Below, piece after piece: positions 1 through 34,816 of a stretch of DNA of 34,816 bases. The notes under the pieces are model-generated. The model made no database searches. It was not told the origin of the DNA and saw nothing but the letters and a program-made list of their open reading frames with translations. The translations under genes were made by a program, and so were the position numbers. Origin of the DNA: a virus (lineage: Duplodnaviria; Caudoviricetes); IMG/VR virus record IMGVR_UViG_3300037478_000409, positions 1 through 34,816 of that record; one strand, written 5' to 3'. Within the stretch, counting starts at the first letter, position 1, and every line of letters starts with the position of its first letter.

Positions 1-1
1 A

Positions 2-652
2 CTACGCCGCCTGCGCCACTGCGCGGCCACCTACCTACGCGCCGCCGGCGCCGACCTGAAAACCGTCCAGGAGACCCTCGGCCACGCCGACCTGAACATC
101 ACCGCCGACACCTACACCTCCGTCCTGATCGAGCTCGAACGCGCCACCGCCGAAGCCGCCGCCGGGCTCATCCCCCGCAACCACCACAACCCCACCGGCA
201 CCGGCACCGGCAGCCAGACGAGGACGACAGCCGTTGAGAACCCGAACCGGCGGCCCGCCAGCAGGACATCCCGCCCCTCAGCACGCGGCCGGTCGCTGCG
301 ACCCGCCCCGCTGGTCGCTCGGACGGTGCTCGACAGTCCAAACCCGGTCACCATCGACCGCAGAGCTGCCGGTCGAGCGCCCGCCGCGCCAGCGCGAACC
401 GGACCCGCCGGGACCAGCCGGCACGCGACGGCAGGCAACCGGACCCGGCACGGCGGGATGTACACTGGTTCGCGCTGCGCCTGTAGCTCAACGGATAGAG
501 CACTTGACTACGGATCAAGAGGTTGGGGGTTCGAATCCCTCCGGGCGCGCCACCCGACACCCATCCTGACCAGCGGCTCCGGAGATCAACACCCGAGCGG
601 ACCACCCGACCAAGATCGTCATGTAGCACGCGGTGTAGCAACCTCACCGTGA
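2..652 (+). CDS. C-terminal part of a tyrosine recombinase belonging to a neighbouring element (5' end outside the window); frame stays open through the tRNA to TGA at 650-652
   Basis: Frame 2 reads LRRLRHCAATYLRAAGADLKTVQETLGHADLNITADTYTSV (RH box, LGH, catalytic Tyr). Recombinase similarity ends near nt 180; there is no stop until 650. Confidence 0.75.
   Translation, partial: LRRLRHCAATYLRAAGADLKTVQETLGHADLNITADTYTSVLIELERATAEAAAGLIPRNHHNPTGTGTGSQTRTTAVENPNRRPASRTSRPSARGRSLRPAPLVARTVLDSPNPVTIDRRAAGRAPAAPARTGPAGTSRHATAGNRTRHGGMYTGSRCACSSTDRALDYGSRGWGFESLRARHPTPILTSGSGDQHPSGPPDQDRHVARGVATSP
477..552 (+). tRNA. tRNA-Arg(ACG), CCA encoded
   Basis: Cloverleaf: acceptor GCGCCTG/CGGGCGC, D-arm GCTC/GAGC, anticodon stem CTTGA/TCAAG with ACG at 510-512, T-loop TTCGAAT, 3' GCCA. 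A TACACT -10-like hexamer lies at 461-466. Confidence 0.97.
505..552 (+). repeat. attL core (3' half of tRNA-Arg)
   Basis: TGACTACGGATCAAGAGGTTGGGGGTTCGAATCCCTCCGGGCGCGCCA, identical to 34684-34731. Confidence 0.95.
622..642 (+). promoter_or_regulatory. Putative integrase arm-type sites, left arm
   Basis: TGTAGCACG-N3-TGTAGCAAC; the same pair with the same spacing recurs at 34571-34591 inside attR. Confidence 0.7.
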
Positions 653-1861
653 ACCTGCCTCTCCGAGCGCCCGCAGCGCCCCGTCCAACTTCTCCGCCGT
701 GCCGGCCCGCACCGACTCGAACAAGTGGGTGTAGACGTCCGCCGTGGTGCCCTGCCGGGTGTGCCGCAGCATCTCCTGAATCTCCCGGATCGAGGCCCCG
801 GAGGCGAACGCCAGCGACGCGGCGCCGTGCCGCAGATCGTGGACGTGCAGCGCCCGGACCCCGGCCCGCTGGCACACCCCCGACCACCACCGGTTGACGT
901 TGCGCGGGTCCAGGAAGGTGCCGACTTCGGAGGCGTGCACCAGGTCCGGGTCCACCCACACCCGGGCCGCCAGCCGCGCCCTGGCCTGCTCCCGCCGGTG
1001 CTCCCGCAGCGTGGCCACCAACAGCCGCGGCATCGACAGCGTGGCCCGCGACGCGGTGGTCTTCAGCGTCTTCTCGACCAGCTCCCCGCGGCGGCGGCCG
1101 GTGGCCGGGTCCGGGTCGCCCCGGCGGCGGACCACCTGGGCGTGGATCTGGACCGCGCCCGCGTCGAGGTCGACCCGGGACCAGCGCATCGCCAGCGCCT
1201 CCCCCTTCCGGATGCCGAGGGCGAGCATCGACACCCACAACGCCCGTCGCCGGTCGGTGACCATCTCCGCGAACACTGCCGCCAGCTCCTCCTCTGTCGG
1301 CGCCTCCGCGGCCCGCCGCTGCCCGGCCGGCAGCCGCACCAGCGCGGCCACGTTCCGGGCCAACACCTCATCCCGCACCCGATCGGCCAGTGCCCGCCGC
1401 AGCACGGCGTGAGCGGCACCGACCAGCCTGGCCGAGTTCACCCGCCCGGTCCGCGGGTTGACCTCGGCCAGCTTGGCCCGCTGCCACGCGCGGACATCCT
1501 CAACGCTGACCCGGTCCCGGCGGACCCCGGCAAGGTCGGTCGGCAGAACGTGAGTCTCGATCATGGTGCGGTAGTGGTCGGCGGTTTCGGGCTCGATGTG
1601 GCCGGCCGCGACCTCCGCCGGTAGCTGGGTGGTCAGCCAGTGGACAAGGTCCCGGCCGAGGGTGGGTGTCCGGCCGGCCGGCGCGGGCCGGCCCGCCTCG
1701 ACCTGCGCCAGCAACGCTCGCCGCTGCCGCTGCGCCTCCCGCTCGGTCGCCCCGTAGGCGACCTTCCGCCGGCCGGAGGGCAGGGTCACAGCGGCGACCC
1801 ACAGGCCATCGCTGGCCCGCTGGTAGACGCTGCCCTCCCCGTCGAGCTTGCGGCGGCTCAC
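644..1861 (-). CDS. int: Tyrosine integrase
   Basis: N-terminal GEGSVYQR arm-binding motif, GIRKGEALAMRW (catalytic R), HDLRH, LRH...TADVYTH. GTG start at 1861 overlaps the upstream stop (GTGA). Confidence 0.95.
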   Translation of the reverse strand: MSRRKLDGEGSVYQRASDGLWVAAVTLPSGRRKVAYGATEREAQRQRRALLAQVEAGRPAPAGRTPTLGRDLVHWLTTQLPAEVAAGHIEPETADHYRTMIETHVLPTDLAGVRRDRVSVEDVRAWQRAKLAEVNPRTGRVNSARLVGAAHAVLRRALADRVRDEVLARNVAALVRLPAGQRRAAEAPTEEELAAVFAEMVTDRRRALWVSMLALGIRKGEALAMRWSRVDLDAGAVQIHAQVVRRRGDPDPATGRRRGELVEKTLKTTASRATLSMPRLLVATLREHRREQARARLAARVWVDPDLVHASEVGTFLDPRNVNRWWSGVCQRAGVRALHVHDLRHGAASLAFASGASIREIQEMLRHTRQGTTADVYTHLFESVRAGTAEKLDGALRALGEAGSR

Positions 1862-2643
1862 CCTGCCCGCCCCTTGCGCGCCGGGGGCAGGAAGCCGCGC
1901 TGCCGCGCCTCCCTGATCCACCGGTGGACCGTGGCGACGGGGACCCCTGCCTGAAGGGCGAGGATGGCGGCGGGTCGATGGCTGGTGGTGGCGACCTCGC
2001 GGTACGCCGCAGCGACCCGGCGGGAGAAACCTTCCGGGTCGGTACGGTCTGGCCGGGTGAGCGGTTCCGCGGCTGCCGGCTCCTCCACGGACGCGCTGGG
2101 GAATCCCCCGATCGCGCGCCGGGCGGCCGTGATCGCCTCATCTAGGCCATCGAGCACGTCTTGCCCATCCGGGCCGACCGGCCCGAACTGGCCGGAACTA
2201 CCGTCTGCGCCCGCGACCTTGGCCGCGACGAAGCCGGCCGTCAGGCTGTGCCGGTCGAGAAACTTCCGGTACAGGTAGGGGTCACGCTGTTCGGCCGCAG
2301 CCTCTACCGAGGTCAGCACCTCCCGGTCTGAGAAATGGATATTGACCACTGCCTCAATGTGCGAGGTGGCGATCTTCTTCAGCGTTCGCGAGTCGATCGC
2401 GTCGCCGAGGATGAGCATCCGGGTTATCGACAGGCGCCCGCTGGGCTCGGTCCGTGACAGCCGTGCCAGGACCCACAGTCCAGATTCCGGCGGGTTCTCG
2501 GCTAGGACGGTCCACACCTCGGTCGCCTGGGCCGCGGGGTGGCCCGGGGCTGCGCGGGTCGCCACAGCGGAACCGTACCCGCCGACACCTGTCCGCACAA
2601 GTCCGTGCGCTTTCGCCACGGCTGACCGGCGGCGCGGGCACAC
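1858..2643 (-). CDS. Putative regulator with C-terminal HTH (DUF6214-like); true start probably downstream of 2643
   Basis: C-terminal AAILALQAGVPVATVHRWIREARQRGFL; stop overlaps the int start; divergent from xis. Confidence 0.7.
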   Translation of the reverse strand: MCPRRRSAVAKAHGLVRTGVGGYGSAVATRAAPGHPAAQATEVWTVLAENPPESGLWVLARLSRTEPSGRLSITRMLILGDAIDSRTLKKIATSHIEAVVNIHFSDREVLTSVEAAAEQRDPYLYRKFLDRHSLTAGFVAAKVAGADGSSGQFGPVGPDGQDVLDGLDEAITAARRAIGGFPSASVEEPAAAEPLTRPDRTDPEGFSRRVAAAYREVATTSHRPAAILALQAGVPVATVHRWIREARQRGFLPPARKGRAG

Positions 2644-2730
2644 TTGCGCGGACCCACCCGGCTGGGGTATGTATGTACGAGTACCGCCTAACTGTCGCCG
2701 ACCATCGGCCCCGGACCCTCAGGAGGGGAC

Positions 2731-2916
2731 GTGCCCCAGGATCTACTGCTGCTCACGCCCGAGCGGGCCGCCGAGAGGCTGGACGTGTCGCGTACCACCG
2801 TCTACGAGCTGCTCAAGTCGGGCGACCTCGCCTCGGTGAAGATCGGCCGCGCGCGTCGGATACCGGTCGCCGCGCTGAGCGAGTACGTCGATCGCCTGCG
2901 CGCGGAGGCTGCCTAG
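2731..2916 (+). CDS. xis: Excisionase / HTH_17 DNA-binding protein
   Basis: LLTPERAAERLDVSRTTVYELLKSGDLASVKIGRARRIP; AGGAGG RBS upstream. Confidence 0.9.
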   Translation: MPQDLLLLTPERAAERLDVSRTTVYELLKSGDLASVKIGRARRIPVAALSEYVDRLRAEAA

Positions 2917-2947
2917 CCCCGGGGCACCACGAAGCCCCGGATAAACA

Positions 2948-2976
2948 GTGGCCCGGCGCTAGGTACGCCGGGCCAC
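2948..2976. terminator. Hairpin (possible terminator)
   Basis: GTGGCCCGGCG-N7-CGCCGGGCCAC, perfect 11-bp stem between xis and the next gene. Confidence 0.45.
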
Positions 2977-3001
2977 ACCCTACGAGATCAGGAGGTATCA
3001 G

Positions 3002-3631
3002 ATGCACACCACGATAGACCACCTGCCGGAGGTGGCGGAGCAGGCCACACCCGACCGGCTGCCCCGTTGCCGCCGGCTGGTCACCGTCAAGCACCAGGGC
3101 CGCTCGACCGGGACGCATCTCGGCCCGCCGGCCCGCCAGCAGTGCACCGCCGAGATCGCCGACCCCACCGGGTCAAGCAAGCTGTGCGTCGGGCACCTGG
3201 CCGACGCGATGACCGACCTGGTGGCGGCCGGTGCCGTGGTGGTGCTGGCGGATCTGCCGGCCGAGATGCGCGAGGAGGTCGAGCGGTGGACGCTGGCCCG
3301 CCGGATCGTCGAGGAGCGGATCGAGTCCGGGGAGCTGATCCGCCGGGTCGACGGGACGCTGATCGAGGCCGATGCGGCCAAGGTACACCTGGCCCGTACG
3401 ACCGCCGAGCACATCGTCACCTACCTGATCCCCACCAACCGGATCGCCTGGGGCCGGGAGGACATGCCCACCACGGTCGAGGGTGTGGCCGCGCACCTGC
3501 TGTCCGGGCGGGTGTGGATCTCATGGATGGATGACCGGGTGCTCGCGGCGATGCGCCAGCTGCACGGGGAGCCCACCGACGAGCTGACTCGCGGACTTCT
3601 CGGATCCGCCGAGCCGGAGGTGATCCGGTGA
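3002..3631 (+). CDS. Hypothetical phage protein, possible Cys/His zinc site at N-terminus
   Basis: AGGAGG RBS; C...C...LCVGH motif; GTGA overlap with the next gene. Confidence 0.75.
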   Translation: MHTTIDHLPEVAEQATPDRLPRCRRLVTVKHQGRSTGTHLGPPARQQCTAEIADPTGSSKLCVGHLADAMTDLVAAGAVVVLADLPAEMREEVERWTLARRIVEERIESGELIRRVDGTLIEADAAKVHLARTTAEHIVTYLIPTNRIAWGREDMPTTVEGVAAHLLSGRVWISWMDDRVLAAMRQLHGEPTDELTRGLLGSAEPEVIR

Positions 3632-4161
3632 TCGAGCAGCCGATGACCCGCACCGAGCGGCTGGAGCTGGTGAAGATCGTCAGCCAGCGGGCCAAGCTGG
3701 CCCGGCAGGACATAGAGGCCCGGCAAGCCGCGCGCCACGCGGAAGCGGAAGCGAAGCTGTCCCGCGAATTCGACCGGGAGGACGAAGCCTGGCGCGAGTT
3801 CGTGATGGAAGCCCAGGTTGTGGTCGCCGACACGAACGCGAAGATCCAGGAGATTTGCGAGCGCCGCGGCGTGCCGCGCAAGTTCCGTCCGAAGCTCGGA
3901 ACCTACTGGTTGGTCCGCGGCGAGAACGCCGACCAACGCCGCCGGGCTGAGCTACGTATGGCGCTGCGCGCGGCTGCGGAGGCGGAGGCGCGCGCAAAGA
4001 AGCTGGAGGTCGACCGCGTGGCGGTCGAGTTCAAGGAGCGGCTGATGTCCGGCGCGCTGGAGTCTGCCGAAGCGCGGGACTTCCTGGCCGGGCTGCCGAC
4101 GGCGCTGGAGCTGCTGCCGGGGTCCCTCGACCTGCCCCAGATCGAGGGGGGCGGGTCGTGA
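3628..4161 (+). CDS. Hypothetical helical phage protein
   Basis: Translationally coupled at both ends; GC-rich third positions. Confidence 0.75.
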   Translation: MIEQPMTRTERLELVKIVSQRAKLARQDIEARQAARHAEAEAKLSREFDREDEAWREFVMEAQVVVADTNAKIQEICERRGVPRKFRPKLGTYWLVRGENADQRRRAELRMALRAAAEAEARAKKLEVDRVAVEFKERLMSGALESAEARDFLAGLPTALELLPGSLDLPQIEGGGS

Positions 4162-4457
4162 TCCGGGCTCGGCGGACCCGCCGGCAGGCCGACCTGGACC
4201 GGCAGCTGCGGAGCCTGCGGCGGGAGTGGCGGGACTGGGTGTCGGGCCGCGCCTTCGCCACCGCGCTCTGGTACGGGGCGCCCTGGTGCGACCACCGGCA
4301 GCCGCAGTCGGGCTGTGAGGGGTGCGGTACCCGGGCGTACTGCCGGGATCGGGCCGCAGAGGTGGCAGCCCGAGCTGAGACCCTCCGGCTGGAGATGGTC
4401 GGGCCGGTCCAGGGTGAGCTGCTGGTGCTCACCAGCCGAGGGTGGGTGACCGCATGA
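4158..4457 (+). CDS. Hypothetical protein with Cys cluster (CxH...CxxC...C)
   Basis: Coupled ORF within the early operon. Confidence 0.65.
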   Translation: MIRARRTRRQADLDRQLRSLRREWRDWVSGRAFATALWYGAPWCDHRQPQSGCEGCGTRAYCRDRAAEVAARAETLRLEMVGPVQGELLVLTSRGWVTA

Positions 4458-4636
4458 CCGATCAGACGCTGGCCGCGATCGAGAAGCTGATCACCGACCC
4501 ACCGGCCGGGCTCGCACTGATGCGCATCGAGCTGGGCATGATCATCTGGCAGTGCGACCGGCACACGGCCGCCCGCAAGCTGGGGATCTCACGGGCCACC
4601 GCCTACCGGGTACCACCCGGAGGCCCGCCGCGCTGA
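4454..4636 (+). CDS. Small HTH protein
   Basis: AARKLGISRATAYR; ATGA overlap with the previous stop. Confidence 0.65.
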   Translation: MTDQTLAAIEKLITDPPAGLALMRIELGMIIWQCDRHTAARKLGISRATAYRVPPGGPPR

Positions 4637-4736
4637 CCTCCTACCGCCCCGGTCCCGGTCCAGCCGGTGGCCGTCCGTGACGGCGCCGGGGCACGCAACA
4701 CCGCACTGCACACCTCTCACGGGGGGAGGATCGACG

Positions 4737-5213
4737 ATGACCCCTATCCATCGCCATCGAACAGGAGAACGCCCGCCGGCCACGGGGGGTACCGGCGGGC
4801 GATCCGGGCCGGCCGCAGCCCGGGGCTACCTCCAGCCGAGCCTACTGGACACCACCGACAGCGACTCCGGACCAACCGTGTACGCCCGGTACCAGCAGTA
4901 CCTACAGCGGTACCCGGAGGTGCTGCCGGCGGCGGTCCGGCTGGCCCGGGAGTGGGTCGCCCGGCGCCGCCGGATCGGCGCCAAGCTGATCGTGGAGATG
5001 CTGCGCTACGACACGCCCATCGGCGCGGACCGCAGCGATGGATACAAGATTAACAATAGCTACGCACCGTTCTTGGCCAGGGACATGATCGCCCTGGCGC
5101 CAGAGCTGGCGGAGGCGATCGAGACCCGGTCCTCACGGGCCGACGTGCCTCACGACATCGTCCGGGTGCCCGGTGACGGCCCCCGGCTCGACCGCGGCCC
5201 GGGTGCACGGTGA
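4737..5213 (+). CDS. Phage hypothetical protein
   Basis: GGAGG RBS before ATG 4737; the IGAKLIVEMLRY...YKINNSYAPFLAR motif resembles a recurrent phage family (from memory). Confidence 0.7.
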   Translation: MTPIHRHRTGERPPATGGTGGRSGPAAARGYLQPSLLDTTDSDSGPTVYARYQQYLQRYPEVLPAAVRLAREWVARRRRIGAKLIVEMLRYDTPIGADRSDGYKINNSYAPFLARDMIALAPELAEAIETRSSRADVPHDIVRVPGDGPRLDRGPGAR

Positions 5214-5611
5214 TGCCGCGCCGGGTCCGCCCGTCCGGCGACTACTACCACCCGGTGATCCCGGACGGCGCGGTCTACGTCGGCCGGCCCGCCCCGTACC
5301 TGAAGGGCAGCCCGTACGCCAACCCGTACCCGGTCCGGGACCGGTCACCGGAGGCGCTGGCCGTGTCACGCGACCGGTTCCGCCGCTGGGTCGCTGTGCA
5401 GCCGCAGCTGGTGGAGCGGGCACGGGTCGAGTTGGCCGGCCGGGACCTGTGCTGCTGGTGCCGGCTCGACGCCGAGTGGTGTCACGCCGATGACTGGCTC
5501 CGGATCACCGCCGCCGGCAACCCGATGGCAAGCCGCTGGCAATCGGGTGGCACTTTGCCATCGGACCTCCGATCGGAGTCCGATCCGGGTGCGATCGGGG
5601 GCACGCGATGA
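5210..5611 (+). CDS. DUF4326-family protein
   Basis: AVYVGRP..SPYANPY...ELAGRDLCCWC...CHAD signature. Confidence 0.85.
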   Translation: MMPRRVRPSGDYYHPVIPDGAVYVGRPAPYLKGSPYANPYPVRDRSPEALAVSRDRFRRWVAVQPQLVERARVELAGRDLCCWCRLDAEWCHADDWLRITAAGNPMASRWQSGGTLPSDLRSESDPGAIGGTR

Positions 5612-6399
5612 CCGACTGTCGACTCCCCGAGAAGTGGCTCAGTGACCGGCGCCTGCTGCGGCTGTCCGACGCCGCGTTCAGGCTGCACGTCACCGCCATG
5701 ATGTGGTCCGTGTCGAACCGCACCGACGGGATGCTTGAGGAGGACGACCTGCCGTTGCTGCCGCAGGTCGATCCGGGCCGGGCGGTCGAGCTGGAGAAGG
5801 CCGGGCTCTGGCGGTTCATCAAGGGCCGGTGGCTGATCCTGGACTTCGGCAGCTCGCAGACTAGTGCCCGTGAGCTGGCGATTCTGGAGAATGCCCGGCG
5901 TCGGGAACGGGACAAGAAGGCGAAGCAGCGCGCGAAGGCGAAGGCGGCCGACGCCGGCCCTTCCCTTCCAAAGTCCCGGGGGAGTGTCCCGGGGGACAGT
6001 CCCGGGGGATGGTCCCGGGGGAAAGCACAGGATAGGACAGGCCAGGACAGGACAGGCCAGGTACGTGCCCTAGCTACAACTAAGAGTGACGTACTCCCTA
6101 AAGACCGCAGCGAAGGAAGGAAGGGTTTCAAGGTAGAACCGTCGCGGTCTGGTGACTCTGACTGGCCTACTCCAGCAGTGCCCGGGGAGGAGGGTCGGTC
6201 CACTCCGGGCGATGTCGGCAGCGATGTCGGCAGCGATGTCGGCAGCGACGCCTGGCCTACCCCAGCCGAACCGGGCTCGCGGGACCTTCCCGGACCGGCT
6301 GGCGAGTTCTCGTCCACGTGCATCGCGTCCGGGTGTGGCCGGCCGGCCCGGCGGGCGTGCAATACCTGCTGGGATCATCGGTCGGGGGAGCCGCGGTGA
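5608..6399 (+). CDS. Putative replication initiator (RepA/O-like) with internal repeats
   Basis: WLSDRRLLRLSDAAFRLHVTAMMWSVSNRTDG resembles actinophage initiators; coiled segment then repeat-rich linker; C-terminal Cys motif. Confidence 0.7.
   Translation: MTDCRLPEKWLSDRRLLRLSDAAFRLHVTAMMWSVSNRTDGMLEEDDLPLLPQVDPGRAVELEKAGLWRFIKGRWLILDFGSSQTSARELAILENARRRERDKKAKQRAKAKAADAGPSLPKSRGSVPGDSPGGWSRGKAQDRTGQDRTGQVRALATTKSDVLPKDRSEGRKGFKVEPSRSGDSDWPTPAVPGEEGRSTPGDVGSDVGSDVGSDAWPTPAEPGSRDLPGPAGEFSSTCIASGCGRPARRACNTCWDHRSGEPR
5973..6022 (+). repeat. Four GTCCCGGGGGA copies at 13-bp period (candidate iterons)
   Basis: Copies start at 5973, 5986, 5999 and 6012. Confidence 0.85.
6209..6248 (+). repeat. 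Tandem 12-bp repeat GCGATGTCGGCA, three copies plus a partial
   Basis: Copies at 6209, 6221 and 6233. Confidence 0.9.
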
Positions 6400-6635
6400 T
6401 GGTGCTGGTAGCTGGCTCGGTAACCCCGCAGATTCTGCGGGGTGCAGATTCTGCGCCCTTTCGGTGGTCCGCTGGTCGGACTAGTACGCCCTGCGGACTA
6501 GCCGCTGGCGCTGGGCCGCACAGCGGCCTAGTCCCGGATGCCTATCCGATGGCCTATCCGCTCAGGGTCCCGGAACCCCGGACCCTGTGGAGGGGTGTCG
6601 GTAGTGCCGACACCCGACCCGCGACTGAGGAGTGA
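6396..6635 (+). CDS. Possible small ORF composed largely of palindromic DNA
   Basis: GTGA overlaps at both ends; no recognisable domain. Confidence 0.35.
   Translation: MMVLVAGSVTPQILRGADSAPFRWSAGRTSTPCGLAAGAGPHSGLVPDAYPMAYPLRVPEPRTLWRGVGSADTRPATEE
6423..6615. repeat. Array of about eight short inverted repeats, mostly unrelated to each other
   Basis: e.g. ACCCCGCAGA-T-TCTGCGGGGT (6423-6443), CAGGGTCC-N9-GGACCCTG (6563-6587), GGGTGTCGG-N5-CCGACACCC (6593-6615). Confidence 0.8.
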
Positions 6636-6817
6636 TCATGACCGACCTGCCGCAGCTTCCGCCCGCCATCTCTATCCGAGCCACCTACCGCCAGCTCGGT
6701 CCCGGCCCCGAGGAGATCGAGGTGTCCTGGGCTGCCGGCACCGCGTTCCCGTCGGTTGCCGAGCTGTGCGCGGTGCTTGACCGGCTGACCACCATCTCGA
6801 CCACGACTGAGGAGTGA
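6632..6817 (+). CDS. Small hypothetical protein (start may be ATG 6638)
   Basis: GAGGAG RBS; in operon. Confidence 0.65.
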   Translation: MIMTDLPQLPPAISIRATYRQLGPGPEEIEVSWAAGTAFPSVAELCAVLDRLTTISTTTEE

Positions 6818-6820
6818 CCA

Positions 6821-7024
6821 ATGACAGACCCGAATGAGGCCATCGACTACGACTGCATCACCGTGGATGTCCGCCACCTGACCGATGACGACCTTCTGAC
6901 CATCGAGGCCGGGCTGAGGTGGCTGTCGACGTTCCCGCAGTCGCCCATGACAGCGGCGACGCTGCGGTCCCTGGCTGACCACGCCCACGATGGCGCACAG
7001 GCGCGCCGCTACTTCCGCGACTGA
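6821..7024 (+). CDS. Small hypothetical protein
   Basis: GAGGAG RBS; in operon. Confidence 0.7.
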   Translation: MTDPNEAIDYDCITVDVRHLTDDDLLTIEAGLRWLSTFPQSPMTAATLRSLADHAHDGAQARRYFRD

Positions 7025-7036
7025 GGAGACCACCTG

Positions 7037-7618
7037 ATGACGATCTTCGCGCCAACCGCCGACCCGGCCCAGTTGGCGACCCTGCGCGCCGATCTGGACC
7101 AGCTCCGGCTGCCCTTCGCCGTGCCGGTGCGGCAGCGGACCCGCCGGACCGGCACCCGCTGGACCGCTATCACCCACCCTGGCCTGCTCGACCAGCTCCG
7201 GCGGGCCGCAGCCGGGCAGAGCCGCACCGCCCGCGGCCCCGAACGCCGCCAGCCGCCCCGCAGCCGCCCACCCGGGAACCTCGACGCCCTGGACCGGCTC
7301 TCCGCCGTCTACGTCGGCATCTCCGGCTGGCATAGCGGGCTCGCCCTACCCAGCCCGCCCGAACACCGCAGCGTATGCCCGCACCAGACGTGCGCGACCG
7401 CCCTGCTCAACTCGACACCGGGGCCGGTCTGCCCCACGGCCCGGCTGGTCCGGGTCGACTGGCAGCTCCACGCTCTACACCAGCTCCACGACGCGGCCCG
7501 CCGCCTCGACCCGCGCACCGTCGCCGCGATCACGTCCGACGTGACCGACTGGTGGCGCTGGGCCGCCACCAGCTGCGGCTGGTCCACAGCCGAACTGATC
7601 ACACTACGGCGCGGCTGA
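7037..7618 (+). CDS. Hypothetical protein at end of early region (possible late regulator, by position only)
   Basis: GAGGAG RBS; RSRPPGNLDALD motif and Cys/His cluster; last rightward gene before the packaging module. Confidence 0.7.
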   Translation: MTIFAPTADPAQLATLRADLDQLRLPFAVPVRQRTRRTGTRWTAITHPGLLDQLRRAAAGQSRTARGPERRQPPRSRPPGNLDALDRLSAVYVGISGWHSGLALPSPPEHRSVCPHQTCATALLNSTPGPVCPTARLVRVDWQLHALHQLHDAARRLDPRTVAAITSDVTDWWRWAATSCGWSTAELITLRRG

Positions 7619-7671
7619 CTTGCGGATATGCCCGTTTCTGTGTCACGATCTCCACAGTCGATCACTACGCC

Positions 7672-8157
7672 CTACATCCGGGCCAGGATCTCCACCCGCT
7701 TCGCGTCGTGTTCGGCCTGGCTGATCAGACCCCGACGCAGCAGATCCCGCAGCCGCTCCAAGGCCGCCCCCGGGTCCTCCGCCACCGGCGCGGCAGCCGC
7801 AGTCGCCTCGGTCCGCTGACCCACCCGCGACCGGACCAACTCGGCGAACCTCCGGGCCGCATCATCACCCTTGATCCACTTCATTTCGAGCTGGTTCCCC
7901 GACGCGAACAGCTTGTACCAGTGGCCCATCATGTTCTTCCCAGCTTCGAAGCTGGACACCTGACCCCACGGGTACGACTCCAGCTCATGCCCGGTGATCT
8001 TCTTCCGGAAGAACACCAACCTGCGGTCCGTCGCCAGCAAGATCCCAGTACGTAGCGTGTCCCCCCGCACGTACTGCCCCTCGACCACCGCGTCCACCCG
8101 CTCCCCACCTTGCAGGTGCTCGGTCACCATCTCCATCAGCTTCGCCATCGACGCCAT
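7672..8157 (-). CDS. Bacterial PH-domain protein with C-terminal SHOCT domain (moron)
   Basis: GILLATDRRLVFF...SYPWGQVSSFE (bPH-like) and ALERLRDLLRRGLISQAEHDAKRVEIL (SHOCT); TACCCT 7 nt before ATG. Confidence 0.85.
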   Translation of the reverse strand: MASMAKLMEMVTEHLQGGERVDAVVEGQYVRGDTLRTGILLATDRRLVFFRKKITGHELESYPWGQVSSFEAGKNMMGHWYKLFASGNQLEMKWIKGDDAARRFAELVRSRVGQRTEATAAAAPVAEDPGAALERLRDLLRRGLISQAEHDAKRVEILARM

Positions 8158-8241
8158 GCCGCACAGGGTAGGGCCGCCACGCCACGCCGCAACCCGGCCA
8201 GCCGCACCTGTCCAAGATCCGACACCCCCCCGGGAGCGGAC

Positions 8242-8631
8242 ATGCCCCCCCGGCGAACACCCACCCCCCGGCCGCGCAGCACCACCGAGTGGCGCACCGT
8301 CCCACTACCCCGAGGCTGGGCAACGCGCATCCGTCCCCGCATCCTGCGCCGCGACCCCACCTGCCAACTCCGCACCCACTGCTGGGGATCGGCAGCAGTC
8401 GAGGTCGACCACATCGGCGACCCAGCCGACCACCGCGACAGCAACCTCCGCGGAGTCTGCGCCCGCTGCCACGCCCACCGAACAGGCCGCCAAGGCGCCG
8501 CAGCCGCCAACGCGAAACGGCCACGCGCCAAACGGCCGGCACCACGTCACCCCGGGCTGACCGGACACTCACCGAGGGTGGGGACCCCCCCTCCCCCCGG
8601 GGGTGCCGTCGCGGCGGGGGATAGCGGCTGA
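8242..8631 (+). CDS. Packaging-associated HNH endonuclease
   Basis: LPRGW...ILRRDPTC...EVDHI...DH...NLRGVCARCH; directly upstream of terS. Confidence 0.85.
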   Translation: MPPRRTPTPRPRSTTEWRTVPLPRGWATRIRPRILRRDPTCQLRTHCWGSAAVEVDHIGDPADHRDSNLRGVCARCHAHRTGRQGAAAANAKRPRAKRPAPRHPGLTGHSPRVGTPPPPGGAVAAGDSG

Positions 8632-8674
8632 CCCTCTGTCTGAATCTTGGCCGGTACCGGAGGGGGGTATCTCG

Positions 8675-9118
8675 ATGGCTGTTATGGGTCGCAAGCCGAA
8701 GCCGGAGGCGCTGCGCCGGAACCGGACCGCCCCGACGCATGACTGGACCGAGGTCGAGGATTCCCCGTACACCGGGCCGCGGCCGGCGCTGCCGACCAGG
8801 TACCGGGTCGACCCGGAGACGCACACCCGGTTCAAGGTGGCGTGGCCGGCGCGGACCCGCGGCTGGTGGGGTGTGGTGTCGACGATGCCGCATTGCCGGC
8901 TGTGGTCGGCGGCCGATTGGGAGTTTGCCCTGGAGACGGCCGAGGTCCACGCCCGGTTCGTCGAGGGCAGCAACGCGACCGAGCTGAGGATCAGGCAGAA
9001 GCTGCTGGGCACCACGTTGGACAGCCGGCGGGACCTGCGGATCAGGTACGTGCCGGCGGCGGCGGAGCGGGAGACGCCGGCCGGGGTGGTGGACATGGCC
9101 GCCTACCGTGACCTCTGA
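8675..9118 (+). CDS. terS: Terminase small subunit
   Basis: MGRKPKP..RRN, DWEFALETA, ELRIRQKLLGTT..SRRDLRI; precedes terL; GGAGG RBS. Confidence 0.85.
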   Translation: MAVMGRKPKPEALRRNRTAPTHDWTEVEDSPYTGPRPALPTRYRVDPETHTRFKVAWPARTRGWWGVVSTMPHCRLWSAADWEFALETAEVHARFVEGSNATELRIRQKLLGTTLDSRRDLRIRYVPAAAERETPAGVVDMAAYRDL

Positions 9119-10871
9119 GCAGGAACTGCCACCCGGGTACTACCTCGACCGGTGGCACGGCACGGGGGCGTGGTGCACGCTGCCGTGGCCGACCGACCTG
9201 GCGGAGAAGGACCGGCTGCTGGCGTCTTCACTCGGCCCGTTGGTGATCGAGTGGTCCGAGGGTAGGCGGCCGGACCTGGGTCCGGGGTTGACGGACTATC
9301 AGAGCGGCGGGCCGTGGCGGTGGACGCCGGGCCAGAAGCGGTTCTTGATCTGCTGGTGGGAGTTCGACCCGGAGACGGGCCGGTTGCGGTGGCGCCGCGG
9401 GGTGAAGCGGGGTGCGAAGGGCGTCGGGAAGGACCCGATGGCCGCAGCGATGCTGAACTGTGCGTTCATCGGCCCGACACAGTTGGTCCACGAGGATGGC
9501 CGCTGGACCGGGGTCCGGCACCGGATGCCGCTGGTGCAGATCGCCAGCAACAGCGAAGCGCAGTCGAAGGATGTGCTGCGGGTCGCCAACGCGATGCTGT
9601 CGCGGGAGGCGCGCGAGTTCTACGGCATCGACTGCGGCGAAACCCGGACGATCCTGAAGACGGCGGATGAGACCGGCGGCCGGATGGAGATCCTCACCGC
9701 TTCGGAGAAGACGGCCGAGGGCGACCCGGCGACGTTCATCGCCCTGAACGAGTCGCACCACATGACCAGATCCTCGGGCGGGCACAAGGTCGCCGCGGTG
9801 GCCCGCCGCAACGTGGGCAAGTCACCGGCCGCGATCCAGGCCCGGCTCTGCGAGTGGACCAACGCGCATGAGCAGGGCAGCGACAGCGAGGCGGAGCGGT
9901 CGTACACGGCGTGGCAGCAGCAGGTGTCGGGGCAGGCGAAGCGGCGGGACATCCTGTACGACTCGATCGAGGCCCCGCCGGATACGGACCTGTTCGATGA
10001 CGAGTCGCGGGCGGCCGGGTTGCGGGCGGCGCACATGGACTCCCCGTGGTCGGACCTGGAACGCCTCGGTGACGAGATGCTCGACCCGTCGACCACCGTC
10101 GCCGATTCGATCCGCTACTACCTGAACGGGCTGGCCACGGCTGAAGACGCGTGGATCGACCCGCGGAAGTTCGACGATCTGGCCCGGCCGGGGACGGTGG
10201 TGGCCGACCGGGAGCAGATCGCGATGTTCCTCGACTGCTCCAAGTCGACGGATGCGACCGCGCTGGTTGCCTGCCGGCTGTCCGACGGGTACGTGTTCAT
10301 CCCCGGTGAGCGGGGCATGTGGCAGCGCCCCCACGGGGACCGGGGCAAGGGGTGGCTGGCGCCGCGTCACGAGGTCGACGCGACGGTGCGGGCCGCGTTC
10401 GCCCGGTGGCGGGTGGTGTGGTTCGGGGTTGACCCGTCGCCGGCCCGGGACGATGAGGATGAGCACCTGTACTGGCTGCCGACGATCGACGGGTGGCACC
10501 GGGACCTCCGCCGGACGGTGAGGCTGTGGGCGACCCCGGGAGTCAAGGGCCACTCGGTGCTGTTCGACATGCGGATCAAGACGCTGGGCGGGGCGGAGCG
10601 GAACCGGCTGTTCACCGAGGCGGCGATGCAGGCCGCGGCGGACATCGACGAACACGGAACCCTGACGCACGACGGGGACGCCGGGCTGCGGATGCACGTC
10701 CACAACGCCCGCCGCCGCACCAACCCGTGGGGCGTGAGCCTCGGGAAGGTGACCCGCGACTCGGGGAAGCTGGTCGACCTGGCGGTGGCGATGGTCGGCG
10801 CCCGGCTGGGCCGCCGGATAGCCCGCAACAGCGGCAAGGTGCGTGAACGCACAGGGAGGGCGGTGTTCTGA
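9108..10871 (+). CDS. terL: Terminase large subunit
   Basis: Walker A RGAKGVGKD, Walker B-like FIALNESH, nuclease FLDCSKSTDATAL and C-terminal VDLAVA. Confidence 0.95.
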   Translation: MTSEQELPPGYYLDRWHGTGAWCTLPWPTDLAEKDRLLASSLGPLVIEWSEGRRPDLGPGLTDYQSGGPWRWTPGQKRFLICWWEFDPETGRLRWRRGVKRGAKGVGKDPMAAAMLNCAFIGPTQLVHEDGRWTGVRHRMPLVQIASNSEAQSKDVLRVANAMLSREAREFYGIDCGETRTILKTADETGGRMEILTASEKTAEGDPATFIALNESHHMTRSSGGHKVAAVARRNVGKSPAAIQARLCEWTNAHEQGSDSEAERSYTAWQQQVSGQAKRRDILYDSIEAPPDTDLFDDESRAAGLRAAHMDSPWSDLERLGDEMLDPSTTVADSIRYYLNGLATAEDAWIDPRKFDDLARPGTVVADREQIAMFLDCSKSTDATALVACRLSDGYVFIPGERGMWQRPHGDRGKGWLAPRHEVDATVRAAFARWRVVWFGVDPSPARDDEDEHLYWLPTIDGWHRDLRRTVRLWATPGVKGHSVLFDMRIKTLGGAERNRLFTEAAMQAAADIDEHGTLTHDGDAGLRMHVHNARRRTNPWGVSLGKVTRDSGKLVDLAVAMVGARLGRRIARNSGKVRERTGRAVF

Positions 10872-12280
10872 TGCCACTGTCGGCTACGGAGGCCGCTGAC
10901 CGGGCGCAGCAGCTGTACGAGATGCAGACCACCGAGCGGGCCGAGTTGGACGTTCTGCGCCGGTACTGGACCGGCCGGCAGCGGCTGCCGGCGGTCATCC
11001 CGTCCGACGCGCCGGCCGAGATCAAGGAGATGGCGCGCAAGGCCCGGGTGAACGTCATCGACATCGTGGTGAACAGCCTGACGCAGGCGCTGTTCGTGGA
11101 CGGGTTCCGGGCGCCGCAGCCGGAACGGCCGGGCGACCCGGACTCGCCGCTGGCGGACATGTCGTTGCCGGTGTGGCAGGTGTGGCAGCTCAACCGGATG
11201 GACCGGGGCCAGTCGGGGCTGCACCGGGCCGCGGTCGCGTACGGAACCGCGTACCTGGCGATCACCCCCGGGGAGACGTTCCCGGTGATGCGGCCGTGTT
11301 CGCCGCGGCTGCTGACCGCGGTGTACGGGGCGGACCCGGACTGGCCACGGTTCGCGCTGGAGAAGCGGCCGGCGGCCGGGGACTGGCGGCTCTACGACGG
11401 TGAGGCCGTGTACCCGGTGGGGCGCACCGACGCCGGCGGCTGGCAGGTGGGCGAGCCGATCATTCACGGGCTCGGCTACTGCCCGGTGGTCCGCTACCGG
11501 GACGCGGAGGATCTGGACCTGGACGATGACGCGGAGCCGGACAACCTTCGAGGGTTCGGCACCAATGAGACCCGGCTGGTCGCCGGTCAGGTCGCCCCGC
11601 TGATCCCGCTACAGGACCAGATCAACCTGACCAGCTTCACCCTGAAGGCGGCCGAGTGGTACTCGGCGTTCCGGCAGCGGTGGGCGATCGGGTGGACCCC
11701 GGCCAGCGCCAGCCAGAAGATGGAGGCGGCCGCGTCGCAGTTCTGGACCTTCGACGAAGACCCGGCGCAGATGCAGCTGGGCGAGTTCGGCCAGACCGAC
11801 CTGCGCGGGTACCTCGACTCGCGGGAGGCGGCGCTGAAGTATGCCGCCACTCTGTCGCAGACCCCGGTGCACGAGCTGGTCGGCGCGATGGTGAACCTGT
11901 CGGCCGAGGCGCTGGCCGCGGCGGAGGCGGGCAAGGACCGGAAGGTCGACGAACGTGAGACCGGCATGGGCGAGTCGCATGAGCAGGCATTCCAGGCTGT
12001 TGGCGCGTTGATGGGTGTGCCGATCCCGGCCGATTCGCAGGTGGTGTGGCGGGACACGTCGGCGCGGGCGTTCGCGGCCACCGTGGACGGGCTGGGAAAG
12101 CTGGTGCAGATGCTCGGTATCCCGCCCGAGGAACTGCTCGACCGGGTGCCCGGCCTGACGCAGCAGGACGTGCGGCGGATTCGGGCGAAGATGGCCGAGG
12201 GTGACTCGCTGGCGAACCTGACCGGGCTGTTGGACCGGCAGGCGGCCGGGCTCGGTGGCGACGGTGGCCCGGACCGCTGA
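10871..12280 (+). CDS. Portal protein (SPP1 Gp6-like)
   Basis: Follows terL; YWTGRQ, WQLNRMD, HGLGYCPVVRY, NLSAEAL motifs. Confidence 0.92.
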   Translation: MPLSATEAADRAQQLYEMQTTERAELDVLRRYWTGRQRLPAVIPSDAPAEIKEMARKARVNVIDIVVNSLTQALFVDGFRAPQPERPGDPDSPLADMSLPVWQVWQLNRMDRGQSGLHRAAVAYGTAYLAITPGETFPVMRPCSPRLLTAVYGADPDWPRFALEKRPAAGDWRLYDGEAVYPVGRTDAGGWQVGEPIIHGLGYCPVVRYRDAEDLDLDDDAEPDNLRGFGTNETRLVAGQVAPLIPLQDQINLTSFTLKAAEWYSAFRQRWAIGWTPASASQKMEAAASQFWTFDEDPAQMQLGEFGQTDLRGYLDSREAALKYAATLSQTPVHELVGAMVNLSAEALAAAEAGKDRKVDERETGMGESHEQAFQAVGALMGVPIPADSQVVWRDTSARAFAATVDGLGKLVQMLGIPPEELLDRVPGLTQQDVRRIRAKMAEGDSLANLTGLLDRQAAGLGGDGGPDR

Positions 12281-13146
12281 GGGGACCGTCCTGACCCGTC
12301 GGCAGCGGGCCGACCAGCTGGGCATCCGGGCCGGTGCGGTGCGGGACCTGGCCCGGTTGTGGCGGGTGGTCAATCCGGTGGACCTGACCGGAACGTTTCG
12401 CCAGTTCGTCGACCCGGCGCAGCTGGTAGTGGCCGCGCACCGCACCCGGTCGGCCGAGTCCGCCGCCGACTACTTCGGACGGTTCCGGCTGGCGGAGGGC
12501 ATCGATGACGGGGGCATTCTGCGGGTGCTGGCCGAGGCGCTCGGCCCGGAGGTGATCGCGTCGGTCCTACGCGGCGCCGGGCTGGGCGGGATCATCCACG
12601 CCCGCCGTCGCGGGTTCAGCCCGCAGGCCGCGGCCCGAAACGGGCTGGTGAAGGTCAGCGGCGCGGCTGCGAAGCTGGTGCTCGACGGTGGTCGGGAAAC
12701 GGTGGTCGCCATGTCCGGCGCCGACCCGCGGGCGCAGGGTTGGCGGCGGGTCACATCGTCGCAGCCGTGCGACTTCTGCCGCACCCTGGGCGGGCGGGTG
12801 TTCAGTGCCGGGTGACTTCGAGGCTCACGACCACTGCGCGTGCACGTCTGAGCCGGTGTACGCGGGTAGCCTGCCACCGCCGGACCAGCTGATCCAGGAC
12901 CCGGACGACCCGGAGCTGTTCTACGAACGTCGCGAGGATGTCGGCAGGGCCGGCCTGGCGTACGCCGTGTTCGAGCTGCCGGAGATGCGGGCGGACCTGC
13001 GGCAGTACCGGCGGGACCTGGCCCAGGCCGAGCGGCTCGGGGACGACTGGGTCGGGGACGACCCGGAGGACCTGCGGCAGCGGATCGTCGACACCGACGC
13101 TCACATCACGCTGCTCACGCAGTTGAAGCGGCGCGTGCCGAAGTAG
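12255..13146 (+). pseudogene. Capsid maturation / MuF-like minor head protein, split by a +1 frameshift at about 12810-12815
   Basis: WRRVTSSQPCDFC in frame 12255 stops at 12813; the partner motif DFEAHDHCACTSEPVY continues in the +1 frame to 13146. Confidence 0.75.
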
Positions 13147-13150
13147 ACCA

Positions 13151-13172
13151 CCCCCACCCGGCCGGGTGGGGG
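13151..13172. other. Perfect inverted repeat upstream of the scaffold gene
   Basis: CCCCCACCCG-GC-CGGGTGGGGG. Confidence 0.5.
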
Positions 13173-13192
13173 GTCAGTTGGAAGGGGCCGGG

Positions 13193-13789
13193 ATGGCCGA
13201 CGACGACGACAAGGGCAAGAACGACAACGGCGGGAAGCCGAACACCGACAAGGGCGACGACCAGGCGCTGAAGACGGCACTGGAGAAGGAACGTACCCGG
13301 GCGACCGAGGCCGAGAACCAGCTGAAGGCGCTGCGGGTCGAGATGGCGAAGTTGAAGAAGGACGACGACGCCACCAAGACCGAGCAGCAGAAGATGCTGG
13401 AGCGGATCGAGGCGGCCGAGAAGAAAGCGGCCGAGGCCGAGGCGCGGCAGCTACGCGCCGAGGTGGCCGTGGAGAAGAAGCTCACCCCGGCGCAGGCCAA
13501 GCGGCTGGCCGGCACCACCCGTGAGGAGCTGCTCACCGACGCGGATGAGCTGCTGGAGGCGTTCAAGCCGGCCGGTAAGGACGGCGACGGCGACACCGGC
13601 AACGACGGTGACGCCGGCAAGGGCGGCGACGGCATCGACACCCGACTGTCGGGTTCGGCCGAGCGCAAGTACCCGTCATCCGGCGGCAGGCCGAAGGAGA
13701 AGCTCACATCCGGTGCGGTGCCGGGCACGGGCTCCGGCGAGAAGTCTCCGGCGGAGCTGGCGGAGTCGATCCTCAAGTCCGATTTCTGA
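13193..13789 (+). CDS. Capsid scaffolding protein
   Basis: Charged coiled coil, ALEKER, RLAGTTREELLTDADEL; directly before the capsid gene. Confidence 0.88.
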   Translation: MADDDDKGKNDNGGKPNTDKGDDQALKTALEKERTRATEAENQLKALRVEMAKLKKDDDATKTEQQKMLERIEAAEKKAAEAEARQLRAEVAVEKKLTPAQAKRLAGTTREELLTDADELLEAFKPAGKDGDGDTGNDGDAGKGGDGIDTRLSGSAERKYPSSGGRPKEKLTSGAVPGTGSGEKSPAELAESILKSDF

Positions 13790-13836
13790 TCATGCAGCGG
13801 GATGGCCGCTGCGCACGCAATGAGAGGTGAACAGCA

Positions 13837-14718
13837 GTGGCTGTCCTAACAGCAAAGGGCATCTCGGCTCTCGCGGTCGAGCTGCTCACTCGCAGCCTGG
13901 TGCTGCCGATGACTGTCTCCCAGATTCCGGGTGAGGAGTTCTCGGGGCGCAACGGCGACACGATCACGGTCCGGGTGCCTCAGCCGTCCACGGCCCGCAC
14001 CCAGACCAACCCGGGTGATGACATCACGTTCGATGATGTGGACGAGGTGCCGGTTGACGTGACCCTCGCCCACCTGTACCACGCCAAGCTGGTCGCCGAT
14101 GAGGAGCTGTCCCTCAACCTGGAGGACTTCGGCCGGCAGGTCACCCGCGTGCAGGTGGCGGCGGTTGCGACCCGGGCCGAGAACGAGCTCGCCACCGCGA
14201 TGAACAACCTGTCCGCGGACCTGACCGTCGACGCCGACGGCGGCAACGTGGAGGCGATCGTGCTGGAGTCCCGGGAGACGCTGGGCCGCAACGAGTGCCC
14301 CGCCGACGGCCGGTTCCTGGCGGTCAGCCCGGAGTTCGCCACGTTCCTGCTGGGGCTGGACAACCTGTCCCACGTCGACAAGGCCGGCGCCAGCTCGGCG
14401 CTGCGGCTGGCCGTGGTCGGCACCTACCGCGGGTTCACGGTGGTGGAGTCCAACGGCCTGGACGCCGGCACGGCACTGGCCTACCACCGGTCCGGTTTCG
14501 CGTTCGCGAACCGGGTGCCGGTCACCCCCCGTGGCGCGAACGCGTCGGCGACCGCGCAGGCCGGCGGGATCGGGATGCGGCAGATTTTCACGTTCGTCCC
14601 GACGAAGCTGTCCGATTCGTCGATCGTCTCCACGTTCGGCGGTGCGGCGGCTGTGCCCGACAACGACTCCGGGACCGAGTTCCCCCGGGTCGTGAAGATC
14701 GACACGGCGGCTAGCTGA
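13837..14718 (+). CDS. Major capsid protein
   Basis: GDTITVRVP, DGRFLAVSPEF, GTYRGFTVVESN; GAGG RBS; position. Confidence 0.9.
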   Translation: MAVLTAKGISALAVELLTRSLVLPMTVSQIPGEEFSGRNGDTITVRVPQPSTARTQTNPGDDITFDDVDEVPVDVTLAHLYHAKLVADEELSLNLEDFGRQVTRVQVAAVATRAENELATAMNNLSADLTVDADGGNVEAIVLESRETLGRNECPADGRFLAVSPEFATFLLGLDNLSHVDKAGASSALRLAVVGTYRGFTVVESNGLDAGTALAYHRSGFAFANRVPVTPRGANASATAQAGGIGMRQIFTFVPTKLSDSSIVSTFGGAAAVPDNDSGTEFPRVVKIDTAAS

Positions 14719-14720
14719 CC

Positions 14721-15161
14721 GTGGCCGATCTGCCACCGCTGGCGTCGCCAGCTCAGCTCGCGGTCCGTCTCGGCTACACCGATGGGGAGTTCCCCACGGA
14801 GGCCGAGGCGGACCGGGCTGAGGCGTGCCTGGTCGACGCGTCCGAGCTGATCCGTGACGAAGCCGGCAAGGACTGGGTCGACGCGGGTGGTGAGCTGGAG
14901 GATGTTCCCCGCCGGGTCGAGTCGATATGCCTGGCCGCGGCCAAGCGCGCCTTCGAAAACTCCGAAGCGCTGACCCAACGCTCCATCGGCGACTCGGCGA
15001 AGTCGTACGACCGGTCCGGCCGCGAAGGTGGCGAGGCGGTGTACTTGACCGACGCGGAGGCGGAGGCGGTACGCCGGGCCGCGTCGAAGTCGAGCTTCAC
15101 CTCGGTGACGATGGTGTCGCCCTGGTCCGGCGACAGCACAGAGAGCGTGCTCGGGTCGTGA
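14721..15161 (+). CDS. Head-to-tail adaptor
   Basis: RAEACLVDASELIR...AAKRAFEN...SIGD...VYLTDAE. Confidence 0.85.
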   Translation: MADLPPLASPAQLAVRLGYTDGEFPTEAEADRAEACLVDASELIRDEAGKDWVDAGGELEDVPRRVESICLAAAKRAFENSEALTQRSIGDSAKSYDRSGREGGEAVYLTDAEAEAVRRAASKSSFTSVTMVSPWSGDSTESVLGS

Positions 15162-15508
15162 CAGTCCCGGTCGGCGGGTACGAGCTGAACCGCACGCTGG
15201 CGGTGTGGCGGCCGGACCCGGTCGGCGACGGCGCGGGTGGTCAGACCGTCACCTTCGTCCAGGTCGGTACGGTCCGTGCCAGGGTTTCGCAGGCGACCGC
15301 CGCGGAGCGGGTCGTAGCGGCGCAGGCCGGCGCCGCGCACACCCAACCGGTGTACCTGCCCCCGGCCGCCGACGTGGCCCGCGGGGACGAGCTACGCGGC
15401 GACGGGGACGTGTTCCGGGTCAAGGCCACCGTCATGCCGTCCGAGCCGGTGTACCTGCGCGCCGACGTGGAGCTGATCCAGCACGAGCCGGGAGATGAAG
15501 GGTCGTGA
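15158..15508 (+). CDS. Head closure protein / head-tail stopper
   Basis: LNRTLAVWRP..DGAGGQ...DVARGDEL; GTGA overlap. Confidence 0.85.
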   Translation: MTVPVGGYELNRTLAVWRPDPVGDGAGGQTVTFVQVGTVRARVSQATAAERVVAAQAGAAHTQPVYLPPAADVARGDELRGDGDVFRVKATVMPSEPVYLRADVELIQHEPGDEGS

Positions 15509-16434
15509 AGCTGCTGCTGCTCGGCGCCCCCGGGCTCGGTGGCGAGAAGCTCGAACGCTGGCACGATGACGCCCACGATGGGGCGGTGGCGCTCGGCTGG
15601 GAAGTCGACTTCCTGCGGGTGCGGGACGTGCCCGCGGAGGACATCATCCGGGCTGCCAAGGGCGCCGACATGCTGCTGTGGCTGCGCACCCACAACCACA
15701 ACCTCCGCGGCGACGGGTACGCCATGCTGCGCCGGATCGAGGACACGGGCACGGTCACCGTCGGGCTGCACCTGGATCTGTACTGGGGCATCCGGCAGCG
15801 GGAACAGCGGATCGGCAAGGAGCCGTGGTGGACCGCGCAGCACGTGTTCACCGCCGACGGTGGCGCCCGGAACTGGGCCGGCAAGGGAGTCAACCACCAC
15901 TGGTGCCCGCCGCCGTTCGGCTCCCGGTACCTCGGCTACGGCACCCCCGACCCGACCGTCCGCGCCCGGGCGGTGTTCATCGGGTCGATGATCCGGTCCG
16001 TTCACACCGGGCACCGGGCCGACCTGCTCGCGTGGGCGAGACGCCAGTGGGGGACCCGGTTCCTACACGCCGGATCGTCACAGCGGAACCGGATCTACCA
16101 CCGGAAGCTGAACGACCTGTACGCGTCGGTTGACGTGGTGCTCGGGGACTCGGCGCCGGCGCCGTGCTACTGGTCCGACCGGGTGCCGCGGACGCTGGGC
16201 CGCGGTGGGCTGCTGGCCTACCCGCGCACCGAGGGGCTGGCCGGGCAGGGGTTCACAGACGAGACGATGATCCTGTACGACCGGGGCCGGTTCTCCCAGA
16301 TCACCACCCGGTTGCGGGAGCTGTCACCAGCCGGCCGGCGGGAGATGACCGACGCGGCGGTCAACCTGGTCGAGGCCCGGCACCTGTGGCGGCACCGGCT
16401 GTCCGGCATCGCGACCGTGGCCGGGCTCGCATGA
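15505..16434 (+). CDS. GT-B glycosyltransferase (CgeB / Glyco_trans_1_2-like)
   Basis: AVFIGS, LNDLYAS, YWSDRVPRTLGRGGLL, C-terminal HLWRHR. Confidence 0.8.
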   Translation: MKLLLLGAPGLGGEKLERWHDDAHDGAVALGWEVDFLRVRDVPAEDIIRAAKGADMLLWLRTHNHNLRGDGYAMLRRIEDTGTVTVGLHLDLYWGIRQREQRIGKEPWWTAQHVFTADGGARNWAGKGVNHHWCPPPFGSRYLGYGTPDPTVRARAVFIGSMIRSVHTGHRADLLAWARRQWGTRFLHAGSSQRNRIYHRKLNDLYASVDVVLGDSAPAPCYWSDRVPRTLGRGGLLAYPRTEGLAGQGFTDETMILYDRGRFSQITTRLRELSPAGRREMTDAAVNLVEARHLWRHRLSGIATVAGLA

Positions 16435-17066
16435 GAGTGGTCATCGCCTGCGGCGGGCGAGAGCAGGACCCGAAGTGGAACAGCCACCTCGGCGTGCCCA
16501 AGCACCTCGCCCCGGTCGCCGGCCGGCCGCTGCTTGAACGCACCGTCGAACAGGTCGGCCGGTACACCGGCGACGTGGTGGTGACCGCTCCGCCGGACCC
16601 GCGGTATCAGGTGGTCGGCGCCGACGTGGTCCACCCGGACCCGGCCGCGTCGAACGAGTACACCGGTACCCGCCCGTGGTGGTCGACCACCACCCGCACG
16701 CTGCTGCTGCTCGGGGACGTGTACTGGACCGACGCGGCGGTCCGGCTGGTGTGCACCGACACGACGCCGCTGCGCTGGTTCGGCCGGTTCGGCGCGTCGA
16801 AGGTGACCGCCGCCCGGTGGGGGGAGATATTCGCCGTCGCGTGGCTGCCCCGGCATCACGCCCTGCTGGACGCCCACCTGGCCAAGGTCGACGCCGCGCG
16901 GGAGATAACCCGCCCGCCCGGGTGGAAGCTGTACCGGTCGCTGCACGGCCTGCCGATGCGCCGGCACCGGAAGGCCGGTGACTGGTGCGACATTGACGAC
17001 GGCACGGACGACTTCGACACGCCGGCCGTGTACGCCGCGCACCCGGCGATCCGGGGCAGCCGGTGA
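16431..17066 (+). CDS. Nucleotidyltransferase-like (NTP_transferase / GT-A fold) protein
   Basis: MRVVIACGG...GVPKHLAPVAGRPLLERTV, LLLGDVY, DDFDTP; ATGA overlap. Confidence 0.75.
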   Translation: MRVVIACGGREQDPKWNSHLGVPKHLAPVAGRPLLERTVEQVGRYTGDVVVTAPPDPRYQVVGADVVHPDPAASNEYTGTRPWWSTTTRTLLLLGDVYWTDAAVRLVCTDTTPLRWFGRFGASKVTAARWGEIFAVAWLPRHHALLDAHLAKVDAAREITRPPGWKLYRSLHGLPMRRHRKAGDWCDIDDGTDDFDTPAVYAAHPAIRGSR

Positions 17067-17698
17067 ACGTGTTCGCCGCGTTCCCGGCGCTGGTGGCCCG
17101 GCTGGGGGTCGACCCGGCGCACCTGGTCCACGTCGGCGCCCACGAAGGTCAGGAGATGCCGTTCTACCGGGCGGCCGGGTTCCGCCGGATCACCCTGGTG
17201 GAGCCGATCCCGGACCTGGCGGCGCGGCTGCGGGCCGCCTACCCCGACGCGGAGGTGGTCGAGGCCGCGTGTTCCGACCGGCACGGCACCGCCGCGCTGC
17301 ACCTGATGCGCCGGTCGAACATGTCGACGCTGGCCGCCCCGGGCCGCGGAGACCGTACCGCCGGGGCTGTGCGGGTCGAGCTGGTCACCTTGGCGACGGT
17401 CGCCCCGTCAGCGAACGTGGCCGTGGTCGACGCGCAAGGGCATGAGCTGGCGGTGCTGGCCGGCGCCAACCTGGCCCGGCTCGACCTGGCGGTGGTGGAG
17501 ACGTGCACCGTCGCCGACCCGACGATGGCCGCCGGCTACGACCAGGTGGTGGCGTTCATGCACCGGGCAGGGTTCGGCGAGGTCGACCGGTGGACGCGGG
17601 ACTACCAGCAGGTGGCCCGGTGGGCGCGGGGCCGTACACCCCGCGACCGGGGCGAGATCCGAGATGTCATCTTCGCGAGGGAGAAGCGCAGTGTCTGA
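17063..17698 (+). CDS. FkbM-family SAM-dependent methyltransferase
   Basis: VHVGAHEGQE, LVEPIP, VVDAQGHELAVLAG. Confidence 0.85.
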   Translation: MNVFAAFPALVARLGVDPAHLVHVGAHEGQEMPFYRAAGFRRITLVEPIPDLAARLRAAYPDAEVVEAACSDRHGTAALHLMRRSNMSTLAAPGRGDRTAGAVRVELVTLATVAPSANVAVVDAQGHELAVLAGANLARLDLAVVETCTVADPTMAAGYDQVVAFMHRAGFGEVDRWTRDYQQVARWARGRTPRDRGEIRDVIFAREKRSV

Positions 17699-18080
17699 CC
17701 AGATCATGGTGGCCCGGGCCGCGTCGAACGTGGTGTACCACCAGGGCCGCCGGGTGGTGATCCGCAAGGGCCGCACCACCGCCGCCGCGTCCCATCCGAT
17801 CGTGACCGAGCATCCTCGGCTGTGGGAGCCGCTGCGGGTCGACTACCCGGCCCCGGCCCCGGCCCCTGAGTCGGACCTGTTGGACGTGTCGACGTTCGAC
17901 CAGGAACCCGGCACCGAGATGATCCCGGGGCCGGACCCTGGGTCACCGGACGTGGTCACCGATGAGCCGAAGCCGGCGCAGGTGCGGGCGTGGGCGCGCG
18001 GGCAGGGCATCGGGGTGTCCGCGTCCGGCAAGGTTTCCGCCGGGCTGGTGGAGCAGTACAAGGCAGCCACCCATGGCTGA
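17691..18080 (+). CDS. Small protein with C-terminal Lsr2-type DNA-binding domain
   Basis: QVRAWARGQGIGVSASGKVSAGLVEQYKAA matches the Lsr2 C-terminal pattern. Confidence 0.75.
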   Translation: MSDQIMVARAASNVVYHQGRRVVIRKGRTTAAASHPIVTEHPRLWEPLRVDYPAPAPAPESDLLDVSTFDQEPGTEMIPGPDPGSPDVVTDEPKPAQVRAWARGQGIGVSASGKVSAGLVEQYKAATHG

Positions 18081-18270
18081 ACTTCCGGCTGAACCGATCG
18101 AGTGCAAGCGCCGGGCCGAGTCCAACCTGCCCGGCTGGCAGCCACCCAAAGGCGAGCCGCCCGGCGAGGTCGAGTCACCCGGCGACACCCGGGTGGCGAT
18201 CGCGTGGGCGCTGCTGGCCGTGGCCGGGGAGCTGGCAGAGATCCGCCACGAGCTGCGGCGGCGGCGCTGA
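18073..18270 (+). CDS. Small hypothetical protein
   Basis: Overlaps both neighbours; AIAWALLAVA helix. Confidence 0.65.
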   Translation: MAELPAEPIECKRRAESNLPGWQPPKGEPPGEVESPGDTRVAIAWALLAVAGELAEIRHELRRRR

Positions 18271-18641
18271 TGGCACGCCGGACCGTCACCGTCAAGGGCA
18301 TGGACCAGCTGCGGGCCAAGCTGGATCAGCTGCCCGACGCCATCGTCACCGGTGTGCGGGCCGCGGTGAAGGCCGAGACCGAGGAGATCGCCGACGATAT
18401 GCGCCGGGGGGCGCCACGAGCCACCGGGGAGCTGGCCGACTCGATGCAGACCGAGATCGCAGACGACGGCCTGTCGGGAAAGGCGGTGGCGACCGCCCGC
18501 CACGCCACGTTCGTCGAGCACGGCACGTCCGACACCCCGGCACAGCCGTACGTCGCACCGGCCGCCGAACGCGCCCGGAAGCGGTTCCCCGGCCGGGTTG
18601 AGGCCGCTATCGGTGGCGAGCTGCGGAAGCTGCTGAAGTGA
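18270..18641 (+). CDS. HK97 gp10-like tail completion protein
   Basis: APRATGELADS...HATFVEHGTSDTPAQPYVAPA. Confidence 0.9.
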   Translation: MARRTVTVKGMDQLRAKLDQLPDAIVTGVRAAVKAETEEIADDMRRGAPRATGELADSMQTEIADDGLSGKAVATARHATFVEHGTSDTPAQPYVAPAAERARKRFPGRVEAAIGGELRKLLK

Positions 18642-19060
18642 TCAGCCGCTCACCGATCGGCCCGCTTCAGGCCGCGATCTACCAGCGGCTGTCCGGCGAC
18701 CTGACACTGTCCGGGCTGGCCGCTGGCGGTGTTCACGACCAGGTGCCCGAGGGCACCCCGCACCCGTATGTGCGGATCGGCGACCACCTGTCCATCGACG
18801 ATTCCGACCTGACCAGCTACGGCCGGGAGGTCACGGTCACCATCCACGTCTGGTCGAAGACCCGCGGCAACGCGGAGGGGCAGGCGATCGCAGCCCGGAT
18901 CGGGGAGCTGCTCGACGAGCAGGAACGCCAGCTGGACGTGGAAGGCCACCGGGTCGTGTCATGCCGGCAGGAGTTCGACCAGGCGCTGCCCGACCCGGAC
19001 CCGGAGATCCGGCACCACGTCCTGAGGTTCAGGATCATCACCACGCAAGTAGAGGAGTAG
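18638..19060 (+). CDS. Tail terminator (DUF3168)
   Basis: LQAAIYQRL...VHDQVP..PYVRIG...TIHVWS...RHHVLRFR. Confidence 0.9.
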   Translation: MISRSPIGPLQAAIYQRLSGDLTLSGLAAGGVHDQVPEGTPHPYVRIGDHLSIDDSDLTSYGREVTVTIHVWSKTRGNAEGQAIAARIGELLDEQERQLDVEGHRVVSCRQEFDQALPDPDPEIRHHVLRFRIITTQVEE

Positions 19061-19064
19061 GTCA

Positions 19065-19502
19065 ATGTCGGGACTCAACGCGTTCGGGACCCAGTTCCGG
19101 CGTGGTGACGGAGCCACGCCCACCGAGGCGTTCACCACCATCGCCAACGTCACTTCGATCTCCGGGCCGAACCGGACCCGGGAGACGCTCGACCTGACCG
19201 CCCACGACAGCCCGGACGCATACATGGAGTTCGCTGGTGGGCTGAAGAACGGCGGGGAAGTCGGCCTTGAGATCAACTACGATCCGACCGAGAACACCCA
19301 CGACCTGGATGACGACTTCGACGACGTGGACCCGCGGAACTACCAGATCGTCATCCTGCCCGGCACCGAGGATGAGCACACGTGGGACTTCGCCGCGATC
19401 CTCACCGAGCTGTCCGACGAGTTCCCGTATGACGACAAGATGGGCCGCTCCCTGACGGTGAAGATCACCGGGAAACCAGTTCTCACGGCAACCGGTTCAT
19501 GA
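19065..19502 (+). CDS. Major tail (tube) protein
   Basis: ISGP..TRETLDLTAHDS...GLKNGGEV...KITGKP; GAGGAG RBS. Confidence 0.9.
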   Translation: MSGLNAFGTQFRRGDGATPTEAFTTIANVTSISGPNRTRETLDLTAHDSPDAYMEFAGGLKNGGEVGLEINYDPTENTHDLDDDFDDVDPRNYQIVILPGTEDEHTWDFAAILTELSDEFPYDDKMGRSLTVKITGKPVLTATGS

Positions 19503-19988
19503 TCTCGTCTCCGTATGACCGGCTTATGGCCGACGCCGACCGGCACCCGATCTGTGGCGGCTTGACTGCCCGCCGGTACCGGGCTCTGGATGGGTACATA
19601 CACGTTCGGGTCGGCCGTCGGATCGACCGTGCCCACCGGTTGGTGTGGATTCACCATCACGGTCCCATCCCGCTCGGGATGTGCATCTGTCATTCGCTGC
19701 GACCAGCCCGACTGTTTCGACATTCAGCACCTCTTTCTAGGTACGAAGGCGGAAAACAACCTGGATAAGGCCCAGAAGGGGCGTGCGCGCGGAGGCGGCC
19801 TAACTGGGACGCAGCGCGGCATCGCGACATTGACTGACGAACAGGTTGCCGCGATCTACGGGGACCGTCGCATGCAGAAGGTGATCGCAGCCGAATACGG
19901 GATCCATCAGGTGACCGTGAGCAAGATCCAGACCGGAAAACAGTGGCGGCATGTCACCGCCAGCCTGATGGGCATCGGAAGGAGCTGA
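19499..19988 (+). pseudogene. Free-standing HNH homing endonuclease with C-terminal HTH, frameshifted at about 19692-19694
   Basis: AHRLVW...GPIP.GMCICH in one frame and RCDQPDCFDIQHLFLGTKAENNLD in the +1 frame; removing one T restores ICHRCD. Confidence 0.8.
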
Positions 19989-19989
19989 C

Positions 19990-20385
19990 ATGGGATACCT
20001 GGGCCGGGACGCGATCCTGCAAGCTGAGGACCGCACCTACGACGAGGTGGACTGCCCAGAATGGGGCGGTGCTGTGCGGCTCCGCTCCATCACCGGCGGG
20101 CAGCGCGACGCCTATGAGCAGTCGCTGGTCCAGCAGCGTGGCAACAACCGGCAGATGAACCTTCGCAACGCACGCGCCAAGCTGATCGTGCTGTGCGCGG
20201 TCGACGACGGCGACCGGCCGCTGTTCACCGAGGCCGACGTGAACGCGTTGTCCAAGAAGAACGCCCGGCCGCTTGACCGGCTGTTCGACGCGTGCCGGGT
20301 GCTGGCGGGGCTGTCCGAAGACGACGTGGACAAGCTCGTCGAGGATTTCGGCGCGACCCAGGGCGACGACTCCACCACCGACTAG
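19990..20385 (+). CDS. Tail assembly chaperone (G)
   Basis: VDCPEWGGAVRLRSITGGQRDAYE...LFTEADV; upstream of the tape measure gene. Confidence 0.9.
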   Translation: MGYLGRDAILQAEDRTYDEVDCPEWGGAVRLRSITGGQRDAYEQSLVQQRGNNRQMNLRNARAKLIVLCAVDDGDRPLFTEADVNALSKKNARPLDRLFDACRVLAGLSEDDVDKLVEDFGATQGDDSTTD

Positions 20386-20759
20386 CCCTCGCCCTGGGCT
20401 GCACCGTCCACGAGCTACTGGCCCGGATCAGCTCGCGGGAGCTGACCGCGTGGGTGGCCTACGAGCGGGTCACCGGCCCGATCGGGCCGGAGCGGGCCGA
20501 CAGGCACGCCGCGATCGTCGCCGCAACCGTCGCGAACGCGATGCGCGGCAAGAAGGGCCGCACGTACAAGCCGGAGGACTTCATCCCCCGGTGGGACGCG
20601 GGGGCGCCACCCGAGCAGCGGCAGGAGCAGGCCGAAGATGACCAGCTGCGGCTGGTGCAGCGGCTGAACAAGCGGTTCGGCGGCAGGTTGGTCCAGAGGC
20701 AGGGAGGTGATCCCGGTGGCGACGTTGGCGGATCTGGCGGTCGGCGTCGGGGTCGATGA
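20346..20759 (+). CDS. Tail assembly chaperone extension (T), reached by -1 frameshift
   Basis: LALALGCTVHELLARISSRELTAWVAYE in the -1 frame; candidate slip site G GAT TTC at 20343-20349. Confidence 0.8.
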   Translation, partial: FRRDPGRRLHHRLALALGCTVHELLARISSRELTAWVAYERVTGPIGPERADRHAAIVAATVANAMRGKKGRTYKPEDFIPRWDAGAPPEQRQEQAEDDQLRLVQRLNKRFGGRLVQRQGGDPGGDVGGSGGRRRGR

Positions 20760-22929
20760 CTCCGGCGTCGACAAGGGCACCCGGCGGGTTCAGGGAAAGT
20801 TCGACAAGCTGTGGAAGGGTGTCGGGAAGGCCGCCACCGTCGCCGGTGCGGCGATCGGTGGGGCGCTCACGGTCGGGGTGGTCCAGGGCATCCAGCGGGA
20901 AGCCGCTAACGACCTGGTCGCCGCGCAGCTGCGGCTGGGTGAGGCCGAACAGGAGATGGCCGGCCGGATCGCCGGTGACCTGTACGCCAACGCGTGGGGC
21001 GAGTCGCTACAGGCCGTCCAGGGCACCTTCGCCGCCGTGTTCCGGGAAGTCGGCAACGTTGGCGAAGGTGAGCTGAAGGACCTGACGCTACACGCGCAGC
21101 GGTTCGCCGACGTGTTCCAAGTGGACGCCGCGATGGCGGTGAAGACCGCCGGGGCGCTGGTGAAGAACCAGCTCGCCCCGGACATGGCATCGGCATTCGA
21201 CACCCTGACCGGTGCGGCGCAGACCCTCAACATCCCGGTTGAGGAGATCCTGGACAACCTCAACGAGTACGCCGAGCCGATCGCGTCTCTCGGGCTGACC
21301 GGGCCGAAGGCGATCGGGCTGATGAACGCGGCCATGGCCACCGGGGTCCGCGACGTGGACAAGGCGCTGGACGCGGTCAAGGAGTTCAGCATCCGGGCCA
21401 TCGACGGATCGGAGTCGACCAAGGACGCGTACGACGTGATCGGGCTGTCCGCGAAGTCCATGGCCAGTCAGATCGCCGAAGGTGGCCCCGTCGCCGAAAA
21501 CGCCATGGCCAACATCATCCGCGCGTTGATGAAGGTGGAGGACCCGGTCAAGCAGGACTTGGCCGGGGTGGCGCTGTTCGGGACGATGTGGGAGGACCTC
21601 GGCCCGAAGGCGATCGCCGCACTCGATCCGATGGCGGCCGGGTTGGTGGATGTGGCTGGCCGGTCGGCTGAGCTGGACGGGGCGTTCGACAACAACGCGG
21701 CGAAGATCACGACGTGGAAGCGGCAGGCCGAGGGGTGGCTGATCAACCTGGCTGAGGCGCCGGGTGCGTTGGGTCAGGTCGGCGCGGGTGTGGCCGGGTT
21801 CGGCGCGGTCGCCCTGGCCTCCGGCGCCAACATCGGCGGGTTCTCCGAGACCCTCGCCTTCACCGGCAAGGCCGCTAAGACGCTGCGGCTGGGCACGGCG
21901 GTCAAGAAGCTCGGCCACCTTGGGAAGGTGGCACTGGTCGCCAGCGGCCACGGGTTGAAGGCGGCCGGGATGTGGGTGGTGTCTGCCGGCCGCACCACCG
22001 CGGCGTGGGTGCGCACCGCCGCCGTTGCCACTGGCACCGCGGCGAAGACCGCCGCCGTGTGGGTCGCCTCGGCCGCGAAGATGACCGCCACGATGGCCTT
22101 GACTGTGGCGCGGGTGGTCGCCGGCTGGGTTCTGATGGCGGTGCAGTCGCTGATCCAGGCCGCCAGGATGGCGATCGCATGGCTCATCGCCATGGGTCCG
22201 ATCGCGCTGATCATCGCCGCGGTGATCGGGCTGGTGGTGCTGATCGTCAAGAACTGGGACACCATCTGGTCCTTCACCAAGATGATCTTCGGAAAGGTGT
22301 GGGGCTTCCTCAAAGGCTTGTGGGACAAGGTGAAGGAGTTCATCGGCCGGGCTATCACCGGCATCAAGGACATCTTCTTCAAGTTCCACCCGGTCGGGAT
22401 CATCATGAAGAACTGGGACCCGATCTGGTCGTTCATCAAGGGCCTGTGGGACAAGGTGACCGGCCGCATCCGTGGCGCGGTCGACAAGATCAAGGGCTTC
22501 TTGTCGGGGATGTGGGATGCGGCCAAGTCGGGTGCCCGCTCGGCGCTCAACGGGGCGATCGGGCTGGTGAACACGGCCATCGGCGGCATCAACACGCTGA
22601 TCCGCACCGCCAACAAGCTGCCGGGGGTGAGCATCCCGCAGGTCCCGCAGATCCCCCGGTTGGCGGCCGGGGGCATCGTCACCGGTCCCACGCTGGCGCT
22701 GCTGGGTGAGGGTGGCCTCGACGAGGCGGTGATCCCGCTTCCGCGTGGGATGCGTGACATGGGCGACGTGCGCGGCAGCGACGGCGCTTCCCAGCTGCCC
22801 GACGAGTTCACGGTGGACGCCACGGTCGACCTGGGCGAGGGGATCACGCGGGTGGTCGAGATGAAGCTGAAGCGGAAGAACCAGGGTGTGGTGCGGCGCA
22901 ACCTGGCCGGGGCGGGTAGGGCCGCATGA
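20716..22929 (+). CDS. Tape measure protein
   Basis: Long Ala-rich ORF; DKALDAVKEFSIR, ALFGTMWEDLG, Trp/Phe periodic region, IPRLAAGGIV; GGAGGTGA RBS. Confidence 0.93.
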   Translation: MATLADLAVGVGVDDSGVDKGTRRVQGKFDKLWKGVGKAATVAGAAIGGALTVGVVQGIQREAANDLVAAQLRLGEAEQEMAGRIAGDLYANAWGESLQAVQGTFAAVFREVGNVGEGELKDLTLHAQRFADVFQVDAAMAVKTAGALVKNQLAPDMASAFDTLTGAAQTLNIPVEEILDNLNEYAEPIASLGLTGPKAIGLMNAAMATGVRDVDKALDAVKEFSIRAIDGSESTKDAYDVIGLSAKSMASQIAEGGPVAENAMANIIRALMKVEDPVKQDLAGVALFGTMWEDLGPKAIAALDPMAAGLVDVAGRSAELDGAFDNNAAKITTWKRQAEGWLINLAEAPGALGQVGAGVAGFGAVALASGANIGGFSETLAFTGKAAKTLRLGTAVKKLGHLGKVALVASGHGLKAAGMWVVSAGRTTAAWVRTAAVATGTAAKTAAVWVASAAKMTATMALTVARVVAGWVLMAVQSLIQAARMAIAWLIAMGPIALIIAAVIGLVVLIVKNWDTIWSFTKMIFGKVWGFLKGLWDKVKEFIGRAITGIKDIFFKFHPVGIIMKNWDPIWSFIKGLWDKVTGRIRGAVDKIKGFLSGMWDAAKSGARSALNGAIGLVNTAIGGINTLIRTANKLPGVSIPQVPQIPRLAAGGIVTGPTLALLGEGGLDEAVIPLPRGMRDMGDVRGSDGASQLPDEFTVDATVDLGEGITRVVEMKLKRKNQGVVRRNLAGAGRAA

Positions 22930-23747
22930 GCCTGACCGCCACCTACAACGGTGACCTGTCCCGGAATCAGCTCGCGGCGACCGCCCTGGGCGCGGCGGCG
23001 ACGTATGCGGTGGTCGAGCGCAGCCTGAATGAGACGCTTTGGCTGCCGGTCCGTGGCGGGTTGACGCTGCCGGTGGAGTCTCAGGAAGCGGAGCTGAGCG
23101 ACTACGAGTTCTTCGACGGCGCCGAGAACTTCTACCGGGTGACCAGCTTCGACGTGGATGACGTGCAGCAGGAGCAGTTCACCGACAGCATCACTCCTGA
23201 GCTGGACGCGGTTTGGCTCAAGAGCATCCGCTACCCGCTGCTGAACCGGCCCGTCAAGGTGCTGGACCGGGGTGAGGCAGTGAGCCGGGCGTCCCGGTCG
23301 ACGGTGGCCGCGATCGTCGGCAGGTCGACCGGCGTTGCCACGCATGACCTGCGGGGCGCGCGCGCGTTCGACCTGACGATCATCACGCAGGTGGTCGGCG
23401 AGTCCGGCCACGCCGAGCAGGCAGCCAAGCTTGACCTGACACTGGCGGCCGGCGGGACGTTCTTCGTCCACGTGCCGGCGGGATCGGCGGTCCCGGGTGG
23501 CTACGTGGCGATCGACGCGGACACCGTGGAGGAACGGCTGTACCGGGCCGACCCGGACGCGCCGCGGGTGTTCACGCTGCCGTGCCAGGTGGTGACCCCA
23601 CCGGCGCCGCAGATCACCGGCACGCTGCTGGTGGCCGAGACGCTGCTGCGGCTGTACGGCAACGCTCAGGCGCTGATCGCCGCGCATTCCACGAACCTGT
23701 CGCTGCTGCAAACCATTGGCAGCCTTGAGGATCTGGTGGTGGTGTGA
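22926..23747 (+). CDS. Minor tail protein (distal-tail-like by position)
   Basis: Coupled to TMP; beta-rich; DYEF and VWLKS motifs. Confidence 0.75.
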   Translation: MSLTATYNGDLSRNQLAATALGAAATYAVVERSLNETLWLPVRGGLTLPVESQEAELSDYEFFDGAENFYRVTSFDVDDVQQEQFTDSITPELDAVWLKSIRYPLLNRPVKVLDRGEAVSRASRSTVAAIVGRSTGVATHDLRGARAFDLTIITQVVGESGHAEQAAKLDLTLAAGGTFFVHVPAGSAVPGGYVAIDADTVEERLYRADPDAPRVFTLPCQVVTPPAPQITGTLLVAETLLRLYGNAQALIAAHSTNLSLLQTIGSLEDLVVV

Positions 23748-24448
23748 TGGTCGCATTGACCAGCCCGGATGAGCTGCCGTACGAGACGCTGACCGGCGAC
23801 GAGCCGACTAGCACGCTAAACGGCGGTACTGGCGGGGACGACAGCATCATCCTGGCCCGGGTGGTCCAAGAGGTCATCGCGGGGTTGCGGGACGACATTC
23901 AGACGGTGGCCGATGCTGCCGCCGCGGCGGCGCTGGGGTGGGTGCCGATCGCGTCGGGCAGCGAGACGGCCGCCTTTACCATCGACCTGACCGCGGGCGG
24001 TACGTGGCCGGCTGGCACGTTCGAGCTGGTCCGTGTCCACTTCCGCGGGGCGACCAGCGTGGACGGTGTGCGGGTCAACGCGCGGGTCAACGCCGACAGC
24101 ACGGCCGCGCTTCACCTGCGCACATGGGAGGTGCGCAACCTCAACGGCGGGGCGATCATCGACAGCCTCGCCGGCAACAGCGGCGAAGTGACCTCCTGGC
24201 CGTTCGCGTGGTGGTCTTCGGGACTGAGCTGCAACGCTCAGATGCTGATCTTCAACACGGATGTGAGCAGCATCCTCAGCATGGAGTCGTCGAGCTACCG
24301 GGCGAGCGCGGGCGACACGATCCGGCACCGGGGTGTGTTCCATGGCCACCTGGCCAGTTCGCGGCTGCTGAGCAGTCTGCAGATTTTCGCGACTACGGGG
24401 TCTATCAGCTCGTGCCGCTGGTGGGCGACCGGGTACCGGGCGGCTTAG
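23744..24448 (+). CDS. Minor tail protein
   Basis: In tail operon; LPY N-terminal motif, beta-rich C-terminus. Confidence 0.7.
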   Translation: MMVALTSPDELPYETLTGDEPTSTLNGGTGGDDSIILARVVQEVIAGLRDDIQTVADAAAAAALGWVPIASGSETAAFTIDLTAGGTWPAGTFELVRVHFRGATSVDGVRVNARVNADSTAALHLRTWEVRNLNGGAIIDSLAGNSGEVTSWPFAWWSSGLSCNAQMLIFNTDVSSILSMESSSYRASAGDTIRHRGVFHGHLASSRLLSSLQIFATTGSISSCRWWATGYRAA

Positions 24449-27304
24449 GTGGCGTTCTCGACGCTCGACGCTGAAGGCGCCCGACTTGGGGTGCTGGCCA
24501 GTACCGGCCGGGTGGCGGTCGACACCGTCGGCAGCAGTGTGCAGGGCAGGCCGGTGCGGTTGCTGCGGATCGGCCGGCCGCCGCCGCCGGCGGACGCCCG
24601 GGCGGTGCTGCTGCTCATGGGCGCCCAGCACGGTGATGAGCCGGCCGGCCGGGAGGGGCTTCTCGCCGCCGCTGAGCACCTGGCTGCGGTCGAGGCTGTC
24701 GACGTCAGGTTGCGGCAGGACGGCGTCTCCGGCGACTTCACCCGCACCCCCGACCATTCGTCGCTGGACGTGACCGGCGACCTGGACCTGCGGGTGGAGT
24801 TCGCCCCGGACCAGTGGGCATCCGGTTCGATCCAGAACGTGATCAGCAAGTACAGCACCACCGGCAACCAGCGGTCCTACACGATGCGGCTGTCCAGCAC
24901 GGGCGAGCTTCAGATGGTGTGGTCCGCCAACGGCACCAACCTGATCACCCGCACGTGTACCGCACCGGTGCCGGCTGGTGATGGGCAGCGGATCGCGCTG
25001 CGCATCAACGTGGAAGTGGATGATGGCGCGGGCGGGAACGTGACCCGGTTCTTTTGGGCGGCGACGATCGCCGGCCCGTGGGCGCCGCTGGGCGACCCGG
25101 TGGTGGGCGGTGCGACCACCTCGATCTTCTCCAGCACGGCGGTGCTGGAGATCGGGTCTACCACCGGCGGCACGGCGGGACTGACCGCCGGGTGGTGGTG
25201 GGCGGCGCAGGTCCGCTCCGGCATTGACGGCACCATCGTGGCTAACCCGGACTTCGGCGCGCAGACCGCGGCAGCCGGCAGCTTCGCCGACTCCGCCGGG
25301 AAGACGTGGACGATCAACGGGTCCGCGGCGCTGGTGGACGTGGGCGACCCGGACCTGGTCGACCTGCTCACCGACCACGGTGTGCTGATCGTCCCGACGC
25401 CCAACCCGGACGGGATCGCCAACGACACCCGCGTCAACGCGGCCGGGGTGGACCTGAACCGGGACTGGCTGGCGCTTTCGCAGCCGGAGGTGCGTCCGCT
25501 GGCGCAGCTGCTCGGGCTGGTGCGTCCGCTGGTGCTGGTCGACCACCACGAGGCCGACCCGCAGCTGAGCGCGAACGTAACGTTCGCACCGCCGTCGAAC
25601 CCGCAGGTCGACTCCGGCATCGTCGATGAGGCCGACGCGCTGATCACGCTGATGAAGGCCCGGATGACCGCCGACGGCTGGTCAGAGGACGATTTCGGCG
25701 ACATCACCGGCGGCCCGGACCGGCTGGTGTCCAACGTGGGCATGCGGCACGGTGCGGCGGTGCTGGTCGAGTCCAGCGTGAGCCAGACCGACGCGGCCCG
25801 CACCGCCCAGCACCTGGCCTGTGCGGAGGAAGCCTGGCAGTACGTGGTCGCCAACCTGGCCGCCCTGTTCGACGAGGCCGACGACGCGGCCGGCCGCGTC
25901 ACAGCCGCTGGTGCTGCCGGTGACGCGTTCGACCTGAACAACGGCACCGTGTTGGACCCGGCGCCGCTGGGCTACACCCTGCCCGGGGTGCTGCCCGAGT
26001 TCCACCTCGGCGTGTTCGGCATCGCCGTCATCTCGCCCAACACGGTCAGCATGGCGCAGAGTGGCCAGCCGATCATCCCGTACCTGTTCGACCCGGCCTC
26101 GGACCATATGGTGCTGGCCGGGATCCGGCTCACGTCCCTGCCGGTGCCGGCGGTCGTGGCCAGCGTCGCCGAGTTCGCCGCGGTCGTGTCCGGCTCCCAC
26201 GAGCCGCTGATCGAAGCGTTGCTGGTCGACGGTTTCCAGTCCGGTTTCAACCCGACCGGGCTGGCGTTGCCGATCATCGACGGTGACGTGCAGTACGACG
26301 CGACCGCCGACATCTTCGCCACCCTGTCCCTGACCACGCTGGGCGTGGATGAGCAGACCGGCCGGTCGCGGTTCCCACGCACCCCGGCCGCGGACCTGGC
26401 ACCGTACGGCGTGGAGGTGTTCGTCCGCCGAGGTGTGGACCTCGGCAACCAGATCATCTGGTCGCCGCTGGGCTACTTCCGGCTGATCACCGTAGAGCAG
26501 ACCGGGGTCAGCGAGTCGCCGATCGCGTTGACCGGGTCGGACCGTATGTGGACGCTGATCCGCTCGCCCATGCTCGCGCCGCGGGTGTTCGCCGCTTCGA
26601 CCAGTGTTGCCGCGTTCGTGTCCAGCCTGGTCGGCGAGGTGTACCCGGCCGCGACGGTGGTCTTTGACGATGCGGCCGCTTTCGAGCCGATCGGCCGGCA
26701 GATCGTGGTGGATGAGTCCCGGGCGGAGCCGCTGCGGGAGGTCGCCGACGGGTTGGGGAAGGTGATCGGCTGGGATGGTGCGGGCGCCCTGCGGATCGAG
26801 TCGCCGCCGGCCGATGACGTGCCGGTGTGGCGGGTCGCCGCCGGCGTCGGCGGGGTGCTGGTCGACTCCGCACGGCGGGTGTCCACAGAGAACGCTTTCA
26901 ACGGGGTGATCATCCTGGGTACCGGTGGCGGTGGTGGCGACCCGGTCCGCGGGGTGGCGATCGACATCGGGGCGAAGTCGCCGACCCGGTGGGGCGGGCC
27001 GTTCGGGAAGATCCTGCCGCCGGGTGGTCCGATCCAGCTGCCCACCGTCACGACCGCGGCGCAGGCCACCGTGGCGGCGCGGGAGATGCTGCGCCGCAAC
27101 CTGGGCGCGCCGTTCAGCGCCGACTTCGGGGCGATCGTGAACCCGGCGTTGCGGCCGAGGATGCCGGTGATGGTGGTCCAGCGCGACGGGAACCGGGAGC
27201 TGCACGTGATGCAGACGGTGACGGTGCCGCTGGTGGTCGGGCCGAACATGACCGGCACCACCCGCGAACGCACCCACGTGTCGATCGGCAGCGTGATCTC
27301 ATGA
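24449..27304 (+). CDS. Tail hub protein fusion: M14 zinc carboxypeptidase interrupted by a LamG/ConA-like domain, plus C-terminal DUF5047-like hub domain
   Basis: GSSVQGRP, QHGDEP, PTPNPDG, GVDLNRD, DHHE, VES (M14 motifs); beta-rich insert at about aa 80-298; GSH..DGDVQYDATADIFATL..PYGVEVFVRRG hub region. Confidence 0.8.
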   Translation: MAFSTLDAEGARLGVLASTGRVAVDTVGSSVQGRPVRLLRIGRPPPPADARAVLLLMGAQHGDEPAGREGLLAAAEHLAAVEAVDVRLRQDGVSGDFTRTPDHSSLDVTGDLDLRVEFAPDQWASGSIQNVISKYSTTGNQRSYTMRLSSTGELQMVWSANGTNLITRTCTAPVPAGDGQRIALRINVEVDDGAGGNVTRFFWAATIAGPWAPLGDPVVGGATTSIFSSTAVLEIGSTTGGTAGLTAGWWWAAQVRSGIDGTIVANPDFGAQTAAAGSFADSAGKTWTINGSAALVDVGDPDLVDLLTDHGVLIVPTPNPDGIANDTRVNAAGVDLNRDWLALSQPEVRPLAQLLGLVRPLVLVDHHEADPQLSANVTFAPPSNPQVDSGIVDEADALITLMKARMTADGWSEDDFGDITGGPDRLVSNVGMRHGAAVLVESSVSQTDAARTAQHLACAEEAWQYVVANLAALFDEADDAAGRVTAAGAAGDAFDLNNGTVLDPAPLGYTLPGVLPEFHLGVFGIAVISPNTVSMAQSGQPIIPYLFDPASDHMVLAGIRLTSLPVPAVVASVAEFAAVVSGSHEPLIEALLVDGFQSGFNPTGLALPIIDGDVQYDATADIFATLSLTTLGVDEQTGRSRFPRTPAADLAPYGVEVFVRRGVDLGNQIIWSPLGYFRLITVEQTGVSESPIALTGSDRMWTLIRSPMLAPRVFAASTSVAAFVSSLVGEVYPAATVVFDDAAAFEPIGRQIVVDESRAEPLREVADGLGKVIGWDGAGALRIESPPADDVPVWRVAAGVGGVLVDSARRVSTENAFNGVIILGTGGGGGDPVRGVAIDIGAKSPTRWGGPFGKILPPGGPIQLPTVTTAAQATVAAREMLRRNLGAPFSADFGAIVNPALRPRMPVMVVQRDGNRELHVMQTVTVPLVVGPNMTGTTRERTHVSIGSVIS

Positions 27305-28089
27305 CCAACTGGGCGACGGACGACCTTGCGCAGATCGCGGTGGCGCCTCGTCAGGAGTTCGCCGGGCTGGCCGAGGGCATCATCCGGGCGTGGAACCCGG
27401 CCACGTTCGAGAGCGTGATCAACGTCGGTGGGGCGGACCTGCCCAACCTGCCGGTCGCCAGCGGCGTGGAGGCGCTGACCTACGTCACCGGGGACGTGGT
27501 GATCCTGAGCAAGTGGCGCCCGCGTAGCAAGCGGGGAATCGCCACCTACCGGGTCGGCATGGGCGGGCGGGTGATCGTGCCCGGCTCGGGCGCCTCCGAG
27601 AAGGCCATCGCCTGGATGCGTGGCGCGCTGGCCAAGGAAATCAGCGCGGAGGTGTTCGCCGAACGGGTACACGAGGGGTTCGTGGAAGACTCCGACACCC
27701 TGTCCGACCAGGACACGTTCACCGACCTGGATCCAGCCGGGCCGGAGATCACCGACGTCAACATCACCTTCGGGGTGGCGATCGTGTGGCCGTCATGCAG
27801 CATGGCCGGCAGCCTGGACACCGGCCCCAACTCGGTCGGCGGGTACATGGGAGTGGAGGTGTCCGGGGCGACCACGATCGCCGCCGACATCACCAAGAGC
27901 TTCCACCTGCGGCAGACCAACCACAACTCCGACGGCATCAACCGCACGGACGGCGCCCTGGCCGGCAGCACGCTGGTGCTGCCGTGCGCGCCCGGGCTGC
28001 ACACCTTCAAGGCGGTGTATCGCACCCTGTCCGGCCCGACCACCACGGTCAGCTTCAGCCAGCGGTCCTTAGTGGTGATCGGCATATGA
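27301..28089 (+). CDS. Minor tail protein
   Basis: ATGA overlap; EGIIRAWNPATFESVINVGGADLPNLPV OB-like N-terminus. Confidence 0.75.
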   Translation: MTNWATDDLAQIAVAPRQEFAGLAEGIIRAWNPATFESVINVGGADLPNLPVASGVEALTYVTGDVVILSKWRPRSKRGIATYRVGMGGRVIVPGSGASEKAIAWMRGALAKEISAEVFAERVHEGFVEDSDTLSDQDTFTDLDPAGPEITDVNITFGVAIVWPSCSMAGSLDTGPNSVGGYMGVEVSGATTIAADITKSFHLRQTNHNSDGINRTDGALAGSTLVLPCAPGLHTFKAVYRTLSGPTTTVSFSQRSLVVIGI

Positions 28090-28105
28090 GCACGGAGGTG
28101 GCGTG

Positions 28106-28891
28106 ATGGCGTGGAGGTTGGCCGAGAGCCTGGTGGTGCTGCGGGCCGAGGTCCGGGCCCGGCACCCGGGTACGACGGTGTGGACGATCGCGGATGAGGC
28201 GCACGGCACCAACACCGACCACTTCCCGAACGCGGCCGGGGTGGTATGCGCCAGCGACACGCTCGCCGACGCCGGGCTCGACCTGGCCTGGTACGCCGAG
28301 CAGGTGCGGCGGGCCGGGATCGCCGGCCACCCAGCGCCGAAGTACATCATCTACAACAAGAGGATCGCCAGCCGCTCCGGTGGCTGGATCTGGCGGCCCT
28401 ACGGCGGCGACAACCCGCACACCGGCCACGTGCACGTGTCCGTGGGAGTCGGGCCGGACGGCAGCAGCACCGGGCCGTACGACGACACCAGCCCCTGGGG
28501 GCTGGTCCAGGATGAGCAGGGGAGCGAGATAGAAATGGATGCGCGTGACGTGTGGGTGGAGCGGCTGGCGCCGGACGCGACGGTGCTGCGGGCATACCCG
28601 GGCATCCGCGACGATGGATACCTGGCCAAAACCTGGATTCAGTACGGCTACCGGTGGGCGCGCCGGGCCGCGGACCGGGCGGCTGAGCTGGCGGCGGGGC
28701 AGGCTGCCATCCTCGCCGCGGTCGCCGGCACGGACGTGGTCGCCGCGGTGACGGCCGAGCTGGACCGGCACCGGGCCGAGCTGCTGGCGCAGGTCCGCGC
28801 GGATCTGGTTGAGGTGCTGGACCAGCGGGCGGAGCTGGGTGCCGACGCGGTGGTCGACGAGATCGCCCGCCGGCTGGCGGCGCAGCCATGA
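28106..28891 (+). CDS. Endolysin (putative zinc peptidase catalytic domain)
   Basis: MAWRLAESL...TDH.PN..GVVCASD...KYIIYNKRI...NPHTGHVHVSV; followed by membrane-protein genes; GGAGG RBS (GTG 28103 is an alternative start). Confidence 0.8.
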   Translation: MAWRLAESLVVLRAEVRARHPGTTVWTIADEAHGTNTDHFPNAAGVVCASDTLADAGLDLAWYAEQVRRAGIAGHPAPKYIIYNKRIASRSGGWIWRPYGGDNPHTGHVHVSVGVGPDGSSTGPYDDTSPWGLVQDEQGSEIEMDARDVWVERLAPDATVLRAYPGIRDDGYLAKTWIQYGYRWARRAADRAAELAAGQAAILAAVAGTDVVAAVTAELDRHRAELLAQVRADLVEVLDQRAELGADAVVDEIARRLAAQP

Positions 28892-29118
28892 CCGAGGTGG
28901 TGACGCTGGCCACGGCGGTGGTGGTGCTGGCCGGCGCAGTGGTCACGTGGCGCACCCGCAAACAGGTCAAGCAGGTCAGCACCACGATCCACAAGGTTCA
29001 CGTGCTCGTCAACTCAAGGTTTTCGGAGATGGAGACCCGGATCAATCAACTGACTGCGGCGCTGACCGCCGAGGGCACACCGGTGCCGCCGGCGCCCGGG
29101 CGTGAGGAGGGGACGTGA
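28888..29118 (+). CDS. Single-TM membrane protein (lysis cassette)
   Basis: N-terminal hydrophobic helix followed by coiled segment. Confidence 0.7.
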   Translation: MTEVVTLATAVVVLAGAVVTWRTRKQVKQVSTTIHKVHVLVNSRFSEMETRINQLTAALTAEGTPVPPAPGREEGT

Positions 29119-29381
29119 CCAAGATCAGCGAGTACGTACCGGACCCGAATAGCCGGGAACCGCTACGTGCGCCGGCGGTGTGGACCGCGGGGGCGGTGGC
29201 GGTGGTGGACATCCTGGTCGGGTACGCGGTCCCGGTGCCGGACCGGGCCGCGGTCGGGATCATCGCCCTGGTGACCACGCTCGGGCCGCTGGTGGTGTGG
29301 GCGTGGGGACGGCGCCGGGCCTGGTCGGGGGCGACGGTGGCGGACCTGGTGCCCCGGCCGGAGCACGAGGTGCAGCGGTGA
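29115..29381 (+). CDS. Putative holin (2 TM)
   Basis: REPLRAP then two hydrophobic helices and a basic RRR; GAGGAGG RBS. Confidence 0.7.
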   Translation: MTKISEYVPDPNSREPLRAPAVWTAGAVAVVDILVGYAVPVPDRAAVGIIALVTTLGPLVVWAWGRRRAWSGATVADLVPRPEHEVQR

Positions 29382-29647
29382 TCGCTCGGTTTTGGCGCTC
29401 GCTGCGCCGCGATCCGGCGACCCGTTGGCGGACCGGCTTCCTGGCGCTCACCGCGCTGGTGATCGGCCTAGAGGTGCGGGCCGCGACCGACGGCAACCCA
29501 GCCACCGACCCCTGGACCGATCTGACCGTGCGTCACGTGCCGTGGGAGCTGGCGCTGTTCATCGGCGCCGGTGGGGCGGTGTGGCTGATCGGACACTTCG
29601 GGGTGCGCTACATCCGCAAGCACCGGCGCCCGCCGGCCACCCGATAG
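29378..29647 (+). CDS. Two-TM membrane protein
   Basis: GTG 29378 overlaps previous stop; FLALTALVIGLEV and LALFIGAGGAVWLIGHF helices. Confidence 0.7.
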   Translation: MIARFWRSLRRDPATRWRTGFLALTALVIGLEVRAATDGNPATDPWTDLTVRHVPWELALFIGAGGAVWLIGHFGVRYIRKHRRPPATR

Positions 29648-29665
29648 CTACACCCACCCCCCGCA

Positions 29666-29705
29666 GAAGCGCCCCCGACCCCGGACCCCGGGTCGGGGGC
29701 GCTTC
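29666..29705. terminator. Probable bidirectional terminator hairpin
   Basis: GAAGCGCCCCCGACCC-N8-GGGTCGGGGGCGCTTC, perfect 16-bp stem between convergent genes. Confidence 0.8.
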
Positions 29706-29716
29706 GCCGTGCCTGG

Positions 29717-30460
29717 CTACTGCGGCGGCTGGTTGTACCGGTCCAGCGTGGCCTTACCGGTCGAGGCGTCCTGAAACACCAGCTCCCACGGGCCGGTGTT
29801 CACGTCCATCTCCCGTCCGAACCCTGCCCACTTCCCCACGATCCGGCGGCCGGTCGGCTCGGCCATCAGCTGAACCGCGCCGTGGTAGCGGGCGCCGCGG
29901 TAGTAACCTTCCGGGTCGGTGTGCTCCGTCCACGTCCCGGTGATCACGTTCCCGTCGACGGTCAGGTCCATGGTGAGCTGCCCGGCCGCCGACCCGGGCA
30001 GTGACCGGACGGTGAGCCGGTCACCGTGCTGGAGTACGACCACGTGGTGCTGGCCGGTGAACGTCGCGTCTCGGCCTGAGCTGTAGTACTCGTACCTGGA
30101 CAGCCACACCCCGGAGTAGTTGCCCCTCGGGCTGGCCTGCCGGGCGGGGGCGCCGTTGCCGGCCGGTGGGCCGACAGGCTGTAGGTCATGCCCGCCGTGG
30201 TCGTCGCCAGCCACCCGCGCGGCGACCAGCGGGAACCCCAGTGAGCTGATCGGCAGCCCGGTGACCGCTTCCAGGGCGCGGGCGTACACCGGCCGGGGGG
30301 CGGTGATGGTGCCCGACTCCCACCGTTGCACCAGCCGCTTGTTCGCGTCGTTGGGTTGCCCGGCCCGGTCTCCAGCTCGGCGCAGCGCCCGGGCGAAGTC
30401 GTCCTGGCTCATGAGCATCCCCATGCGCACGGCGCGGAGGGTGCCGTTCGGGGTGGTCAT
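29717..30460 (-). CDS. XRE-family HTH regulator with C-terminal beta-barrel-like domain
   Basis: LRAVRMGMLMSQDDFARAL...VQRWESG; C-terminal YSGVWLSRY...ITGTW...GKWAGF; TACCGT 7 nt before ATG. Confidence 0.85.
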   Translation of the reverse strand: MTTPNGTLRAVRMGMLMSQDDFARALRRAGDRAGQPNDANKRLVQRWESGTITAPRPVYARALEAVTGLPISSLGFPLVAARVAGDDHGGHDLQPVGPPAGNGAPARQASPRGNYSGVWLSRYEYYSSGRDATFTGQHHVVVLQHGDRLTVRSLPGSAAGQLTMDLTVDGNVITGTWTEHTDPEGYYRGARYHGAVQLMAEPTGRRIVGKWAGFGREMDVNTGPWELVFQDASTGKATLDRYNQPPQ

Positions 30461-30483
30461 GCCCTCGACGGTAGCAGGGCGTG

Positions 30484-30560
30484 TGTCGCCGGACTGTCGC
30501 CCTACCTGTCGCCGGTTGGACGCCTCTACCGCCGTCGCGCCGGGCGACAGTCCGGCGACA
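30484..30560. promoter_or_regulatory. Operator-like 19-bp perfect inverted repeat built from TGTCGCC units
   Basis: TGTCGCCGGACTGTCGCCC (30484-30502) and GGGCGACAGTCCGGCGACA (30542-30560); extra TGTCGCC at 30507. Confidence 0.7.
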
Positions 30561-30643
30561 TCCTGTGGCCAGGTCGGTGCGCGGCCGGCCCCGGTGCCCT
30601 TTTTCGGCACGCCCCGAAAATGGCCAGCCACGGGAGGTGCGCG

Positions 30644-30820
30644 ATGTTGCGGCGGTTGTGGCCCGGGCGGCGGTGGACGTTGCCGGACCCGTACCCGTCC
30701 CGGGACCGTTCCGGGCGGCTGGTCGACGGGGACCGGGTGTGCCCGGACGGGCGGGAGCGGTGGACCGACCTGCTCCCGACCCGGCGGGTCGACCCGGACC
30801 GGGGTGGCGAGGATGCCTGA
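30644..30820 (+). CDS. Small hypothetical protein
   Basis: GGGAGG RBS before ATG 30644; divergent from the XRE gene. Confidence 0.5.
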   Translation: MLRRLWPGRRWTLPDPYPSRDRSGRLVDGDRVCPDGRERWTDLLPTRRVDPDRGGEDA

Positions 30821-31055
30821 GGCGTCGGACTACGAGTTGTGGGCCGCGGCCCGGGTGGTGTCCATGCACGCCGCGGGCGGCCGGTGCGGTCGCTGCCAGC
30901 CCGATGGGCAGTGCCGGCTGTACGCCTGGGCCGACGTGCTGCTCAAGAGGTGGGAGGCGTCCTGGGGGCGGCAGTACCCGCACCGGGCACCTTCGTGGGA
31001 GTCCGCCCAGCTCGCCGACCGGCTGACCACCGTGGTCCGGAGGCCGACCGCCTAA
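30813..31055 (+). CDS. Small putative zinc-binding protein
   Basis: H....RCGRC....C motif; overlaps the previous stop. Confidence 0.6.
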   Translation: MPEASDYELWAAARVVSMHAAGGRCGRCQPDGQCRLYAWADVLLKRWEASWGRQYPHRAPSWESAQLADRLTTVVRRPTA

Positions 31056-31091
31056 GACGCGGGTTTGCATTTGCCGGCCCGGATTGTAAGT

Positions 31092-31180
31092 CCCGCCCCC
31101 GCGCGCGCGAGGCTCATGCTTGGTGATCTTGCGGGCGTCCGCAAAGTTGCTGCCCGCCCCCGCGCGCGCGAGGCTCATGC
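31092..31180. repeat. Two exact 28-bp direct repeats at 61-bp period (CRISPR-like mini-array geometry; not a confirmed CRISPR)
   Basis: CCCGCCCCCGCGCGCGCGAGGCTCATGC at 31092-31119 and 31153-31180; partial copies at 31541-31556 and 31601-31618. Confidence 0.8.
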
Positions 31181-31480
31181 CCCGGCTCGGTGGGCGCGGA
31201 CCCGGCATGCCCCGGTGGCGTATCTGGCTTCCGGCCGCGGTGAGGTGACGGGCTGGCCACAGCCGCAGGCGCACGGCCGCAGGATGCCGGCCGCGCTCGG
31301 CGCGGCCAGCGCCCAGAGGTGTTCGAGGTGCGGGTGGACGGCTACGGCTACGGCCACCTCTAGGCCGCGCAGGAAGTCGTCGTTGTACTGGGGCCGGTCG
31401 GGGTCGGGGCCGTTGAGGTAGGCCACTACTTGCCGGGCGATCTCCTCGCTCACCGCTTGGATGTTCGGGGTCTCGGTCAC
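31175..31480 (-). CDS. Small protein with C-terminal zinc-finger-like DNA-binding motif
   Basis: CACGCGQPV...ARYATGACRVRAHR; leaderless promoter immediately upstream of GTG 31480. Confidence 0.7.
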   Translation of the reverse strand: MTETPNIQAVSEEIARQVVAYLNGPDPDRPQYNDDFLRGLEVAVAVAVHPHLEHLWALAAPSAAGILRPCACGCGQPVTSPRPEARYATGACRVRAHRAGA

Positions 31481-31484
31481 GCCC

Positions 31485-31529
31485 CCAGTGTAACACCTGC
31501 CGTTACTCCAGTGCAACACCTACCGTTAC
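31485..31529 (-). promoter_or_regulatory. Promoter TTGCAC-18-TACACT overlapped by two 22-bp direct repeats (operators)
   Basis: CCAGTGTAACACCTGCCGTTAC (31485-31506) and CCAGTGCAACACCTACCGTTAC (31508-31529). Confidence 0.7.
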
Positions 31530-31560
31530 GCCTCTCGGCTCCGCGCGCGAGGCTCAGGAA

Positions 31561-31589
31561 CAAAACCGATGGTGCCACCATCGGTTTTG
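31561..31589. repeat. Perfect 29-bp palindrome
   Basis: CAAAACCGATGGTG-C-CACCATCGGTTTTG. Confidence 0.85.
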
Positions 31590-31689
31590 ATCCGCCCCCC
31601 CCCGCCCCCGCGCGCGCGTGGCCAGCGGTACCCCGATCAGGCACCTTCCTGGCAGGCTGCCCAGCTCGCCGGTTTTTGCCGGCCCCGGC

Positions 31690-31735
31690 AAAAATGAACC
31701 GGCCCCATCGTGCCCTGGGGCGACGATGGGGCCGG
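31690..31735 (-). terminator. Intrinsic terminator of the leftward right-arm operon
   Basis: 13-bp stem CCGGCCCCATCGT/ACGATGGGGCCGG followed by TTCATTTTT on the minus strand, 10 nt after the stop at 31745. Confidence 0.75.
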
Positions 31736-31744
31736 GGTCGGAAC

Positions 31745-31960
31745 TTAGGTGGTCAGATCCTCGGTGGTGATCCGGTCGAGCCAGTCACCACCCTGGACCA
31801 CCCGGAGAGACGGTCCAGCCGGCCGGCCGGCGGTCCGACCGGCCAGGCCATCGGCGTAGCCGGCCAGGTAGGCGTCCTGGTCGGTGGCGCCCGGAAGGGT
31901 ACGGACTAGTCCGGCCAGCTTCTCCAGCCGGTCAGCGATCCAGTCCACAGGCCCGGTCAC
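31745..31960 (-). CDS. Small hypothetical protein
   Basis: GTGA coupling; AYLAGYADG motif. Confidence 0.65.
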   Translation of the reverse strand: MTGPVDWIADRLEKLAGLVRTLPGATDQDAYLAGYADGLAGRTAGRPAGPSLRVVQGGDWLDRITTEDLTT

Positions 31961-32391
31961 GACTGCTCACCGCTGCGCACCCGGCGCATGATGCTCTCGG
32001 CGGTGGCCACGTCCTTCATCGTGGCCTCCAGGTTGGTGAGGCGTTCCTCCGCCCGGGCGCCGATCCGGAGCATCCTCGCGGCGAACCGGTTGACCGCCCC
32101 CGGGGAGGGCCGGTCCGCGAGCGCCGCAGCCGTCTCCGCGGCACCGTCGACCCACCCGCGGGCGTATTCCTGGTCCAGCTCGTCGACCTGCTCCTGCAAG
32201 TCGCGGATCATGGTGGTCATGCGGTGCGCCAAGGCCCGGGTCTCCGGGTCCAGCGCGGCCAGGATCTCCTCCTCGGTCTGCGGGCGGGTGCTCTCCGGCG
32301 CCTCGCGGGCGATCCGCCCGCCGTCGGTCGACTGACCGGATTCGGTCAGTTCCGGCCCCACGGCCGGGGTGCTGTGCTCTACGTTATCCAT
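31957..32391 (-). CDS. Hypothetical protein
   Basis: AGGAG RBS; helical; YARGWVDG motif. Confidence 0.7.
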   Translation of the reverse strand: MDNVEHSTPAVGPELTESGQSTDGGRIAREAPESTRPQTEEEILAALDPETRALAHRMTTMIRDLQEQVDELDQEYARGWVDGAAETAAALADRPSPGAVNRFAARMLRIGARAEERLTNLEATMKDVATAESIMRRVRSGEQS

Positions 32392-32536
32392 CAGGTCAGG
32401 ACTCCTATCCTGATCAGGCTCCGGGACTGGAGTTCCTGGCTCCGCCCGGGGCCGCCCTATCTTCGTCTGATCGGTCCACCAGCCCCCCCGGCCGGTGGTG
32501 GTCCTCCCTTCACGATCCCGCCCTTGCGTGTGGTGG

Positions 32537-33235
32537 TCATGACATCTCCTCAGGAGTGGTCGAGGCGAACACCGGTACCCGGTCGCGGTGACCGTCCGGT
32601 GGCGGCGCGGGTGAGTAGTCAGCCGGGGGTGGTGTGGTGGCTGCCCAGTGGCGGGCGACGGAGGACGGGGAGACGCGGGCGGTGCGGACCACGTCGGCCT
32701 GGGTGGCGGTCGGGCCGAGCCGCAGCCGGGCCACGGCGACCTTCTCCGCGGCGCTGCGCTTGCCGGCCGGCCGCCGCTTCACCGGCCGTCCAGGTGCTAT
32801 CGGCCGATCGAGGGTAGGGCCCGCGGGCCGGAAGTGTTTCTCCAGGGTAGGGCCCTCTGCTTCCGGCGTCTGCCGGCCGCGGCGTGCCAGCATCTCGGTG
32901 ACCAGCAGCAGCGCCAGCGGTGCCCACGCTGCCACCAGCCACCCCGTCACGGTCGGCCGGGCACTGGCCACGTTGCCGGCCACCGTCGCCGCACACCCGG
33001 CGCCGAACGCCACCCGAGCCGACAACCGGGCACGCCGTCCGGCTGTCGAGTCCAGCCACATCACCGACGCGGCCGACACCAGCAACCCGTCCACGGAGAT
33101 CGGCAGCAGCGCCGCGGCCAGTGGGGACTCACCGGCGCCGAGCGCCAGCGACCGCAGGTGGCCGAACGACACGACCGCGGCGACCGCGCCGACAACCCCG
33201 GCGCCGGTGTAGGCGTACACCCTGGTCCAGTTCAC
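32537..33235 (-). CDS. DUF2637-like multi-TM protein with C-terminal HTH
   Basis: AAVVSFGHLRSLA..GE...LLPISVDGL...TVAGNVA...AAWAPLALL; TQADVVRTARVSPSSVARH; GTG 33235 overlaps the previous stop. Confidence 0.8.
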   Translation of the reverse strand: MNWTRVYAYTGAGVVGAVAAVVSFGHLRSLALGAGESPLAAALLPISVDGLLVSAASVMWLDSTAGRRARLSARVAFGAGCAATVAGNVASARPTVTGWLVAAWAPLALLLVTEMLARRGRQTPEAEGPTLEKHFRPAGPTLDRPIAPGRPVKRRPAGKRSAAEKVAVARLRLGPTATQADVVRTARVSPSSVARHWAATTPPPADYSPAPPPDGHRDRVPVFASTTPEEMS

Positions 33236-33543
33236 CGGCCGGCCTCCGGGTCGCGGACCCATAGGCGCGCCTGCCCTCGGCCGAAGGCGTGCGTGCCCTC
33301 GGGGTGTTCTGACCGAAGCTGCTTCGGCTGCCGGTACAGCAGATGCTTGACCGCCGCCTCGACCCGCTTGCGGCTGATCCCGGCGGGCCGATCGGTCACC
33401 ACGTCCGCGTAGTCACAGCCGGGCCGTCCGGCGACGTAGTGCAGGACGTACTCACGCGTCTCCCGGTCCTTGGCCTCGCCCGGGCCGTAACTGATCGGCT
33501 TGTCGCTCATGCTCCGTTCTCCTGTCCAGTTCACCGGCCGGCC
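33225..33543. repeat. 20-bp direct repeats bracketing one gene
   Basis: GTCCAGTTCACCGGCCGGCC at 33225-33244 and 33524-33543. Confidence 0.85.
33232..33510 (-). CDS. Hypothetical protein, possibly winged helix
   Basis: VLHYVAGRPGC...GISRKRVEAAVKHL; AGGAG RBS before ATG 33510 (GTG 33534 is an alternative). Confidence 0.65.
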   Translation of the reverse strand: MSDKPISYGPGEAKDRETREYVLHYVAGRPGCDYADVVTDRPAGISRKRVEAAVKHLLYRQPKQLRSEHPEGTHAFGRGQARLWVRDPEAGR

Positions 33544-33746
33544 CCCGCGTGGTGGTCGCGGGTGGCGTTCAGGAGCCGGTCAAGCGCCCGGGACCGGCGC
33601 AGGTATTTCCGGGTCGCCCGCTCCCGCTCCGGGGAGTCGGGGGGCGCCAGCGCCACGCGGAGTAGCGCTTCGGCCATCCGGTCGGCCATGAACCGGATCG
33701 CCAGCCACGGGCTCATCGGGGTGTGGCTGGTCGTAGTGTGTGTCAT
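33531..33746 (-). CDS. Small hypothetical protein
   Basis: GAGGAGG RBS before ATG 33746. Confidence 0.65.
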   Translation of the reverse strand: MTHTTTSHTPMSPWLAIRFMADRMAEALLRVALAPPDSPERERATRKYLRRSRALDRLLNATRDHHAGAGR

Positions 33747-33817
33747 CGGGCCGAACCTCCTCAGGTGTTCGGTCAAGGCCCCGGGCTGCCCTGACGCGGC
33801 CCGGGGCGTTTGCGTTG

Positions 33818-34243
33818 TCAGCCGGCCACCGGAACCGGGGCGGTCTCGGTGATCGGGTCGGTCTGGTCGATGTCGAACAGGTAGGCCAGCCGGAAGCGCA
33901 TCCTGGACCGGGTCGCCTCGCCCTGCTCCCCGTCGCTGCCCGCCGGCTCGTCGGTGGACTCGCCGCGGGGCGGGATCGGCGCCAGAACCGCGATGCCGGA
34001 CTCGCCCTTGCGGACCTGCCGGCCGAGCTTGCGCCACTCGACGAAGCCGTGGACCTCGGTGGCGGCCGGGCGCTGCATCGCGATCAACATGGCGTTGCGG
34101 GCGGAGTAGCCAGCGAACCGGGCGAGGATCTGCGCCCTGTCTTCGTCGCTGAGCTGGCCTGCGTACTCGTCCAGCTTCTGCCGCAGGGCGGTGATCTTCT
34201 GGTGCCGCGCCTCGATGTCCCGCTTGGTGCTGCGCCGCTTCAT
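33818..34243 (-). CDS. ArdC-like N-terminal ssDNA-binding domain protein (stand-alone)
   Basis: YSARNAMLIAMQRP.AT.V.GFVEWRKLGRQVRKGESGIAVLAP...LFDIDQT; AGGAGG RBS. Confidence 0.88.
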   Translation of the reverse strand: MKRRSTKRDIEARHQKITALRQKLDEYAGQLSDEDRAQILARFAGYSARNAMLIAMQRPAATEVHGFVEWRKLGRQVRKGESGIAVLAPIPPRGESTDEPAGSDGEQGEATRSRMRFRLAYLFDIDQTDPITETAPVPVAG

Positions 34244-34279
34244 CTCCGGCTACCTCCTAGTTCGCGTGCTCCTACTAGC

Positions 34280-34326
34280 ACACTAACCGTTCTGGGATTG
34301 TGTGTCAAGGGAAGACCAGTTACTAT
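34280..34326. promoter_or_regulatory. Overlapping divergent sigma70-type promoters
   Basis: Minus strand TTGACA(34308-34303)-17-TAGTGT(34285-34280); plus strand TTGTGT(34298-34303)-17-TACTAT(34321-34326), 7 nt before ATG 34334. Confidence 0.75.
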
Positions 34327-34333
34327 CTCGCCC

Positions 34334-34555
34334 ATGGCCCGACCGAAGTTCGCCCCAACCACCCAGCAGCGCCGGATGCTCGACCAGCTCGGCCGCGCCG
34401 ACCGCGACCACGCGGCCAAGCGGGAGCGGATCGACGCCGAGCTGGACCAGGTGATCGCCCGGGCGCACGCGCAGGAGATCCCGGTGTCGGTGATCGCCGA
34501 GACCCTCGGCTGGACCCGGCACCGGGTGTACCGGCACCTCGGCAGGGACATTTAG
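34334..34555 (+). CDS. Small HTH transcriptional regulator
   Basis: IPVSVIAETLGWTRHRVYRHL; leaderless promoter. Confidence 0.8.
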   Translation: MARPKFAPTTQQRRMLDQLGRADRDHAAKRERIDAELDQVIARAHAQEIPVSVIAETLGWTRHRVYRHLGRDI

Positions 34556-34570
34556 GCGACGGTCGATCTC

Positions 34571-34591
34571 TGTAGCACGGAATGTAGCAAC
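34571..34591 (+). promoter_or_regulatory. Putative integrase arm-type sites, right arm
   Basis: TGTAGCACG-N3-TGTAGCAAC, same as 622-642. Confidence 0.7.
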
Positions 34592-34683
34592 GGCGGCCCG
34601 TCCGCGTAGGTCCGCCAACGTACGCGGAACTGGGTTGACCAGCGGAAACCTCCACCAGCGAACCGCCACGAACCCTGTGCCGG

Positions 34684-34731
34684 TGACTACGGATCAAGAG
34701 GTTGGGGGTTCGAATCCCTCCGGGCGCGCCA
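34684..34731 (+). repeat. attR core (duplicated tRNA-Arg 3' half)
   Basis: Exact 48-bp copy of 505-552. Confidence 0.95.
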
Positions 34732-34775
34732 GCCACGACCAGCGGAAACGTCACCAGTAGCCGATCATGAGCGGT

Positions 34776-34800
34776 GGTGACAGCTACCGGTGACAGCAAC
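34776..34800 (+). repeat. Tandem GGTGACAGC(T/A)AC, possible arm-type sites of an adjacent element
   Basis: Copies at 34776-34787 and 34789-34800, outside the prophage. Confidence 0.55.
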
Positions 34801-34816
34801 GGGTCACCCGTCCTCA

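Follow-up and report, generated by a model that had tools for sequence, protein, structure and literature searches.

The window (the whole 34,816-nt stretch of DNA analysed here) is an actinobacterial prophage integrated at a tRNA-Arg(ACG) gene, with the tRNA at positions 477–552 and a 51-nt copy of the tRNA 3′ end at 34684–34734. Its gene set includes an integrase, replication initiator, terminase, portal, capsid and tape measure, the portal matching mostly actinophages, and the GC content is 70.6%; searches via the tRNA and two proteins identified no host. To the left of the tRNA lies the end of a second tyrosine integrase (2–237), which suggests that another element is stacked at the same tRNA site. 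A stand-alone ArdC N-terminal domain gene is found at 33818–34243, and a bacterial PH-domain plus SHOCT gene (7672–8157) is inserted against the prophage direction. The array described below occupies a variable region, with a regulator gene (29717–30631, minus strand) and two small divergent open-reading frames on one side and the leftward right-arm genes on the other. The N-terminus of the regulator in this 29717–31055 region resembles an HTH, and three sampled genomes contain close relatives; no relatives were found of the small gene at 30813–31055, the divergent frame that was searched.

Four repeats, two of them exact 28-mers and two decayed, are arranged around two spacers of 32–33 bp and a 353-bp gene cassette. 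A leader-like stretch (31056–31091, plus strand), with an imperfect palindrome at ~31069–31085 inside it, ends in AAGT directly before repeat 1 (31092–31119, plus strand), which consists of a 5-nt arm, a 16-nt hairpin (GCGC loop, one C-A mismatch) and a 7-nt handle. Repeat 2 (31153–31180, plus strand) is identical, so the exact 28-bp repeat with a 61-bp period reported in the initial annotation is located as described there; its parse as a 29-nt repeat (5+16+8) with a 32-nt spacer was right in type I-E geometry, but the exact repeat is really 5+16+7 nt and the spacer 33 nt. Spacer 1 (31120–31152, 33 bp) is a centred imperfect palindrome, TTGCGG-N4-CCGCAA, in which G-T wobble pairs lengthen perfect arms of 6 bp. 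The two degenerate copies also proved real: repeat 3 (31534–31559, plus strand) is a decayed copy of 26 nt, 2 nt shorter than repeat 1 and agreeing with it at ~21 of 28 positions as read from the sequence, and repeat 4 (31592–31628, plus strand) has a C-rich expansion of ~8 nt and agrees at 79% with the exact repeat over 31601–31628. Between them lies spacer 3 (31560–31591, 32–33 bp), a perfect palindrome (31561–31589) whose 14-bp arms meet at a 1-nt centre. The description of the intervening sequences as inverted repeats therefore holds for spacers 1 and 3, but not for the stretch between repeats 2 and 3, which is the gene cassette.

The 3′ end of repeat 4 overlaps a gene remnant (31620–31671, plus strand), the 3′ end of a gene homologous to the small one at 30813–31055 (79% over 52 nt). 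The 3′ end of this small orphan gene is thus duplicated (30966–31017 and 31620–31671; 79%), each copy being followed by a similar TTTGCCGG palindrome, and the duplicated flank brackets the array. A further palindrome that had been linked to the array (31673–31694) exists, with 10-bp arms, but stands free outside it, behind the duplicated gene remnant. Two copies of the 25-mer repeat core occur in the window, as many as in none of 100 shuffles. A Logan contig over 29500–33000, which may come from the same sample, has no differences from the window, and a 151-nt contig from another study matches 31148–31298 exactly, across the border between repeat 2 and the gene; given these two contigs, an assembly artefact is unlikely. 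Elsewhere in the prophage, directly after the replication initiator gene, different palindromes occur at 6423–6615, the first with I-E-type stem arms and a 7-nt loop. The array had been thought to echo this cluster, but the palindromes there are without flanking repeats, and no support was found for a likeness beyond the abundance of palindromes in both regions.

The 353-bp insert between repeats 2 and 3 carries an antisense gene for a 101-aa zinc-finger-like protein (31175–31480, minus strand), whose TGA stop codon is provided by repeat 2. The protein model has a pLDDT of 89.6, and there was no Pfam, PDB or clear Atlas match. Twenty proteins, the query's own included, are homologous at E ≤ 0.001; the C-terminal 31–34 aa, which contain a conserved Cys-rich motif, are 88–97% identical in 8 of the 20, and the variable N-termini are mostly unrelated. 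Upstream lies a predicted leaderless promoter (31487–31529, minus strand) with two GTAAC-N7-GTTAC palindromes that are operator-like in form (31490–31506 and 31513–31529). A palindrome of this type precedes the start codon by 6–8 nt in 7 of 9 distinct homologous loci, and a further copy stands just before the Cys-rich motif in 8 of the 9. Across the gene family (window 31175–31529; L012, L013, L031–L044) the genes are apparently leaderless, with a near-fixed operator-promoter palindrome, a very variable N-terminus and a conserved Cys-rich C-terminus, and judged from these features the family looks like a mobile self-repressing module. We infer that the insert is a self-repressing cassette that entered the array; the second operator-like copy, beside repeat 3, may represent what was once spacer 2. 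The cassette was excluded as the source of the array repeat, the core being held by 0 of 16 homologous loci.

No locus with the exact window repeat was found in viral contigs or in genome contigs, and relatives came only from looser patterns. Scanning viral contigs for two hairpin cores 30–60 nt apart returned two loci, L089 and L088. L089 (contig G592) is a seven-repeat array behind a tape-measure-like gene, with periods of 86, 62, 60, 61 and 61 (60–62 in four of the five measured units) and a strong hairpin just upstream of its leader end; at the same site in a sister element on the same contig there is one repeat (L090). A 15.9 kb element with terminal repeats, G594, carries a three-repeat array (L118) whose two spacers are identical to two L089 spacers (59/59 and 34/34 nt), the flanking repeats and the neighbouring genes of the two elements being different. 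The 59-nt spacer common to both contains three overlapping palindromes. In G594 a zinc-finger-motif gene with its own palindrome adjoins the array. All differences among L089, L118 and L090 can be explained by deletion between repeats. The elements of G592 (L096, L097) and G594 (L135) are tandem and circular, encode a serine integrase, primase, terminase, head protease or capsid and a tape-measure-like gene, and have only three proteins in common with the window. We call them satellite-like because they have the tape-measure-like gene and no further tail protein was found among 20 proteins scanned. The second locus of the scan, L088:800–1200 on a 62-kb virus contig, is a cas-less array of four repeats with I-E layout, a mismatched stem and irregular, non-palindromic spacers.

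A search for the repeat elsewhere with varying, palindromic spacers, proposed with the initial annotation, thus yielded relatives whose spacers are different and mostly palindromic, which argues that the window array is not a simple local duplication. Six loci from a looser scan comprised two G592 sites and four single cores without arrays, and of eight loci from another looser scan three belong to the array family and five are unrelated. Genomes sampled by bacterial family gave no arrays, only chance-level single cores in 8/301, 0/58 and 4/201 genomes; a DNA search of 301 genomes gave short matches, none of which covers the array among the matches listed, and two tRNA-linked islands contained no array. 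Solitary copies resembling the L089 repeat are found between genes in two Streptomyces plasmids (L101:3001–3028 and L102:3001–3027), possibly as empty seeds or solitary repeat units. In another phage a lone hairpin core (L091:2501–2520) directly adjoins an AT-rich palindrome; a tape-measure-like gene lies downstream.

For comparison we assembled a genuine type I-E set (L099, L142–L171) from the I-E locus annotated on a Streptomyces angustmyceticus plasmid and 30 loci from one sampled actinomycete family. In this family, which may not be the host lineage of the prophage, 36 of the 86 genomes carry arrays of I-E geometry with a 61-bp period, and the 30 loci come from these genomes. Repeats 1 and 2 give a period of 28 + 33 = 61 bp, and their 5+16+7 layout is the same as that of genuine actinomycete I-E repeats. 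At 13 of 22 genuine I-E array starts AAGT is found five bases before the hairpin (AAG plus one base at 17 of 22), its background frequency being 0.0011 per position. The window and L089 have AAGT in I-E register; it is one base off in L090 and absent from L118 and L088, and no upstream leader motifs beyond AAGT were evident in the window. The annotated absence of cas genes from the record was borne out, profile searches for Cas1 (PF01867) and Cas6e (PF08798) finding neither in any of four records, with a Cas6e model that gave a hit in only 1 of 14 controls but in 4 of 5 actinomycete genomes. Rfam CRISPR families were found in none of the window, L089, L088 and L118, and the annotated I-E array likewise gave none; equilibrium folding gave a hairpin probability near 0 in test and genuine arrays alike, the positive control failing too.

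On a profile of 25 genuine I-E repeats, genuine repeats score 25–40 bits, the best L089 repeat 17.0 (in the same orientation) and the window repeat 3.7, which three chance sites in the window outscore. The window hairpin, the one part of the repeat that falls within the genuine range, reaches 13.1 bits, as the lowest genuine repeat does, with its one C-A mismatch, the genuine set having been picked by a paired-stem pattern from which a mismatch frequency is not readable. The conserved I-E features are missing from the flanks: the 5′ arm scores −8.5 bits against a genuine minimum of −0.5, and the handle −0.8 bits in the window and −10.3 in L089 against a genuine minimum of 4.8. Position 6 of the handle, a C in 30 of 31 genuine handles, is a G in the window, where 5 of 8 positions of common handles are kept. 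Among 31 consensus repeats the best match agrees with the window repeat at 21 of 29 positions, a consensus that may not be the true host's. The window array falls short of a functional I-E array. As its repeat does not outscore chance hits, the case for CRISPR ancestry is built on geometry, leader and sister array. The 61-bp period, the AAGT leader end shared by the window and L089, the 17.0 bits of the L089 repeat and a weak BLAST match from the L089 array to the S. angustmyceticus plasmid I-E array (E about 1) make descent from an I-E mini-array very probable, and the lack of AAGT in L118 and L088 weakens this argument.

It is in their palindromy that the spacers stand apart. Inverted-repeat scores are 6 and 14 for the two window spacers, spacer 1 being the weak palindrome with a score of 6, and 9.5, 10, 3.5, 5, 9.5 and 12 for those of L089. 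Five of these eight spacers score at least 9, whereas none of the 442 genuine actinobacterial I-E spacers does (Fisher p = 4e-10); of the latter, 2 reach a score of 8 and 42 reach 6. Among random 33-mers from the window 4 of 600 score at least 9. The window spacers were noticed for their palindromy, but L089 was found by repeat pattern alone, and there 4 of 6 score at least 9. The three L088 spacers score 3–5 (none of the three palindromic) and were left out of the count of eight. Several spacer dyads have a centre of 0–1 nt; such centres are usual in protein-binding DNA dyads, and RNA hairpins usually lack centres so tight. Spacer GC is 0.44–0.58 against 0.68, and the spacers fold on themselves at up to −19 kcal/mol for 33 nt, compared with at most −15.3 in 41 genuine spacers. 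Spacer 3 is still a perfect palindrome though both flanking repeats have decayed. By this shape and composition the spacers are candidate operators.

Searches for spacer sources or protospacers in phages, plasmids, viral contigs, 56 genomes and 182 compared records, with 4 of the 8 spacers blasted singly, gave chance-level matches only. A 20/21 match in a Streptomyces plasmid gene was rejected as a spacer source, as it does not hold the full palindrome. The spacer cores are absent from the 182 compared records, among which there are I-E arrays and leaders but few cas promoters, and the searches run found no cognate protein for any spacer. Palindromes of a similar kind may occur within genes for phage proteins of the antirepressor and partition types.

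Of the two functions first suggested for the array, a working crRNA mimic is the less supported: the 5′ arm and 3′ handle lie beyond the range spanned by the 25 genuine actinobacterial I-E repeats, and there is a C-A mismatch in the stem. The other, an undescribed system in which GC repeats enclose stored operator-like palindromes, is the best fit, though not as a wholly new system, the array looking CRISPR-derived. The explanation we favour, with somewhat less than even confidence, is a cas-less, I-E-derived mini-array kept for its spacer DNA, the palindromes serving as decoy operators against DNA-binding regulators of rival elements such as phages and satellites. Operator copies would multiply as the element replicates and titrate a rival repressor or partition-type protein from its own genome, which would upset the rival's lysogeny, replication or anti-defence genes. 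Host Cas1-Cas2 would fill the leader-repeat junction with 33-bp pieces at a 61-bp period, spacers with a whole dyad site would be retained by selection, and spacers would be lost via recombination between repeats. A wider version, which we regard as possible but doubtful, has prophages and satellites carry a leader-repeat seed that host Cas1-Cas2 fills with foreign DNA, with only whole dyads kept, and makes the array an adaptive, Cascade-independent library of decoy sites, a CRISPR memory that serves as DNA and not as RNA.

Several observations argue for the decoy role: palindromy of at least 9 in 5 of 8 spacers and in none of 442 genuine ones, tight 0–1-nt dyad centres together with the spacer GC of 0.44–0.58, and spacers that outlast their repeats, as in the intact spacer 3 and the identical L089 and L118 spacers between differing repeats. 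Processing signals have drifted, as seen in the handle bits and in the L089 hairpin upstream of the leader end; a decoy role would have no need of Cascade, and this would account for the decayed handle. The piece beside repeat 3 is moreover a second copy of the operator-like site that heads the zinc-finger family, a family present in 16 other loci. Against this, neither a source nor a cognate protein was found for any spacer, deletion accounts for all differences among L089, L118 and L090 and leaves acquisition presumed, and L088, from the same scan, has no palindromic spacer among three. The one spacer that intact repeats flank, spacer 1, is only weakly palindromic, and the G-T extension of its arms on the plus strand suits RNA, and a single site copy would be a weak sink unless the element is amplified.

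If the spacers act as RNA, the array may be an RNA-guided mini-array, transcribed by read-through from the small operon at 30644–31055 and cut by host Cas6e, with host Cascade guided to the conserved operator palindromes of rivals for cutting or silencing. We consider this the main rival of the decoy role, possible but less likely. Its precedent is stronger than that of the decoy role, in virus-borne mini-arrays and crlRNAs as portrayed in the cited parts of those reports (PMC6858448, PMC11656645, bioRxiv 10.1101/2024.10.29.618823), degenerate repeats being possible in crlRNAs, and a palindromic target would be hard to mutate away from. Exact repeats 1 and 2 with their 33-nt spacer form an intact unit, the handle still has its 5 of 8 common positions, and in the sampled family, though it may not be the host's, 36 of 86 genomes have I-E-geometry arrays and 4 of the 5 genomes checked have Cas6e. 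This must be reconciled with a handle and 5′ arm outside the genuine range, the stem mismatch, spacers that self-fold at up to −19 kcal/mol, conservation of a 59-nt spacer, and searches for a target and PAM that found neither. Should the transcript instead trap Cas6e and Cas7 in dead-end complexes, hairpin spacers preventing working guides, the array would be an RNA anti-CRISPR sponge. Racrs are repeat mimics in prophages and Cracrs also compete for Cas proteins, according to the parts cited (PMC10651486; bioRxiv 10.1101/2024.10.29.618823), but Racrs are solitary and selected for likeness to host repeats, the window and L089 are arrays of low likeness, and a sponge has no need for different, conserved palindromes, all of which makes this very unlikely.

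The array may also do nothing, as a decaying mini-array whose palindromes stem merely from preferential capture or survival of hairpin-forming DNA. Two of the four repeats (3 and 4) have decayed, the array is broken up by the gene cassette, and type III-A adaptation is described in the cited part of one study as preferring partly palindromic, structured DNA (PMC8860593). Genuine actinomycete I-E arrays show no palindrome bias (0/442), however, and identical spacers persist in two elements whose repeats and neighbouring genes differ, so a functionless relic appears improbable to us. Finally, the array may owe nothing to CRISPR, the GC palindrome being a protein-binding or recombination site that was locally duplicated and the 61-bp period coincidental. 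The background-level repeat score, a repeat core that is a near-perfect DNA palindrome, the single cores of Streptomyces plasmids and of another phage, where a palindrome adjoins the core, and the local recombination visible in zinc-finger cassettes and gene remnant would all suit such an origin; periods of 60–62 in four of five L089 units and of 61 in the window, AAGT in I-E register in both, and exact repeat borders that fit the I-E 5+16+7 layout would not, and we hold it to be quite improbable.

Like the virus-borne mini-arrays of Saccharolobus SPV1 and SPV2, as presented in the cited parts of two reports (PMC6858448; PMC11656645), the window array is cas-less, has few spacers and a leader-like end, lies on a virus and presumably has a role in inter-element conflict; it falls within the description of a mini-array with few spacers and no cas genes on a virus or satellite. 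The repeats described there are host-identical and the spacers match related viruses, whereas here the repeat is strongly diverged, the spacers are palindromic and no target was found. The resemblance to Cracr/crlRNAs, including the type I-E CracrIE, as far as the cited section sets them out (bioRxiv 10.1101/2024.10.29.618823), lies in prophage carriage, degenerate I-E-like repeats, one to three spacers and regulatory DNA as the aim, and in the window, too, degenerate CRISPR-like repeats flank a spacer. The Cracr spacers of that section correspond to cas or CreT promoters and can be short (24 nt in CracrIE1), but ours are full-length or longer dyads without a match in the I-E loci compared. 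Racrs, or solitary repeat units, are defined in the cited part of their report by a solitary repeat with no partial repeat within 100 bp (PMC10651486); they share likeness to CRISPR repeats, a place in intergenic prophage DNA and the lack of cas genes, but the window has four copies, two of them 61 bp apart, with low similarity to genuine repeats and distinct spacers. Satellites are also described as turning phage VIPR towards REP decoy sites by means of solo vrRNAs (bioRxiv 10.64898/2026.10.15.759431); there, too, an orphan guide-like array and palindromic decoy DNA meet in phage-satellite conflict. VIPR uses GGYNN RNA guides and host REP sites, and here an I-E-like scaffold stores the palindromes itself. 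Actinomycete type I-E arrays (L099, L142–L171) share the 61-bp period, 5+16+7 repeat, hairpin and AAGT leader end, and differ from the window in having cas genes and in lacking its diverged arm and handle, stem mismatch, palindromic spacers and inserted gene.

No report of mini-arrays with palindromic, operator-like spacers was found in the literature, mostly outside subscription papers and supplements, and what is new relative to known mobile-element mini-arrays is the strong, unexplained bias to palindromic spacers. The described uses of CRISPR by mobile elements that we found (mini-arrays, Racrs and Cracrs) all act via RNA and host effector complexes. Each spacer offers a ready probe for an uncharacterised DNA-binding protein. 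Even if the array is RNA-guided, its strong bias to dyad sites would point to a specific target class in phage-satellite conflict; if the decoy role is true, operator-like palindromes collected while the processing signals decay would represent a DNA-level use of the adaptation step alone.
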